This document shows positions 1 through 64,000 of a DNA stretch of 64,000 nt, piece by piece. Each line of letters starts with the position of its first letter. Position 1 is the first letter of the stretch. The stretch is taken from assembly GCA_937895935.1 (NCBI GenBank), contig CALBKX010000024.1, forward strand, positions 72,728 through 136,727, written 5' to 3'. This DNA is from an uncultured Clostridia bacterium (lineage in GTDB: Bacteria > Bacillota > Clostridia > Christensenellales > UBA1242). Under the pieces are notes generated by a model. The model searched no databases, was not told the DNA's origin, and worked only from the letters and a program-made list of their open reading frames with translations. The position numbers and the translations under genes are program-made.

Positions 1-2
1 GT

Positions 3-1676
3 TTGATTTTTAAAAAAATTGTTAATGAAAATCTACTAGTAACGCTTTCAATAATTGGTGCCATTTGTGTTGGAAAATATATGGAAGGTTTAATGGTTAT
101 TGGTTTATATTCCATAGGTAAATTGCTTGAAAGTATAGCGTTAAATAAATCCAAAAAGTCAATTGAAGCGTTAACAAATATTAAACCTGAATTTGTTACA
201 ATTTTGGTCGATGGTGAGCAAAAGGTTGTTAGTCCTAAAGAGGTAAAAATTAATGACATAATAATTGTTAAGCCGGGAGAGTTAGTTCCTCTGGACACTA
301 TTGTTCTCGAAGGAAGTTCTTCTTTAAATATGCAAAGCTTAACAGGGGAAAGCCTTCCTGTTCCATCTAAAAAAGGTGATAATGTTATGTCGGGCTCGAT
401 TGTTTTAGATGGAACATTAACCTTAAAGGTTACGAGTGGATATGAAAATAGTACTGTTTCAAAAATTTTAAATTTAATTGAAAATGCCCAAGATAAAAAA
501 TCGAAAACGGAAACGGTTATTTCAAAAATTGCTAAATGGTACACATATGCTGTTATGCTACTATCAGCCGTAGTTTTTGGTATTGTATGGCTAATAACAA
601 AAGACGTTAATGTCGCAGTTTACAGAGGTCTAATTTTCCTTGTAATTTCTTGTCCTTGTGCTTTTGCAATCTCAGTTCCTCTTTCTTATTTTTCAGGACT
701 TGGGAATGCCTCAAAATCAGGTATTTTAATAAAAGGTTCAAATTACTTGGATGCCTTAGCAAAAGTTAATGTGGTGGCATTTGATAAAACTGGCACTCTA
801 ACCACAGGTGAGTTTAAAATAAACAATGTTGAAATTTATAACACATATACAAAAGAAGAAATCATTTTTCTTGCTAGTTTAGGTGAACAATACTCAATTC
901 ACCCTTTAGCAAAAGCAATTGTTTCAGAAAACACCAAACAGCTTTTAAGTGTCAATAACTTTAAAGAAATAGCAGGGGAAGGTGTATCATTTGAATATAA
1001 CGACAAAAAATATTTTGTGGGTAAAAAAGATAAAACATTAAATTCTACTGTGGTTGAAGTTTTTGAAGATGATGAAAAAATTGCAAACATTTATTTAAGC
1101 GACACAATAAAGGACAGTGCTAAACAAGCAATTGACAGTTTAAACGACAATAATATAAAAACCGTTTTATTATCTGGCGATAAAGAAGAAGCTGTTAAAT
1201 ATTTATCAACCGAACTAAATTTGAGCGAATATTATGCAAATTTATTGCCTGAGGATAAATATAAATACATTGAAGAACAAAAACAAAACAAAAAAATGAT
1301 TGCTTATGTTGGAGATGGAATTAATGATGCTCCAGCACTTACACTTGCCGATATTGGTATTAGTATGGGTATAAATGGTAGCGGGGCAAGTATTGAAGCC
1401 TCAGATATTGTTCTTGTTGACGATAATCCAAATAAAGTTAATAAGGCCATAAAAATATCTAAATTCACAAGAAAAATTGTGTGGGAAAATATTTTGCTTT
1501 CAATTATAATAAAGGTTTTGTTTTTAACTTTAGGTGCATTAGGCATAACTGGTATGCTCAGTGCAGTTATAGCAGATGTAGGCGTAACTTTACTTGCAAT
1601 ACTTAATAGTTTAAGAGCATTAACAGGTACAAAAGAAAAACAATTAGAACATAAGTATAATGAATCGAATGCTTAA
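3..1676 (+). CDS. Heavy-metal translocating P1B-type ATPase (Zn/Cd/Pb-type signature), N-terminus cut by window edge
   Basis: DKTGTLT phosphorylation site and GDGINDAPAL hinge. TM signatures SCPCAFAISVP (CPCx4SxP), NILLSIIIK (Nx7K) and ADVG (DxG). The reading frame is open to the window start. Confidence 0.9.
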   Translation: MIFKKIVNENLLVTLSIIGAICVGKYMEGLMVIGLYSIGKLLESIALNKSKKSIEALTNIKPEFVTILVDGEQKVVSPKEVKINDIIIVKPGELVPLDTIVLEGSSSLNMQSLTGESLPVPSKKGDNVMSGSIVLDGTLTLKVTSGYENSTVSKILNLIENAQDKKSKTETVISKIAKWYTYAVMLLSAVVFGIVWLITKDVNVAVYRGLIFLVISCPCAFAISVPLSYFSGLGNASKSGILIKGSNYLDALAKVNVVAFDKTGTLTTGEFKINNVEIYNTYTKEEIIFLASLGEQYSIHPLAKAIVSENTKQLLSVNNFKEIAGEGVSFEYNDKKYFVGKKDKTLNSTVVEVFEDDEKIANIYLSDTIKDSAKQAIDSLNDNNIKTVLLSGDKEEAVKYLSTELNLSEYYANLLPEDKYKYIEEQKQNKKMIAYVGDGINDAPALTLADIGISMGINGSGASIEASDIVLVDDNPNKVNKAIKISKFTRKIVWENILLSIIIKVLFLTLGALGITGMLSAVIADVGVTLLAILNSLRALTGTKEKQLEHKYNESNA

Positions 1677-1813
1677 AATATGCCATTGTAAAATGGGCAA
1701 ACATTGTAATCTTATTTACAAAACTAGATAAAATTAGTTTATAAAAACAAATATAACTAGAGTTTAATTTGTAAAATATTTCATTATTTTGTTTTGAGAA
1801 ATGTTAAAAAATA

Positions 1814-1842
1814 TTGACAAAATATTTTTTAATATTTATACT
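1814..1842 (+). promoter_or_regulatory. Sigma-A type promoter driving the thrS leader
   Basis: TTGACA (1814-1819), 17-nt spacer, TATACT (1837-1842). Confidence 0.6.
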
Positions 1843-1884
1843 AAATGAGTAAATTATTTATAGAGTTAAAGACAAGTAGTTCTA

Positions 1885-2070
1885 ATTGATTCGTTTAGAG
1901 AAGAGTCGGGTGGTGAAAGGCTTAAGATAAATTAGTAACGAAACCACTTTAATAAAAACTTTTTATAAATAGAAAATGAGAGGGAAAGCAATTTCCAATA
2001 AAGGTGGAACCGCGGTTAATATAATCGTCCTTTGCTAACATTTATAGCAAAGGATGATTTTTTGTTTTTT
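1885..2070 (+). promoter_or_regulatory. T-box leader RNA, threonine specifier, with intrinsic terminator
   Basis: Stem I elements AGAGAAGAGTC and GGTGGTGAAAGG. Specifier context GAA-ACC-A (ACC at 1943-1945). T-box sequence AAAGGTGGAACCGCGG (2000-2015). Terminator arms at 2024-2037 and 2045-2058 followed by a T-run. Located directly upstream of thrS. Confidence 0.85.
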
Positions 2071-2152
2071 AACAATTAAGTACATTTTGTTAAAAATTAT
2101 ACCTATTGTTAATAATGTAAGCAAAAAATAGATTTTAAAAGGAAAGATAATT

Positions 2153-3901
2153 ATGGAAGAAAATGAAAAACAACAAAAAATTCAAATGTGCAGACACTCT
2201 TTGTCGCACGTATTAGCAAAAGCCGTTAAAAATGTTTTTGGTAAAGATAATGTAAAAATTGCTATTGGACCAGCAATTGACAATGGTTTTTATTATGATT
2301 TTGATATGGAACCAATTACTCCAGAAAAATTTGCCGATATTGAAAAAGAGATGAAAGCAATAATCAATCGTAACGAAGAATTTAAAAGAGTTGAAATATC
2401 AAGACAAGAGGCATTGGATTTATTTAAAAATGAACCATATAAAATAGAATTAATTAATGATTTGCCAGAAGGTGAAACAATTTCTTGTTATTATCTAGGT
2501 GATGATTATGTAGATCTTTGTCGTGGTCCTCACGTTGAAAATACTTCAAAATTGCAAAATTATGCATTCAAGATTAACAGAGTTAGTGGAGCATATTGGA
2601 GAGGAAATGAAAAAAATAAAATGCTACAACGTATTTATGTTTATGCCTTCCCAGATAAAAAACAATTAAATGACTATATTAATATGATTGAAGAAGCTAA
2701 AAAGCGTGATCATAGAAAATTAGGTAAAGAATTAGATTTATTCTTTTTTGATGAAACTGCTCCGGGTATGGCTTATTGGTTACCAAAAGGCTTTACTATT
2801 ATGAATACACTTATTGATTTTTGGCGTAAAGAGCATAAACAAAGAGGCTATTTAGAGTTTTCTGCTCCACAATTAAATAGCAGTGTTTTATGGAAAACTT
2901 CAGGTCACTGGGATCATTATAAGGAAGATATGTTTGTTTTGACAGATTCTGACGGCAACGAACAGGCATTAAAACCTATGAATTGTCCAAATTCTATTAG
3001 AATTTACCAAAGTAAAATGCGTAGTTATAAAGATTTGCCTCTTCGTTTAAATGATATTGATGTTATTCATAGAAATGAAAAATCTGGACAATTAAATGGT
3101 TTGTTTAGGGTTAGAATGTTCCGCCAAGATGATTCTCATAACTTTATTAGAAAGGACCAAATAGGCTCTGAAATAAAAGATATTGTTGCACTAATTAGTA
3201 AATTGTATGGGGTTTTTGGATTGCCATATCAACTTACTCTTTCAACAAGACCTAATGACTTTATGGGTGAAATTGAAACTTGGGATATGGCAGAATCTGA
3301 ACTTAAAACAGTTTTAAATGAACTTTGTGGTGAAAATAATTACAGGATTAACGAGGGTGATGGTGCTTTCTATGGTCCAAAAATCGATATAAAAATGAAG
3401 GATTGTTTAGGTCGCGAATGGCAAATGGGAACTATTCAATTAGACTTCCAATTGCCAGAACGTTTTGATTTGACCTATGTTGATGCCGATGGTGAAAAGA
3501 AACGCCCAATTATGGTTCATAGAGCGATTTTTGGTTCGTTTGAACGTTTTATTGGAATACTTACTGAGCATTATGCTGGTATTTTCCCAGTATGGCTTGC
3601 TCCTGTTCAAGTTAGAGTTATGAATATTGCTGAGAGTAGTGAAGACTATGCAAAGGAAATATATTCAAAACTTGATGAGGCAGGTATTAAATGCGAATTA
3701 GACGTCCGTAACGAAAAAATAGGATATAAAATTAGAGAAAGTATTTCTCAAAAAATTCCATATATGGTTATTGTTGGTGACGGAGAAAAAGAGAAAGGTA
3801 CAATTTCCATTCGTGGACGTAGCAATGAAAACGTTTCAGATTTAAAACTAGATGATTTTATCGCACGTTTAAAGGAAGAAATTTCAACATTTAAAAAATA
3901 G
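2153..3901 (+). CDS. thrS: Threonyl-tRNA synthetase (short form lacking the N-terminal TGS domain)
   Basis: 582 aa. Begins at the HxxxH editing/second-additional-domain motif (CRHSLSHVLAKA). Class II core and anticodon-binding domain are recognisable, and a Thr T-box lies upstream. Confidence 0.95.
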   Translation: MEENEKQQKIQMCRHSLSHVLAKAVKNVFGKDNVKIAIGPAIDNGFYYDFDMEPITPEKFADIEKEMKAIINRNEEFKRVEISRQEALDLFKNEPYKIELINDLPEGETISCYYLGDDYVDLCRGPHVENTSKLQNYAFKINRVSGAYWRGNEKNKMLQRIYVYAFPDKKQLNDYINMIEEAKKRDHRKLGKELDLFFFDETAPGMAYWLPKGFTIMNTLIDFWRKEHKQRGYLEFSAPQLNSSVLWKTSGHWDHYKEDMFVLTDSDGNEQALKPMNCPNSIRIYQSKMRSYKDLPLRLNDIDVIHRNEKSGQLNGLFRVRMFRQDDSHNFIRKDQIGSEIKDIVALISKLYGVFGLPYQLTLSTRPNDFMGEIETWDMAESELKTVLNELCGENNYRINEGDGAFYGPKIDIKMKDCLGREWQMGTIQLDFQLPERFDLTYVDADGEKKRPIMVHRAIFGSFERFIGILTEHYAGIFPVWLAPVQVRVMNIAESSEDYAKEIYSKLDEAGIKCELDVRNEKIGYKIRESISQKIPYMVIVGDGEKEKGTISIRGRSNENVSDLKLDDFIARLKEEISTFKK

Positions 3902-3951
3902 AATCTCCTAGTTAGAGATAAAAATTTACAAAAGATAAAATAAAGAATTAT

Positions 3952-4335
3952 ATGAAAGAAATACCAATTTTAGTAAAAATTGTAAGTGGGTCAACTTGTG
4001 GAATGAGTTTAATATCTATGGATGTTCCAGATGGAATTGAGTTAAATCAAACAATGAATCAGGTCATAAATAAGGATATGATAAGTGTAGAAATTAAAAA
4101 AGTATTATGCGAACACTTCAAGGAAAACAATATTGTAAGTTTTTATTGCAGTATTGACGATATTAAAAATTCAGAATTAATACTTTCATATTATGTTTCA
4201 AATAAACATTATGAAATGCTCAATGAGATTTTTAATAATAATGGAAACTTGAAATTAGCAAATAACAAATCATTTTGTATTATGAAAATTAAACAAGTTA
4301 TTGATTCATACGACCCAATAATAAACGTTAACTAA
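3952..4335 (+). CDS. Hypothetical protein (127 aa), no family recognised
   Basis: Intact ORF followed by a strong hairpin terminator. No motifs recognised. Confidence 0.5.
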   Translation: MKEIPILVKIVSGSTCGMSLISMDVPDGIELNQTMNQVINKDMISVEIKKVLCEHFKENNIVSFYCSIDDIKNSELILSYYVSNKHYEMLNEIFNNNGNLKLANNKSFCIMKIKQVIDSYDPIINVN

Positions 4336-4377
4336 GTAAAATAAAACACTTATATCATAAGTATTGTTATTGTATTT

Positions 4378-4418
4378 AAAAACAAGTCATTGAAAAAATT
4401 ATCAATGACTTGTTTTTT
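4378..4418. terminator. Rho-independent terminator (A-tract/T-tract flanked, potentially bidirectional)
   Basis: ACAAGTCATTGA (4382-4393) pairs with TCAATGACTTGT (4402-4413), followed by a T-run. Confidence 0.8.
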
Positions 4419-4510
4419 ATGATATAATTTATGTGGTAGGGAAACTCGCTTTTTAGAGAATACATTTTTAAGTTAGTTAGATGTATTAAGATACATCATT
4501 CATTTATTAA

Positions 4511-4891
4511 TTATATGAAATCAATATCGTAGCTTGCACCCAGTTCGCTTAATTGAGTTAAAGTGTTATTTGACATATACAAACAAGGTTTTTCTACAAA
4601 GTTAGTAAAAACAATGCAAATATTTAATTTGCCATTATTGTTTTCGATTTCAGTCTTTATTAAATTTACTTTACTATAAATGGTGTTAATAAATTGTTCA
4701 AACAATTCATTAACATTAATATCATTAAATTCTTTAGTCCTATAATAATACTTTGCACTTGGGACTGGACTTACTGAATCTTTTAAATAAGTCAATTTTT
4801 TTGCTTTGTAGCCAAGTATTTTTTCAAACTTAGAAACATCATAATCGCTAAAAAATTGAACACTAATGCTAAAATAATAACTATTATTCAT
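4511..4891 (-). CDS. Hypothetical 126-aa protein, paralog of 7125-7496 (DUF4279-like by recollection only)
   Basis: Alignable end to end with the 7125-7496 product. Shared blocks: F[ST]ISI.F..DY.V.K, SAK[YF]..RT, FEQF[IV], EKPCL..SN, ASYD[IV][DE]F. Its start overlaps the stop of the upstream small ORF (TAATG), with AAGGAG upstream. Confidence 0.7.
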   Translation of the reverse strand: MNNSYYFSISVQFFSDYDVSKFEKILGYKAKKLTYLKDSVSPVPSAKYYYRTKEFNDINVNELFEQFINTIYSKVNLIKTEIENNNGKLNICIVFTNFVEKPCLYMSNNTLTQLSELGASYDIDFI

Positions 4892-5112
4892 TATCTTTCT
4901 TTCTCCTTATTGTTGCCATATATTTCAAAGAATTCTTCCTTTGACATTTCAGTATCAACATATAAATTGCCAAACTTATCTTTAATGGTAATTGTTTCTC
5001 CGTTATATATATCATATTTAGAAACTGGCGAACAGCCATAGTCTTCCTTTACTTCATGTGCATCAACACCATTGCTTTTAAGATAACTATCTTGAAATTT
5101 TTTATCCCCCAT
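4891..5112 (-). CDS. Small hypothetical protein (73 aa from MGDKKFQ), translationally coupled to the downstream paralog-family gene; possible toxin-like module
   Basis: AAAGGA sits 5-6 nt before the internal ATG at 5112. The stop overlaps the next gene's ATG. The longer 87-aa form (start 5154) has no RBS and an in-frame stop immediately upstream. Confidence 0.45.
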   Translation of the reverse strand: MGDKKFQDSYLKSNGVDAHEVKEDYGCSPVSKYDIYNGETITIKDKFGNLYVDTEMSKEEFFEIYGNNKEKER

Positions 5113-5468
5113 AAAAATCCTTTTTCTTTTTGTGATATATAGTAATGCCACCATCTATTATTATTGAAAGTTTTGTCTGAAAACGATGAGGTCATTTTAA
5201 GCAAAACTGATGTTGATATATAAGGAACGAGATAAAGTGTTTTTTATGCTTGCTTAAGCCAACACTTGAAATCGTGAGCATATATATTCAATCTGTAATT
5301 CCATAATTGTTGTGGAAGTAATTGATTTGCGTACAAATGAACAAAGCGACATTACATAGGTTTAAAATGTAAAATTATTTTAGTATAAAAATATAAAAAA
5401 GTTGATAAAATTTAGGAAAGTATTTTAAATGAAAAAAGTCTTTTACAAAAGACTTTTTAATTTTCATT

Positions 5469-5555
5469 TGGTGCCGAAGGGGGGACTCGAACCCCCATGT
5501 GATTGCTCACGGCGGATTTTGAGTCCGCTCCGTCTACCATTCCAGCACTTCGGCA
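5469..5555 (-). tRNA. tRNA-Leu (anticodon CAA), class II long variable arm, CCA encoded
   Basis: Reverse complement reads GCCGAAG...GCGGA-CTCAAAA-TCCGC...GGGGG-TTCGAGT-CCCCC-CTTCGGC-ACCA. The acceptor and anticodon stems pair perfectly. Confidence 0.95.
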
Positions 5556-5643
5556 TATTTAACATTTAGAATAATAACATTATTTTTTAAAACTTGCAAG
5601 TGTTTTATAGAATATTTTTTATTACAATACCAAAAATATATTT

Positions 5644-7038
5644 ATGAGAACTAGCACAAAAGTATTTATGATTTTGTTTATAATTTCTTTAGTAGGCGTT
5701 GTGTTAACCGCTTCATTCTTTTTTTCATCAATTGTTATAAGTGACGGGAGGTTATCATTTAACTTTAATACTATGGCTTATTTTGCAATAGGTCTAATGA
5801 TAATTAATTCAATTTTTGCTACAATTCTATATATTCGATTTTTAAAAAGCCAAAAATTAACATTAAAATTATTTTTTAGTGTTGTTCCTTTAACTATATT
5901 TTTTGCTATTTTAACTTATTTTTTAGCTACAATAAATAATTACAACAATGAAACTGTTACAGTAGTGAAACAAGTTTTGCAAATAAATGCAACAAACATA
6001 AATAACTATTTATGGATTATTCTTTTGACTTTAATCTATTTGCTAATTGTATTTATAATTTTCAAAATAATAACCAAGCCATTAAAAAGGTTAGAGCAAG
6101 CCATAGAAAGATTATCAGACGGGAATGTTGGTGATAGAATATATATTGGCGGTGGTAATCAATTTTTAAAAATGGAATATGATTTAAACAAAATAAATGA
6201 TAACTATAAAAAGAAAGAAACTATAATAAAACGTACAAATTTGGAATATGAAAAATATATACCAAAACAATTCATTAAATTTTTAGGCAAAAACTCTGTT
6301 TTAGATTTAGAAATTGGTTCTAAAGTTCAGAAAGAAGTTACAACAATGTTTTGTGATATTAGAAATTCAACACAAGTCAGCACAACTCTTTCTTTAGAAG
6401 AAAATTTTAATTATATAAATGCCTATTTAAATGTTGTATCACCAATTATAAGAAAATATAATGGGTATATAGACAAGTATTTGGGAGATGGTATAATGGC
6501 AATTTTTACACGTTCTCGCCAAGCATATGATTGTGCTCATGCAATTATAAAAGCAGTTCAAGAAAAGAATTTATCAAACGTTTCTATGCCAAAACTTGAT
6601 GTTGGTGTATCTTTAAATACTGGTGATGTGGTGTTTGGCGTTGTTGGTGATGAAACTCGTAAATCAATAACTGTAATATCAGATTCTGTTAATTTTACAG
6701 CAAAAATAGGTGAAGTGAATAAGGTTTTTGGAAGTTTAATTACTTTTTCAAAATCAACTTTAAATGACCTATCTTCTTCAATGAATTTTAATTATAGATA
6801 CATTGGAAATTTGATGTTTGATAACAAAGAATATATCCCAATTTTTGAATCACTGGATGCTTATCCAAGGGCTAAAAGAGAAAAGTTAATAAAATATAAA
6901 ATTGAATTTGAACAAGGTGTAAGAGCTTATGTAAACGGGAAGTTTAATCAAGCAAAAGATATTTTTGAATCTGTTTACAAAAAAGAAAAAGACGACAAGG
7001 TATGCTTTGTGTTTTATAACAAATCAATAGAAAAATAA
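5644..7038 (+). CDS. Membrane-anchored HAMP-domain class III nucleotidyl (adenylate-type) cyclase
   Basis: Multiple N-terminal TM helices and a HAMP-like linker (KPLKRLEQAIERLSDGN). Cyclase homology domain motifs FCDIRNST and DKYLGDGIMAIF. The Asn-x3-Arg position reads SVNFTAK. Confidence 0.85.
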   Translation: MRTSTKVFMILFIISLVGVVLTASFFFSSIVISDGRLSFNFNTMAYFAIGLMIINSIFATILYIRFLKSQKLTLKLFFSVVPLTIFFAILTYFLATINNYNNETVTVVKQVLQINATNINNYLWIILLTLIYLLIVFIIFKIITKPLKRLEQAIERLSDGNVGDRIYIGGGNQFLKMEYDLNKINDNYKKKETIIKRTNLEYEKYIPKQFIKFLGKNSVLDLEIGSKVQKEVTTMFCDIRNSTQVSTTLSLEENFNYINAYLNVVSPIIRKYNGYIDKYLGDGIMAIFTRSRQAYDCAHAIIKAVQEKNLSNVSMPKLDVGVSLNTGDVVFGVVGDETRKSITVISDSVNFTAKIGEVNKVFGSLITFSKSTLNDLSSSMNFNYRYIGNLMFDNKEYIPIFESLDAYPRAKREKLIKYKIEFEQGVRAYVNGKFNQAKDIFESVYKKEKDDKVCFVFYNKSIEK

Positions 7039-7124
7039 TCAAACATATTTTGACATTTTATTCTGTAACTATTATAATAACTAATAGTAGATGGCTAAGT
7101 TATTACTAAGTTTAGGAGGATAAA

Positions 7125-7496
7125 ATGAAATATCATTTTACAATAAGTATACATTTTAGAGGTGATTATAATGTTGAAAAATTGGGTGAAATTTTAAATT
7201 TAAAACCTTATTCTGTAACACCATTAAAAAATTCTGTTGGTAGCAGAAAAAGTGCAAAATTTGTTTTTAGAACTAGCACATTAGACAATATTTATACTGA
7301 TTCAGTTTTTGAACAGTTTGTTAAAAAGGTCGAACACAATTTGGTACAACTTCCTAAAATTTTGAGCGAAAATGAAGGGACATGTGTATTTAGAATAGTA
7401 TTTGAAGAATTAAAAGAAAAGCCTTGTTTAAGTTTAAGCAATGAAGTTCTAGGAATTTTGTACAAATTGAATGCAAGTTATGATGTTGAATTCTAA
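7125..7496 (+). CDS. Hypothetical 123-aa protein, paralog of 4511-4891 (DUF4279-like by recollection only)
   Basis: AGGAGG RBS, end-to-end similarity to the 4511-4891 product, terminator downstream. Confidence 0.7.
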   Translation: MKYHFTISIHFRGDYNVEKLGEILNLKPYSVTPLKNSVGSRKSAKFVFRTSTLDNIYTDSVFEQFVKKVEHNLVQLPKILSENEGTCVFRIVFEELKEKPCLSLSNEVLGILYKLNASYDVEF

Positions 7497-7506
7497 AATA
7501 TAGGTA

Positions 7507-7545
7507 GGTAAAATTTTTGTCATTTAAAAATTTTACCTTTTTTTT
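7507..7545 (+). terminator. Rho-independent terminator
   Basis: GGTAAAATTTTT (7507-7518) pairs with AAAAATTTTACC (7526-7537), followed by T8. Confidence 0.85.
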
Positions 7546-7634
7546 GGTTAAATATATGTTAGGGGTAATGCAAGCAAATTAAATTTATTTGTATTAAAGT
7601 AACAAAATTATTTTAAATAAAATAAATATTTATA

Positions 7635-8666
7635 ATGAATATAAAATTAATAAATAAAAATAATTTATTATACAATTTAAATTTATGTGAAAAATCAAGA
7701 AAAATAATATGTCCAATGGTTAAAGCTAATGCTTATGGTCATGGCATAAAAGAGATTGTAGGAATTTTAAAAGAAAAGGTTAATTGGTTTGGCGTAGCTA
7801 ATGCAAATGAAGCACTTAAAGTAAAAAAAATATCTAAAAATTCCAAATTATTAGTAGTTGGCAAAACTTGTGAGTATAGTAAATTAATTAAAAATAACAT
7901 TTCTTTTACAATAGATTCATTTGAAGATATAAAAAAAATTAATTTAATATGTAATAAAATAAATAAAAAAGCATATGTGCATATTGCAATAAATACTGGA
8001 ATGAATAGAATAGGAGTTAAAAATTTATATGAATTCCAAAAAATATTGAATATAATTAATTGTAATGAAAATATTATTTTGGAAGGTATTTTTACTCACT
8101 TTTTTGATGCAGATTGTGAAAAAACAAATTTTTATAATCAACTTAATATTTTCTCTCAATATGTAAAATTAGTAAATAAAAAAGTTTTAGTGCATATAGG
8201 TGGTAGTTTTGTATTAAACTATAAATTGCCAGATTACATTGATATGGTGAGAGTTGGATTTTTCATTTATGGATATGGAAAAAATGATTTAAAACCAGTA
8301 ATGTCAATCTATTCTGAAATTTTAAAAATAAAAGATTGTAAAAAAGGTGAATATGTTGGATATGGAAATACTAATCAACTAAAAAAAGATAGTAAAATTG
8401 CTACGATTTCTTTAGGTTATGCTGACGGACTTTCAAGGAGATTATCAAATAAACTTAAACTTACAATTAATGGGAAAAAAGCAAAAATTTTTGGAAATGT
8501 TTGTATGGATATGTGTATGGTAGACGTTACAAATGTGCCTTGCAAAATTAAGGATTTTGTACTGGTTGTTTCAAATATACAAACACTGGCAAAGTTAATA
8601 GGTACGTCACCATATGAATGTTTGACTAATTTTCAATCATTTAGAGGAAAAAGTTTGATTGTTTAA
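7635..8666 (+). CDS. alr: Alanine racemase
   Basis: PLP-lysine motif VKANAYGHG; length and C-terminal domain are typical. Confidence 0.9.
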   Translation: MNIKLINKNNLLYNLNLCEKSRKIICPMVKANAYGHGIKEIVGILKEKVNWFGVANANEALKVKKISKNSKLLVVGKTCEYSKLIKNNISFTIDSFEDIKKINLICNKINKKAYVHIAINTGMNRIGVKNLYEFQKILNIINCNENIILEGIFTHFFDADCEKTNFYNQLNIFSQYVKLVNKKVLVHIGGSFVLNYKLPDYIDMVRVGFFIYGYGKNDLKPVMSIYSEILKIKDCKKGEYVGYGNTNQLKKDSKIATISLGYADGLSRRLSNKLKLTINGKKAKIFGNVCMDMCMVDVTNVPCKIKDFVLVVSNIQTLAKLIGTSPYECLTNFQSFRGKSLIV

Positions 8667-8689
8667 TCAAATTGAGTATAATATGCTTT

Positions 8690-9229
8690 ATGAGAATAAT
8701 TTCAGGCAAATATAAAGGAAAACAATTAAACTCGCCTAAAAGTGATAACATTCGCCCTACTGGCGACAAGGTTAAACAGGCTTTATTTACAAAACTACAA
8801 TTTTTCATTCAAGATGCTATTGTTTTAGATTTATTTAGTGGGTCAGGTGCTCTTGGAATTGAAGCTTTATCTAGAGGGGCGAGGAAAGTTTTTTTTGTTG
8901 ATAAAGACAAAAGAAGCATAAAATTAACTTATGAGAATTTAAAAGGATTAGATAAAAATTATGAAGTTATCAACGCTTCATATGACATAGCCCTAAATAA
9001 TTTTAAGGAAAAATTTGATTTAATTTTAGTTGATCCGCCTTATGCAAGTGGCGTATATGACAATGTTTTAGACCTAATCGACAAAAACAAATTACTTAAT
9101 GAAGGTGGGTACATTGTTTGCGAACATCCAGTGGGTTTAAAAATTAATACAAATTTTGTCAATATTGACCAAAAAAGATATGGAACAGTTGAGTTAACAT
9201 ATTACTCTTATGATTGCAAAAAAAATTAA
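8690..9229 (+). CDS. rsmD: 16S rRNA (guanine966-N2)-methyltransferase RsmD
   Basis: MRIISGKYKGKQL N-terminus, SAM motif DLFSGSGALGIEALSRG, DPPY motif. The ORF-track TTG start at 8672 lies inside a predicted promoter. Confidence 0.85.
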   Translation: MRIISGKYKGKQLNSPKSDNIRPTGDKVKQALFTKLQFFIQDAIVLDLFSGSGALGIEALSRGARKVFFVDKDKRSIKLTYENLKGLDKNYEVINASYDIALNNFKEKFDLILVDPPYASGVYDNVLDLIDKNKLLNEGGYIVCEHPVGLKINTNFVNIDQKRYGTVELTYYSYDCKKN

Positions 9230-9310
9230 ATTTGGGTATTGAAATTTTAATAAGTATGTGCTAGAATATACTCGTAAAATAAAAAAACAAGTAAAATAAG
9301 GAGAAAACAA

Positions 9311-10669
9311 ATGGTATTAGAAGTATTAAAATACATATTAATCGTATTAGGTATTATAATTATTGGTGCTTTTATAATTTATGCTCTTGCAAGTTTAATG
9401 CTTGCTATTGTTGATCCACACGCAAAGGACAACAAAAACAACAATCAAGAAAACAATCAACCTGTTCAAAATCAACAAATTGTTTATGGACAACCTATTT
9501 TATTAAATGAAGCTACAGAACAACCTTCAAAAGATGAAGAAAAAATTGAACAGTCTGATGTTAAAGATGTTGATTTGAAAAAAGCTAAGGAAGAGGAACT
9601 TTTACTTTCTCAATCAAATAATGTTGATGACCTTAGCAAGGAAGAAGATGATTTTATAAAAGAAAAACAAAAAAATATTGAAGAAAGAATAGCTGCAAAA
9701 AAAGCGCAAGAAGAACATGAATCAGATGAAATAAACCTTGATGATATTTTTGTTGATTCTGATGATAAACAAGAAGATGTTTCTAATGAAGAAAAAGAAG
9801 ATGAAGATGACAGCGATGACAATGACGAAGATATTGAAGCATTAATTAACAGAATACTTGCTGAATCTAATGAAGAAAACACAGAAGCAGATGACGATAC
9901 ACAAGAAGAAGTTGTAGAAGAATCTGATTCAACAAATGAAGCTTCTGAAAATAAAGAACAAGAAAGCGAAGTTGTTGAAGAGAACCAAGAAGATGTTGAA
10001 GGAAATGCTGAAAATCAAGAAGAAATAATTAATGACGAATCAGCTAAACAAGATGAACGCATTAAAGCATTGGAAGAAGAACTTGCTCGTCAAAAAGAAG
10101 AGTATGAAAATAAAATAAAAGAAGTTGAAACTGCTAAGGAAAATGAAACTAATGAAAAAATTGAAGAACTTCAAAAAGAATTAGCAGAAAAAGAAAAACA
10201 ACTTTCAGAAACAGAAAATAAACCTACTGGAGCAACATTATCTCTTGAAGAATATGAAGCAAGACTTGAAGTGTTAAAAGACAGACTTGCAACAAACGAA
10301 AAAGAATTTAGAGCAGTTAAAAAAGAATACTTGCCACTTGCTAAAATTAAAAAATCTTACGAAAAAGATAAAGTTAAACTTCGTAGAAAAGAAGCATTAG
10401 TTGCAAAACAAAAAGTTGTATTATATGGTGTTAACAACTATGTAGATATTGACGAAGAAAAAGCTAAAAAACTCTCTGAGGACTTGGATTTATTAGACGG
10501 ATTAAGACTTTCAGTTCAACATTGTGAAGAAGTTTTAAAACAAAATGAAGAACGTTATCCAATTTTAGAAAATTCATACAATATTTTGTTATCAACAAAT
10601 GAAAATTTAAAAGCAGATATTGCTGAATGCACTGCTAAAATTGAAGAATTAAAATCTGAACAAGAATAA
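9311..10669 (+). CDS. Membrane-anchored, highly acidic coiled-coil protein (hypothetical)
   Basis: One N-terminal TM helix, a long D/E/N/Q-rich low-complexity region, then K/E-rich heptad-like C-terminal half. AAGGAG RBS. Confidence 0.6.
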   Translation: MVLEVLKYILIVLGIIIIGAFIIYALASLMLAIVDPHAKDNKNNNQENNQPVQNQQIVYGQPILLNEATEQPSKDEEKIEQSDVKDVDLKKAKEEELLLSQSNNVDDLSKEEDDFIKEKQKNIEERIAAKKAQEEHESDEINLDDIFVDSDDKQEDVSNEEKEDEDDSDDNDEDIEALINRILAESNEENTEADDDTQEEVVEESDSTNEASENKEQESEVVEENQEDVEGNAENQEEIINDESAKQDERIKALEEELARQKEEYENKIKEVETAKENETNEKIEELQKELAEKEKQLSETENKPTGATLSLEEYEARLEVLKDRLATNEKEFRAVKKEYLPLAKIKKSYEKDKVKLRRKEALVAKQKVVLYGVNNYVDIDEEKAKKLSEDLDLLDGLRLSVQHCEEVLKQNEERYPILENSYNILLSTNENLKADIAECTAKIEELKSEQE

Positions 10670-10725
10670 TAATGCTGTATTCTAAGGAGATTAAATATTC
10701 TTTCACTTAATTAATTAAATAAAAA

Positions 10726-10756
10726 AGCACTAAAAATAGTGCTTTTTATTTTTTTT
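10726..10756 (+). terminator. Rho-independent terminator
   Basis: AGCACT/AGTGCT hairpin followed by a T-run. Confidence 0.7.
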
Positions 10757-10956
10757 AATTGAATTATTTAATGTAGATAATTTAGATATTAATTAATTGT
10801 AACTAATTATTTGGTAATAATTTTTTTAAAAATATAAAGTTAATTAATAATGAATAACAACTTTATTTAAAAATTTTAAAATGTTTTAAAAATTACCTTT
10901 AATAATTTTTAAATTTAATTTTATTGTGATAAATTATTATTAAGAGGTTACAAAAA

Positions 10957-12402
10957 ATGAAAAAATATATTATTGGTATTGATGAAGGAACTACAAGTTG
11001 TAGAAGCATTTTATATGATATTACAAAAAATGAAATAGTTGATATTTCTAATCGTAGTTTTAAATCAACTTATCCTCAATCTGGTTGGGTAGAACAAAAT
11101 GCCGAAAAAATATATAAACTTCAATTAGAAACTATTAACGAATTAGTTGATAAAGTTAAAGCCAAAAATATAATTTGTATGGGAATTGCCAACCAAAGAG
11201 AAACAATAGTTGCTTGGAATAAAAGGACAAAAAAACCGATATATAATGCTATTGTTTGGCAGTGTAGACGAACAGCAGAACAAATAGATAATTTACCTCA
11301 AAATATTAAGGATAAAATAAAAGAAAAAACTGGATTAATTCCTGACGCATATTTTAGTGCAACTAAAATAAAATGGATTTTGGACAACGTGCCACTAGCA
11401 AAACAATTACTAAATGAAAATAATTTATGTGTTGGTACAATGGATTCATTTTTAGCGTATAAACTTACAGGAAAATTTGTAACTGATGTATCCAATGCAA
11501 GTAGAACTATGTTGTTTAATATAAACACATTGGATTATGATGATGAATTATTACAATACTTTAATATTCCTAGAAAAATTTTACCTATTATAATTTCCAA
11601 TAGTGAAAAAATTGGTGATGTTTTAGATTATGGTTTCCCGCTTAGTAGTTTAGTGGGTGACCAACAAGCTTCGCTTTTTGGTCAAGGCTGTTTTAATGAA
11701 GGAAAGGCAAAGGTAACTTATGGGACAGGTGGATTTTTACTTTTAAATATTGGCAATAAACCAATTGTTGTAGATAAACTTTTAACCACAGTTGCTTATA
11801 AAATTAAAAACAGAATTTGTTATGCGTTAGAAGGCAGTATTTATAGTGCTAGTTCAACAATAAATTTTATGAAAGATAACTTGGGTTTTTACTATAACCC
11901 CGCTGATACTGGGCCAATGGCTGAAAGTGTGAAAGATACTAATGGTGTGTATTTTGTGCCAGCATTTACTGGGCTTGGTGCTCCTTATTGGAATTCCAAT
12001 TGCCGAGCAATAATTACAGGGATTAATTTTGATACAAAAAAAGAACATATTGTGCGTGCTGGACTTGAAAGTATGGCTTATAACACGAAAGCAATTTTAG
12101 ACCAAATGGCAAAAAGTGGAGTTGTTTTAAAAAGGATAAAAGTAGATGGTGGATGTAGTAAAAACAAGTTTTTATTGCAATTTTTAGCTGATATAAATAA
12201 TATTAAAGTTGTTAAAAATAAAGAAAGTGAAGCTACAGCACTTGGTGCTATATATCTAGCTGGACTTGCACAAAAAGTGTTTACAATTGAAAAGTTAAAT
12301 AAAATAATTAAATCTAGTGCTATTTATAAATCTAAAATGAAAGATCAGGAAAGAGAAAGTTTATATAATGGCTGGATTTGTGCAGTAGAAAAATTGCTTT
12401 AG
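10957..12402 (+). CDS. glpK: Glycerol kinase (FGGY family)
   Basis: N-terminal IGIDEGTTSCR, GWVEQNAEKIY, FGGY C-terminal domain. Confidence 0.85.
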   Translation: MKKYIIGIDEGTTSCRSILYDITKNEIVDISNRSFKSTYPQSGWVEQNAEKIYKLQLETINELVDKVKAKNIICMGIANQRETIVAWNKRTKKPIYNAIVWQCRRTAEQIDNLPQNIKDKIKEKTGLIPDAYFSATKIKWILDNVPLAKQLLNENNLCVGTMDSFLAYKLTGKFVTDVSNASRTMLFNINTLDYDDELLQYFNIPRKILPIIISNSEKIGDVLDYGFPLSSLVGDQQASLFGQGCFNEGKAKVTYGTGGFLLLNIGNKPIVVDKLLTTVAYKIKNRICYALEGSIYSASSTINFMKDNLGFYYNPADTGPMAESVKDTNGVYFVPAFTGLGAPYWNSNCRAIITGINFDTKKEHIVRAGLESMAYNTKAILDQMAKSGVVLKRIKVDGGCSKNKFLLQFLADINNIKVVKNKESEATALGAIYLAGLAQKVFTIEKLNKIIKSSAIYKSKMKDQERESLYNGWICAVEKLL

Positions 12403-12420
12403 TCAAAAGGAATAAATTTA

Positions 12421-12882
12421 ATGAAAAACTTTATTTTGAAAATTATACTATGGTTTTTATATAGAGGTATTAAAGTTTTAAATGGCAGAGATAGTTTAGT
12501 TACCAGAGAAATAAAAAATCTTCCTGAAAATTTTACTATTAAAATTTCTTCTGATATTAAACATGGTAAATATGTTTGCTTTAAAATTAATTCAGGTAAA
12601 GTAGTAAAAACAAAATATGCAGATAAAATTGATTTACAAATTATTTTTAAAGACAAAAATTTAGCATATCGAGTTTTTACGGGTAAACTGAGTATTATGG
12701 AAGCATACGCAGAGCATTGTTTTATAATGCAAGGAAACATTTATATAGCCATGGGTGTAACAAGAATTTTAGAAAGAGTGGAAGGTTATTTATTTCCAAA
12801 TAAAATTAGAAAAAGATGTTTAAGTAAACCATTTAAAAGAGAAATCTCAATGTTTAAAACATATTTATTATGTTTATTTTAA
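12421..12882 (+). CDS. SCP2-like lipid-binding domain protein (hypothetical)
   Basis: C-terminal pattern FTGKLSIMEAYAEHCFIMQGNIYIAMGVTRIL resembles the SCP2 fold signature (GKL..m.A...G.l...Gn...am). Tight operon spacing. The antisense ORF 12399-12740 is rejected. Confidence 0.55.
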   Translation: MKNFILKIILWFLYRGIKVLNGRDSLVTREIKNLPENFTIKISSDIKHGKYVCFKINSGKVVKTKYADKIDLQIIFKDKNLAYRVFTGKLSIMEAYAEHCFIMQGNIYIAMGVTRILERVEGYLFPNKIRKRCLSKPFKREISMFKTYLLCLF

Positions 12883-12890
12883 GGAGTAGT

Positions 12891-14057
12891 ATGAAATATT
12901 TTGAATTTTATAATCCTGTAAAAATTTGTGCAGGAGAAAATGCAATAAATCATTTAAAATTTGAACTTTATTCTTATAATATTAAAAAGCCAATGATTTT
13001 ATCAGGGAAGAGTATTGTAAAACTTGGGACATTAAATAAAATATTAAATATCGCTGAGATAGAAAATTATTTTTTGTTTACGGATATCCCTATTGATAGT
13101 AGCACTAAAGTAGTTAATCAAATATTAGAATTGTTTAAGGAAAATAATTGTGATGGTTTGTTGGCAATTGGAGGCGGTAGTGTAATTGACACTGCAAAAG
13201 GTGTAAAAATGGCATACAATAGAACCTCAGACCTAAAACAAATTATGGGATTAGAATCTGTTGCAAAAGCAGATGAATTGCCTTTGATTGTTTTGCCAAC
13301 AACATCTGGTACTGGAAGTGAAGTTACAAATGTCGCTGTTATCAAAGATAAAGACAATAATGTAAAAATGGAATTTATTACACCTTATCTTATGCCAAAT
13401 GTAGCCATAATTGACCCTATACTAACACTTACTCTTCCACCAAAAATTACAGCAAGTACAGGTATGGACGCTCTTACACATTCTATTGAAGGATATAGTT
13501 GCTTGCAAAAAAATCCTATTTCTGATGCCTATGCTTTAAGTGCAATAAAGTTAATATTTGATAATTTAGAACTTGTTTGCCGTGACTCTAGTAATATTGA
13601 AGCAAGAACCAATATGGCAGTTGCTGCAAACCTTGCTGGGCTATGCTTTGGAAATAGTATGGTTGGAAGTGTTCATGCAATTGGTCATTCTTTAGGTGGT
13701 ATATGCAATATTAGTCATGGTGATGCTATGGCGATATTATTGCCTTATGTTATGGAGTTTAATAAACAAAAAGTAGGTTCGCTATATGCTGAAATTGCTT
13801 CAGTAATTTTTCCAAATGAGTGCTCAAATTTAAATGAAAATAAAAAATGCGACTTACTTATTTTAAAAATAACCGAATTAAAGAAAAAATTAAATGTGCT
13901 TACAGGTATGCCAATTTCTTTGACACAATGTAATGGTTATGATAAAATTAAAAAATATGAAATTGCTTTAGGAACATTAAATGATGGCGCGATTATAGTC
14001 AATCCTGTTGCAATGGATGTAAATGATATAAAAAACATTTTAGATAAAGCAGAATAG
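12891..14057 (+). CDS. Iron-containing (group III) alcohol dehydrogenase
   Basis: GGGSVIDTAKG and VHAIGHSLGG metal/NAD motifs. AAGGAG RBS before the ATG at 12891. Confidence 0.85.
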   Translation: MKYFEFYNPVKICAGENAINHLKFELYSYNIKKPMILSGKSIVKLGTLNKILNIAEIENYFLFTDIPIDSSTKVVNQILELFKENNCDGLLAIGGGSVIDTAKGVKMAYNRTSDLKQIMGLESVAKADELPLIVLPTTSGTGSEVTNVAVIKDKDNNVKMEFITPYLMPNVAIIDPILTLTLPPKITASTGMDALTHSIEGYSCLQKNPISDAYALSAIKLIFDNLELVCRDSSNIEARTNMAVAANLAGLCFGNSMVGSVHAIGHSLGGICNISHGDAMAILLPYVMEFNKQKVGSLYAEIASVIFPNECSNLNENKKCDLLILKITELKKKLNVLTGMPISLTQCNGYDKIKKYEIALGTLNDGAIIVNPVAMDVNDIKNILDKAE

Positions 14058-14065
14058 GAGGCCTT

Positions 14066-14770
14066 ATGGAATACTTTTTGTTAAGTTTAGTTGTAGTACT
14101 TACTACATTATTTATAATAGTTAGAGTAAAAACAGGTGGATTATATGGATTGTTCACAAAAATTTTAACAAGTGTTGGGTTTGTTTCTTTAGCACTCTAT
14201 TGTTCGTATGTTAAAGGCTTAACGCTAGTTTCTCTTTTCATTGTTTTAGGTTTAATATTTGGTTTAATTGGTGATATTTTACTTGACCTTAAAATCATAT
14301 ATGACCAACACAATGATGAATATTTAAATGCGGGTATGCTTAGTTTTGGAATTGGGCATTTGATGTATATGGGTGCAACGATTGTATATTCAAATAGTAT
14401 TTTTGTTCAAAATAAAGACACTTTATTTTTGGCATTAATAGGTATAGGTTTTGCAGGAATTGTTACAATTTTTATTGCTGTTTTTGGTGAAAAACTATTG
14501 AAACTAAACTTTGGTAAACATAAAATACAATCTTTGTGCTATACATTTATTTTATCTTTTATGTCTGCTTTTAGTATTGTGATAGCATTATATAAACCTA
14601 TCTTTTTAATTTTCGCTTTAGGCATGTTATTTATTTTTATCAGCGATTTGGTTTTGTCTGTGCAATATTTTGGTGAAAAAAAAGATAGCAAATTATTTAC
14701 AATACTTAATCACGCGATATACTATATTGGGCAAATTGCTATAGCATTTAGTATATTGTTTATTCTATAG
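14066..14770 (+). CDS. YhhN-family integral membrane protein (lysoplasmalogenase family)
   Basis: About 8 TM helices, with the two family motifs GLIGDILLD and FIFISDLVLS. Confidence 0.7.
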   Translation: MEYFLLSLVVVLTTLFIIVRVKTGGLYGLFTKILTSVGFVSLALYCSYVKGLTLVSLFIVLGLIFGLIGDILLDLKIIYDQHNDEYLNAGMLSFGIGHLMYMGATIVYSNSIFVQNKDTLFLALIGIGFAGIVTIFIAVFGEKLLKLNFGKHKIQSLCYTFILSFMSAFSIVIALYKPIFLIFALGMLFIFISDLVLSVQYFGEKKDSKLFTILNHAIYYIGQIAIAFSILFIL

Positions 14771-14777
14771 GAGTGGT

Positions 14778-15224
14778 ATGAAAAATATAACACTTTATAC
14801 TGATGGTGCTTGCTCAGGAAATCCGGGTGTTGGAGGCTGGGGTTGTATTTTGGATTATAATGGTAAAACAAAGGAATTATCTGGTTATAATAAAAATGCA
14901 ACAAATAATCAAATGGAAATAACTGCTGTAATTGAGGGATTAAAAGCCTTAAAAGAACCTTGCATTGTAGATATTTATAGCGATTCTGCATATGTTGTGA
15001 ATGCGTTTTTGCAAGGTTGGGTACAAAATTGGGTTAAAAACAATTGGAGAACGGCAGATAAGAAAGAAGTTAAAAATGTTGACTTATGGAAAGAGTTGCT
15101 CTTTCTATGTGAAATTCATAATGTTTCTTGGCATAAGGTAAAAGGTCATTCTGACAACGAAAAAAACAACAGATGTGATTTTTTAGCAACAAATGAAATT
15201 TCAAAATATAAATTGGGTGGATAA
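14778..15224 (+). CDS. rnhA: Ribonuclease HI
   Basis: YTDGACSGNPGVGGWG, NNQMEITAVIEGL, SDSAYV, HSDNEKNNRCD motifs. Confidence 0.9.
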   Translation: MKNITLYTDGACSGNPGVGGWGCILDYNGKTKELSGYNKNATNNQMEITAVIEGLKALKEPCIVDIYSDSAYVVNAFLQGWVQNWVKNNWRTADKKEVKNVDLWKELLFLCEIHNVSWHKVKGHSDNEKNNRCDFLATNEISKYKLGG

Positions 15225-15292
15225 ATTTAAATCTGCCTTTTTTCTTGATTTTTTTTTATTAATGAGTTAAAATTTATACGGAGTATTTTAGT

Positions 15293-16318
15293 ATGAAATT
15301 TATTTTAGATGCTTTTGGGGGAGATAATTGTCCTAATGCCATAATAGATGGTGTTGTTTTAGCACAAAAAGAATACCCAGATATTGAATTTATTATCACG
15401 GGAAATAAACAAATAATTAATGATTATATTAATGAAAAAAAATATAAAATAAACAATTTGCAAGTTGTTGATGCGCCTGAAATTATTACTTGTAATGATG
15501 TACCTACTGTGGCTATAAAAACAATGAAAAATAGTTCCTTGGTTGTTGCATTAGATATGCTTAAAAAAGATGATTCCATAGATGCCTTAATTTCAACTGG
15601 AAGCACTGGTGCGATATTGGCAGGTGGCTTTTTAAAGATCGGCAGAATAAAAGGAGTTTCTAGGCCAGCACTTTGTCCAGCACTTCCAACTAAAACAGGT
15701 GGAAATGTGTTGCTAATTGATTGTGGAGCAAATGCTGATTGCAAGCCAATTAATTTATGTCACTTTGCTATGATGGGTAGTATCTACTATAAGGAACTTT
15801 TTGGAAAAGAAAATCCAAGAGTTGCTTTGGTGTGTAATGGAACGGAAGATAGTAAAGGAAATGAATTAGTTAAATCTACTTTTCCATTAATGAAAAAACT
15901 ACCAATAAATTTTGTTGGAAATATGGAAGCGAGAGATGCACTTTCTGGCGAGTATGATGTTTTAGTATGTGATGGCTTTACTGGAAATGTTTTTTTAAAA
16001 GCGACAGAAGGTGCTGTTGGTCTTGTAATGTCAGAGCTTAAAAAATCCATAAAATCTAGTTTATTATCAAAAATAGGAGCGGTTTTATCTTTTAAGGCAT
16101 TCAAAAAAGTTAAAAAACGTTTAGATTATAACAAATATGGTGGTTCACCATTTATTGGTTGTAGTAAAACAATAATTAAATCACATGGTTCAAGTAATTC
16201 TGAAACAATTTATGCAAGTATTGTTCAGGCATATAAATATCAATCGGCAAGCATCAATGAAAAAATTGCTGAGCAAATTGTGAATCTACCAAATTTAGAG
16301 GATTTAGAAAATGATTAA
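15293..16318 (+). CDS. plsX: Phosphate acyltransferase PlsX
   Basis: MKFILDAFGGDNCP N-terminus, length, family-typical GNVFLK region. Confidence 0.9.
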   Translation: MKFILDAFGGDNCPNAIIDGVVLAQKEYPDIEFIITGNKQIINDYINEKKYKINNLQVVDAPEIITCNDVPTVAIKTMKNSSLVVALDMLKKDDSIDALISTGSTGAILAGGFLKIGRIKGVSRPALCPALPTKTGGNVLLIDCGANADCKPINLCHFAMMGSIYYKELFGKENPRVALVCNGTEDSKGNELVKSTFPLMKKLPINFVGNMEARDALSGEYDVLVCDGFTGNVFLKATEGAVGLVMSELKKSIKSSLLSKIGAVLSFKAFKKVKKRLDYNKYGGSPFIGCSKTIIKSHGSSNSETIYASIVQAYKYQSASINEKIAEQIVNLPNLEDLEND

Positions 16319-16922
16319 TATAGGCGGTTTTGATTTTAAAACTGATTTAATTAATTTTGCATTTACGCATTCTTCTTTTTCGCTTAAAAATTATGAAAGA
16401 CTAGAATTTTTAGGCGATTCTATTTTGGATTTTTTAATTGCAGATATTTTATATAAATCTGAGCAATATAAAGAAGATGAACTAACTAGGGCAAGAGCAA
16501 GTATTGTTAGCGAAGATTCTTTAAGTAAAGTATTTGACAAGTTAAATATTGAAAATAAAGTTAAACTTGGAAAAAGTTGTAATAAAGTAACAAAAGCCAT
16601 TAAATGCGATATAGTTGAAGCTATAACTGCTTGCGTTTATTTAGAGGCAAATTTAGAGGAATGTAAAAATTTTATAATTAAAAATTTTGACTTAAATGCT
16701 AGTGAGCAAAAGGACTATAAAACAAAGTTTCAGGAATATGCACAAAAACATAAATATAATTTCTGTTATGAAGTAGAAAAAACTGAAGGTCCCGCTCACG
16801 ATTTGACATTTTTTGTTAATTTAAAATTAAATGACAAAATTGTTTCATCATCATTTGCAAAAAGTAAAAGTGAAGCAGAAAAAAATTGTGCTAAAATTGC
16901 ATTAGAAAAATTAAAAAAATAG
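16311..16922 (+). CDS. rnc: Ribonuclease III (short form)
   Basis: ERLEFLGDSILD signature and a C-terminal dsRBD (SKSEAEKNCAKIALEKL). Overlaps the plsX stop by 8 nt. Confidence 0.9.
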   Translation: MINIGGFDFKTDLINFAFTHSSFSLKNYERLEFLGDSILDFLIADILYKSEQYKEDELTRARASIVSEDSLSKVFDKLNIENKVKLGKSCNKVTKAIKCDIVEAITACVYLEANLEECKNFIIKNFDLNASEQKDYKTKFQEYAQKHKYNFCYEVEKTEGPAHDLTFFVNLKLNDKIVSSSFAKSKSEAEKNCAKIALEKLKK

Positions 16923-16930
16923 GGTAAATT

Positions 16931-19900
16931 ATGAATTTTAAAAAAATAGAACTAGCAGGATTTAAGTCTTTTGCTGATAAAATTGAAATAAAATTTGATT
17001 CGGGTGTAACTGCTATTGTTGGACCAAATGGATGTGGTAAAAGTAATGTCGCTGATGCTATTAGATGGGTTTTAGGAGAGCAGAGTAGTAAAAACTTGCG
17101 TGGAACATCTATGCAAGATGTCATTTTTAATGGAACTGAAAAACGTAAAAGTTTATCTTATTGTGAGGTTACACTTACCTTTGACAACACAGACAGATAT
17201 TTTAATTATGACTTTGACGAAGTTGCAATAACTAGAAAATTATATCGTTCAGGTGAAAGCGCTTATTTAATTAATCGTAACGAATGTAGATTAAAGGATA
17301 TTATTAATCTTTTATATGACTCTGGCATTGGTAAAGATGGTTATTCTATAATAGGTCAAGGTAAAGTTGAACAAATTATATCTTCAAAACCAGAAGACAG
17401 ACGTTCAATTTTTGAAGACGCCGCTGGTATTTCAAAATTTAAATCAAGAAAAGTTGAAGCTGAGCGTAGGCTTGAAAGAACTAGAGAGAACATAGCAAGA
17501 GTTAATGATATTGTATCGGAAATTGAAAGACAAATGGGTCCGATGAAAAAACAAGCGGAAAATGCAAAAGCATACTTAGCATACAAAGACCAATTAAAAG
17601 ACCTTGAAGTAAATGCATATATCTTTCAATATGAAAACGCTAAAAATGTTAAAGACCAAATTAATTTAAAAATTAAATCAATTGTTGAAGAATTAAATCT
17701 TGAAAGTGCTAGATTAGAGGAAACTAATGCCAACTATACAAAAAGTATGGAAAGATTAAATTCAATAGACAAAGAAATTGAAAATATACATAATGAAATA
17801 TTACGTTTAACAATTGAAATAGAACAACAATCTGGTGAAATTAAAGTTATTAGAGAACGTTTAAATAACTTAAATTTACAAAAAGATAAATTAAATCTTG
17901 ATGTGTTAAATGCGAATAATGCTTTAATAAAAGATAATGCTGAACTTGAATTTAAAAAACAAAAACAGTCTGATTTGGAACAAAAAATAGGACAATTACA
18001 CTTGTCTTACGATGAAATGTCAAAAGAGTATATTTTACTTGTGGACGAATTGACAGAAAAAGAAGAAGAAGCATCATCCAACCAGCAAAAAATGATTGAT
18101 GCTATGGATAAATTGTCAGATATAAAAAGCAATTTCTCTAAATATCAAGCAGAAAAACAAATGCTTGAAGAAAATTTAAAGGAATCTAATATAAGAGTAG
18201 AAAGTGCAAAAAATTCTTATGCTTCAAAGCAAGAGGAATGTGACTTACTAACGCAAAGTTGTAAAGTATTATTTGACAAAAAAAATGAAACTGCAAAAAT
18301 TTATGCTGATAGCAAATTTAAACAAGATAGTTTGTATTCTCAAATGCGTGATATTGAAAACGACAGACATAATATTAACGTAAAATTACAGGTATATGAA
18401 AATAAAAAACGTATGCTTGAGGATATGCAAAATGCCTTTGATGGCTATCAAATTGCAGTTAAAAAATTACTTTTAGATGCTAAAAATAATGAGAAAATAA
18501 GAAGCAAAATGATGGGTGCTTTAGCAACATTAATAACGGTTCCTCAAAAATATGAAACTGCAATTGAAGTTGCTTTAGGTAATGCAGTTCAAAATATCGT
18601 TACTTTTAATGAACAAGGTGCAAAAGAATTAATTAACTATTTAAAAAGTAATCAATATGGTAGAGCAACTTTCTTACCAATAAGTTCAATTAAATCTAAA
18701 GACCTATATCATTCTGATAAAAAAGTTCTTTCAAAAAATGGTGTTTTTGGAGTTGCAAGTGAATTGATTAGTTATTCTAGTGATATAGATAATATTATTT
18801 CTAATTTACTTGGAACAACAATTGTAGTTGATAACTTAGACATAGCAATTGATGTTTCTCATAGTACAGAATTATCTTACAAAATTGTCACTTTAGATGG
18901 TGATGTTATTAATCCAGCTGGTTCTATGACGGGTGGCTCTCGTAAGCAAGAAGCAGCAAACCTTATCTCCCGTGAAAGAGAAATTCAAACGTTGAGTGTT
19001 GAAATTCAAAAATTTAAGGCTTTGTTGCTAAATAAAAATGCTTCATATGAAGAAATGCAAAAAGAACTGGAATATTTAAAAAATAATATTAATCAATTTT
19101 TAGATAATAAAAATAATGCTGAGATAGATTTTGTTAAGGAAAATGAAAAATATCAACAAGCAAAAATTTCACTTGAAGATTTGAAAGATGAAATTGAAAA
19201 TATGGATGCCACAAATGCACATATTAAGTCAAGAATTGAAGTGATTACACAAGAACTTTCTGGTATTGACCAATTAGAAGAGAAAGCGTTAAATAGCAAA
19301 ACTGAAACGTCTAAGTATATGTCAGAAAAGCAAAATTTATTTAACGAGTTACGTCAAAAACGAGAAAAACTTAGTGAGCAAATGACGCTTATAAAAATTG
19401 ATATTGCCTCAAACGAAGCAGAAAGTAGTGCATTATCAGAAGATTTAATAAGACTCAATCAAGACATAGATAAACAAAATGAAATTTTGTCTAATTTGAA
19501 TCGTGAAATAAATAACATAGATGAAACTATCGCTGAAGGCGAAAAAATGATTTCTTGCCAATTTGAAAAGGCAGAAAACACTGAAAAGAAAAAACAACTT
19601 GACGCAGTAAAAAATAAACAAGTCGCTTTGGATGCTGATAAACAAAATATTCAGGAATTAATTAAACAACTTGATACAAAAAAACAAGTATTAAATGAAA
19701 GTATAGCAAAAATCACTGATAAAAAATATTCTGAAGATTTGCATTTAAGTAAGGTCGACACAGAACTTGAAACGATGCAAGAAAAAATATATGAAGATTA
19801 TTCACTAGTATATGAAACTTGCTTGGAATTTAAGCGTCCTGACTTCGATATTTCTGTTGCAATGCCTGAAATTTACAGAATCAAAAAGGAAATCCAGAAG

Positions 19901-20545
19901 TTGGGGGCAGTTAACATTAATGCGATTGATGATGTTAAAGTTCTTTTGGAAAGATATGAAGAAAAATCCGCTCAAGTTGCCGATTTGAGTAAAGCAGAAA
20001 GTGAGCTTACTGAAATTATAAAAGATTTAAGCAATGAAATGACCACAAGATTTGATACAGCCTTTAAAAAAGTTAGTGAAAACTTTAAAGTTACTTTTAA
20101 GGAATTATTTGGTGGTGGTAATGCTAAATTAGAACTTATTGAAGCAGAAAGTGGTGACCCACTTGAAGCAGGTGTTGACATTGTGGCTGAACCACCTGGC
20201 AAAAAATTGCAAAATATAACTCTTTTATCCGGCGGTGAAAAAGCTTTAACTGCAATTGCAATACTTTTTAGTATTTTAAAATTAAGACCAATGCCTTTCT
20301 GCTTGCTTGATGAAATTGAGGCCGCTCTTGATGATTCAAACGTAGAGCGTTTTGCTCAATATTTAAAACGTTTTTCAAAAGTAACTCAATTCATAGTTAT
20401 AACACATAGAAAACCAACAATGGAACTTGCAGATAGTTTGTATGGTGTCACAATGGAAGAAAAAGGCGTGTCTAGAACAGTAAGTGTTAAACTCGCCGAT
20501 GCAATTAAAAATTTAGAACAGGAGAATAAGAATGGGGCTGTTTAA
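16931..20545 (+). CDS. smc: Chromosome segregation protein SMC
   Basis: Walker A GPNGCGKSN, long coiled coils, hinge, LSGGEKALTAIA signature and Walker B LLDEIEAALD. Confidence 0.97.
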   Translation: MNFKKIELAGFKSFADKIEIKFDSGVTAIVGPNGCGKSNVADAIRWVLGEQSSKNLRGTSMQDVIFNGTEKRKSLSYCEVTLTFDNTDRYFNYDFDEVAITRKLYRSGESAYLINRNECRLKDIINLLYDSGIGKDGYSIIGQGKVEQIISSKPEDRRSIFEDAAGISKFKSRKVEAERRLERTRENIARVNDIVSEIERQMGPMKKQAENAKAYLAYKDQLKDLEVNAYIFQYENAKNVKDQINLKIKSIVEELNLESARLEETNANYTKSMERLNSIDKEIENIHNEILRLTIEIEQQSGEIKVIRERLNNLNLQKDKLNLDVLNANNALIKDNAELEFKKQKQSDLEQKIGQLHLSYDEMSKEYILLVDELTEKEEEASSNQQKMIDAMDKLSDIKSNFSKYQAEKQMLEENLKESNIRVESAKNSYASKQEECDLLTQSCKVLFDKKNETAKIYADSKFKQDSLYSQMRDIENDRHNINVKLQVYENKKRMLEDMQNAFDGYQIAVKKLLLDAKNNEKIRSKMMGALATLITVPQKYETAIEVALGNAVQNIVTFNEQGAKELINYLKSNQYGRATFLPISSIKSKDLYHSDKKVLSKNGVFGVASELISYSSDIDNIISNLLGTTIVVDNLDIAIDVSHSTELSYKIVTLDGDVINPAGSMTGGSRKQEAANLISREREIQTLSVEIQKFKALLLNKNASYEEMQKELEYLKNNINQFLDNKNNAEIDFVKENEKYQQAKISLEDLKDEIENMDATNAHIKSRIEVITQELSGIDQLEEKALNSKTETSKYMSEKQNLFNELRQKREKLSEQMTLIKIDIASNEAESSALSEDLIRLNQDIDKQNEILSNLNREINNIDETIAEGEKMISCQFEKAENTEKKKQLDAVKNKQVALDADKQNIQELIKQLDTKKQVLNESIAKITDKKYSEDLHLSKVDTELETMQEKIYEDYSLVYETCLEFKRPDFDISVAMPEIYRIKKEIQKLGAVNINAIDDVKVLLERYEEKSAQVADLSKAESELTEIIKDLSNEMTTRFDTAFKKVSENFKVTFKELFGGGNAKLELIEAESGDPLEAGVDIVAEPPGKKLQNITLLSGGEKALTAIAILFSILKLRPMPFCLLDEIEAALDDSNVERFAQYLKRFSKVTQFIVITHRKPTMELADSLYGVTMEEKGVSRTVSVKLADAIKNLEQENKNGAV

Positions 20546-21428
20546 AAAAATCGGTCTAGCATTGAAAAAAACAAGAGAAGCTTGGGCAAGAAAATTTGAT
20601 GCAATATTTAGCAAAGGTGAACTAAATGACGAGTTTTTTGAAAATTTAACTGATATTTTAGTTTCTAGCGATGTTGGTTTTGAAGCAAGTGAGCAGATTG
20701 TTGATGAACTTCGCATATATGCAAGAAAAAACAAAATTAGAAAAGCGAATGATGTTAAACAAGCATTAAAAGTTATAATTGCTGAAATGCTTGAAAAATT
20801 AGAACGAAAACCATTTGAATATCCTGCCGTTCTTACGATAATAGGTGTAAATGGTGTAGGAAAAACAACCAGTATTGGGAAAATCACAAAATATTTTAAA
20901 GACAATAAAAAAGATGTCACTTTAGTAGCAGGAGATACCTTCCGTGCTGCTGCTAGCGACCAATTAAGTGAATGGGCAAACAGAAATAAAGTAAAAATCG
21001 TTAAACATACTGAGGGTGCAGATGCTGGTGCTGTTGTTTTTGATGGAATATCTTCTGCAAAAGCAAAAAAAACAGATGTTTTGATTATTGATACTGCTGG
21101 ACGTCTTCATACAAAAGTCAATTTAATGGAAGAACTCAAAAAAATTGATAAGATTATAACAAGAGAGTATCCTGAAGCCAATAGGTATAACTTAATTGTT
21201 TTGGATGCAACAACAGGTCAAAATGCACTTTCCCAAATTGAACACTTTAATGAGTATATGCACATTGATGGCATAATTTTAACAAAACTTGATGGTACTG
21301 CAAAGGGTGGTGTCGTAATTACAATTGCCAATAAGTTGAAATTGCCTGTAGTTTTTGTTGGAACTGGTGAAACAATTGATGATTTAGAAGAGTTTAACGC
21401 TAAAGAATTTGTTGAAAATTTATTTTAA
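20532..21428 (+). CDS. ftsY: Signal recognition particle receptor FtsY
   Basis: GVNGVGKTT, DTAGR, TKLDGTAKGG motifs. Overlaps the smc stop. Confidence 0.95.
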   Translation: MGLFKKIGLALKKTREAWARKFDAIFSKGELNDEFFENLTDILVSSDVGFEASEQIVDELRIYARKNKIRKANDVKQALKVIIAEMLEKLERKPFEYPAVLTIIGVNGVGKTTSIGKITKYFKDNKKDVTLVAGDTFRAAASDQLSEWANRNKVKIVKHTEGADAGAVVFDGISSAKAKKTDVLIIDTAGRLHTKVNLMEELKKIDKIITREYPEANRYNLIVLDATTGQNALSQIEHFNEYMHIDGIILTKLDGTAKGGVVITIANKLKLPVVFVGTGETIDDLEEFNAKEFVENLF

Positions 21429-21676
21429 AAAAACAAAACTTTCATTTTTATTTAAAATATTTGAACTTAGCGTAAGAATGTTTTGTTAATCACAAAAGTA
21501 ATAAATTAGGTTTGGTTTCTACAAGAAAAACCTCGATTTTCTTTAACGCCTAGTACAATTTGATTTGTTCGTTTGTTGCCTTTTTATTTTAAAGAAATCC
21601 AAATTATTGTACTTGCCGTTTTCTAAATAATTTAGATTGAAAAACTTTCGTTTTTCAATCTAACAAAAAAACTTTC

Positions 21677-21710
21677 CTAAAAAAGTATTCTATTTTTGGA
21701 ATACTTTTTT
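21677..21710. terminator. Bidirectional rho-independent terminator
   Basis: A-run, GTATTC (21685-21690) paired with GAATAC (21699-21704), then a T-run. Confidence 0.7.
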
Positions 21711-21884
21711 GTCAATGCGGGACAACCCTTAAAAAGATATCAATTTATTAAATTTAATTCAAAAGTAGTTAAAGCAAAAGAAGTACATTATGCATAAAAT
21801 CGACAGAAAAGGAGATAATAACCTTGAAAAAGCATTGTTTTAAATAATATCGAATGTTAAAATGTTGCTTTAAAAGGAGAGATT

Positions 21885-22616
21885 ATGAAAAAATTTATTA
21901 AGACTTGCTGTTTACTAATGGTTGCATTGCTTAGTATAACTTTAGTTGCCTGTGGTGAACAAGTTTTGTGGCAAGCGGATTTTACAAAAGGAAATCAAAA
22001 TGTCTTTGGCGTTTATGGAACACCTGAAGAAAACAAAGAAAAAGGTTATGTTAGATTATCGCCTGTAGCAAATGAAAATTATTCTTCTAGCACTTATTTT
22101 GGGAAAAATACTGAAAAGAATTTCCCTTGGGAAAAAGGTGGAATGACAGTATCTTTAACAGTGCAAGTAAATTCGGAAGAATTAAGTGCGGGAAAATACT
22201 CAGTTTGGTCACTAGCATTAAATGAAACAGATGGTAAATATATAACTGAATTACCAGTATTCTTTATGGGTGATGAAACAGGTGTTCATTTCTTATATAA
22301 ATTTACTGGCGTTGAAAACGACTATGATGCTCTTAAAAATGATGAAAAAACAGTTAAAATTGCAGACGGAAAATATACTGTAAATTATTCATTTACAGTT
22401 AATGATAAGGACGAAGTAATTGTAAAAGTTACATTAAATAATGAAGCTAATACAGAAGTATTTAAATCGGAAAACAACAACATTACTGTAATTGACCATG
22501 AAGGTTATGAAGCAAATGCAATAATAAAACAAAGTAATATTGCAGGAATAAGATATTTATGGTTAGCAAGAACAAATGCTCCAGTTAATGTATTTGGATT
22601 GAAAGTAGTTAAATAA
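21885..22616 (+). CDS. Lipoprotein, function unknown
   Basis: Signal peptide with lipobox LVAC-G; AAGGAGAG RBS. Confidence 0.7.
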   Translation: MKKFIKTCCLLMVALLSITLVACGEQVLWQADFTKGNQNVFGVYGTPEENKEKGYVRLSPVANENYSSSTYFGKNTEKNFPWEKGGMTVSLTVQVNSEELSAGKYSVWSLALNETDGKYITELPVFFMGDETGVHFLYKFTGVENDYDALKNDEKTVKIADGKYTVNYSFTVNDKDEVIVKVTLNNEANTEVFKSENNNITVIDHEGYEANAIIKQSNIAGIRYLWLARTNAPVNVFGLKVVK

Positions 22617-22933
22617 ATTATTTGATTATTATTAAAATACTAAATTAAGCATATAAAATATTAATTTTAAAAACACCAGTATTAAAGTGACCTATTTTAG
22701 CGGTTATTATTTCTGGTGTTTTTTCATTTTTATTTACTAATGTATATTAGCAAAAAATTACTATTTGAGAGCAATTATATGTTCAATTTAATTATTTATT
22801 TCGACTAATTTTAAATAAATGCTAGACAATAAATTATATTTGTGATAGACTAAAAAAGTCTTTTAACAAAGTTAATCGAATCCTCAACGTTTTGCTTTGT
22901 TTTTAGCATAATTTCCATAGGAGGTAAAATTAA

Positions 22934-23194
22934 ATGGATAAAGCAAGAAAGCAAGAAATTATCAATCAGTTTAAACAATCTGAAAATGATACTGGGTCTG
23001 CACAAGTTCAAGTTGCTCTTTTAACTGAAAGAATTAAAGAACTTACTGAACACTTGAAAAACAATCATAATGATAACCATTCAAGACGTGGACTTTCAAT
23101 GCTTATAGGTCAACGTAAATCTTTCTTAAAATATTTAGAAGAAAGAGATATTGAGGCTTATCGTCAATTAAAAAAAGATTTACAAATCAGATAA
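22934..23194 (+). CDS. rpsO: 30S ribosomal protein S15
   Basis: 86 aa with [23 protein letters not shown] and HSRRGL motifs. Confidence 0.97.
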
Positions 23195-23201
23195 TTTTTT
23201 T

Positions 23202-23242
23202 CGGGGAATATGGGCTGCTTTTGTCCGTTTCCTCGTTTTTTT
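23202..23242 (+). terminator. rpsO-pnp intergenic hairpin with T-run (terminator/attenuator)
   Basis: CGGGGAA...TTCCTCG stem followed by T7. Confidence 0.65.
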
Positions 23243-23304
23243 AGAAATGTTTTTAACATTTATTTTATACAATGTTTGTCAAGCTATATTTTTTAAGGAG
23301 AGTT

Positions 23305-25395
23305 ATGGAAAATTTAGGTAAAATTTTTAAAACACAAGTAGGTGGGAAAGAAGTTATTGTTGAAACCGGTAAATATTGTGAACAAGCAAACGGTTCTTGT
23401 ATCGTTAGATGTGGAGAAACGGTTGTGATGGTTAATGTAACTATGTCAAAAACCCCAAGAGATGGTATTGATTTTTTCCCTCTAAGCGTTGATTTTGAAG
23501 AAAAAATGTATTCAGTTGGTAAAATCCCAGGTGGATATAAACGTAGAGAAGGTAGGTCAAGTGATAAAGCTATTTTAACTTCAAGGTTAATAGATCGTCC
23601 ACTTCGCCCTTTATTCCCAAAAGGATTTTTTAATGATGTAACAGTTGTGGCAACAGCTCTGTCTGTTGATCCAGATGTAGCTATTGAACCTTTAGCTATG
23701 CTTGGTTCATCAATTGCTTTAAGTATATCAGATATTCCTTTCCAAGGACCTACTGGCTCTGTTCAAGTTGCATATGTTGAAGGAAAATATATTTGCAATC
23801 CAACTGAGCAAGAACGTGAAAAAAGTTTAATGCACTTAACAGTTAGTGGTACAAATGAAGCTATTTTAATGGTTGAAGCTGGAGCAAATGAAGTGTCAGA
23901 ATCAGAAATGCTTGATGCTATAATGTTTGCTCATGAAGAAATTAAAAAACAAGTTGCATTCATTTTGGATATTAAAAAAGAAATAGGCAAACCTTTAGCA
24001 AATGTCCAAGTTTACCATATTTCAGAAGATATTGATAAAGCTGTAAGAGAATATGCTAGTGATATGTTAAAAGATGCTCTTTCTCATTTTGATAGACAAG
24101 AACGTAGTGAAGCACAAGAAAGAGTAGACGCAGATGTAAAAGCACATTTTGCTGATATATTCCCTGATTCAGAACGTCAAATTGGTGATGTTTTATATAA
24201 AATGACCAAAGAAATAGTTAGAAAACGTATTATAGAAGAAGGTGTTCGTCCTGATGGAAGAAAACTTACTGAAATACGTCCAATTTGGTGTGAACATGGT
24301 ATTCTTCCAAGGGTTCATGGGACAGGTGTATTTACTCGTGGACAAACTCAAGTTTTAACTACTTGTACTTTGGGAACAGTTGGTGACGCACAAAGTATTG
24401 AAGTGTTAGATGAAGAAGAAGAACAAAAACGTTATATTCATCATTATAATATGCCAGGATATGCAACTGGTGAAGCAAAACCTTTAAAAGCACCAGGTAG
24501 AAGAGAAATAGGTCATGGAGCCCTTGCAGAACGTGCTTTAGTACCAGTTATTCCTTCTGAAGACGAATTCCCATATGTTATACGTTTGGTCAGCGAAGTT
24601 ATATCATCAAATGGTTCATCTTCAATGGCTTCAACTTGTGGCTCAACACTTGCTTTGATGGACGCAGGTGTGCCAATTAAAGCACCAGTAGCAGGAATTG
24701 CAATGGGTTTAATTAAAGATGAAAATACAGGAAAAGTTGCTGTTATGAGCGATATCCAAGGTCTTGAAGATTTCCTTGGTGATATGGACTTTAAAGTAAC
24801 AGGAACTTCAAAGGGTATTACTGCAATTCAAATGGATATAAAAATTAAAGGTATCGACAAAGCAATTTTAACAACTGCTTTAAACCAAGCTAAAGACGGC
24901 AGAATGTTTATAATGGACAAAATGCTTGCTTGTATTCCAAAACCAAATAGTGATCTTTCTAAATATGCTCCAAAAATTATTACATTCAATATTGACCCAG
25001 AAAAAATTGGAGATGTTGTAGGAAAAAGCGGTAAAACAATCAACAAAATTATAGACGAAACAGGTGTCAAAATTGATATAGAAGATGATGGTAGAGTATA
25101 CATTTCTACTCAAAATAGTGAAATGGCTCAAAAAGCTAAAGAAATTATTTTAAATATTGTTACAGACATTGAAGTAGGAAAACAATATAAAGGTAAAGTA
25201 GTAAGAATTATGTCATTTGGTGCATTTGTTGACTTAGGTGGCGGTAAAGAGGGTATGATTCATATCTCTAAACTTTCTGACAGACGCGTTGAAAAAGTGG
25301 AAGATGTACTAAATTTAGGCGATGATGTCATTATAGAATGTATAAAAGTAGATGATAAAAATCGTTATGACTTTAAATTAATATCAAAATGTTAA
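23305..25395 (+). CDS. pnp: Polyribonucleotide nucleotidyltransferase (PNPase)
   Basis: Two RNase PH domains plus KH and S1 domains. AAGGAGAG RBS before the ATG at 23305 (MENLGKIF). The ORF-track start at 23272 is an upstream extension. Confidence 0.95.
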   Translation: MENLGKIFKTQVGGKEVIVETGKYCEQANGSCIVRCGETVVMVNVTMSKTPRDGIDFFPLSVDFEEKMYSVGKIPGGYKRREGRSSDKAILTSRLIDRPLRPLFPKGFFNDVTVVATALSVDPDVAIEPLAMLGSSIALSISDIPFQGPTGSVQVAYVEGKYICNPTEQEREKSLMHLTVSGTNEAILMVEAGANEVSESEMLDAIMFAHEEIKKQVAFILDIKKEIGKPLANVQVYHISEDIDKAVREYASDMLKDALSHFDRQERSEAQERVDADVKAHFADIFPDSERQIGDVLYKMTKEIVRKRIIEEGVRPDGRKLTEIRPIWCEHGILPRVHGTGVFTRGQTQVLTTCTLGTVGDAQSIEVLDEEEEQKRYIHHYNMPGYATGEAKPLKAPGRREIGHGALAERALVPVIPSEDEFPYVIRLVSEVISSNGSSSMASTCGSTLALMDAGVPIKAPVAGIAMGLIKDENTGKVAVMSDIQGLEDFLGDMDFKVTGTSKGITAIQMDIKIKGIDKAILTTALNQAKDGRMFIMDKMLACIPKPNSDLSKYAPKIITFNIDPEKIGDVVGKSGKTINKIIDETGVKIDIEDDGRVYISTQNSEMAQKAKEIILNIVTDIEVGKQYKGKVVRIMSFGAFVDLGGGKEGMIHISKLSDRRVEKVEDVLNLGDDVIIECIKVDDKNRYDFKLISKC

Positions 25396-25427
25396 TTTAA
25401 AACATTTATTAAAAATATTATTTAAAA

Positions 25428-25462
25428 ATAAGGCAAAATAAAAAGTTATGCCTTATTTTTTT
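25428..25462 (+). terminator. Rho-independent terminator after pnp
   Basis: ATAAGGCA (25428-25435) pairs with TGCCTTAT (25449-25456), followed by a T-run. Confidence 0.8.
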
Positions 25463-25634
25463 ATTTTTAATAGTATAATCAAAAAAAAGTATTTTGTTTT
25501 ATTTTTGAACACAATTTGTATTTATATGTTAATAATTTATAATTAGTTTTTTAGCAAACTTTAGAGTCAATTAATGTTTTGTTTTTAAAGAACCATTTTG
25601 TAATATAATTCAAAAATCTTTCATAATTTATTTT

Positions 25635-26348
25635 ATGAGAAAAATATCACATAATTTTTTTAGAAAATATATAGCCAATATAGTTATAGCTTTGGCTATT
25701 TTTTGTGTTGGGATTTTGACTTATCAAGGAGGAATCGTAGGAGCATTTAGCAGTAATGATTCACAAATCATTTATGCTGGAAATAGTAAAAATAATACTA
25801 TTTCATTAATGTTCAATGTATATATGGGGAATGAGTATGTTGAAAGCATACTTGAAACCTTAAAAAAAAATAATGTAACTGCAACATTTTTTGTTGGAGG
25901 AATTTGGGTAGAAAAAAACCAAGATTGTTTTATGAAAATATACAAAAGTGGCAATGAAATAGCTTCTCATGGATATTGGCATAAAGATCACAGTAAAATA
26001 AGTGACGAGGCACAGATTAATGAAATTCAATTGACTGATAATTTAATTACATCTTTAACAGGAATTAAAATGACATTGTTTGCCCCACCTAGCGGAGCAT
26101 TTAACAAACATACATCTTACATAGCAAAAAATTTAGGATACAAAACTATAATGTGGAGTAAAGACACTATTGACTGGCGTGACCAAGATGAAAACTTAAT
26201 TTTCTCGCGTGCCACAAAAAATTGTGAAAGTGGTGATTTAATATTAATGCACCCAACTAAAGCAACAGCACAGGCTTTGGATAAAGTTATAAAATTTTAT
26301 AAAGAAAAAGGTTTAAATGTTGACACAGTTAGCAAAAATATATTGTAA
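25635..26348 (+). CDS. Polysaccharide deacetylase (NodB homology domain; PdaB-like)
   Basis: N-terminal TM anchor, TFFVGG, HGYWH and LMHP motifs. Confidence 0.8.
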   Translation: MRKISHNFFRKYIANIVIALAIFCVGILTYQGGIVGAFSSNDSQIIYAGNSKNNTISLMFNVYMGNEYVESILETLKKNNVTATFFVGGIWVEKNQDCFMKIYKSGNEIASHGYWHKDHSKISDEAQINEIQLTDNLITSLTGIKMTLFAPPSGAFNKHTSYIAKNLGYKTIMWSKDTIDWRDQDENLIFSRATKNCESGDLILMHPTKATAQALDKVIKFYKEKGLNVDTVSKNIL

Positions 26349-26448
26349 TTCTGTCATTATTTTTAAACTTAACTCATTTTTATTGTTGCAGTGATTGTAA
26401 AATAATGATATACTTAAATTGAAGTAAATAAATATATTAAGGAATCAT

Positions 26449-29292
26449 ATGTCAATATATAAATTTGAGGAACAAAAACCAAAACAAAAAAAAGCCGATT
26501 ATCAAAAAATAGTTGGCTATATTTTAGTTGCATCATCAATAATTTGTTTGTTTTGTTTAATTACTCACTTCGTTCCTTTTATTAAAAGCTTTTTACTGGG
26601 TGTTGCCGGTCTTTTTTGCTATCCTTTTTTCATAACTTTAATGGCAGTTGGTTTTGCTCTTGTAGGACATAAAAAGTATGTAATGCCAAAAAAATATGGA
26701 ATCTATTTATCCCTTTCTATTTTATTTGTTTTAAGTATTTTACAACTGTTGTTAGTTAAAAATAATGGTTTGAATTTTTGGCAGTATCTAGGTGTATCTT
26801 ATACTCAAAAGATGACCGCTGGGGGAATAATTTTAGGTTTAGTTACTGCTCCATTTCTATACATTTTAAATAGATTAGGTGCGTATATCGTTTTTGTTGC
26901 TTTATCTTTAGTTTTTATTGCATTAACAGTGGATTACATTTATTATTTAAGTAAAAATGAAAACATTAAAAAAGCGATTAAATTGGCACAAGTTGAAAAT
27001 AAACAAGAACCCGCCATTTCTAAAATATCTGTTAAGGAATTGGAAAATAATTTAAAGAAAAACAAGACTGAATTGTTAGAAGATAATAAAGCAAAAAATT
27101 CTGATATAGAAAAAGTTAAATTGACCTTAGATGCAAAACAGGAAAATGAAACTCAAGAGGAAAAAGCAAAAAGGAAACTTGGTCTTTTAGCTTCTTCAAA
27201 ACAAGATGAAATTGATAATAGTAGATACTTCAAAACTGAACAAGAACAGCCTCAAGTTAAAAAAATAGAAAATACACGTGAATACATTTTATCACGTGAT
27301 AATAAAATTGAACTTAGTGATTATAGTGCAAAACAATTAAGCAAAATCCAATCAAATTTTCTTAATTTAAAAAATAAAATACCTTCAAATAATCAATCTA
27401 CAATCTTAAACAATAATAATTCAATAAAACAAGATTATGTAAAAAACGTTATGCCTAGTAAAGTTATCCATGATGACCTTGGGCTTACAGTTTCCCCTAC
27501 TACACCAAGTGGAAATTTAAAAAGCACAATGGGGAATTTTGAGATTAATGAAAAACCTTTAAATAGTGAAAATGTTTTTGAAAAACCAAAAGTTAACATT
27601 GTTGAAAACCAAGATTTTAATGATTTTTCAGACAAACAAGTTGAGCAATCCAAACAACAAACTTTTGAAGACAAACAGGAAAATACTCTTGATGTTGAAA
27701 ACTTTACAAATAATATATTAGCTTCTTTAAATAAATCTACAACTTCTTCTTATGTGTCAGGAAAAACTGCTTTCAGTAATGATGTTACTGAAATTGTTGA
27801 ACCTATAAAACCTAAAGAAACAATAAATTATGTAAAACCTCCAATTGAATTATTAACAACGGAAAGTATGGACTTATCATTGGTTAGCCAAGATGTTGTT
27901 ATGAAAAGGGAAGAGCTTGAAATAGCACTTGATACGTTTGGCATACCAGCAAAAGTTATTGGCGTAGTTATCGGTCCTGCCGTTACTAGGTATGAATTGG
28001 AAATGCCAGCGGGTGTTAGTATCAAAAGATTACTTGCATTACAAGAGGATATTGCATACAACTTATCATCAAATGGCGATATTAGAATAGAAGCACCAAT
28101 ACCTGGTCGAAGAGCAGTAGGTATAGAAGTTCCAAATGAAAGAATTGCAACTGTTGGTTTAAGAGATATAATTATGTCGCCTGAATTTATGGAGACAAAA
28201 TCTAACTTATCAATAGCTTTAGGTAAAGATATCTCTGGAGCAGTAAAAACATTTAGCCTTATAAAAATACCACATTTGCTAGTTGCTGGTACTACAGGGT
28301 CTGGTAAATCTGTTTGTATTAATGCTATCATTTTAAGTTTAATTTATAGATATTCTCCAGATGAAGTAAAATTTATTTTAATTGACCCAAAACGTGTCGA
28401 ATTTTCTATGTATAATAATCTACCTCATCTATTGATGCCCAATGTCATTACAGATAGTGAAAAAGCTTTAAACGCTTTATCTTGGTGTGTTGATGAGATG
28501 GAAAGACGTTTCATTGTTTTTGCAAACGCAAGAGTTAAAAATTTAGAAGAGTACAACACAAGTGAAGAAGTTTTAGAGGGTCGCGCTGAAAAACTTCCTT
28601 ATATAATTTTTATAATTGACGAACTAGCGGACTTATTAATGACAGCAAAAAAAGAAGCAGAAGATTATATTTGTAGAATTTTACAAAAAGCAAGAGCAGC
28701 AGGAATTCATATGATACTTGCAACTCAAAGACCTTCTGTTGATATTGTAACAGGTAAAATAAAAGCAAATTTAAGTGCTCGTATTTGTTTCCAATTAATG
28801 ACATTTGCTGATTCAAAAACAGTTTTAGACCAAGCAGGTGCAGACAAATTACTTGGTAAAGGTGATATGCTATTTTTGTCAAGCGATACGGGTGTTCCAA
28901 AACGTATACAAGGCTGTTTTGTCACAACTAAAGAAATTGATGATGTAGTTACATTTGTTAAAGAAAATAATGGTGACTATGAATTTGATTTAAAAACTGA
29001 ACAATCAATTTTAAACCCAGCGAAAAAAAGTGTTGTTTCTCAAGTAGATGGTGACAGAGCTTCAAGTGATGGATATGACGCATTAATGCCACAAGTATTA
29101 AAATCGGTTATTGAAAACGGACATGCTTCAATATCAATGATTCAAAGAAAATTTCTTGTCGGTTTCCCTAGAGCCGCTAGAATAATTGACCAAATGGAAG
29201 AAGCTGGGTATATTTCTCCTTCCGATGGAAGTAAGTCAAGAAGTGTTTATATAACAATGGAAGAATATGAAAAATTATATGGAGAAGGATAA
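26449..29292 (+). CDS. ftsK: DNA translocase FtsK/SpoIIIE
   Basis: N-terminal TM helices, long linker, Walker A GTTGSGKS, IIDELADL, and a C-terminal gamma winged helix (SMIQRKFLVGFPRAARIIDQMEEAGYI). Confidence 0.95.
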   Translation: MSIYKFEEQKPKQKKADYQKIVGYILVASSIICLFCLITHFVPFIKSFLLGVAGLFCYPFFITLMAVGFALVGHKKYVMPKKYGIYLSLSILFVLSILQLLLVKNNGLNFWQYLGVSYTQKMTAGGIILGLVTAPFLYILNRLGAYIVFVALSLVFIALTVDYIYYLSKNENIKKAIKLAQVENKQEPAISKISVKELENNLKKNKTELLEDNKAKNSDIEKVKLTLDAKQENETQEEKAKRKLGLLASSKQDEIDNSRYFKTEQEQPQVKKIENTREYILSRDNKIELSDYSAKQLSKIQSNFLNLKNKIPSNNQSTILNNNNSIKQDYVKNVMPSKVIHDDLGLTVSPTTPSGNLKSTMGNFEINEKPLNSENVFEKPKVNIVENQDFNDFSDKQVEQSKQQTFEDKQENTLDVENFTNNILASLNKSTTSSYVSGKTAFSNDVTEIVEPIKPKETINYVKPPIELLTTESMDLSLVSQDVVMKREELEIALDTFGIPAKVIGVVIGPAVTRYELEMPAGVSIKRLLALQEDIAYNLSSNGDIRIEAPIPGRRAVGIEVPNERIATVGLRDIIMSPEFMETKSNLSIALGKDISGAVKTFSLIKIPHLLVAGTTGSGKSVCINAIILSLIYRYSPDEVKFILIDPKRVEFSMYNNLPHLLMPNVITDSEKALNALSWCVDEMERRFIVFANARVKNLEEYNTSEEVLEGRAEKLPYIIFIIDELADLLMTAKKEAEDYICRILQKARAAGIHMILATQRPSVDIVTGKIKANLSARICFQLMTFADSKTVLDQAGADKLLGKGDMLFLSSDTGVPKRIQGCFVTTKEIDDVVTFVKENNGDYEFDLKTEQSILNPAKKSVVSQVDGDRASSDGYDALMPQVLKSVIENGHASISMIQRKFLVGFPRAARIIDQMEEAGYISPSDGSKSRSVYITMEEYEKLYGEG

Positions 29293-29315
29293 TTAAAAAA
29301 TACTAACGAGGAAAT

Positions 29316-30632
29316 ATGGATTTAGAAGAATTAAAACAGAAAAAAATATCAGCAATCAGTTTGGGATGCGATAAAAATAGAGTAGATTTAGAAAAAATGC
29401 TTTATAATTTAAAAAATTTTGGCTTTAAAATTGTTGATGATATAAGTGATTGTGAAATAATTATAGTTAATACTTGTGCTTTTATATCACCAGCAGTTAG
29501 TGAATCTATTCAAAACATTTTGTTGGCAATTGATGAAAAAAATTACAAGTGTGAAAAAGTAATTGTAACTGGTTGCCTAAATAGTAGATTTGAAAATGAA
29601 ATTGAATCTTTAATAAAAGATGTAGATTGTTTTGTCACTTTAAAGGATAACAGTCAAATAGTAAACAAAATACTGGAATTGTATGGATTAAGTTCAAACT
29701 ACACTTATAAAAATGGAAGATTGCTTACAAATTTTTCACATTATGCTTTTTTAAAAATTGCAGATGGTTGTGACAATGGTTGTGCATATTGTACTATACC
29801 TAGGATTCGTGGCAGATATAAGTCGGTGCCGATGGATGAATTAATAAGTGAAGCAAAAAACTTGGCAGAACAAGGTGTTAAAGAGTTAATTTTGGTAGCT
29901 CAAGACATAACAAGGTATGGAATAGACATTTATCATAAATATTCATTGATTGACCTTATTAAATCACTATCAAAAATAAAGAATATTGAATGGATAAGGC
30001 TTCATTATTGCTATCCAGAAATGGTAACAAATGAGTTATTGGATGAAATCAAAAATAATCCAAAGGTTTGTAAATATATTGATGTACCTCTTCAACACAT
30101 AGATGATAAAATATTAAATAATATGAATAGGAGGTCTAATGAACAACAAGTTAGAGATTTAATAAAAAATATTAAAAAAAATTATCCTGAAATTGCAATA
30201 AGAAGTACTTTTATAATAGGTTTTCCAGGTGAAACAAGACATCAATTTAATAAACTTATTAAATTTATTGAAGATTATAAACTGGATAATGTTGGATTTT
30301 TCCCTTTTTATAAAGAAGAAAAAACTAAGGCTTTCTTTATGAAAAAACAAATTCCAAATTTTATAAAAAAGCATCGCCTAAAAAAGATACAAAAAGTACA
30401 AGAAAGAGTTATGAATGCAAACAATATAAACAGGATTGGCTCCATCACCCCAGTAATAATAGATTATTTTGATTGTGAGTATGGATATTTTGTTGGAAGA
30501 ACAAACCAGAATTCACCTGATGTTGATTTTTACATATATTTTGAAGATAATCCAAAAATAAAAGTAGGAAATATTTACCAAGCAAAAATTATTGGTTATT
30601 ATAATTCAATGTTTAAAGGAGAGATAATATAA
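29316..30632 (+). CDS. rimO: Ribosomal protein S12 methylthiotransferase RimO
   Basis: SLGCDKNRVDLE, NTCAFI, radical-SAM CAYCTIP, C-terminal TRAM domain. Confidence 0.85.
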   Translation: MDLEELKQKKISAISLGCDKNRVDLEKMLYNLKNFGFKIVDDISDCEIIIVNTCAFISPAVSESIQNILLAIDEKNYKCEKVIVTGCLNSRFENEIESLIKDVDCFVTLKDNSQIVNKILELYGLSSNYTYKNGRLLTNFSHYAFLKIADGCDNGCAYCTIPRIRGRYKSVPMDELISEAKNLAEQGVKELILVAQDITRYGIDIYHKYSLIDLIKSLSKIKNIEWIRLHYCYPEMVTNELLDEIKNNPKVCKYIDVPLQHIDDKILNNMNRRSNEQQVRDLIKNIKKNYPEIAIRSTFIIGFPGETRHQFNKLIKFIEDYKLDNVGFFPFYKEEKTKAFFMKKQIPNFIKKHRLKKIQKVQERVMNANNINRIGSITPVIIDYFDCEYGYFVGRTNQNSPDVDFYIYFEDNPKIKVGNIYQAKIIGYYNSMFKGEII

Positions 30633-31210
30633 TGAATTTACCAAATAAACTTTCTATGTTAAGAATTTTTCTTATACCATTTTTAATATTTTTTTATTTA
30701 GAGCCATTTTTTCCATATGGGAAAATAATAGCAATTGCTATTTTTATCATTGCTGCTTTCACGGATATGCTAGATGGAAAAATCGCTAGAAAATATAATT
30801 TAGTGACAAACTTAGGAAAACTTTTAGACCCAATTGCTGATAAACTTTTGGTTGTTTCTGGGTTACTTTTAGTTGTTATAGACCAAACCATACCACATCC
30901 ATATGGTGTTATTATTGCAATTATCATTATTGGTAGGGAATTACTTATTTCTGCTTTTAGACAAATTGCTGCATCACAAAATATTGTTATGGCTGCAGAT
31001 GGTTTTGGAAAATTAAAAACATTGACTCAAGATATTGCAATACCTTTTCTTTTCCTAATTTCATTTTTAGGAAATGATATTGTTATAAACTCAACAGCAC
31101 TTTTAGTCTTACAAATTATTGGTTACTGCTTAATTTGTTTTGCTACATTATTTACTATACTTTCAGGAGTAAATTATATTATTAATAATAAAAATGTTTT
31201 AAAAGGTTAA
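30632..31210 (+). CDS. pgsA: CDP-diacylglycerol--glycerol-3-phosphate 3-phosphatidyltransferase
   Basis: CDP-alcohol phosphotransferase motif DGKIARKYNLVTNLGKLLDPIADK. Confidence 0.92.
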   Translation: MNLPNKLSMLRIFLIPFLIFFYLEPFFPYGKIIAIAIFIIAAFTDMLDGKIARKYNLVTNLGKLLDPIADKLLVVSGLLLVVIDQTIPHPYGVIIAIIIIGRELLISAFRQIAASQNIVMAADGFGKLKTLTQDIAIPFLFLISFLGNDIVINSTALLVLQIIGYCLICFATLFTILSGVNYIINNKNVLKG

Positions 31211-31212
31211 AT

Positions 31213-32400
31213 ATGGTACACATTTTTACATTTAGTGATAAAGCTTTAATAGGTAAAACAGAAAACAAATCTGCAAAATTTTTATGTGAAAATCTTTATA
31301 AGTACAATTTTATAATTGAAGAATCTTGTATTTATAGTTCAAATTTTAATTTTGAAAATATTTCCTTTAAAAATAAGGATATTTACTTTCTGCTTATGCA
31401 AAAATCTAATATAAATTTAAATGAAAAATTAGCAAAACTATGCGGTAAAAATCTTATTTATAATGAAACTTTAAAAAAAGTAGTTAGTGAATACTTTTCA
31501 AGAAAAAATATTCCTATAGACAAATTTAGTGAAAATGAATGGCAATTACCTGAAAGTGCAATTCCTATAACAAACCCAAACGGAACAACTCAAGGCTTTT
31601 ATTTAAAAATTGCGGATTCATCAATATTTGTTTTACCAAATAACTATGAAGAGTTTCTATCCATATTTAATGATTGTTTATTATCGTTTTTAGAGGAAAA
31701 CTTTCCAATTGAATATAAATCTGAAACATATAAAACTTTTGGGCTAAGTGAAACTATTTTAAAACAAGCAATAAAAGACCAAATAAAAAACAAAGATAAG
31801 GTAAATGTGTCAATTTTTTCTAAGGGTTTAGAAAACGATATAGTAATCAAGGCAAAAAATAACAACGAAAAATTTGGTTATTATCGTCAGTTAATTTTTG
31901 ACAAATTAGAAAATTATATTTATGCTGTGCAACCTATTTCAATGGATGAATATTTGGAAAATTTGATATTTTCAAATAACGCTAAAATCACCATAATTGG
32001 GGATGCATCTATAAATAATATTATTAATAATTTATCTTTACATATTATTAAAGATAATGTTATTGGTTTATTTGAATTGCCAAATACTCATTCAAAAATA
32101 AATTTTGGAATAGATAATAATCAAATAGAAAATTTTGGAGAGGAGAGTGCGGAAATAGCATATGACCTTGCTGTAAAGGCACTGGAAAAATTTGGTAATA
32201 CTGATTTGATTTTATCTTGCCTAGTAAGTTATTCAAATAATAGTTGTGTGGTTTATATAGCCATAGGAAATAAAGTTAAAATTGACATTTATAAGAATCA
32301 ATTTTTTGGAAGCGAACAAGAAATTATGTCAAATATTTCTCAATCTGCAAAATTTTACTTAATTAAAAAATTAAAAACCAAGGATTATAAAACTATTTAA
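31213..32400 (+). CDS. Highly diverged CinA-like protein (catalytic motifs not conserved)
   Basis: Occupies the conserved pgsA-cinA-recA position. Collinear weak similarity to CinA, e.g. LIYNETLKKVVSEYFSRKNI and LPNNYEEFLSIF against the B. subtilis CinA regions. GGLGPT.DD and AES.TGG are replaced. Confidence 0.55.
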   Translation: MVHIFTFSDKALIGKTENKSAKFLCENLYKYNFIIEESCIYSSNFNFENISFKNKDIYFLLMQKSNINLNEKLAKLCGKNLIYNETLKKVVSEYFSRKNIPIDKFSENEWQLPESAIPITNPNGTTQGFYLKIADSSIFVLPNNYEEFLSIFNDCLLSFLEENFPIEYKSETYKTFGLSETILKQAIKDQIKNKDKVNVSIFSKGLENDIVIKAKNNNEKFGYYRQLIFDKLENYIYAVQPISMDEYLENLIFSNNAKITIIGDASINNIINNLSLHIIKDNVIGLFELPNTHSKINFGIDNNQIENFGEESAEIAYDLAVKALEKFGNTDLILSCLVSYSNNSCVVYIAIGNKVKIDIYKNQFFGSEQEIMSNISQSAKFYLIKKLKTKDYKTI

Positions 32401-32405
32401 AAAAT

Positions 32406-32420
32406 AGTACAAATGTTTGC
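32406..32420 (+). promoter_or_regulatory. Candidate LexA (SOS/Cheo-type) box upstream of recA
   Basis: AGTACAAATGTTTGC. It shares the exact 11-mer ACAAATGTTTG with the box at the lexA promoter and resembles GAAC-N4-GTTC. Confidence 0.5.
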
Positions 32421-32566
32421 TTGATTTAAAAAAATATGATATATTTTTAATGTAATATATAGTTTTTCAAAAAAGTTAGATATTTTGAGTCTTAAAGAAC
32501 TTTTTGAAGATTTAAAACAATAAATATTTTTGGAAAACATAAGTTGAATACTTTATAGGAGAAAAT

Positions 32567-33589
32567 ATGGAAGATAAGAAAAAAATATTAGAACAAGCAA
32601 TTTTAAATATTGAAAAACAATTTGGAAAAGGCTCAATAATGCGTTTAGGTGATGCACCTGATCAAAAAATTGAAGTTATTCCAACAGGATGTTTGCCACT
32701 TGATTTAGCTTTAGGTTGTGGTGGTATGCCTAGAGGAAGAATTGTTGAAATTTACGGACCTGAATCTTCAGGTAAAACTACACTTGCATTGCACGTAGTA
32801 GCAGAGGCACAAAAACTTGGTGGTACTGCAGCATTTATTGATGCAGAGCACGCTCTTGACCCTGTTTATGCTAGCAAGTTAGGAGTTAATATAAACGACT
32901 TGTACGTTTCTCAACCTGACAATGGTGAACAAGCACTTGATATATGTGATTCTCTTGTTAGAACCGGTGCTGTTGACGTAGTCGTAGTTGACTCAGTTGC
33001 AGCCCTAACACCAAAAGCAGAAATTGATGGCGATATGGGCGATCAACATATGGGATTGCAAGCGAGATTAATGAGCCAAGCTATGAGAAAAATTGCAGGC
33101 ATTGCTAATAAAAGCAAAACTTGTATAATTTTTATTAATCAGTTACGTGAAAAAATTGGCGTTATGTTTGGTAATCCTGAAACTACAGCGGGAGGAAAAG
33201 CATTAAAATTCTATGCAAGTATCAGAATTGATATTCGCAGAGTAGACGCTATTAAAGATGGTACCAATATTATTGGTAATAAAACTAGAGCAAAAATTGT
33301 TAAAAACAAACTTGCTCCTCCATTTAAAACTGTTGAATTTGATATTATGTATGGAGAAGGAATTTCAAAAATTGGTTCAACCTTAGATATGGCAATTGAA
33401 CTTAATATAATACAAAAAACTGGTTCTTGGTTCTCTTATAACGATGAAAAAATCGCTCAAGGAAAAGAAAATTGTAAACAATATTTAAAGGAGCATTCAG
33501 ATATATATCAAGAAATTGAAACTAAAGTACGTGAAAGAATATCAAATGGTGATAAATTGGCAGATAACATAACTGATCAAGCGGAGTAA
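32567..33589 (+). CDS. recA: Recombinase RecA
   Basis: GPESSGKTT Walker [10 protein letters not shown] and L1/L2 regions are highly conserved. Confidence 0.98.
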
Positions 33590-35790
33590 TATAATTCAAT
33601 ATAGTTACTATTTCCGCTTTGCAACTCATTTTTTGTTTTATAGTCTATTAATTTTGTTTTTATATAATATTTATACAGTTTATTTGGGCTTTGACTTATT
33701 GTGTAGGTTACAGGCCCATATTTATTGCTAATATTTGCTATTAATTCTTCTTTATCATCTGTGATTCTATATATATCGTATAAACAGTATAAATTTGCGT
33801 TAAAACTTATATTTGCAACACCATTTAACACTTTTCCTTCAATGTTTACAGCATCAACTGTAAGTTTACTGCTATAATTTTCTTTAGGTGGATTAAACCT
33901 AGAAAAATATGCTTTTTCTCTGTATCTTTCTGGTAAAAAATTATTTGCTCTGTAAATTATATGTTCATTATCTCTGGCGAGAGTATCTATTTCTTCCTCA
34001 ACAATTGATGAAGGTATTTTAAAATCGTTTGGTTTTTTATTTGCATATATTTGTTGCATATATTTTTTAACAAAAGCGGTTGGGGTTCCTCCACCAACTA
34101 TGTTTATTGGAGTATTATCCAAATTGCCAATCCAACAACCTACGACATCTTCTGAAGTATAACTAATGTTGTAAGCATCTAAGTTTTTCTTTGCATTTGA
34201 AGAAGTCCCTGTTTTTGATGCAACATAAAAATCTAAATCGCTTAGTCTTTTCGCTGTACCTGTTTTTGAACAACTATGTAACATATCTGTCATTAAAAAT
34301 GCAGTATCACTACGATAAATTGTTTTAGAATTTTCGTTATTTTTGTATATAACTCTTCCTTTGCTATCTAGAATATAGTCAATAAACTTTGCTTCGTTGT
34401 ATACTCCATAATTTGCGAATGTTTGATAACAATTTGTCAAGTTTTTAAGTCCTATCCCATAAGTCATTCCACCTAATGCTAAGGCTAAATTATTATCTTT
34501 TTCATCAAAATCAATTTTTTGTCTTTCAAGATAACTTTTTGCTTTATTTACGCCAATGTAACTTAAAATTTTTACTGCTGGAATATTCAACGAATTGCTT
34601 AGTGCTTTTTTTACATTTACATAACCATATTCTTTGTCGCCTATATTTTGAGGCTCATAACCATTTATTGTGATTTTTTCATCCAAAATAACTGTGCTGG
34701 GTGATATAATATTTTCGTTAATTGCAGGAGCATAAACTAATATTGGTTTAATTGCAGAAGCGGGTGGGCGTACAACATTGGTAAGTGGTAAATTACTTTT
34801 TTCAACATATGCCTCAATTTTTCCATTATTTGCGTTTAAAGAAATCATTGCACAATCCTCTTTTAAACTTTTATCAATGGAATTTTCTAAAGCCTTTTGT
34901 TTATCCTTGTCCATATTAGTAAAAATCCTATAATTTCCAATAGCAATTTGTTTTTCTGGCATTTTTAATATACTTTCTGCTTCTTTTATTGTTGCTTTTG
35001 CATATGAATTCATTTCCAAACTATCAGAGTTAATTTCAATAAGTGTTTTAATATTTTTAGCTGATTTATATTCTGTATTTGAAATTTTGTTATCTTTAAG
35101 CATTTCACTTAAAACAAGGTCTCTTCTTGACATACAATTATTATATTGTTTAACAGGATGATATCGGTTTGGTGATTTGATTATTCCAGCCAAAATGGCA
35201 CTTTCATCTAAAGTGAGTTTACTGACAGGCTTAGAAAAATAATGCTCACTTGCATTTTGTATTCCATAACAATTATCACCAAAATATATAATATTTAAAT
35301 AATATTCTAAAATTTGGTCTTTGGAAAATTCTTTTTCTAGTTTTTTTGTTAATTTAATTTCATTAATTTTTCTTTTAATAGACTTTTCATTTGTTAAATG
35401 TGTATTTTTTATCAATTGCTGTGAAATTGTTGAAGCACCTTCCTTAAAACTAAACGAGGCTAAATTTTTAGCGGTTGCTGATATTATTCTCTTATAATTA
35501 ATTCCTTTATGATTGTAAAAATTTTTATCTTCTATGCTTAAAAAACATTCTACGGTTTGTTTAGGTATTTGTTCTAATTTAACATAATCACCATTAATAA
35601 AAGTGTGTTCTAGAGGTCTTTTTTCAATATCATAAATACTTATTGAAAGGTTAGAGTTTTTTATTTTATTTGCGTCAAATGATACTGGAGATAAAAAGAA
35701 AATTAAACTAAAATATCCAACAACAAAAAGAATAGCTATTATACTAACTATTATTCCTATTTTTATAAATCTCTTAGCAAATTTTTTCAT
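33577..35790 (-). CDS. Class A penicillin-binding protein (glycosyltransferase + transpeptidase)
   Basis: GT51 motifs [11 protein letters not shown] and GASTISQQL. Transpeptidase motifs SAIKP (SxxK) and KTGT. N-terminal TM anchor. Confidence 0.9.
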
Positions 35791-35891
35791 TGAGTCTATT
35801 ATTTGTATTTATTACTAAAATATACACTATACATAGTGTTAATAATTTGCTTATTTTCTAAAATCTATTCAAAAAATTATAGCAATTTTTT

Positions 35892-35908
35892 AACATTTGT
35901 TGTATAAT
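35892..35908. promoter_or_regulatory. AAC-N4-GTT palindrome abutting a TATAAT -10 in the PBP/miaB divergent region (possible LexA-type box)
   Basis: AACATTTGTT (35892-35901) is the reverse complement of the AACAAATGTT core at the lexA promoter. TATAAT lies at 35903-35908. Confidence 0.3.
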
Positions 35909-35925
35909 TTATCTTGGAGAAATTT

Positions 35926-37062
35926 ATGTTTTATACTATTGTTACATTTGGATGTCAAATGAACGTCCATGAATCAGAAAAAATTGCAGGAATGCTTGAA
36001 AATATGGGTTATAACCCTACTGACGATAAAGAAAAGGCAGATATAATAGTTTTTAATACTTGTGCTATACGCGAAGGTGCAGAGGATAGAGCACTTGGAA
36101 ACATTGGAAACCTTAAAAAAATGAAAAAAGCAAATCCAAATAAGATAATCGCGGTTGCTGGCTGTATGACACAACAAAAACAAGTAGCAGAAAAATTATT
36201 TAAAACTTTTCCTTTTATAGATATAATTGTCGGAACACATAATTTATATGAATTACCAAACTTGATTAATTTAAAACTCAACGAAAATAAAAGAAGTATA
36301 GAAAATTCTGGGATTGAGTCTATCAATGAAAGTGTTCCAGTAAGTAGAACTAGTGGAGAAAATGCTTGGGTAAATATAATGTATGGTTGTAATAATTTTT
36401 GCTCTTATTGTATTGTCCCATATGTTAGAGGTAGGGAAATTAGCCGTAAAAAGTCTGATATTTTAAATGAATGTAAGCAAATAATTAACAGTGGCAAATA
36501 TAAGCAAATAACTTTACTTGGACAAAATGTCAATTCATACCTTTGCCCTGATGATAACTCTAATTTTGCTTCTCTTTTAAAAGATATATGTGCTTTAGAT
36601 GGTGATTTTAAATTAACATTTATGACCAGTCATCCAAAAGATATTTCAGATGAAGTGATTGACATTCTTGCTTTTGAGCCAAAAATATTAAAAGAGTTAC
36701 ACTTGCCAGTCCAAAGTGGTAGTAGTAAAATATTAAAAGCGATGAATCGTAAATATACGCGTGAGCACTATTTAAATATAATTGATAAGTTAAAAAGCAA
36801 AATCCCAAACATCAGGCTTACAACGGACATAATTGTTGGTTTCCCTGGAGAAATGGATGAAGATTTTGAGGAAACAATATCACTAATTAAATATGTTAAG
36901 TATGATGGGATTTTTGCTTTTATGTATTCAAAAAGATCAGGTACATTGGCAGAAAAAATGGAAAATCAAATTCCAGATAATATAAAGAATTATAGAGTAA
37001 ATAAAGTTTTAGAAGTTGAAAAAGAAATACAAAAAGAAAAGGAAGAGAGAAATGGCGAGTGA
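35926..37062 (+). CDS. miaB: tRNA-i6A37 methylthiotransferase MiaB, lacking the C-terminal TRAM domain
   Basis: TFGCQMNVHESE, NTCAIREGAEDR, radical-SAM CSYCIVPYVRG. GGAGA RBS before the ATG at 35926. Ends shortly after the radical-SAM core. Confidence 0.85.
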   Translation: MFYTIVTFGCQMNVHESEKIAGMLENMGYNPTDDKEKADIIVFNTCAIREGAEDRALGNIGNLKKMKKANPNKIIAVAGCMTQQKQVAEKLFKTFPFIDIIVGTHNLYELPNLINLKLNENKRSIENSGIESINESVPVSRTSGENAWVNIMYGCNNFCSYCIVPYVRGREISRKKSDILNECKQIINSGKYKQITLLGQNVNSYLCPDDNSNFASLLKDICALDGDFKLTFMTSHPKDISDEVIDILAFEPKILKELHLPVQSGSSKILKAMNRKYTREHYLNIIDKLKSKIPNIRLTTDIIVGFPGEMDEDFEETISLIKYVKYDGIFAFMYSKRSGTLAEKMENQIPDNIKNYRVNKVLEVEKEIQKEKEERNGE

Positions 37063-39667
37063 AAAAAAGGTAAAATATGAACCTTCTGATATGATGCAAC
37101 ATTATTTAAGAACAAAAGACCAATATAGTGATTGTGTTTTGTTTTATCGGTTAGGGGATTTTTACGAATTATTTTTTGATGACGCTGTCACTATGTCAAA
37201 AGTTTTAGATTTAACATTGACTGGCAAAGAATGGGGAATGCCAGAAAGAGCACCTATGTGTGGTATTCCTTATCATGCAGTTGATAATTACATAAACAAA
37301 CTAATAAATCTTGGTTATAAAATAGCAATATGTGAACAAACTTCAACTCCACAAAAAGGGAAAATTGTAGAAAGGGAAGTTGTAAGAGTAATTACTGCAG
37401 GCACTGTAGTTGATGCAGGAGTTATTGATGAAAACAGTTATAATTATATTTGTTCCGTTTATCAAAATGATAACAAGATAGGTGTTGCTCTATGTGAACT
37501 TACAACAGGAAAATTTGTTATTGCTGATTATGACGGCGAAAATTGTTTTGATAAATTAAATGATTTTTTAGTTAGATCTATGCCTTCAGAAATAATATGC
37601 AAGCATAATTATAATTTACGTAACTTATTATCTTCTGTTAAATTAAATATTCTTCCTGAATTTACAGAATATAACGAAGAAAAATTTTCAGCCAATTTAG
37701 CAAATGAATTACTTACAAAATATTTTGGCGTTAATTTTGAATCAAAATATGATTTAAAAAATTATAACTATGGTCAAATAGCAGGAGGCGCATTACTTGC
37801 TTATCTTGAAGAAACTCAAAAACGTTCTTTAGTTCATATCAATAAAATAGAAAAAGAAAAATCTTCTGATTTTATGCAAATTGATTTAAATACTAGAAGA
37901 AATCTAGAAATTCTAGAAACGTTAAAAGATAGAAGGAAAAAAGGGTCGTTAATCTCAGTAATAGATAAAACTAAAACCACTATGGGTACAAGATTAATGA
38001 AATCTTGGCTTTTTGAACCACTATATAATGAACAAGAAATAAACGGACGTTTAGATGCTGTTGAAGAGTTAATAAAAAAATTAATGACTCGTGATGAAAT
38101 AAAAGATATTTTATGTAAAGTTACTGACATTGAAAGAATATCAGGAAGAATTGCTTATGGCAATTTTACACCTAAGGATGCTGTTTCTTTAAGAGTTACT
38201 TTAGCACTTTTCCCTAAATTGTTTGATTTGTTATCTAAATTTGATAATGCAAAATTAAAAGCGTTCAAAAATATGTTGCCTGATTTTACCGAGATTACTC
38301 AAATATTGAACAATGCTTTTGTAGAACAGCCACCTGCAATTTTAAGTGGGGGCGGATTTATAAAAAATGGTTTTAATAAGGAATTGGATGAGTATAGAAG
38401 TATAAAGTCAAACGTTGAAAAATGGATATCAAAACTAGAAGTAAAAGAAAAAGAATTGACTGGAATTAAAAATTTAAAAATTGGTTTCAATAGGGTTTAT
38501 GGATATTATATTGAAATTAATAAAATGTTCTCCGCAGACGTACCAGTTCGTTATACAAGAAAACAAACAGTAGCAAATTGTGACAGATATTTAACTGATG
38601 AACTTCGTGATTTACAAATTAAAATTGAAAATGCAGATGAAAATTCTATAAAATTAGAACAAACTATTTTTAAGGAAATTAGAGAAAAATTATTGCAAAA
38701 TTGTTCAAAAATACAAACTGCTTCAAAAATTGTTGCTGAATTAGATTGTTTGTTATCTTTTGCAGAATTAGCGGTAAAAAATAATTATATAAAACCGAAA
38801 GTAAGTTCAAAAATCAATCACATTTTAATTGAAGAAGGAAGACATCCTGTGGTTGAAGAATTAAACAAAAACTCATCATTTATTCCTAATGATACACTTT
38901 TGGACTGTAATGATAATAAAATTATGATTATAACTGGCCCTAATATGGCTGGTAAAAGCACTTATATGCGACAAGTTGCTGTTATAACACTGCTTGCACA
39001 CATTGGTTGTTTTGTGCCTGCAAAAAGGGCTGAAATATCGTTAACTGACAGAATTTTTACTCGTGTTGGTGCAAGTGATGACTTAGCTGTTGGACAGTCT
39101 ACATTTATGGTTGAAATGATGGAGGTAGCAAACATTTTAAATAATGCAACAAATAAGAGTTTGGTTGTTTTGGATGAAATAGGTCGTGGAACATCAACAT
39201 ATGACGGATTATCTATCGCTTGGGCTGTTGTAGAAGAAATAGCCACAAAAATGAATTGTAAAACTATGTTTGCAACACATTATCACGAATTGACCGAACT
39301 TGAAGGTTTTATGGATGGTGTAAAAAATTATCAAATACTTATTAAAGAAATAAATGGTCAATTAGTTTTTCTTAGAAAAATACAACGTGGCGGGGCAAAT
39401 AGGAGTTATGGAATTGAGGTTGCAGAACTTGCTGGTGTTAATAAATCTGTCATTGATAGAGCAAAAACAATTTCTATTGAATTAGAAAAAAATGATTTAT
39501 CTAACCATATAGTTAAAAATGTTTCACAAAATCCCGAAGAAACTGTTGAGAAAGAAAAATCTTATACAAATGTTATAGCGATATTAAAAGACATTGATGT
39601 TAATAAAATAACGCCACTTGGTGCTTTTGAAACACTATGTGATTTAGTTCAAAAAGTAAAAGGATAA
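37052..39667 (+). CDS. mutS: DNA mismatch repair protein MutS
   Basis: N-terminal MMQHYLRTKDQY...GDFYELFFDDA and Walker A GPNMAGKST. The start at 37052 (MASEKK) overlaps the miaB stop by 11 nt. Confidence 0.95.
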   Translation: MASEKKVKYEPSDMMQHYLRTKDQYSDCVLFYRLGDFYELFFDDAVTMSKVLDLTLTGKEWGMPERAPMCGIPYHAVDNYINKLINLGYKIAICEQTSTPQKGKIVEREVVRVITAGTVVDAGVIDENSYNYICSVYQNDNKIGVALCELTTGKFVIADYDGENCFDKLNDFLVRSMPSEIICKHNYNLRNLLSSVKLNILPEFTEYNEEKFSANLANELLTKYFGVNFESKYDLKNYNYGQIAGGALLAYLEETQKRSLVHINKIEKEKSSDFMQIDLNTRRNLEILETLKDRRKKGSLISVIDKTKTTMGTRLMKSWLFEPLYNEQEINGRLDAVEELIKKLMTRDEIKDILCKVTDIERISGRIAYGNFTPKDAVSLRVTLALFPKLFDLLSKFDNAKLKAFKNMLPDFTEITQILNNAFVEQPPAILSGGGFIKNGFNKELDEYRSIKSNVEKWISKLEVKEKELTGIKNLKIGFNRVYGYYIEINKMFSADVPVRYTRKQTVANCDRYLTDELRDLQIKIENADENSIKLEQTIFKEIREKLLQNCSKIQTASKIVAELDCLLSFAELAVKNNYIKPKVSSKINHILIEEGRHPVVEELNKNSSFIPNDTLLDCNDNKIMIITGPNMAGKSTYMRQVAVITLLAHIGCFVPAKRAEISLTDRIFTRVGASDDLAVGQSTFMVEMMEVANILNNATNKSLVVLDEIGRGTSTYDGLSIAWAVVEEIATKMNCKTMFATHYHELTELEGFMDGVKNYQILIKEINGQLVFLRKIQRGGANRSYGIEVAELAGVNKSVIDRAKTISIELEKNDLSNHIVKNVSQNPEETVEKEKSYTNVIAILKDIDVNKITPLGAFETLCDLVQKVKG

Positions 39668-39669
39668 TA

Positions 39670-40827
39670 ATGGAAAAAAACTTAAAGCGAAAATATAACT
39701 TTTATATAAATATAAATAAAATACTTGCATTCTTTTTTATATTAGTTTTTATAACTTCTATAGTTATGTTTTTTGTAGTTGTTGGCGTAGATTCTTTATC
39801 GGAGTGGATTAAGTATTTTTTTGCTCTTTCTCCACTTTTTATACTGCCATTAAGCATATTTGGTGCTATTGCCGGTTTAAGTAACTTTTATTTTAAAAGC
39901 TTAAAAACTAATATTTATAACGAATTGAGCAAAAAGTTTGAACAAGATTTAATTGATTTTAAAATTGAAGAATTAAACAATTACAAAACATGGGAAGTGT
40001 ATTATAAGCAATTAGATTTAGAAAACATTAGACAACAAACTCTTATAAAATTAAAAGATATTTTTGTTCAAGAACAATTTAAGAGTTATAATGAAATAGA
40101 TTCTTTTAAAAAGCATATTGATTTATACAAAAAGACAATTAATAAAAATTTAATTGATGCTATTTTATTAGATTATAATAACAAGCTTATTGAAGTTTTA
40201 AAAACAAACTATCCAAATACTTTTAAAGAATTGTATTATGATATAGAATTTAGAATGGTTGAAAGAATTGTTTTAAGTTATATCAACGGCAAATCAACAT
40301 TATCAGAAAATATTTTATATGGTCCTGATGATAATTATCCATATAAACCAATTGTAATTGATTTAGATTACTTTCTTAATGATCGTCTTAGTTACGATAA
40401 ATATATTAGAACCGGTAAAGATATTAGAAAAATAAAAATAAGCATTCCAAATAAAACCCAAATAGATAAACTAAATGCATATCGTGAATTTTGTATTGAT
40501 TGTGCTAATACAGAAAGTATTTCATATTCAGAATCAATATCAAAAGCAAATTATTATTCAAGCTGTTTGGACAATTATCTTTTAGAAGACGAAAGATTAA
40601 AAAAATTACAATTGCCTAGCAATTTAAATAGTGATAAACTTATTAAAGAAAGTCAAGCAAAAAGAACTAATTATATTAGTCAAAACTTTCAAAGCTACAG
40701 ATATAGAAATCATTGTTGGAACTGCAAGACTCCAATAAATGAAGATTGGTTTAAATCATCTGTAAAATGTAGCAAATGCGGTTATTTCAAGTGTAGAAAT
40801 TGTGGTCGCTGTTTTTGTGATAAATGA
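39670..40827 (+). CDS. Hypothetical membrane protein with C-terminal multi-CxxC zinc-ribbon cluster, inserted between mutS and mutL
   Basis: Two N-terminal TM helices, a helical K/E/N-rich middle, and a C-terminus HCWNCKTPINEDWFKSSVKCSKCGYFKCRNCGRCFCDK. Starts 2 nt after the mutS stop. Confidence 0.65.
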   Translation: MEKNLKRKYNFYININKILAFFFILVFITSIVMFFVVVGVDSLSEWIKYFFALSPLFILPLSIFGAIAGLSNFYFKSLKTNIYNELSKKFEQDLIDFKIEELNNYKTWEVYYKQLDLENIRQQTLIKLKDIFVQEQFKSYNEIDSFKKHIDLYKKTINKNLIDAILLDYNNKLIEVLKTNYPNTFKELYYDIEFRMVERIVLSYINGKSTLSENILYGPDDNYPYKPIVIDLDYFLNDRLSYDKYIRTGKDIRKIKISIPNKTQIDKLNAYREFCIDCANTESISYSESISKANYYSSCLDNYLLEDERLKKLQLPSNLNSDKLIKESQAKRTNYISQNFQSYRYRNHCWNCKTPINEDWFKSSVKCSKCGYFKCRNCGRCFCDK

Positions 40828-40848
40828 TGAACAAAAGAAGGAAATATT

Positions 40849-42777
40849 ATGTCAATAAAAATATTAAGTAAAAATGTTATAAATCAAATTTCAGCCGGTG
40901 AAGTAGTTGAAAAACCTGCCTCCATAGTTAAAGAATTAGTTGAAAATAGTATTGATGCTGGTGCAACAGAAATAGTTATAGAAATTAAAAACGGTGGGAT
41001 AGATTACATTTCCGTACAAGATAATGGAACGGGAATTAATTCAAATGAAATAAAACTAGCATTCACACCACATGCAACAAGCAAATTAGAAAAAATAGAT
41101 GATTTAAATAGCATTGCAACAATGGGTTTCAGAGGAGAAGCGTTAGCTACAATTTCTGCCGTTAGCAAAGTTACTTTAATTACAAAAACAGAAAACGAAG
41201 ATATTGGCACAATGGTTTATTTAGAAGGTGGAGAAGAAATATATCAAAAGGAAGTTGCCACAGTAAAAGGAACTAAAATTCAAGTAGAAAATATATTTTA
41301 TAACACTCCTGCTAGATTAAAGTTTTTAAGGAAACCAAAAACCGAAGAGAATGAAATAACTAATTATGTAGAAAAATTAATACTAGGAAATAGAAATGTT
41401 GCTTTTAAATATATAGTTGACAACAAATTAATATATAACACCATATCTAGTAATACGCATGATAAAATATATACTATATATGGAAGAGAAGTTGCAGACA
41501 ATATGTTGCAAGTTGATTACAACTCTGGTGAATATTTTGTTACTGGATTTATATCAAAACCAGAATTTGCGAAAGCGAATAGAACATATCAGAATTTATT
41601 TGTGAATAACAGATTTTGCAATAACGCATTAGTAAGTACCGCAGTTTCCAATGCTTATGAAAACTTTACAATGAAAGGTAAATTTCCAGTTTATGTATTG
41701 TATTTAAATTTGCCACAAAATGAAGTAGATGTAAATGTTCATCCAAATAAACTTGAGGTTAAATTTGAAAACACACAAAAAATATATCGAGTATTTTTTG
41801 ATGCAGTATTTAAAGCACTATCTGATTTTAATCATATACGCACAATTAACAGTGACCAAGAATCTACTCAAAATTTAAATGATTCAGTATTAAATAATCC
41901 ACTTACTGATGTTAAAAAAGAGGGTGTAAGTTTTTCCGATGCTGAGAAAAGAGAGGAATTTGATAGATTAATAAATGAGTATTCTAATAGTATAGTTGAT
42001 TCAAAAAACTCAACAGGCTCGTACGATTTCAGAACTGACAATCGAATTATACCTTCTATTGAAATCGAGGCTGAAAATAAACCAATTATTGAAAATAATG
42101 TATATGTAATAAATGATGATAATGATAAATCTGCTACCCAAATAAATGAAGATAATATCGAAGTTCATAAAGTTTTGCAAGAAGATTTTAAATCAGTTTT
42201 AGCTTTAGATTACAAAATGATTGGTGTTGCTTTCAATACATATTTAATAATAGAATTTGAAGATAAACTTTTTTTAATAGACCAACACGCTTGTCATGAA
42301 AGACAAAGATATGATGAAATAATGAATCAAATTAATAGCAATTCGCTAAAAGTACAAGATTTGTTAATTCCTTTCATAATAAAAGTTAATCAAAATGAAT
42401 CAAACTTTTTAATGAATAATTTATCTGTTTTAAACTCTTTTGGAATAGATATTTCTGAATTTGGTTATAATACTTTTAAAGTTTCTAGTGTGCCATTATT
42501 AATTTTAGATATGGACTTAAATATGTTCTTTGATGAAATGTTTGATAATTTGAATTCATTTGCAAAAACACCTCAAGATACAATTAAATCAAGATTTATG
42601 CAAATGGCTTGTAAATCTGCAGTAAAAGGTGGCGATCATTTAAGTGATTTAGAAATAAAATCATTATTAGATACGGTCAAAACAAAAACTGAGATTTTGT
42701 TATGTCCACATGGAAGACCAATTGTTGTTGAAATAACCAAAAACCAAATAGAAAAATGGTTTAAAAGGATAGTTTAA
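40849..42777 (+). CDS. mutL: DNA mismatch repair protein MutL (endonuclease type)
   Basis: GHKL ATPase N-terminus (VVEKPASIVKELVENSIDAG), C-terminal DQHACHERQRYDE and CPHGRP motifs. Confidence 0.95.
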   Translation: MSIKILSKNVINQISAGEVVEKPASIVKELVENSIDAGATEIVIEIKNGGIDYISVQDNGTGINSNEIKLAFTPHATSKLEKIDDLNSIATMGFRGEALATISAVSKVTLITKTENEDIGTMVYLEGGEEIYQKEVATVKGTKIQVENIFYNTPARLKFLRKPKTEENEITNYVEKLILGNRNVAFKYIVDNKLIYNTISSNTHDKIYTIYGREVADNMLQVDYNSGEYFVTGFISKPEFAKANRTYQNLFVNNRFCNNALVSTAVSNAYENFTMKGKFPVYVLYLNLPQNEVDVNVHPNKLEVKFENTQKIYRVFFDAVFKALSDFNHIRTINSDQESTQNLNDSVLNNPLTDVKKEGVSFSDAEKREEFDRLINEYSNSIVDSKNSTGSYDFRTDNRIIPSIEIEAENKPIIENNVYVINDDNDKSATQINEDNIEVHKVLQEDFKSVLALDYKMIGVAFNTYLIIEFEDKLFLIDQHACHERQRYDEIMNQINSNSLKVQDLLIPFIIKVNQNESNFLMNNLSVLNSFGIDISEFGYNTFKVSSVPLLILDMDLNMFFDEMFDNLNSFAKTPQDTIKSRFMQMACKSAVKGGDHLSDLEIKSLLDTVKTKTEILLCPHGRPIVVEITKNQIEKWFKRIV

Positions 42778-43658
42778 TGCAAAACGTTATTGTGTTATAT
42801 GGACCAACTGCAGTAGGAAAGTCTGCTATTGCTGTTGAACTTGCTAAACTAGTTAATGGTGAAATTATTTCTGCGGATTCTATGCAAATATATAAACATT
42901 TAAATATAGGCTCTGCTAAAATTACCAAAGAAGAAATGGATGGAATTAAACATCATTTGCTAGATATTAAAGAACCTACTGAAGAATATTCTGTAAGTGA
43001 ATTTTGCCAAGATTCAAAAAACAAAATTAAAGAGATTTTATCTAGAGGACATCAACCAATTATAGTTGGCGGTACAGGTCTTTATCTAAAAGCGTTAATT
43101 GAAGGATATGATTTTGCAAATACTTCTAAAAATGAGCAATTTAGAAAGGAATTAGAACAATATTCTAATGATAAACTTTATAATAAAATTTTAAATATTG
43201 AAGGAAAATGTGAGATAGATAAAAACAATAAAAGGCGTTTAATTCGATATTTAGAAATTTTAAAATATGGAAAAACTTTAAATAAAAATATTGATAGTGA
43301 TTACAACTATAAAATTTTTGCTATTGTTGATGATAGGCAAAAAATTTATGATAGAATTAATAATAGAGTAGATAGAATGATAAATAATGGGTTGCTAGAT
43401 GAAGCAAAATTTCTCTTGGGTTTAAATCTGCCAGAAAGTAATCAAGCAATTAAAGCAATTGGATATAAGGAGTTGTTTCCTTATTTACAAAATCAAGATA
43501 GTCTTGATAACTGTTTAAACCTTTTAAAGCAAAAGTCAAGAAACTATGCAAAAAGACAATTTACATTTATTAATCAATTTGATAATGTTGTAATCATTAA
43601 TTTTCAAGGGATAAAAGAAACGACAAACTTAATTGCAAAAAATTTGGAGAATAAATAA
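42777..43658 (+). CDS. miaA: tRNA dimethylallyltransferase
   Basis: P-loop GPTAVGKS; HHLLD, GGTGLY motifs. Confidence 0.92.
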   Translation: MQNVIVLYGPTAVGKSAIAVELAKLVNGEIISADSMQIYKHLNIGSAKITKEEMDGIKHHLLDIKEPTEEYSVSEFCQDSKNKIKEILSRGHQPIIVGGTGLYLKALIEGYDFANTSKNEQFRKELEQYSNDKLYNKILNIEGKCEIDKNNKRRLIRYLEILKYGKTLNKNIDSDYNYKIFAIVDDRQKIYDRINNRVDRMINNGLLDEAKFLLGLNLPESNQAIKAIGYKELFPYLQNQDSLDNCLNLLKQKSRNYAKRQFTFINQFDNVVIINFQGIKETTNLIAKNLENK

Positions 43659-44911
43659 TGGATAAAAAAATATTTTTAAAAGAATGTGAAAATGATTTAA
43701 AGGATAGGTTTGATGAATTAGATGAGATTGCATTTTTTAATCAGAAAAAAATTTTAAACGCTTTTCAAAAACAAAAAGTCGCTTTAAGACATTTTTATGG
43801 TTCAACAGGTTATGGATATGATGATTCAGGGAAAGAAGTCTTAAATAAAATTTATGCTGAAGTTTTTGGCGCCGATTCTGCAATTGTTTCGCCATTAATA
43901 ACCTGCGGAACTCATGCAATATTTTTGTGTCTTGCATCTATACTTAGACCAAATGATGTGTTATTGTCAGTCACTGGTTCTCCTTACGACACTTTAATTG
44001 ACTGTATTAAAGGGACTAAGTCAGATATTGGCAGTTTAAAAGATTTCAATATCAAATATGAACAAGTGGATTTAAAAGATGACAAAATAGATACTCTAGA
44101 AGCTTTAAACAAAATAAAAGAATTAAAGCCAAAAATTGTTTATTTGCAACGTTCGAGAGGATATGGCTGGAGAAAGCCACTCTCTATAGATGATTTTAAA
44201 TATATATTTGAAGAAATAAGAAAAATAAATAAAGATTGTTTTATTATGGTTGATAATTGCTACGGAGAATTTGTAGAAAAACAAGAACCCTCAGGTGTTG
44301 GGGCGGATATTGTTGTAGGCTCATTATGCAAAAATCCTGGTGGTGGTATTGTTCCTACTGGTGCTTATATTGCAGGTACTTTTAGAGCAATTAGCCTTAT
44401 TGAAAAAAGACTAACAGCGCCTTCAGTAGGTATTGAAGTTGGAAGTTATGAACCCGGATATAGATTGTTTTTCCAAGGATTGTTTATTTCTCCTAACGTT
44501 GTAAAAAATGCAATTAAAGGTGCATACTTAATTGGCAGAGTTATGGAAAAACTTGGCTATGAAGTACTGCCATCATCTAAGGAACAAAGTTTTGATATAA
44601 TTAAATCCATAAAATTTAAATCTGCAGAAGAATTAATTAAGTTTGTGCAATTAGTACAAAAATATAGCCCTGTTGATAGCGATGCTGTCCCAATGCCTTG
44701 GGATATGCCGGGATATTCAGATCAAGTAATAATGGCTGCGGGAACATTTGTACAAGGTGCTTCCATAGAAATGTCTTGTGATAGTCCTATTAAGGCACCT
44801 TACGTAGCATATTTTCAAGGTGGCTTAACTTATGAACATATTAAGATTGTAGCCGAAAACCTAATTGATGCTTATAAAAACACTGAAACTTCAACTTTAA
44901 TTGAAGTTTAA
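43658..44911 (+). CDS. YnbB-type PLP-dependent protein (methionine gamma-lyase / aluminium-resistance family)
   Basis: FYGSTGYGYDDSGKE N-terminal signature and LCKNPGG lysine motif; length 417 aa. Confidence 0.75.
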   Translation: MDKKIFLKECENDLKDRFDELDEIAFFNQKKILNAFQKQKVALRHFYGSTGYGYDDSGKEVLNKIYAEVFGADSAIVSPLITCGTHAIFLCLASILRPNDVLLSVTGSPYDTLIDCIKGTKSDIGSLKDFNIKYEQVDLKDDKIDTLEALNKIKELKPKIVYLQRSRGYGWRKPLSIDDFKYIFEEIRKINKDCFIMVDNCYGEFVEKQEPSGVGADIVVGSLCKNPGGGIVPTGAYIAGTFRAISLIEKRLTAPSVGIEVGSYEPGYRLFFQGLFISPNVVKNAIKGAYLIGRVMEKLGYEVLPSSKEQSFDIIKSIKFKSAEELIKFVQLVQKYSPVDSDAVPMPWDMPGYSDQVIMAAGTFVQGASIEMSCDSPIKAPYVAYFQGGLTYEHIKIVAENLIDAYKNTETSTLIEV

Positions 44912-45023
44912 ATACTTACATTTATGTAAGTGCTCGCTTGTTTGTCAAAAAGCGATGGCTAAGAACAGATGGATATAACATTAAAATGAGTCAAAATTTC
45001 TTTAAAATATGATTTTTATACTA

Positions 45024-45068
45024 CAAAAAAACAAGGTAAAACCAAATTTCAATTTTGCCTTGTTTTTT
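45024..45068. terminator. Bidirectional rho-independent terminator between convergent genes
   Basis: A-run, CAAGGTAAAA (45032-45041) paired with TTTTGCCTTG (45053-45062), then a T-run. Confidence 0.8.
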
Positions 45069-45077
45069 GTTTAAAAA

Positions 45078-45686
45078 TTAAAAACGTTTAATACAACCAA
45101 TAACTTTTCCTAAAATTTTACAGTCAATTGTAATTATTGGCTTATATAATTCATTTTGAGGTTGAAGTCTAACAAATTGTCCATCTTTGTAAAAATTTTT
45201 TACAGTAGCATAACCATCAATGTATGCAACGACAATATCACCATTTTCAGCATCTTGTTGTTTTTTTACAACGACATAATCACCATCGTCAATTCCTATG
45301 TTTATCATACTGTCACCAGCAACTTTAAGCATAAACAATTCCTGATTTGTACCAAAAACAGATTTACTCATAATAAATTCTTCTTCAACATTTTCAAAAG
45401 CTAAAATAGGTGAGCCTGCTGCAACTTTTCCTATAAGTGGAATGCAGGTGACATCATTTTTACGTTCTTGTTTGTTTTGAACATAATTAATGCTTCGAGA
45501 TTTATTGTCATGTTTCACTATTAAATTTTTTTCTACCAAGCGATCAACATATTTTTTTACTGAGTTTGTTGATTTTATATTTACACCTGAAGATATTTCT
45601 CTATATGATGGAGGAAAGCCGTTGTCATTAGTATAATTTTTAATAAATTCAAAAATTTGAGCTTCCTTCAAATCTCCCTTTTTCAT
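45078..45686 (-). CDS. lexA: LexA repressor
   Basis: wHTH N-terminus (FPPSYREIS), cleavage region VAAGSPILA, protease motifs VAGDSM and the catalytic K. GGGGG SD 8 nt before the ATG at 45686; an alternative ATG at 45701 lacks an SD. Confidence 0.93.
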   Translation of the reverse strand: MKKGDLKEAQIFEFIKNYTNDNGFPPSYREISSGVNIKSTNSVKKYVDRLVEKNLIVKHDNKSRSINYVQNKQERKNDVTCIPLIGKVAAGSPILAFENVEEEFIMSKSVFGTNQELFMLKVAGDSMINIGIDDGDYVVVKKQQDAENGDIVVAYIDGYATVKNFYKDGQFVRLQPQNELYKPIITIDCKILGKVIGCIKRF

Positions 45687-45798
45687 AATTAAAACCCCCA
45701 TATTTTATTTTTATTTAAAGTTAATTTAGGCTTAACGGCAAAATTTTGGTAGTATTATACCAAACTAAAAACAAAGGTAAAATCTTAAAAGTAATTTC

Positions 45799-45837
45799 AT
45801 TATATAACATATTTTTTATAAAGTCAAACATTTGTTT
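45799..45837 (-). promoter_or_regulatory. lexA promoter with overlapping SOS-type box
   Basis: On the minus strand: TTGACT (45827-45822), 17 nt, TATAAT (45804-45799). The palindrome AAAC-AAAT-GTTT (45837-45826) overlaps the -35. Confidence 0.6.
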
Positions 45838-45854
45838 ACTTTTTTTTATTTTAA

Positions 45855-47558
45855 TTAAATATTTAATCTTGTTTTGTTTTTTAAAATTATTTTCTGTGTA
45901 GCATAATAAACCAAATAAGTCAAAGTTAAACATATCGGATATAAAAGGCTTAAGGAATAATTATAAAAATTTTTAAATGAAAATCCAAATATTAAATTTA
46001 TTGCAAAGATAACTGGAATAATCATAATAGATATTGTTAAATAAACATAATTAATATTAAATTTTGTTAAGTCAAAAGCAATTCTTTTTTGTGGTGATTT
46101 TAAATATACAATTAAATTGTACAAGAAGTAAAGAGAAGCAATAACAGGGAACACTATATAGGTGATAGGATGATTTATTTTAACATTTATAGAATTAGAA
46201 TATATAATCCCAAATATAGTTGAAATTAATGCTACATACAAAAGAACAGAAGTTGAAGAAAGCATTTTTAATTTATTAATTCTTAACATATTATAATCTT
46301 TTTCTGTCTTTTTCAGTGCTTTATTAAAAGGTTTAAATTTAATATTTTGTTCTAAATAGAATTGCTGTAATGATTTATAGTTATCAAATTTTATCTTATT
46401 ATCTATCATTTCTAATTCTTGGTTTTCAGAATTAGATTTGCTTTTTTCATATAAATCTTTAACTCTGTCTTCATAGTTTGATTTTCTTTTAATATCTGGA
46501 ATTACACTATTTGCGTCTACATAAACTTCAAAACGGTGAGTATCCCATTTTGTTGGTTTAGGCATATCTTCAATATTTAAACGTTCGGTTATTAAAACTC
46601 CATCGTCTTGTTTATTTTCTTTAATTTTTTCATCATTTTTCATTATTGGTGTAGTATCAATGTTATCTTTGTTTTTGCCTATGTAACCTTTTAAATTGGA
46701 AAGATTTAATAAACTCTCAATTTTATTTTCAGTTTCTTCTTGTGGTATTTCATTTTTCATTTGAGGTTCGTTTTCAACCGGAATTTCTAAAACGTTATTT
46801 TCAATTACATCACTTTTTTGATTTTCTAAAGAATCATTTTTTATTGTTTGTGCGTCATTATTTAAATATGAATTATCTACATATTTTTTTTGATAATTTG
46901 GGTTTGCACTTTTAAAACTGTCACTAAAACTTTTGTTAGTTTTCTTCACATATTCAAAAGATATTTTATTTCCCTCATCTCTTTTTTCATAAGAGGTGAG
47001 TATTGGATTAATTAGTTTATCATTCTCATTTGGATTTTCGGTTTTAGCAATATCTTGAATTATTTCTACTTTTTCTTCCTTACATGGAGGTGCTACAATG
47101 GTTGAATTAGAGAAGAGGTCAAATTGCACATAAGCATCATCTTTTTTATTTTCTATAATAGGATTATCTTCAGGCAAACTTACTTTTTTATTAATACTAA
47201 ACAAGTTTTCTTGTTGCAAAACTTTAGTGCCATCACCATTTTCATTTTTTTTAGCAGTTGATTGAAAATTCTCCGGAATATCGTTTTTCCATTTTTCTAA
47301 ATGCTTTTTTCCTAAATCTGTTAGATGATAGTAATGCCTTTTACCGCCCATCTCGCTATCTCTCCAGTATGAAGAAATTAGTTTTTGTTCTTCCATTCTT
47401 TTTAAACTGGAATATAAACTAGGTTGTTTAATTGAAACCTTACCATTTGTATTTTTTAAAACCTCATCAATAATTTCATATCCATACTTATCACGCTCTG
47501 ATAAAGTCATTAATATTATGGTAGAAAGTTGACCTCTTGGGATATCATCTATTTTCAT
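45855..47558 (-). CDS. PadR-family winged-helix regulator fused to a long linker and a C-terminal 4-TM domain
   Basis: The start MKIDDIPRG at 47558 is preceded by AAAGGG. PadR signature LSERDKYGYEIIDEV...SLYSSLKRMEEQKLIS...RHYYHLTDLG. Four hydrophobic helices at the C-terminus. The ORF-track start at 47708 is an upstream extension across the promoter. Confidence 0.75.
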   Translation of the reverse strand: MKIDDIPRGQLSTIILMTLSERDKYGYEIIDEVLKNTNGKVSIKQPSLYSSLKRMEEQKLISSYWRDSEMGGKRHYYHLTDLGKKHLEKWKNDIPENFQSTAKKNENGDGTKVLQQENLFSINKKVSLPEDNPIIENKKDDAYVQFDLFSNSTIVAPPCKEEKVEIIQDIAKTENPNENDKLINPILTSYEKRDEGNKISFEYVKKTNKSFSDSFKSANPNYQKKYVDNSYLNNDAQTIKNDSLENQKSDVIENNVLEIPVENEPQMKNEIPQEETENKIESLLNLSNLKGYIGKNKDNIDTTPIMKNDEKIKENKQDDGVLITERLNIEDMPKPTKWDTHRFEVYVDANSVIPDIKRKSNYEDRVKDLYEKSKSNSENQELEMIDNKIKFDNYKSLQQFYLEQNIKFKPFNKALKKTEKDYNMLRINKLKMLSSTSVLLYVALISTIFGIIYSNSINVKINHPITYIVFPVIASLYFLYNLIVYLKSPQKRIAFDLTKFNINYVYLTISIMIIPVIFAINLIFGFSFKNFYNYSLSLLYPICLTLTYLVYYATQKIILKNKTRLNI

Positions 47559-47592
47559 TTGTTTAACCCTTTTTAATTTGTTACTTAATACG

Positions 47593-47621
47593 AGTATAGT
47601 ATCAAAAATCAAAAATGTCAA
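47593..47621 (-). promoter_or_regulatory. Sigma-A promoter for the PadR-TM gene
   Basis: On the minus strand: TTGACA (47621-47616), 17 nt, TATACT (47598-47593). The spacer holds a tandem heptamer reading TTTTGAT on that strand (ATCAAAA on the plus strand). Confidence 0.55.
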
Positions 47622-47683
47622 ATCAGTATTATGCAATAAGTAAAATACTTGAATAACACTATATTTTGTGGTACTATTTAAAT

Positions 47684-48331
47684 ATGGAATACAAATTAAT
47701 ACGTTCAAAAAGAAAAAGCCTTGCTATAAAAATTACTGATAAATGTGAGATAATTGTTTACGCACCAAATAAATGTGGGATAGATTACATAAATTCTTTT
47801 ATACAAGAGAAATCAAATTGGATTAATTCTAAAATGATTAAGCAAAGACAAAACGTGCAAAAATTAAACAAATACTCAAACTTAGAAGAAATTTTGTTTT
47901 TGGGAGAAAACAAAAAAATATATGATAACAATAAATGCTATAACATTGGTAATTTTAATATCAAGTATATAAAAACTTCCAAAAAGGGAAATATAATAAA
48001 AAACTTTTTATTAGAACAGGCAAAATTGTATTTGATTGAAAGGACTATAAAATTGGCTGAACAATTAAATTTAAGTTTTGGTTCAATAAAAATTATTTCA
48101 TCAAAGCATAAATGGGGCAGTTGCAGTAATAAAAAAGAAATAAGATTGAATTATAAATTGATAATGCTTCCAAAAGAATATATTGACTATGTAATTTATC
48201 ACGAGTTATGTCATCTAATAGAATTCAATCACAGTACAAAATTTTGGAATTTATTAAAAAAAATAGGATATAAAAAAACAGAAATAAAACAAAAATTTAA
48301 TGATTACAAATTTGTTTTACATCTATTTTAA
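47684..48331 (+). CDS. YgjP/DUF45-type zinc metallopeptidase-fold protein
   Basis: HELCHLIEFNHSTKFW (HExxH...H) and N-terminal YKLIRSKRKSLAIKI, typical of the family. Confidence 0.8.
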   Translation: MEYKLIRSKRKSLAIKITDKCEIIVYAPNKCGIDYINSFIQEKSNWINSKMIKQRQNVQKLNKYSNLEEILFLGENKKIYDNNKCYNIGNFNIKYIKTSKKGNIIKNFLLEQAKLYLIERTIKLAEQLNLSFGSIKIISSKHKWGSCSNKKEIRLNYKLIMLPKEYIDYVIYHELCHLIEFNHSTKFWNLLKKIGYKKTEIKQKFNDYKFVLHLF

Positions 48332-48337
48332 AATTAA

Positions 48338-49225
48338 TTAAGTAATGGATTTATTAAATGCTTTTTTAAAGTCATTTGGTAAATCTATTTTTAAATTAAT
48401 TTCTTTTTTTGTAATAGGATTTAATATTTTCATTTTATAGCAAACAAGGGCAGTGTGTGAAATTTTATCGCTTGTTTCACCATATAACGAATCTCCTAGT
48501 AGTGGGTGATTTATGCTTGCCATATGAACTCTAATTTGATGTGATCTTCCATTTTTTAGTTTAAATTCACACAGAGTATTTTCTCCATCAAAACCAACGG
48601 GTTTGACATATGTTATTGCTTTTTTCCCTTCATCAGAAATAATTCTTTTGTGGTTATTTATGCCCAATTCATTTTTTGTTGTCAAAATGCCTTTTTCTAT
48701 AATTATTTCTTTTTCAATTTTGCCAATTACTATAGCTAAATATGTTTTTTGTATATAATCATTTTCATTTAATAAATTGGATATAACACTATGTTTAGCA
48801 ACGCATACAAGTCCAGATGTTTCTTTATCCAGCCTATTAATAATTCTAACTGTAAAATTAGAATCTTTTTTAAGCATATAATTATTTATTGCACCTACTA
48901 AATTATAACTTAAGTGAAGTTTTGAGGGGATAGTTGGCATATTGCTAGGTTTTTTTATTGTTAAAATATCATCATCTTCATACACTATATTTAGTGGAAC
49001 TGTGCAAATATTGTGCCAAGATTTTGTGTTTGGGTTTTTATATAATTCTAAAATATCGCCATTTTTAACAATTTTATTTGTAAAAGCTATTTCTCCATTT
49101 AGTTTAATATATCCCTCTTTTTTCCTTAAATGTTTGATATAGTTTTCACTAAAACCATTACGTTTTAAATACAAATATATTGTTTCGCCGTCTAAAGAAT
49201 TTTTAACACTAACTTTGTTGTACAT
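48338..49225 (-). CDS. RluA-family pseudouridine synthase with S4-like N-terminal domain
   Basis: Catalytic motif NRLDKETSGLV and the HQIRVH motif. Confidence 0.88.
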   Translation of the reverse strand: MYNKVSVKNSLDGETIYLYLKRNGFSENYIKHLRKKEGYIKLNGEIAFTNKIVKNGDILELYKNPNTKSWHNICTVPLNIVYEDDDILTIKKPSNMPTIPSKLHLSYNLVGAINNYMLKKDSNFTVRIINRLDKETSGLVCVAKHSVISNLLNENDYIQKTYLAIVIGKIEKEIIIEKGILTTKNELGINNHKRIISDEGKKAITYVKPVGFDGENTLCEFKLKNGRSHQIRVHMASINHPLLGDSLYGETSDKISHTALVCYKMKILNPITKKEINLKIDLPNDFKKAFNKSIT

Positions 49226-49226
49226 A

Positions 49227-51602
49227 TTAACCTTTAAGTTTTAAACCAATTTGCTCCATATGTTCAAGTAATCTCATATTAAAAATGTCAATATCTTTTG
49301 ATGAAAGAGTTCTATCCAAAGCACAAATGTTAAATTTAAAAGTCCAACTAGAATAATTGCCTAATTCCTTATTATTATAGATATCTATTAATTGATAAGA
49401 CCAAATTAATTTGCTTCTAAATGTAGAAAGGTGTTTTTCTATAGTAGCATATTTTGTTCCGCTTGGAACTAAAAAACTATAGTCAATATTTACATCTTGA
49501 AATTTACTTACTTTTTTTATTTTTCTATCTATTGGACTAGAATTGAATAATTCATTTGTATTTATTTCTAAAATTGCAATGTTAAATCTCTTATCAATAG
49601 CTTGTTTTACACTTGGGTGCAAAACACCAAAATAACCAATATTTTTCCCGTTCGCAAATACATTTGTACTATTGATTGGGTGTAAATAATTTGGTAGGCA
49701 AACAATTTCTCCTATTGTAATATTTTTTGAATAAATATTTTCTGATATATCAAAAAGCATTTCTTTTAGTTTAAAGTATAATTTTTCATCAGTTTCTGAT
49801 TGGCTAGCTAAACAAATTGCAAGATGAGATTCTTCTATTGCTAAATTACTTTCATTTAATCCAGTTATACATTTTCCAATTTCAAAAATTTTTATATCAG
49901 AAAAACTATTTTTATTTTCTTCCATAAATTTTAAAAGGGTAGGAGTAATAGAAGATCTTATACCAGATTGTCCTGCATTAGAGTCATCAACGAGGCTAAC
50001 ATACGATTTTTGTTCGATTCCAACTCTATTATTAAAATCTACATAGTTCCAAAGATAAGAATGTACTTCATTCATTCCATATTTTTCTGCTAATAAGTAT
50101 TTTGTTTCATACTCGTTGTTGTGTTCATAATTGATGTCAGTAGATTTAACTTCCATAGTGATAGGTTCTGGCAAAATATTGTCATAACCATAAGATCGTG
50201 CGATTTCTTCAACCAAATCTTCTTTCATTGATATATCTTTTGTTGCTCTAAATGATGGAACTTGAACCTTTAATACATCGTTTTTTGATGTAATGACAAA
50301 ACCAAGTTTTGACAAAATGCTAATAATATCTTGATTTGTAATATTTAATCCTATTCTTTTAGATACAAAATCAGCTGTAATATCTATAGTAATGGTTGGA
50401 TATTTCTTTGTATAAACATCTGTTAATGATGAAGTAACTTTTAAACCTGAGTCAACTTCTTTTAATAGTTTAATAAATCTTGCGATAGCAGTAGTGGTCA
50501 TTTCAGGATCTAAAGATTTTTCATAGCGTTGGCTAGCATCGGTTTTCAAACCAATTTTAGTAGAGGCAATTCTGATAGATTTACTATCAAAGCAAGCACT
50601 TTCAAGTAAAAGACTATTTGTTTTTTCAGTAATGCCAGAAAGCTTACCGCCTTTAATTCCTGCAATTGCAACTGGATTGTTATTTTGATCACATATAATT
50701 GTTGCACCCTCTGGAATATTATGTTCTTCACCTTCTAAAGTCAACAATTTTGTACCTTGTTTAGCTGAGGTTACATTAATGCTATTTACTATGTTTTTAT
50801 CAAAACTATGCATAGGTTGACCTAATTCAAGCATTACATAATTTGATATATCTGTGAGTAAATTAATATCCCTCATTCCACAATACAACAACCTTATTTT
50901 CATTTTTTGATTGCTAATTTGTTTTGTTACATTGCTTACTGCAATTGAGGAATACCTAAAACAGTTTTCAGTATCAACATTTATATTTAATTTTGGTAAA
51001 TTGGAATAAACGCTTAAATCATCTAATGATAAAGGTTTTAATTCTCTGTTAAAAATGGCAGAAAACTCCCTTGCCATTCCATAATGTCCCCATAAGTCTG
51101 GGCGGTTGGTAAGTGATTTATTATCTACTTCAAAAACTATATCGTCAATAGGGAATACTGTTTTTATATCAGCACCAAGTGTGACTGGGAAAGTAATATC
51201 CATAATTCCTGTATTATCAGAACCAATACCTAATTCTTCCTCGCTACAACACATCCCAAAACTATCGACTCCAGCTAAACGTGCCTTTGTCATTTTGTGG
51301 CCACCAACTTTGCTTCCAATTGGAGCAAGACAAACAACCATATTTTCTCTTACATTTGGAGCACCACAAACAATTTGCAAGTTTTCAGTACCTGTGTTTA
51401 CTGATAAAACATGCAAATGGTCACTATTTGGATGGTTTTCAACTTTTTCTATGCGTGCAAAAATAATGCCGGCAGTATCTTTTCCTTTATATTCATACTT
51501 TTCAATTTCTGCTGTTGTAAGATTAAATTTTCTCATTAATTCTTCTGGTTCAATACCATCTAAATTAACATAATCTTTAATCCAATTCATTGAAATATAC
51601 AT
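49227..51602 (-). CDS. pheT: Phenylalanyl-tRNA synthetase beta subunit
   Basis: tRNA-binding OB domain at the N-terminus, B3/4, B5 and FDX-ACB domains; adjacent to pheS. Confidence 0.95.
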   Translation of the reverse strand: MYISMNWIKDYVNLDGIEPEELMRKFNLTTAEIEKYEYKGKDTAGIIFARIEKVENHPNSDHLHVLSVNTGTENLQIVCGAPNVRENMVVCLAPIGSKVGGHKMTKARLAGVDSFGMCCSEEELGIGSDNTGIMDITFPVTLGADIKTVFPIDDIVFEVDNKSLTNRPDLWGHYGMAREFSAIFNRELKPLSLDDLSVYSNLPKLNINVDTENCFRYSSIAVSNVTKQISNQKMKIRLLYCGMRDINLLTDISNYVMLELGQPMHSFDKNIVNSINVTSAKQGTKLLTLEGEEHNIPEGATIICDQNNNPVAIAGIKGGKLSGITEKTNSLLLESACFDSKSIRIASTKIGLKTDASQRYEKSLDPEMTTTAIARFIKLLKEVDSGLKVTSSLTDVYTKKYPTITIDITADFVSKRIGLNITNQDIISILSKLGFVITSKNDVLKVQVPSFRATKDISMKEDLVEEIARSYGYDNILPEPITMEVKSTDINYEHNNEYETKYLLAEKYGMNEVHSYLWNYVDFNNRVGIEQKSYVSLVDDSNAGQSGIRSSITPTLLKFMEENKNSFSDIKIFEIGKCITGLNESNLAIEESHLAICLASQSETDEKLYFKLKEMLFDISENIYSKNITIGEIVCLPNYLHPINSTNVFANGKNIGYFGVLHPSVKQAIDKRFNIAILEINTNELFNSSPIDRKIKKVSKFQDVNIDYSFLVPSGTKYATIEKHLSTFRSKLIWSYQLIDIYNNKELGNYSSWTFKFNICALDRTLSSKDIDIFNMRLLEHMEQIGLKLKG

Positions 51603-51612
51603 TTTTTCCTCC

Positions 51613-52641
51613 TTATGCTTTTACACCAAACTGGCTTAATACTTTTAAATTTCCGCTATTTAAATAACGAATATCATCCAAGCCTGTTTTTAGCATTACT
51701 AATCTATCAAACCCTAAACCAAATGCAAAACCGCTATATACATTTGGATCTAGACCTGCAAGACGGAATACATTTGGATGAATCATTCCACATGGGCATA
51801 ATTCAAGCCATCCTGAATTTTTACAAGTAGGGCAGCCTTTGCCTTTGCAAAAAGTACAGGTTGCATCCATTTCAAACCCCGGTTCAACAAAAGGGAAAAA
51901 ACCAGGGCGTAAGCGAATATTAATATCAGTTTTAAAAACTTCTGAAAGCATTTTTTTCATAAAATAAATCAAATTTGCAACAGAAACATTATGATCTACA
52001 AGCATACCTTCTATTTGAAAAAAAGTATTTTCGTGGCTATGGTCTAATGCCTCATTTCTAAAGCATCTTCCAGGAAAAATTGCTTTTAAAGTGCCATTGT
52101 ATTTCCTTAAAATTCTATTTTGAGCAGCAGATGTTTGAGTTTTTAATAATTGTCCATTATCCAACCAAAAAGTATCTTGCATATCACGAGCGGGATGACT
52201 TTTAGGAACATTTACCGCATCAAAATTATTGAATTCGGTTTCCACCTCATAGCCATCCTCAATAGAAAATCCCATAGATACAAAAACGTCTTCAATTTCT
52301 TTTTGCAATGTTGTTCGAGGGTGGAGTGAACCAGTTGATGATTTAACTGGTAGTGTAATATCTATTGGCTTCTCGTTTGCTATTTTTCGTTGAATAATCT
52401 CATTTTCAAGTTTTTCTTTTAATGATGATAATGAGTTTTCTATTTTAGATTTAATCAAATTAATTTTTTGTCCAAATTCTTTGCGTTTTTCTACTGCAAT
52501 CTCTCTAATTTTGGACATTGAATTTGTAATTTTGCCTTTTTTCCCAAGAAAAGCAATCCTAACATCTTCCAACTTTTTTTCATCTTTAATTTCTAAAAGT
52601 TGTGAATCGAACTCTTTTTCAATCTCATTTAATTCGTCCAT
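51613..52641 (-). CDS. pheS: Phenylalanyl-tRNA synthetase alpha subunit
   Basis: Class II motifs (FPGRCFRNE, GFAFGLGFDRL) and a coiled-coil N-terminus. Confidence 0.96.
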   Translation of the reverse strand: MDELNEIEKEFDSQLLEIKDEKKLEDVRIAFLGKKGKITNSMSKIREIAVEKRKEFGQKINLIKSKIENSLSSLKEKLENEIIQRKIANEKPIDITLPVKSSTGSLHPRTTLQKEIEDVFVSMGFSIEDGYEVETEFNNFDAVNVPKSHPARDMQDTFWLDNGQLLKTQTSAAQNRILRKYNGTLKAIFPGRCFRNEALDHSHENTFFQIEGMLVDHNVSVANLIYFMKKMLSEVFKTDINIRLRPGFFPFVEPGFEMDATCTFCKGKGCPTCKNSGWLELCPCGMIHPNVFRLAGLDPNVYSGFAFGLGFDRLVMLKTGLDDIRYLNSGNLKVLSQFGVKA

Positions 52642-52671
52642 TTTTAACTCCTTTATTTTTGTAGGTTTAAC

Positions 52672-52875
52672 AAAAAAAACCTATTAGTTTTACACTAATA
52701 GGGCATATTACTGCTGTACCACCTATTTTCGTCTTTTTTTAAAGACCTCATTTCTTTTTACGGTTTAGTCCGGCTTTTCTTTTTACCAAAAAGCAACTCC
52801 AATGCTGAAATTCGTTTTTAGCTGAACTATAAGTGGCTCTCAGTCAATGGCACACTCTTCCTGTTTAGAAACTAA
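52672..52875 (-). promoter_or_regulatory. T-box leader RNA, phenylalanine specifier, with intrinsic terminator
   Basis: On the minus strand: GAAGAGTG and TGAGAG stem I elements. Specifier context CGAATTTCAG (UUC at 52809-52807, or UUU one nt upstream; both code for Phe). Stem III GTCTTTAAAAAAAGAC. T-box AGGTGGTACAGCAG (GGTGGTACAGCAG at 52723-52711). Terminator CCCTATTAG/CTAATAGG + T8 (52703-52672). Confidence 0.85.
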
Positions 52876-53072
52876 TTACTACTGGACACATCTTCATAGT
52901 TTTTATTAAATTCGAAAATTTTAAATTAAATACAAATGATGCATATAGTTTAATATTTTCTACATTCCAAATTAACACTATATAAGATTTTTGTCAAACA
53001 AAAATACAAAACTTTATTGTAAGTTATTACACTTTATTGACTTTTGTATTATAAAGTGCTAATTTTAAAAGT

Positions 53073-54194
53073 ATGATTTATTTAGATAATTCAGCTACCA
53101 CACCATTAGATAGTGAAGCAAGTAAAGAGTTAATTAACTATTCTTGCTTAAATTTTTTTAATCCATCCGCTATTTATGGAAAAGCATTGGATGTTAAAAA
53201 AGATATTGAGTCCGCAAAACAAACAATAGCAAAGTCCTTAGGTGCAAGTTTTAACGACAATATCATTTTCACGGCAAGTGCAACAGAAGCAAACAATATG
53301 GCAATTATGGGTGCTTACAGAAAAAATTTTGGAAAAATGCTTTTTACGATGGGAGAACATCCTTCTGTTTATAATGTAGCATTAAATTTAAAAAACCTTG
53401 GTGTTTGTGTTGAATTTATTAATTTGCAACCAAATGGCGAAGTAGATTATAATGATTTAGAAAGTAAAATGTCAGAAAATGTTTCTTTTATTTCTGTAAT
53501 GCTTTGTAGTAACGAAACTGGCGCTATAAATGATTTAAAAAGAATTTATGAACTTAAAAGCAAATATTGCCCAAATGCAATTTTTCACAGTGATGGCGTC
53601 CAAGGTTACGGAAAAATAAAAGTAAATGTAGATTATTTTGGAGTTGATTTGTTTACTATTAGTGGCCATAAAATATTTGGACCAAAAGGAATTGGTGCTT
53701 TATATGTTAAAGATAAAACCAAACTAAATCCCATAATTTATGGGGGCGGACAGGAATATGCACTACGTTCTGGAACTGAAAACGTTGCGTCAATTATGGC
53801 TTTAAAAAAGGCTGTTGAAAATTTTGGTAATCTAAATGAAAACTACTCGCATGTACAACAATGCTTTAACGCGTTTTTAGATAATATTGATAAGAACAAT
53901 GTAAAAATTAATTCTTTTGGTAGTCCTTACGTTCTATCCTTGAGTTTTCTAGGTGTAAATGGTGAAACGCTTGTGCATATGATGGAAAGTAAAAATGTTT
54001 ATATTTCAAGAGGAAGTGCTTGTTCATCAAAAAAGGCGGGCAACAGAATTTTGGAAAATATGGGTCTAACGCCTGAGGAGATTTTAGGGAGCGTTAGGAT
54101 TAGTTTTAGTAAAAATACAACACTGGAAGAAGCTATATCTGCGGGGAATATATTAAACAATTGTTACAAAGAATTAAAGGAAAAATTAAAATGA
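53073..54194 (+). CDS. Cysteine desulfurase (NifS/IscS class V aminotransferase)
   Basis: MIYLDNSATTP N-terminus, PLP-lysine SGHKIFGPKG, active-site SRGSACSS loop; paired with thiI. Confidence 0.9.
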   Translation: MIYLDNSATTPLDSEASKELINYSCLNFFNPSAIYGKALDVKKDIESAKQTIAKSLGASFNDNIIFTASATEANNMAIMGAYRKNFGKMLFTMGEHPSVYNVALNLKNLGVCVEFINLQPNGEVDYNDLESKMSENVSFISVMLCSNETGAINDLKRIYELKSKYCPNAIFHSDGVQGYGKIKVNVDYFGVDLFTISGHKIFGPKGIGALYVKDKTKLNPIIYGGGQEYALRSGTENVASIMALKKAVENFGNLNENYSHVQQCFNAFLDNIDKNNVKINSFGSPYVLSLSFLGVNGETLVHMMESKNVYISRGSACSSKKAGNRILENMGLTPEEILGSVRISFSKNTTLEEAISAGNILNNCYKELKEKLK

Positions 54195-55345
54195 AAAAAG
54201 TTATATTACTTAGATTTGGAGAAATTTATTTAAAAGGTAAAAATAAATCTTATTTTGAAAGAGTGCTTTTAAATAACATAAAAAACAAAGTAAAAGAATA
54301 CGGTTGTGATGTTGTTAAAATTTCAGGAAGATATTTAGTTGCCAATTTTGATGATATGGATTTAAATTCAATTATTAACAATCTTACTAAAATATTTGGT
54401 TTAACATCACTAAGTATTGCAACAGAATTTGATACATCAAAGGAATTATTAGAAAAATTTTTAGCAAATTATAAAACTGACGCTAAAACTTTTAGAGTTA
54501 CAGTTAAAAGAGCAGACAAAACATTTTCTATTGCTTCAAACGAGTATGAAAAAATATTAGGTGGAATAGTATTAGACGCTAATCCAAATTTAAAAGTATG
54601 TTTAAAAAACCCCGAGTTAGAATTAGTTGTTGAAATTAGAGAAAATAAAAAAACATATATTTTAACAAAAAGTATTCCTTGCTGTGGTGGAATGCCAGTT
54701 GGAACTTCTGGAAAAGGTTTGATTTTGTTGAGTGGGGGAATAGATAGTCCTGTTGCAGGATATATGATGTCAAAACGAGGACTTGAACTCGTTGGTTTAC
54801 ATTTTCATAGTTTTCCTTACACAAGTGCCCAAGCAAAAGAAAAAGTATGTAAACTTGCAAAAATATTAACTGATTATACTGGTCATTTTAAATTAATATG
54901 TTGTCCTTTTACAGAAATTCAAGAAGAAATTCATAAACATTGCGCACCTGAATTTATGATAACAATTATGCGCAGAATAATGATGCGAATTGCAAAAATT
55001 TGTTGTGATAAATTTGGAGCAAAGGCAATTATAACTGGTGAAAGTTTAGCACAAGTAGCTAGCCAAACTATTGAGAGTATAAATGTAACAAATGATGCAC
55101 AAACCACTTATCCTGTTTTTAGACCTTGCATAGGAATGGATAAAATGGAAATTATTGAGATTTCAAAAAAAATTGGAACTTACGATACAAGTATTTTACC
55201 ATACGAAGATTGCTGTACAGTATTTCTTCCTAAAAACCCCGTTATTAAACCTCATTTAGATAAAGCAAAAAGGGAAGAAAACAAACTGGATATTGAAAAG
55301 TTAATCAATAAAGCAATTGAAAATTTAGAAATTATAGAAATTTAA
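54191..55345 (+). CDS. thiI: tRNA 4-thiouridine synthase ThiI
   Basis: MKKVILLRFGEIYLKGKN, THUMP domain, PP-loop LLSGGIDSPV. Overlaps the desulfurase stop. Confidence 0.92.
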   Translation: MKKVILLRFGEIYLKGKNKSYFERVLLNNIKNKVKEYGCDVVKISGRYLVANFDDMDLNSIINNLTKIFGLTSLSIATEFDTSKELLEKFLANYKTDAKTFRVTVKRADKTFSIASNEYEKILGGIVLDANPNLKVCLKNPELELVVEIRENKKTYILTKSIPCCGGMPVGTSGKGLILLSGGIDSPVAGYMMSKRGLELVGLHFHSFPYTSAQAKEKVCKLAKILTDYTGHFKLICCPFTEIQEEIHKHCAPEFMITIMRRIMMRIAKICCDKFGAKAIITGESLAQVASQTIESINVTNDAQTTYPVFRPCIGMDKMEIIEISKKIGTYDTSILPYEDCCTVFLPKNPVIKPHLDKAKREENKLDIEKLINKAIENLEIIEI

Positions 55346-55563
55346 CGTTGATAATTAACCTTTTTCAAATTTTAATAATGACAATTGTTTGATTTTTCTT
55401 TTATTATTTAAGGTGACAATATGTGACCTTATTTTTTTTGTGGATTAGTTAAATTAGTTGACTAAAAATTTTATAAGTTATAAACTATATTTGCATAGAT
55501 TAAAATGCAAAATGAAAAGAACAATTCTCCTTGTCAACTTAAAATATAAAAAGGGGAATAAAA

Positions 55564-57147
55564 ATGTACATTGAATTAATGTGTGCTAGTGTAACTACAT
55601 TAGTTCTAGTTTCTATCGGAACATTAATTATTGGCTTAGTTGTTGGATATTGGTTATTTAATTTTTTTGTATCAAAAAAAGTTAGCAAAAATAAAGCAGC
55701 AGCTTTAAAAATAATAGAAGATGCTTATGCGGAAGCTAAAACTATAAAAAAAGAAGCAACACTAGAAGCAAAAGAAGAAGTTCAAAAACTTAAAGATGAA
55801 GCAATGGAAGAAATCAACTTTAAGAGAAACGAACTAAAAAAATCTGAAGATAGAATTTCTCAAAAAGAAGATTTTATCGATAAAAAAGACTTATATCTTG
55901 ATAAAAAACAACAGGAATTGGACGAAAAATCAAAACGTATTGATGATAAAAGTTTAGCACTTTCAGATGAATTAGAAAAACAAGCAAAAATTAAAGAAGA
56001 AATGCTTTCTGAATTAGAAAAAATTTCCTTTATGACAAAAGATGAGGCTAAACAAGTTTTAGTCAATTCAATGACGGAAGATGCAAGAAAAGACGCTGCC
56101 AAAATGGTTAAACAAATTGAGGAAGATGCAAGAGAAAATGCAAGAAAAGAGGCTCAAAATATTGTTAGTTTAGCCATACAAAAATGTGCTACTGATATGG
56201 TAGCCGAAGCCACTATATCAAGTGTGTCAATTCCAAATGAAGAAATGAAGGGAAGAATCATAGGTCGTGAGGGCCGTAACATAAGAGCAATTGAAAGTGC
56301 TACAGGTGTTGATTTGATTGTTGATGATACACCAGAAACTATTACTATCTCTTGTTTTGACCCTATTAGAAGAGAAATTGCGAGATTATCTCTTGAAAAA
56401 CTTATTATGGATGGTAGAATACATCCTACGCGAATTGAAGAAATTGTAGATAAAGTAAAACGTGACATTGACATTCAAATAAAAGAAGCTGGAGAGCAAG
56501 CAGTAAATGAAGCTGGCGTATATGGATTGCATCCAGAATTGGTAAAGACTTTAGGCAGACTTAAATTCAGAACCAGTTATGGTCAAAACGTTTTAAAACA
56601 TAGTTTAGAAACCTGTTATATTGCAGGATTGCTTGCCGCTGAAGTTGGAGCGGATATAAAAATTGCAAAACGTGGTGGTCTTTTACATGATATAGGGAAA
56701 GCACTTGACCAAGAAGTTGAAGGGACTCACGTTCAAATTGGTGTTGACTTGGCTAAAAAGTACAAGGAAAGCCCAGCGGTGATACACTGCATTGAAGCTC
56801 ATCACTTTAATGTTGAATTCCAAAGTATTGAAGCAATTTTGGTTCAAGTTGCTGATGCTATTTCAAGTGCTAGACCAGGTGCAAGAAGAGAAACTTTGGA
56901 AACATATGTAAAACGCCTTGAACAACTTGAAAGTATAGCTAACGAGTTTAAAGGTGTTGAAAAATCATTTGCCGTTCAAGCAGGTAGAGAAGTCAGAATT
57001 ATTGTTAAACCAGAACAAATATCTGATGAAGATGCTATGTTTATGGCAAAAGATATAGCTAAAAAAATTGAAGACCAAATGGAATATCCAGGACAAATCA
57101 AAGTAAATGTTATAAGAGAATCTAGATTTACTGAAACAGCAAAATAA
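55564..57147 (+). CDS. rny: Ribonuclease Y
   Basis: N-terminal TM helix, coiled coil, KH domain ([15 protein letters not shown]), HD domain (LLHDIGKA). Confidence 0.96.
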
Positions 57148-57400
57148 ATTAATATTAATTATTGTTTTTCAAATTAATCAAGGTTAATACAAACCCAAAA
57201 TGAAAGAAAGTTTTAGGTGAATATTTGCCTTGATTTTTTTGTAATTTATATAAAAATTTTTGTTTTTATTAACATAATTAAAGTAATTTTCATAGTTATT
57301 TAAATGCTAAAATTTACTTGTAATATTTTTCGTAAAATAACCAACTATACAAAGGCTTATTATTTAACAAGCATAATACGTATTTTTGTAATTTTTTAAC

Positions 57401-57428
57401 TTGACATTATTTATAATAATGTTATACT
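57401..57428 (+). promoter_or_regulatory. Sigma-A promoter for the antiporter-mgtC pair
   Basis: TTGACA (57401-57406), 16 nt, TATACT (57423-57428). Confidence 0.5.
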
Positions 57429-57453
57429 TAAATACACAAAAAAGGAGAATGTT

Positions 57454-58917
57454 GTGACAAGTTTTGTTGATAAGTTAAGCGCCACATCGCCAGTTACACA
57501 AATAATTGTTTCTGTTTCAATTATAATGGCTGTAGGTTTTTTTATGACAAGATTAACAAAACTTGCAAAATTACCTAATGTTACTGGTTACATAATCGCT
57601 GGTATTTTAATAGGTCCTTATTGTTTAAACTTAATTCCTTCGCACGTGATTGAGGGGTTAGACTTTATCTCCGATATAGCTCTTGCTTTTATTGCTTTTA
57701 GTGTTGGTGAATTTTTTAAATTTTCCAGTTTAAAGAAAAGTGGTTTTAAAATTATTATATTAACCTTTTTTGAAGCAATTATGGCTTCGATTGTAGTTTT
57801 TATTGTAATGTATTTTGTACTAAATTTAAATTTGGCTTTTTCAATCGTCTTAGCAGCACTAGCTTCTGCAACTGCACCCGCTTCAACAATTATGACAATA
57901 AGACAAACAAAAGCAAAAGGTGAGTTTGTTGACACCCTATTGCAAGTTGTTGCACTTGATGACGTTGTTAGTTTAATTGCATATAGTGTTGCCATATCAA
58001 TCGCACTAGTTTCTTTAAGTGGTGGTGTTGCAAGTGGATTCAGTTTTGAAATTGTTATTTTACCTATACTAAAAAACCTAGCAACATTGGTTGTTGGAGC
58101 AATTTTAGGTTATGTTTTAAAATTATTAATGCAAATAAAATATGGCTCTGATAATAGACTTATTATCGTGTTAAGTATTTTATTATTGTTCTGCGGATTT
58201 AGTTCTTTATTGGATGTTTCCCCACTGCTTGGTTGTATGGTTATTGGAACAGTCTATATTAATTTAACAAATGATGAAAAATTATTTTTACAAGTTAATT
58301 ACTTTAGTCCTCCAATTTTACTTTTGTTTTTTGTTAAATCAGGTTTAAGTTTTAATTTATCTGCATTATTCTCTAATTCAAGCATATTTGGGAATTTGCC
58401 ATTATGGTCAATTGGTATAATATACTTTCTTGTAAGGATTTTAGGTAAATATTTAGGTGCATATTTAGGATGTTTGACAATTAAAAAACCTAAAGAAATT
58501 CGTAACTATTTAGGTCTTGCATTAATTCCTCAAGCCGGAGTGGCAATTGGACTTGCAACATTAGGTGCTAGGTCTTTAGGGGGAAATATTGGTGATGCAC
58601 TGCAGACAATTATACTCGCATCTTGCGTTTTATATGAGTTGGTCGGTCCAGTGTGTGCAAAATTGTCTTTGTATCTTTCAAAATCGTATTCGACCAAAAT
58701 TGAAGATGTAGTGCCGTTAGAAAACAGTATAGCAGAAGAAAAGCCAAAGTCAGAAGTAGAATTACTTATTGAAAGAATACATAAGATTGAACAACAAAAT
58801 AATGAGGAAAGTCCGATTTCTAAAGAAGAACAAGCATTTAACGAGGCGAGTGAAGAAGCGTTAGAAGCGTTGTATAGTGATATAATAAAAAGAAAAAATA
58901 GAAGAAATAGATTTTAA
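57454..58917 (+). CDS. Cation:proton antiporter (CPA family Na+/H+ exchanger type)
   Basis: About 12 TM helices typical of Sodium/hydrogen exchanger family proteins. GTG start preceded by AAAGGAGAA. Confidence 0.8.
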   Translation: MTSFVDKLSATSPVTQIIVSVSIIMAVGFFMTRLTKLAKLPNVTGYIIAGILIGPYCLNLIPSHVIEGLDFISDIALAFIAFSVGEFFKFSSLKKSGFKIIILTFFEAIMASIVVFIVMYFVLNLNLAFSIVLAALASATAPASTIMTIRQTKAKGEFVDTLLQVVALDDVVSLIAYSVAISIALVSLSGGVASGFSFEIVILPILKNLATLVVGAILGYVLKLLMQIKYGSDNRLIIVLSILLLFCGFSSLLDVSPLLGCMVIGTVYINLTNDEKLFLQVNYFSPPILLLFFVKSGLSFNLSALFSNSSIFGNLPLWSIGIIYFLVRILGKYLGAYLGCLTIKKPKEIRNYLGLALIPQAGVAIGLATLGARSLGGNIGDALQTIILASCVLYELVGPVCAKLSLYLSKSYSTKIEDVVPLENSIAEEKPKSEVELLIERIHKIEQQNNEESPISKEEQAFNEASEEALEALYSDIIKRKNRRNRF

Positions 58918-58928
58918 AGGAGAAAATT

Positions 58929-59645
58929 ATGATAGATCCAATTGCAAAAATTTTAGGAGAGTGGTCTTCAAATATTACAGTAGGAGCAATTTGCTTAAGA
59001 ATTGCTTTATCAATTATCTTATCTGCAATTTTAGGCTGTGAAAGAGCTAGTAAAAGGCATTCGGCAGGACTTAGGACTTTTATGGTCGTTTCGCTAGCAT
59101 CGACTCTTGCTGGAATGCTTGATATATTTTTAATAGAATCATATGCTGTTACTGTTTCTCTTGTTTCAGCTGGCGTTGTAATTGCTGTAGCTTCACTTAG
59201 CAATAATTCAGTATTGTTCACTTCAAAAAACCAAATTAAAGGTTTAACAACATCAATAAGCCTTTGGGCTTGTGGCATAATAGGCTTATGCTTAGGAATT
59301 GGATTTTACACAATAGCAATTATAGGGTTTGTTGTTTTATTATGTAGTCTATCTTTATTTCCAAAAATTGAATTATTTTTAAAGAATCGCTCAAATCATT
59401 TTGAAATTCATTTAGAATTAGACAATAAAAATAACTTGCCAAGATTTATGACAACTATTAGGGAATTAGGTTTAAGAATTGATGATATAGAATTAAATCC
59501 TGCATATCTTAATTCTGGACTTAGTGTATATACAATTTCTTTAACTGTGCAAAGCCCAGAGTTAAAAAAATACAAAACTCATACTGAAATAATTGCAGCT
59601 ATTAATTCTTTAGATTATGTAAAACATATTGAAGAACTAAGATAA
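58929..59645 (+). CDS. MgtC/SapB-family membrane protein
   Basis: N-terminal motif LRIALSIILSAILGCERASKRHSAGLRTF plus a soluble C-terminal domain. Confidence 0.85.
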   Translation: MIDPIAKILGEWSSNITVGAICLRIALSIILSAILGCERASKRHSAGLRTFMVVSLASTLAGMLDIFLIESYAVTVSLVSAGVVIAVASLSNNSVLFTSKNQIKGLTTSISLWACGIIGLCLGIGFYTIAIIGFVVLLCSLSLFPKIELFLKNRSNHFEIHLELDNKNNLPRFMTTIRELGLRIDDIELNPAYLNSGLSVYTISLTVQSPELKKYKTHTEIIAAINSLDYVKHIEELR

Positions 59646-59885
59646 AGCAAGATGTAAAATTTGTTTTTTTTGTTTTCATTTTACACTTTAGCGATAGTTC
59701 ATTAGTTTACAAAACATTGATTTTATTTGATTTATTAAAGCATATCATTTAACTTTTTAGGGGACAAAATTGTCCTAAATAGAAATCTACTATGTATATG
59801 TTTTTTAACATTTAAACTATTCACAAAATAAGAGCAAAACTTCTAGGTAAAATCCGCTTAAAGCGAATATTTGATAATTATAAAA

Positions 59886-59917
59886 GGCAAAATTGGTAAT
59901 TATTTACCAATTTTGCC
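59886..59917. terminator. Strong hairpin downstream of sigF (terminator candidate)
   Basis: GGCAAAATTGGTAA pairs with TTACCAATTTTGCC around a 4-nt loop; flanked by short A/T runs. Confidence 0.6.
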
Positions 59918-59967
59918 TTTTAAACATCAAAACTATTTTTTACAATATCATTTTTACATTCATAATT

Positions 59968-60696
59968 CTATTCGTTTGAAATTAATGATTGACGCATTTT
60001 ATCTATGATTTTATTTTCTAGTCTGCTAACTTGTACCTGTGAAACCCCCAAAATTTTAGCGATTTCACTTTGAGTTTTATCCCTAAAGAAACGTAAGACA
60101 ATAATCTGTTTATCTCTTTCATTTAAGTTTTTTAAAACTTCTTTTAAAACCAAATTATCAACCATATCGTCACTTGCGTCAGCAGTATATTTATCTAATA
60201 AAAAATTGCTTTTATTATCTTCATCTTCAGCTGGTGTATATATAGAAACTGGCATTTTGGCTGAATCCATTGTAAATATTACTTCTGAAATATCCATATT
60301 AAATTCTTTTGCAATTTCTTCATAAGTTGGATTTCTATATTCTTTTTTAATAAATTCATCAATAAATTTACTTATTTTCATATTTTGTGTTTTAATTGCT
60401 CTTGAAACTTTTATCGCTCCATCATCCCGCATAAAACGTTTAATTTCACCTATAACCATTGGCACAACATATGTTGAAAATTTTGTATCAAAACTTTCAT
60501 CATAGTTATATATAGCTTTTATAAATCCTAAAGATCCTAATTGAAATAAATCATCATATTCTATGCCTTTATTTAAATACCTTTTTATTAAACTTTTGAT
60601 AAGAGGAGAGTTGGCTTTTACTAATTCTTCTTTTGCATCGTTATCACCATCTTTTGCACGCCTAATTAATAAAGTTGTTTCCTCTTTTGATAGCAT
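59968..60696 (-). CDS. sigF: Sporulation sigma factor SigF
   Basis: Sigma-70 regions 2-4 (DLFQLGSLGFIKAIYNYD; QSEIAKILGVSQVQVSRLE). Last gene of a spoIIAA-spoIIAB-sigma operon. Confidence 0.92.
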   Translation of the reverse strand: MLSKEETTLLIRRAKDGDNDAKEELVKANSPLIKSLIKRYLNKGIEYDDLFQLGSLGFIKAIYNYDESFDTKFSTYVVPMVIGEIKRFMRDDGAIKVSRAIKTQNMKISKFIDEFIKKEYRNPTYEEIAKEFNMDISEVIFTMDSAKMPVSIYTPAEDEDNKSNFLLDKYTADASDDMVDNLVLKEVLKNLNERDKQIIVLRFFRDKTQSEIAKILGVSQVQVSRLENKIIDKMRQSLISNE

Positions 60697-61149
60697 CTAG
60701 ATACCTGCTACGCTTTCTACATTTTTATCCTTGAATATTTTTTCCATTTTTACAACCAATCCAGATTTTCCATTTTTTAATAATGTGACTGAGTCCATAA
60801 AACTTTCCATTACTGTAAAGCCCATACCTGAACGTTCCTCACTAGGCTTAGTTGTGTAGAAGGGTTCTCTTGCTTTATCAAAATCTTCAATACCTATACC
60901 ATTATCGATTACTTCAATGACGACACCAGATGCATATAATTTTACTTTTATTGTAATTTCACCATCTTTTAAAGGGTAGGCGTGAACTACAGCATTGGTT
61001 ACAGCCTCGCTTACAGCAGTTTTTATATCAGTTATTTCATCCATCGAAGGATTTGCTTGCACACAAAAAGCAGCGATTGCTGAACGTGAAAATCCTTCGT
61101 TTATTGATATTGCTTTAAATTTTAATTCCATTTCATTTATAACTTTCAT
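60697..61149 (-). CDS. spoIIAB: Anti-sigma F factor / serine kinase SpoIIAB
   Basis: EIKTAVSEAVTNAVVHAY N-box and DNGIGI, GMGFTVM ATP-lid motifs. Collinear with B. subtilis SpoIIAB. Confidence 0.93.
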   Translation of the reverse strand: MKVINEMELKFKAISINEGFSRSAIAAFCVQANPSMDEITDIKTAVSEAVTNAVVHAYPLKDGEITIKVKLYASGVVIEVIDNGIGIEDFDKAREPFYTTKPSEERSGMGFTVMESFMDSVTLLKNGKSGLVVKMEKIFKDKNVESVAGI

Positions 61150-61166
61150 TTTTTTCTCCTTTTTGT

Positions 61167-61475
61167 TTAAGAAATTTTTGGCATAATATCATATAGCCCT
61201 GTCATTTTAAATATTCTTTCTGCATGACTTGACGGATTACATATAAATATAGGTATGTTTTTGTCTTTAAGTTTTTTATATCTTCCAACTAAAACACCTA
61301 TACCTGTACTATCCATAAAATCCAGTTCAGATAAATCAATAATAACTTGATTGAAATTAGGTTTACTAAAAATATCATCTAAATTAATTCTAGTTTGGTA
61401 GGCACTATGTTCATCAAGCTCACCACTTAAAATTACATATAGTGTATTTTCATAAATTCTATTTTTTATTTCCAT
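61167..61475 (-). CDS. spoIIAA: Anti-anti-sigma factor SpoIIAA (STAS domain)
   Basis: STAS fold with the phosphorylatable serine motif DFMDSTGIGVLVG; AAGGAG RBS. Confidence 0.9.
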   Translation of the reverse strand: MEIKNRIYENTLYVILSGELDEHSAYQTRINLDDIFSKPNFNQVIIDLSELDFMDSTGIGVLVGRYKKLKDKNIPIFICNPSSHAERIFKMTGLYDIMPKIS

Positions 61476-61523
61476 ACTTCCTCCTTATATTGGTTAAATT
61501 TTAACATAAGCAATTTATAGAAA

Positions 61524-61562
61524 TTTGACAGAGTAGTATGAAAAATGGAATATTATGTCAAA
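61524..61562. promoter_or_regulatory. Pair of inverted Spo0A-box-like heptamers upstream of spoIIAA
   Basis: TGTCAAA on the minus strand (61530-61524) and on the plus strand (61556-61562). Each has one mismatch to the TGTCGAA 0A box. Confidence 0.3.
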
Positions 61563-61982
61563 AATCTAATTAAGACTAAGGTTCTTTATTTTTAAGTACA
61601 TTCATAAACTAAAAATTTTTATATACCAAATAAAATATTCTTTCTTGAACATTTTAGACTTATAATATTTTTAAATGGTATGTTTTGGAAGTATAGAGCA
61701 TAAATGATGTATTTTATTGCATATGCGCAAGTATTCGATTGAAGATATGTAACTATACATTAAGTTTAAATCCATTTTTAAGTTGTTTAACGCCAACAGC
61801 AACAATAAATCAAGGTGTCAGAATTTGAATGAAATATCAGTTTATGACAATTATACTTTTTTGTTTGCTGGCTACTTTCAATATCATAGGGTATTTTAAA
61901 GGTTATTAAAATTTGTTTTTAATAAGAATCATCCTCTTAAAAAAATATTTCAAAAAAAATTTTGAAAATGTTAAAAAAAATG

Positions 61983-62011
61983 TTGACATTATTTTAATTT
62001 TATAATAATAT
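61983..62011 (+). promoter_or_regulatory. Sigma-A promoter of the tRNA operon with an A/T-rich UP-like region
   Basis: TTGACA (61983-61988), 17 nt, TAATAT (62006-62011). Long A-tracts immediately upstream. Confidence 0.55.
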
Positions 62012-62029
62012 ATCAAAGTCAACATTTGA

Positions 62030-62105
62030 CGGGGTGTAGCGCAGTTGGTAGCGCACGTGGTTTGGGACCATGGGGCCGGGAGTTCGAGTCTCTTCACCCC
62101 GACCA
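62030..62105 (+). tRNA. tRNA-Pro (anticodon UGG)
   Basis: CGGGGTG...CGTGG-TTTGGGA-CCATG...GGGAG-TTCGAGT-CTCTT-CACCCCG-ACCA cloverleaf. Confidence 0.95.
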
Positions 62106-62114
62106 ATGTTTTTT

Positions 62115-62191
62115 GGGTCTTTAGCTCAGTTGGTTAGAGCTACCGGCTCATAACCGGTTGGTCCGGGGTTCGAGTCCCTGAAGACCCACCA
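62115..62191 (+). tRNA. tRNA with CAU anticodon (elongator Met, or lysidine-modified Ile2; close to my recollection of the Bacillus Ile2 sequence)
   Basis: GGGTCTT...ACCGG-CTCATAA-CCGGT...CGGGG-TTCGAGT-CCCTG-AAGACCC-ACCA. Confidence 0.9.
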
Positions 62192-62221
62192 AAAAATGTT
62201 TGGTAGTTGATAAGCCTTTTT

Positions 62222-62298
62222 GGCTCGGTAGTTCAGTTGGTTAGAACGCTAGCCTGTCACGCTAGAGGTCGTGGGTTCGAACCCCATCCGAGTCGCCA
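62222..62298 (+). tRNA. tRNA-Asp (anticodon GUC)
   Basis: GGCTCGG...CTAGC-CTGTCAC-GCTAG...GTGGG-TTCGAAC-CCCAT-CCGAGTC-GCCA. Confidence 0.95.
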
Positions 62299-62350
62299 GA
62301 TAATTTTAATTATCAATTAGCATTACATATAACATGTAATGCTACAGTAT

Positions 62351-62426
62351 GCCTCGGTAGCTCAGTCGGTAGAGCAAGGGACTGAAAATCCCTGTGTCGG
62401 TGGTTCGATTCCGCCCCGCGGCACCA
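62351..62426 (+). tRNA. tRNA-Phe (anticodon GAA); acceptor stem carries a U4-C69 mismatch
   Basis: GCCTCGG-TA-GCTC-AGTCGGTA-GAGC-A-AGGGA-CTGAAAA-TCCCT-GTGTC-GGTGG-TTCGATT-CCGCC-CCGCGGC-ACCA. Confidence 0.93.
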
Positions 62427-62592
62427 TGCAGCGGTAGGAATAAACACCGACTTAAGGGATTTCTTATAAATCTCCTGCAAGGCGAGTGGTAAGTCCGCCC
62501 CGCGGCACCATGCAGCGGTAGGAATAAACACCGACTTAAGGGATTTCTTATAAATCTCCTGCAAGGCGAGTGGTAAGTCCGCCCCGCGGCAC
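62411..62592 (+). repeat. Exact 84-bp tandem direct repeat (2 full copies plus a 14-nt third copy) seeded on the 3' end of tRNA-Phe
   Basis: 62411-62494 is identical to 62495-62578. 62579-62592 repeats CCGCCCCGCGGCAC, then diverges. With the preceding T, the shared core is TCCGCCCCGCGGCAC. Confidence 0.97.
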
Positions 62593-62804
62593 ACAAAGGT
62601 AATAATTTCCTTTAAGTTTTTAAATCATGTAGTTATTGTTACCGTGCACCAAGCGACAAAAAATAATTTTTACACAAATTTAGTGAATTTACTTTTAGCT
62701 TGGTAAAACAAAAAACGACACATACCTCCCCTAATTATATAATACATTTTATTGGTAATTTTAGATGTTTTGGTGTTGTTTTTATCTAAATATAAACCAA
62801 TTAT

Positions 62805-62880
<76 letters not shown>

Positions 62881-62932
62881 TTAAATTTGATGTTGGAGCA
62901 AATAAATAACTATCTCATCAAATTTTTATTTT

Positions 62933-63018
62933 GGGTAGGTTGCAGAGCGGCCAAATGCTACGGACTGTAAATCCGTCGACTTACGTCTTCGGTGGTTCGA
63001 ATCCACCCCTGCCCACCA
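62933..63018 (+). tRNA. tRNA-Tyr (anticodon GUA), long variable arm
   Basis: GGGTAGG...CGGA-CTGTAAA-TCCG..., variable arm, GGTGG-TTCGAAT-CCACC-CCTGCCC-ACCA. Confidence 0.93.
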
Positions 63019-63028
63019 AATAGGAAAG

Positions 63029-63076
63029 TGCCTCAAAGCCTTAATTTAAAAGGTTTTGAGGCATTTAATTTTTTTA
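63029..63076 (+). terminator. Rho-independent terminator of the tRNA operon
   Basis: TGCCTCAAAGCC (63029-63040) pairs with GGTTTTGAGGCA (63052-63063), followed by a T-rich run. Confidence 0.85.
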
Positions 63077-63401
63077 ACGATTTTTAAATGAAATAGTAGT
63101 TCCGCGAGCATAATTTGGTGTCAAATTATTTTTTATATAATAATTACTAATTTCTTAAGCGGTAAATAGAGAAGAATGTCACAATATTTGCTTCATTAAT
63201 TGCTAATATTTTCTTTACTTGCACACTTTAAGCAATTCTTGTTTCAATAATAAACATTTTGTCAGCTTTTCACAACTTTAGCATCTTTTTGTTTAACTAA
63301 GATTGCCATTTTCTTGGCAGGGTAGAAAAAAGTTTTTGTCAAACTTTTATTTTTATTAACTTTTCATTTTAAGCAAATATATATTCTTAACTATTATTAC
63401 T

Positions 63402-64000
63402 TTAGTCTTTTAATTGTTCAATTTTTGGGTCATTTTGATTATCTACAAAATGGTCTTCATTATCGTCTTCATCTAATATTTTTTTTGAAATATTAGATTT
63501 TTTGATATCTTTTTTGCTAAATTTCTTCTGCTTAGATGTAGGTTCATTTATATTTTCTTTATTTGTTTGATTATCTCTTTCTTCATCAAAATTCTTTTGT
63601 TCTTTATTTAAATCTTTTCTTGATCTATAGGTATCAATATTTTTATATGTTCCAAAAGTATTTATATTAGGATAAAGGTAACCATTCCCATATGGAAGTC
63701 CATAACCATTCATACCAAATCCATTCATCCCATAGCCGTTCATTCCATAGCCATTTGGATACATTCCATTAGGATATCCATTAAAGCCATTTATCCCATA
63801 GCCAAAATTGCCAAAATTAGGATTGTTCATTCCATAGCCCGGGTTATAATTTTTTAAATAATTATCTGGATTATAAACGGGGTTGTTTCTATAATCTCCA
63901 TATATATTTGTGCCTGCGTTTTCGTAAGTGTCGATATTTTTTGTAATACAAGTTTTTGCTGTTACATTTTGCTCTTCGACATCTTTTTCAAAAATATAAT
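63402..64000 (-). CDS. Asn/Gly/Tyr-rich repeat protein with a Lys/Asp/Glu-rich C-terminal tail; 5' end runs off the window
   Basis: The reading frame stays open upstream of the listed ATG (63830) to the window edge (..FEKDVEEQNVTAKTCITKNIDTYENAGTNIYGDYRNNPVYNPDNYLKNYNPGYG-MNNPNF..). GMNG[YF] pentapeptide repeats. Confidence 0.6.
   Translation of the reverse strand, partial: YIFEKDVEEQNVTAKTCITKNIDTYENAGTNIYGDYRNNPVYNPDNYLKNYNPGYGMNNPNFGNFGYGINGFNGYPNGMYPNGYGMNGYGMNGFGMNGYGLPYGNGYLYPNINTFGTYKNIDTYRSRKDLNKEQKNFDEERDNQTNKENINEPTSKQKKFSKKDIKKSNISKKILDEDDNEDHFVDNQNDPKIEQLKD

Follow-up and report, generated by a model that had tools for sequence, protein, structure and literature searches.

The window analysed here, the whole 64,000-nt stretch of DNA from an uncultured gut Clostridia bacterium, contains a tRNA-Phe gene that runs at its 3' end straight into a tandem repeat, and the question raised by this locus is what such a repeat could be. 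The original prediction left two readings. In the first, the repeat is the remnant attL/attR pair of an integrative element that targets tRNA genes; in the second, the units are co-transcribed tRNA-like RNAs with ACCA tails. Neither reading held up in the form in which it was proposed. The best reading is that of a conserved, undescribed element which is neither a tRNA nor a phage integration scar, and literature searches returned no description of such modules.

Anatomy of the repeat array

The exact 84-bp tandem repeat predicted to grow from the 3' end of tRNA-Phe is indeed there. Tandem Repeats Finder delimits it to 62410-62592, with a period of 84, 2.2 copies, 100% matches, no indels and a score of 366; combined with ARAGORN, this places the start of the array 17 nt before the tRNA-Phe 3' end, inside the gene. 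The 15-mer TCCGCCCCGCGGCAC occurs three times, at 62410, 62494 and 62578, against an expectation of 0 from 100 shuffles. Within the 64-kb window, both this 15-mer and the family motif described below are confined to the tRNA-Phe locus. A partial third copy missing its CCA end had also been noted, and it reads ...GGCAC followed directly by ACAAAGG, without the final CA. The same 2.2-copy structure is present in a second, independent metagenome assembly (L001/L212, ERZ26859173; 99.97% over 3 kb). The features of the locus are as follows.

61983-62011, + strand: promoter-like site TTGACA-17-TAATAT upstream of tRNA-Pro (consensus match only, 10/12)
62351-62426, + strand: tRNA-Phe(GAA), found by ARAGORN and Rfam, with a U4xC69 acceptor mismatch; its last 17 nt are the first repeat copy
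62410-62424, + strand: direct repeat copy 1, TCCGCCCCGCGGCAC, T60 to C74 of tRNA-Phe, the putative crossover substrate
62427-62466, + strand: unit 1 I arm, TGCAGCGGTAGGAATAAACACCGACTTAAGGGATTTCTTA, antisense of tRNA-Phe nt 34-73 (inverted repeat I1)
62467-62510, + strand: unit 1 D arm, a diverged sense copy of tRNA-Phe nt 35-76 with 3' ACCA
62468-62481, + strand: family motif AAATCTCCTGCAAG in the unit 1 D arm, common to relatives
62494-62508, + strand: direct repeat copy 2, in the unit 1 D arm
62511-62550, + strand: unit 2 I arm, same sequence as in unit 1
62551-62592, + strand: unit 2 (terminal) D arm, ending ...GGCAC without the final CA
62552-62565, + strand: family motif in the unit 2 D arm
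62578-62592, + strand: direct repeat copy 3, in the unit 2 D arm
63026-63066, + strand: intrinsic-terminator-like hairpin after tRNA-Tyr, a 17-pair stem and then the T run AATTTTTTTA

Each 84-nt unit is an imperfect palindrome made of a 40-nt antisense arm (I) followed by a 44-nt sense arm (D), so that the locus as a whole reads tRNA(D)-I-D-I-D. An inverted-repeat search pairs tRNA positions 62384-62405 with unit positions 62442-62463. When compared with the 3' half of tRNA-Phe, the I arm in reverse complement agrees at 30 of its 40 positions, and 35 identities are counted for the D arm; in neither case did any of 5000 shuffles do as well. The I arm is more similar to tRNA-Phe than to its own D arm. 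Collinearity with tRNA-Phe is limited to the 3' 44 nt of the unit, the 5' 40 nt being homologous in antisense. Judged by this homology, the spacer between the repeats is derived from tRNA-Phe and not from foreign DNA.

The antisense arm also accounts for some misleading resemblances. The start of the unit had been taken to mimic positions 1-9 of a tRNA; the likeness comes from the antisense origin of the 5' 40 nt, and what is seen is the antisense of the acceptor 3' strand. Similarly, the 5' 66 nt of the unit align to the 5' part of tRNA-Phe better than 1990 of 2000 shuffles, owing to the internal symmetry of the tRNA. The idea that the unit is a decayed copy of the whole tRNA-Phe was rejected, as its 5' half proved to be the antisense of the tRNA 3' half. 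Reading the 84 nt as 28 codons was also discarded; units in relatives measure 53-87 nt and are often not multiples of three.

The module sits within a tRNA cluster of the order Pro-Met-Asp-Phe-(Thr-Tyr). The promoter-like site upstream of tRNA-Pro is the likely start of the operon containing the repeat. The terminator-like hairpin after tRNA-Tyr, the only such site that the scan found on the + strand, is its probable end, which would place the repeat inside the transcription unit; the same scan found no intrinsic terminator within 62427-62592. The 378-nt Phe-Thr spacer contains no ORF. The tRNA-Phe gene itself scores 65.3 bits with the Rfam tRNA model, which marks the U4xC69 mismatch, and this mismatch was probably left by the module overwriting the 3' end of the tRNA in this genus.

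Copy number differs within the species. A contig with flanks 100% identical (L213, 278 kb) has one unit, the terminal D arm being its only D arm, and the window and L212 have two. The L213 allele comes from a MEGAHIT assembly and may represent a tandem repeat collapsed by the assembler. Taken at face value, the difference fits a single unequal crossover between the 15-nt repeats, in line with the amplification through short direct repeats, and the recent age of the copies, that had been proposed. Many MAG contigs break in this tRNA cluster.

Homologous units in related Clostridia

Homologous units of 53-87 nt lie directly 3' of tRNA-Phe in at least 12 related uncultured Clostridia (L017, L023, L027, L031, L032, L068, L077, L080, L082, L086, L088, L099 and L144). 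They have in common a unit-specific motif of about 14 nt, AAATCTCCTG[A/C]AAG, which is absent from the tRNA itself. The alignment has 13 invariant columns, all except two (C80 and A84) within the motif AAATCTC.TG.AA, at a divergence that defeats alignment of the other spacers in these tRNA clusters. A MAFFT alignment of whole units misaligns the 5' arms, and the units were trimmed to the first paired G and a covariance model was built. Applied to 1.155 Mb, the model gave 15 significant matches, all of them directly 3' of tRNA-Phe. It misses the units of the window, which are too divergent, and the homology of the latter rests on motif, position and architecture. A search of JGI metagenomes with the motif pattern returned 114 stretches, two of which are real (L099 and L144), the rest being chance matches with no tRNA-Phe nearby.

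The outer helix of the units is maintained across species. It is 92.5% paired, with five of its nine pairs changing on both sides, compared with 46-58% pairing in slid controls; its covariation score is 0.295 versus 0.149+/-0.018 in shuffles. The 5' arm of the unit follows four different host acceptor sequences, and amid co-varying neighbouring pairs a mismatch is retained at acceptor position 3:70 (and 2:71). The tendency is largely restricted to one tRNA: the tRNA tail can form a duplex of -12 kcal/mol or better with the 30 nt that follow in 16 of 36 tRNA-Phe genes versus 4 of 232 other tRNAs (duplex energies replaced an ungapped antisense count, which was too insensitive). The module, as the alignments indicate, has been shown to have diverged from the tRNA and to carry derived characters common to at least 12 species, which makes it old, inherited or at least maintained at the site.

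Its distribution is nonetheless patchy. In more than half of the relatives that have a tRNA-Phe gene, it is followed by a spacer of 1-71 nt and no unit, so the module is dispensable. In the close relatives L077 and L088, the units differ about as much as other spacers do. Mismatches in the hairpins include three G.U versus five A.C, with A.G dominating (23 of 58). Lacking a G.U excess, the stems carry no strand-specific RNA signature, and palindrome correction acting on the DNA could be what maintains the helix. Depending on the species, the apical loop reads GAAA or GCAA, and 3 to 6 nt separate the inverted arms.

Relatives also carry longer modules of comparable design, here called type B, after other tRNA genes, namely those of tRNA-Tyr, tRNA-Thr(CGT) and tRNA-Asn, as well as tRNA-Phe. 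Their direct copy begins at the T loop or in the variable/anticodon region. The type B modules of tRNA-Phe and tRNA-Thr(CGT) can be aligned with each other across the scaffold, and a GC-[A/G]AAG-GC hairpin recurs also in the tRNA-Asn and tRNA-Tyr (L040) units. The L027 units give weak matches, of 17-18 bits, to the Rfam antisense-tRNA-like model.

Predicted fold and competing explanations

The predicted fold of the unit is a rod hairpin of -27.5 kcal/mol (z about -2.2). The tRNA-like fold first proposed for it reaches -17.1 kcal/mol, or -20.9 at best under constraint, so that a cloverleaf-like arrangement is 7-10 kcal/mol worse than the rod. Several elements of the proposed fold are nevertheless sound. 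The pairing of GCAGCGG with CCGCGGC at six of seven positions, 1 nt after the CCA, is real and evolutionarily maintained, and the internal hairpin AGGGAUUU/AAAUC(U)CCU belongs to the minimum-free-energy fold. The T-arm-like GTGG-TAAGT-CCGC can be drawn but is absent from the best fold. The acceptor-like helix and the ACCA are both present, but A73 and C74 are paired with the 5' leader, the 5' strand of the unit continuing in the predicted fold onto A73/C74 and the T-stem 3' strand; to our knowledge, the 5' strand of a tRNA never pairs onward in this way. A GAA in the apical loop, considered as a retained anticodon, was rejected, as three lineages have GCAA there.

Detection by tRNA-finding tools failed as well. 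ARAGORN lists only the seven genuine tRNAs of the window and calls none of the units, and the Rfam tRNA model (gathering score 29 bits) matches no unit at E<=10 in the window, L027 or L077. With Rfam 15 at permissive thresholds, no family but tRNA reaches threshold in the window, L027, L077 or the type B loci. Missing from the units are a D arm, a 7-nt anticodon loop with U33 and R37, and, in the best fold, a T arm closed by its own 5' strand.

In our view the repeat represents a fold-back module that descends from tRNA-Phe, is conserved in the lineage and was duplicated recently, and that would be a structured spacer or hairpin RNA; we give this reading a probability of about one half. The module would go back to a duplication in which the tRNA 3' half was long ago copied in inverted orientation, with fold-back points on the anticodon-loop side and at the CCA. 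The 15-17-nt repeats of the tRNA 3' end would let its copy number change, through slippage or unequal crossover, and one such event may have turned the one-unit allele into the two-unit allele of the window; a single crossover of this kind would explain why the middle copy keeps its CCA and the last one ends ...CAC before ACAAAGG. Concerted evolution could keep the last 12-25 nt of the D arm identical to the resident tRNA and the I arm complementary to it. The module would be co-transcribed within the tRNA operon, each unit folding on itself into a rod hairpin that reproduces at its base the acceptor helix of tRNA-Phe, ACCA tail included. When the full precursor is folded thermodynamically, its antisense arms base-pair with the 3' half of the tRNA, which would be harmful unless folding is co-transcriptional; self-folding of the units would spare the tRNA such invasion by the antisense arm. 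The tRNA-processing machinery probably excises the unit, for example with RNase P cutting at its 5' end, 1-6 nt after the tRNA CCA, and the resulting RNA would possibly serve as a mimic of the acceptor end. Transcription, processing and function of the array are all inferred from the DNA itself.

The fold-back module has its most serious rival in neutral or "selfish" palindromic DNA, produced when template switching at stems of the tRNA itself gave an inverted triplication of its 3' half, and devoid of function at the RNA or DNA level, which would persist and change copy number by slippage, gene conversion with the tRNA and quasi-palindrome correction. We regard this as somewhat unlikely. The D-I-D-I-D anatomy is a product to be expected of fold-back or template-switch amplification, and the same view accommodates the copy-number polymorphism within the species, the patchy presence among relatives, the stems without G.U excess, the tRNA mismatch apparently imposed by the module and the breakage of many MAG contigs in this cluster. 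It is harder to reconcile with a non-tRNA motif of about 14 nt that stays invariant where other spacers of the tRNA clusters cannot even be aligned, or with the survival of a GC-rich insert that, if neutral, should decay or be lost in a genome of 28-38% GC. The mismatch at 3:70 (and 2:71), persisting amid co-varying pairs, is also unlike blind palindrome correction.

A wider proposal is a long shot: type A and type B modules would belong to one undescribed family of tRNA-matched structured RNAs in uncultured gut Clostridia. Each member would combine an antisense segment and a sense 3'-end copy of the tRNA beside it around a conserved hairpin scaffold capped by G(N)AAG. As decoys or acceptor-end mimics, such RNAs might counter some factor attacking or binding the 3' ends of tRNAs; as programmable guides, they might direct a recombinase to tRNA genes.

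It is improbable that the units are scars of integrative elements, or miniature non-autonomous derivatives of such elements, accreted as attL/attI/attR, with each junction of acceptor 3' strand, CCA and inverted copy as a recombinase core site. Direct repeats of a tRNA 3' end are reportedly the classic footprint of elements that target tRNA genes, and three copies of TCCGCCCCGCGGCAC are found here; the direct copies of type B begin at typical integrase crossover sublocations, and tyrosine integrases adjoin the same tRNA cluster in L012, L049 and L066. These integrases, however, occur only after the last tRNA of the cluster, and in L012 no antisense piece lies between tRNA-Tyr and the integrase gene. 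In 37 related species, surveyed for homologues of one integrase, there is no gene, element, integrase or foreign DNA between tRNA-Phe and the next tRNA, which follows within 1-378 nt; the original prediction had itself held that its attL/attR reading falls if no relative has an element at tRNA-Phe, and none has in this 37-species sample. The spacer, moreover, is tRNA-derived and not element-derived. A BLAST search of 62300-62700 against phages and plasmids matched only tRNA-Phe genes. In IMG/VR, exact 21- and 23-mers of the spacer found nothing, the motif pattern gave six chance matches only (three scans yielded no true match), and the repeat 17-mer occurs only inside intact phage tRNA-Phe genes. 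The gap between the arms, 3 to 6 nt depending on the species, is unlike the fixed overlap of a recombinase, and the sequence downstream of each repeat copy is duplicated along with it, a pattern of tandem duplication that attL and attR would not show.

Hardly credible, and already largely refuted, is the notion of a strict tRNA-like gene, a degenerate or D-armless tRNA-Phe that is matured and used as a tRNA: the ACCA tail, the 6/7 acceptor-like helix, the internal hairpin and the 17-18-bit matches of the L027 units are set against the failed ARAGORN and Rfam searches, the missing tRNA hallmarks, the energetic preference for the rod, the onward pairing of the 5' strand and an apical loop that, being GAAA or GCAA by species, holds no conserved anticodon. 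On the sequence evidence, the module is neither a decoding tRNA nor an integration scar.

Relation to known systems and meaning of the module

The fold-back module invites comparison with several known systems. In the attL/attR repeats of tyrosine integrases, as here, the 3' 15-25 nt of a tRNA including the CCA are repeated downstream of the intact gene, and tandem arrays can form by accretion. The differences are that the DNA between the repeats is here the antisense of the same tRNA, that no integrase or cargo is found in 37 species, that the downstream flank is duplicated with the repeat, and that the module is conserved at its site across species. The direct-inverted-direct order, with junctions at short inverted repeats, is that of ODIRA and DUP-TRP/INV-DUP rearrangements, the short inverted repeats being in this case the tRNA's own stem regions and the CCA. 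By this analogy, a fold-back or template-switch inverted triplication is a plausible origin of the module. Those rearrangements are large, recent and usually eukaryotic, whereas the module is of a 40-nt scale, ancient and diverged, with conserved motifs.

Plant mitochondrial t-elements, mascRNA and the E. coli 3'ETS-leuZ are likewise structured segments related or adjacent to tRNAs. They are co-transcribed and cut by RNase P or other tRNA-processing enzymes, as the present units may be, and they illustrate that spacer RNAs of tRNA operons can have a function of their own. Unlike them, the units here have no cloverleaf. REP/BIME, other palindromic intergenic repeats and integron attC sites also form tandem imperfect palindromes of 50-90 nt with conserved mismatches. 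The present units differ from these in being tRNA-derived and in occupying a single locus, always 3' of tRNA-Phe in 1.155 Mb; neither RAYT nor IntI is associated with them, and there is no R'/R'' box consensus.

In practical terms, finding the 3' end of a tRNA directly repeated is by itself no evidence of an integration event. If the module is a by-product, it would be a clean natural bacterial case of a small inverted triplication seeded by the symmetry of a tRNA gene. It would further show a repeat and an essential gene evolving in concert, to the point that the acceptor stem was left with a mismatch, and it would exemplify tandem repeats at which metagenome assemblies break. Two features, the co-varying helix and the conserved motif, suggest that selection has been at work and that this is a new RNA class. 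If so, the units would be structured RNAs that copy the acceptor end of a tRNA and are tied to one tRNA identity, and it would become a testable question what recognises the acceptor helix and ACCA tail of tRNA-Phe outside translation.

The 84-bp repeat and its two arms

The 84-bp repeat at the 3' end of tRNA-Phe is real and not an artefact. Tandem Repeats Finder placed 2.2 copies of the unit at 62410-62592 with 100% identity, three copies of the 15-mer TCCGCCCCGCGGCAC are present where shuffles have none, and ERZ26859173, an independent assembly, has an identical repeat structure. The original prediction had described the repeat accurately, down to the terminal copy, GGCAC/ACAAAGG, from which the final CA is missing. 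The window, read with the standard bacterial code, is low in GC (25-35% in 2-kb windows), and the repeat region has minus-strand spoIIAA-spoIIAB-sigF on one side and spoVA genes, farther away, on the other, which marks the host as a spore-forming Firmicute. The tRNA features of the locus are as follows.

tRNA cluster Pro-Met-Asp-Phe ... Thr-Tyr, plus strand, called by ARAGORN
62351-62426, plus strand, tRNA-Phe(GAA), called by ARAGORN
62354 and 62419, plus strand, U4xC69 mismatch of tRNA-Phe (positions 4 and 69)

An inverted-repeat search linked tRNA-Phe 62384-62405 to 62442-62463 in the unit. Full alignment extended this to two arms: the first 40 nt (62427-62466), when reverse complemented, are identical to tRNA-Phe nt 34-73 at 30 of 40 positions, and the last 44 nt (62467-62510) match tRNA-Phe nt 35-76 in the sense direction with 35 identities. 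Neither score was attained in 5000 shuffles. Sense (D) and antisense (I) copies of the tRNA 3' half therefore alternate along the locus, in the order tRNA(D)-I-D-I-D(partial). The I arm is nearer to the true tRNA than to its partner D arm, retaining for example GTCGGTG and ATTCC, which indicates that it descended from the tRNA and was not merely shaped for pairing. This antisense origin accounts for the likeness between the 5' part of the unit and the 5' part of tRNA-Phe. The resemblance of GCAGCGG-TA to tRNA positions 1-9, pointed out before as mimicry, does exist, but its cause is simpler: an antisense copy of the tRNA's own acceptor 3' strand must look like the acceptor 5' strand.

Two other features lie in this region. 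At 62640-62705, the stretch CCGTGCACCA/AGCGAC is similar to another, decayed tRNA-3'-end copy and has a 12-nt inverted repeat behind it (ACCAAGCGACAA / TTTTAGCTTGGT); it may be what is left of an older unit. The interval from the tRNA cluster to the spoVA operon holds the gene of a 430-aa protein that matches no Pfam family (window 63402-64000, minus strand; complete at 14474-15766 of L001, the ERZ26859173 contig). This protein, in which Gly, Tyr, Asn, Pro and Met are abundant and whose gene contains a 15-bp tandem repeat (63700-63755), may be spore-coat-like and of low complexity.

A family of units behind tRNA-Phe

A SpoIIAB scan, with one genome per species, yielded 80 loci of uncultured Clostridia from gut and rumen; the named relatives are Christensenellales, Christensenella, Catabacter or Candidatus Caccovivens, the best match being 89% identical, and tRNA-Phe is present at 37 of the 80 loci. 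In a sister species (locus L012) the tRNA-Phe is the same as the window's, C69 included, and is followed only by a 43-nt hairpin, GCAGCGG-AATTGGAATTTATTAACTTAAATTCCA-CCGCGGCAC, which is a shortened I+D palindrome with the outer stem of the window unit. At least 12 more species have between one and three units (53-87 nt) in tandem immediately after the CCA of tRNA-Phe (loci L017, L023, L027, L031, L032, L068, L077, L080, L082, L086 and L088, plus L099 and L144 from metagenomes). All these units contain the motif AAATCT[C/T][C/T]TG[A/C]AAG, absent from the tRNA, which has AAATCCCTGTGTC; the 13 invariant columns in an alignment of 13 units fall within this motif, except C80 and A84. The inserted T and the xAAG common to the units are derived characters, which favours a single origin. 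Other spacers of the same tRNA clusters are not alignable between these lineages. In most arrays of long units the terminal hairpin has lost the CCA of its D arm (e.g., L023, L077, L082, L086, L088, L144); those of L068 and L099 run directly into the next tRNA. The L080 lineage has tRNA-derived debris on both sides of its tRNA-Phe gene, with a degenerate partial tRNA-Phe 5' half, GCCCAGATAGCTCAGTCGGCAAACGCAAGGGACTGAG..., lying upstream in the Asp-Phe spacer (about 17292-17562).

The unit's final 12-25 nt are, in every species, identical to the 3' end of the resident tRNA-Phe, and the 5' arm is complementary to them, across four different acceptor sequences (CCGCGGC, CTCRAGGC, CTTTGGGC and CTTAGGGC). 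The two arms co-vary. In the covariance-model alignment the outer helix is 92.5% paired, with both sides changed in five of nine pairs, and it scores 0.295 for covariation, where shuffles give 0.149+/-0.018 and slid controls are only 46-58% paired; these figures are biased towards structure, since the model itself shaped the alignment and the 3' strand keeps in step with the tRNA. A double change is present in L080, with GUGUUC/GGACAC versus GUGAAC/GGGCAC in relatives, and L082 has CUCUU-GAAA-GAGAG versus CUCCU-GAAA-GGGAG elsewhere, the apical loop of the unit being GAAA or GCAA (GNRA type). The acceptor 3:70 mismatch, often together with 2:71, is kept across lineages while adjacent pairs co-vary. 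Mismatches in the hairpin have no G.U excess (3 of G.U type versus 5 of A.C type, with A.G at 23/58), which counts against an RNA-specific reading; in the close pair L077/L088 the units have diverged about as much as the other spacers. The family is also specific for the tRNA-Phe 3' flank: all 15 significant hits of a covariance model of eight relatives' units in 1.155 Mb lie immediately 3' of tRNA-Phe, and the tRNA tail pairs with the 30 nt behind it at -12 kcal/mol or below for 16 of 36 tRNA-Phe versus 4 of 232 other tRNAs.

The proposed integration scar and the longer modules after several tRNAs

The units had been proposed to be an att remnant, the scar of a tRNA-targeting element, which we now consider improbable. 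The interval from tRNA-Phe to the next tRNA holds no ORF, integrase or foreign DNA in any species examined (37 with tRNA-Phe). Searches of phage and plasmid collections, and of IMG/VR with exact 21-/23-mers and with the motif, gave no match to the spacer, and the terminal 17-mer of the tRNA occurs in IMG/VR only within intact phage tRNA-Phe genes, plus one chance match. The gap between the inverted arms is 3 to 6 nt depending on species, and the stretch after each repeat copy is duplicated as well, as in a tandem duplication. A survey of homologues of a single integrase (L012 1353-2378) located those of L012, L049 and L066 beyond the cluster's last tRNA, and the tRNA-Tyr-to-integrase interval of L012, the junction inspected, contains no antisense piece.

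In L012 the cluster ends with tRNA-Tyr, and the region directly behind it (796-2378) encodes an XRE-type regulator and a 341-aa tyrosine integrase, an integrated element absent from the window; the L049 and L066 homologues are in the same position. In IMG/VR, L224 (1-11719) and L223 are large phage contigs with arrays of up to 27 tRNA genes; ARAGORN labels two of these genes tRNA-Pyl (amber-reading anticodon CTA), and another is a tRNA-Phe that shares its final 17 nt with the window's.

What keeps the low probability of a scar above zero is a set of longer modules (type B) that follow several tRNAs in relatives.

L040 343-640, type B, tRNA-Tyr
L084 4996-5300, type B, tRNA-Tyr
L055 827-1030 and 11784-12050, type B, tRNA-Thr(CGT) and tRNA-Phe
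L058 2629-2915, type B, tRNA-Phe
L080 17709-17908, type B, tRNA-Phe
L019 19202-19330, type B, tRNA-Asn
L027 20273-20405, type B, tRNA-Asn
L031 about 19790-19921 (minus strand), type B, tRNA-Asn
L017 2560-2666 (minus strand), 3071-3136 and 3643-3760, antisense copies of tRNA 3' ends

Those after tRNA-Tyr, tRNA-Thr(CGT) and tRNA-Phe are 140-240 nt long, sometimes tandem, and each has an antisense tRNA piece and ends with a direct copy of the 3' 20-36 nt. After tRNA-Asn, a terminator is followed by an antisense piece, with no direct copy within 260 nt (L019, L031) or within the 133 nt before the contig ends (L027). The antisense piece ends where the direct piece starts, with an overlap of GTGTC or GTCG; the break in the tRNA-Tyr modules lies within the T loop. 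The tRNA-Tyr unit starts with a terminator and T run that are copied again after the direct copy, and the duplicated element of the tRNA-Phe unit is a short hairpin that lacks a T run. The tRNA-Phe and tRNA-Thr(CGT) units can be aligned with each other across the scaffold, whose GC-[A/G]AAG-GC hairpin is also present in units of tRNA-Asn and, in L040, of tRNA-Tyr; type B loci match no Rfam family. In L017, antisense copies of the tRNAs' own 3' ends also follow tRNA-Met, tRNA-Gly(CCC) and tRNA-Tyr, the last (e.g., GGACGGGGTGGATTC) with a duplicated terminator region. Type B modules could be remnants of miniature integrative elements with homologous arms and tRNA-specific cores, or they could be a family of tRNA-matched RNAs.

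The other early suggestion, a tRNA-like gene in each unit, fails, since the best fold is a rod hairpin of -27.5 kcal/mol (z about -2.2) versus -17.1 kcal/mol for the proposed acceptor/anticodon-like/T-like fold (-20.9 at best under constraint), and neither ARAGORN nor the Rfam tRNA model calls a tRNA in the units, even at E<=10. The unit is neither that gene nor the proposed att scar.

Recent duplication and the resident tRNA

The repeat is a conserved fold-back module, derived from the tRNA and duplicated very recently in a single step, and no earlier description of such a module was found in Rfam or in the literature searched. Copy number differs within the species: a 278-kb contig of ERZ27300200, with flanks 100% identical, has one unit versus two in the window, although this MEGAHIT assembly may have collapsed the repeat. 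One unequal crossover or slippage between the tRNA 15-mer and the terminal D-arm 15-mer converts the one-unit form into exactly the window's form, the predicted product having, like the window, CCA in its middle copy and CAC/ACAAAGG at the end of its last; unequal crossover is probably how the copy number changes. Two further same-species contigs (L002/L215 and L214) stop at the start of the repeat or within it, which makes the locus an assembly breakpoint. Many metagenome contigs break inside the tRNA cluster (contig ends of L002, L011, L013-L015, L214 and L215).

We suggest that the module originated as a fold-back duplication of the 3' half of the tRNA and was homogenised with the resident tRNA. 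It would be co-transcribed with the tRNA cluster, because a promoter-like site precedes tRNA-Pro and the only terminator comes after tRNA-Tyr. In a purely thermodynamic fold of the precursor, the tRNA 3' half pairs with an antisense arm; self-folding of each unit would keep that arm off the tRNA, and tRNA-processing enzymes would then remove the unit.

The acceptor stem of tRNA-Phe is fully paired in the relatives, the exceptions being the window and L012 (U4xC69) and L017 (C5xA68). C69 of the window faces a compensating G in the I arm of the hairpin and is left uncompensated in the 5' strand of the tRNA. The simplest inference from this pattern is that the D arm has overwritten the 3' end of the tRNA, which would be concerted evolution at a cost to the tRNA.
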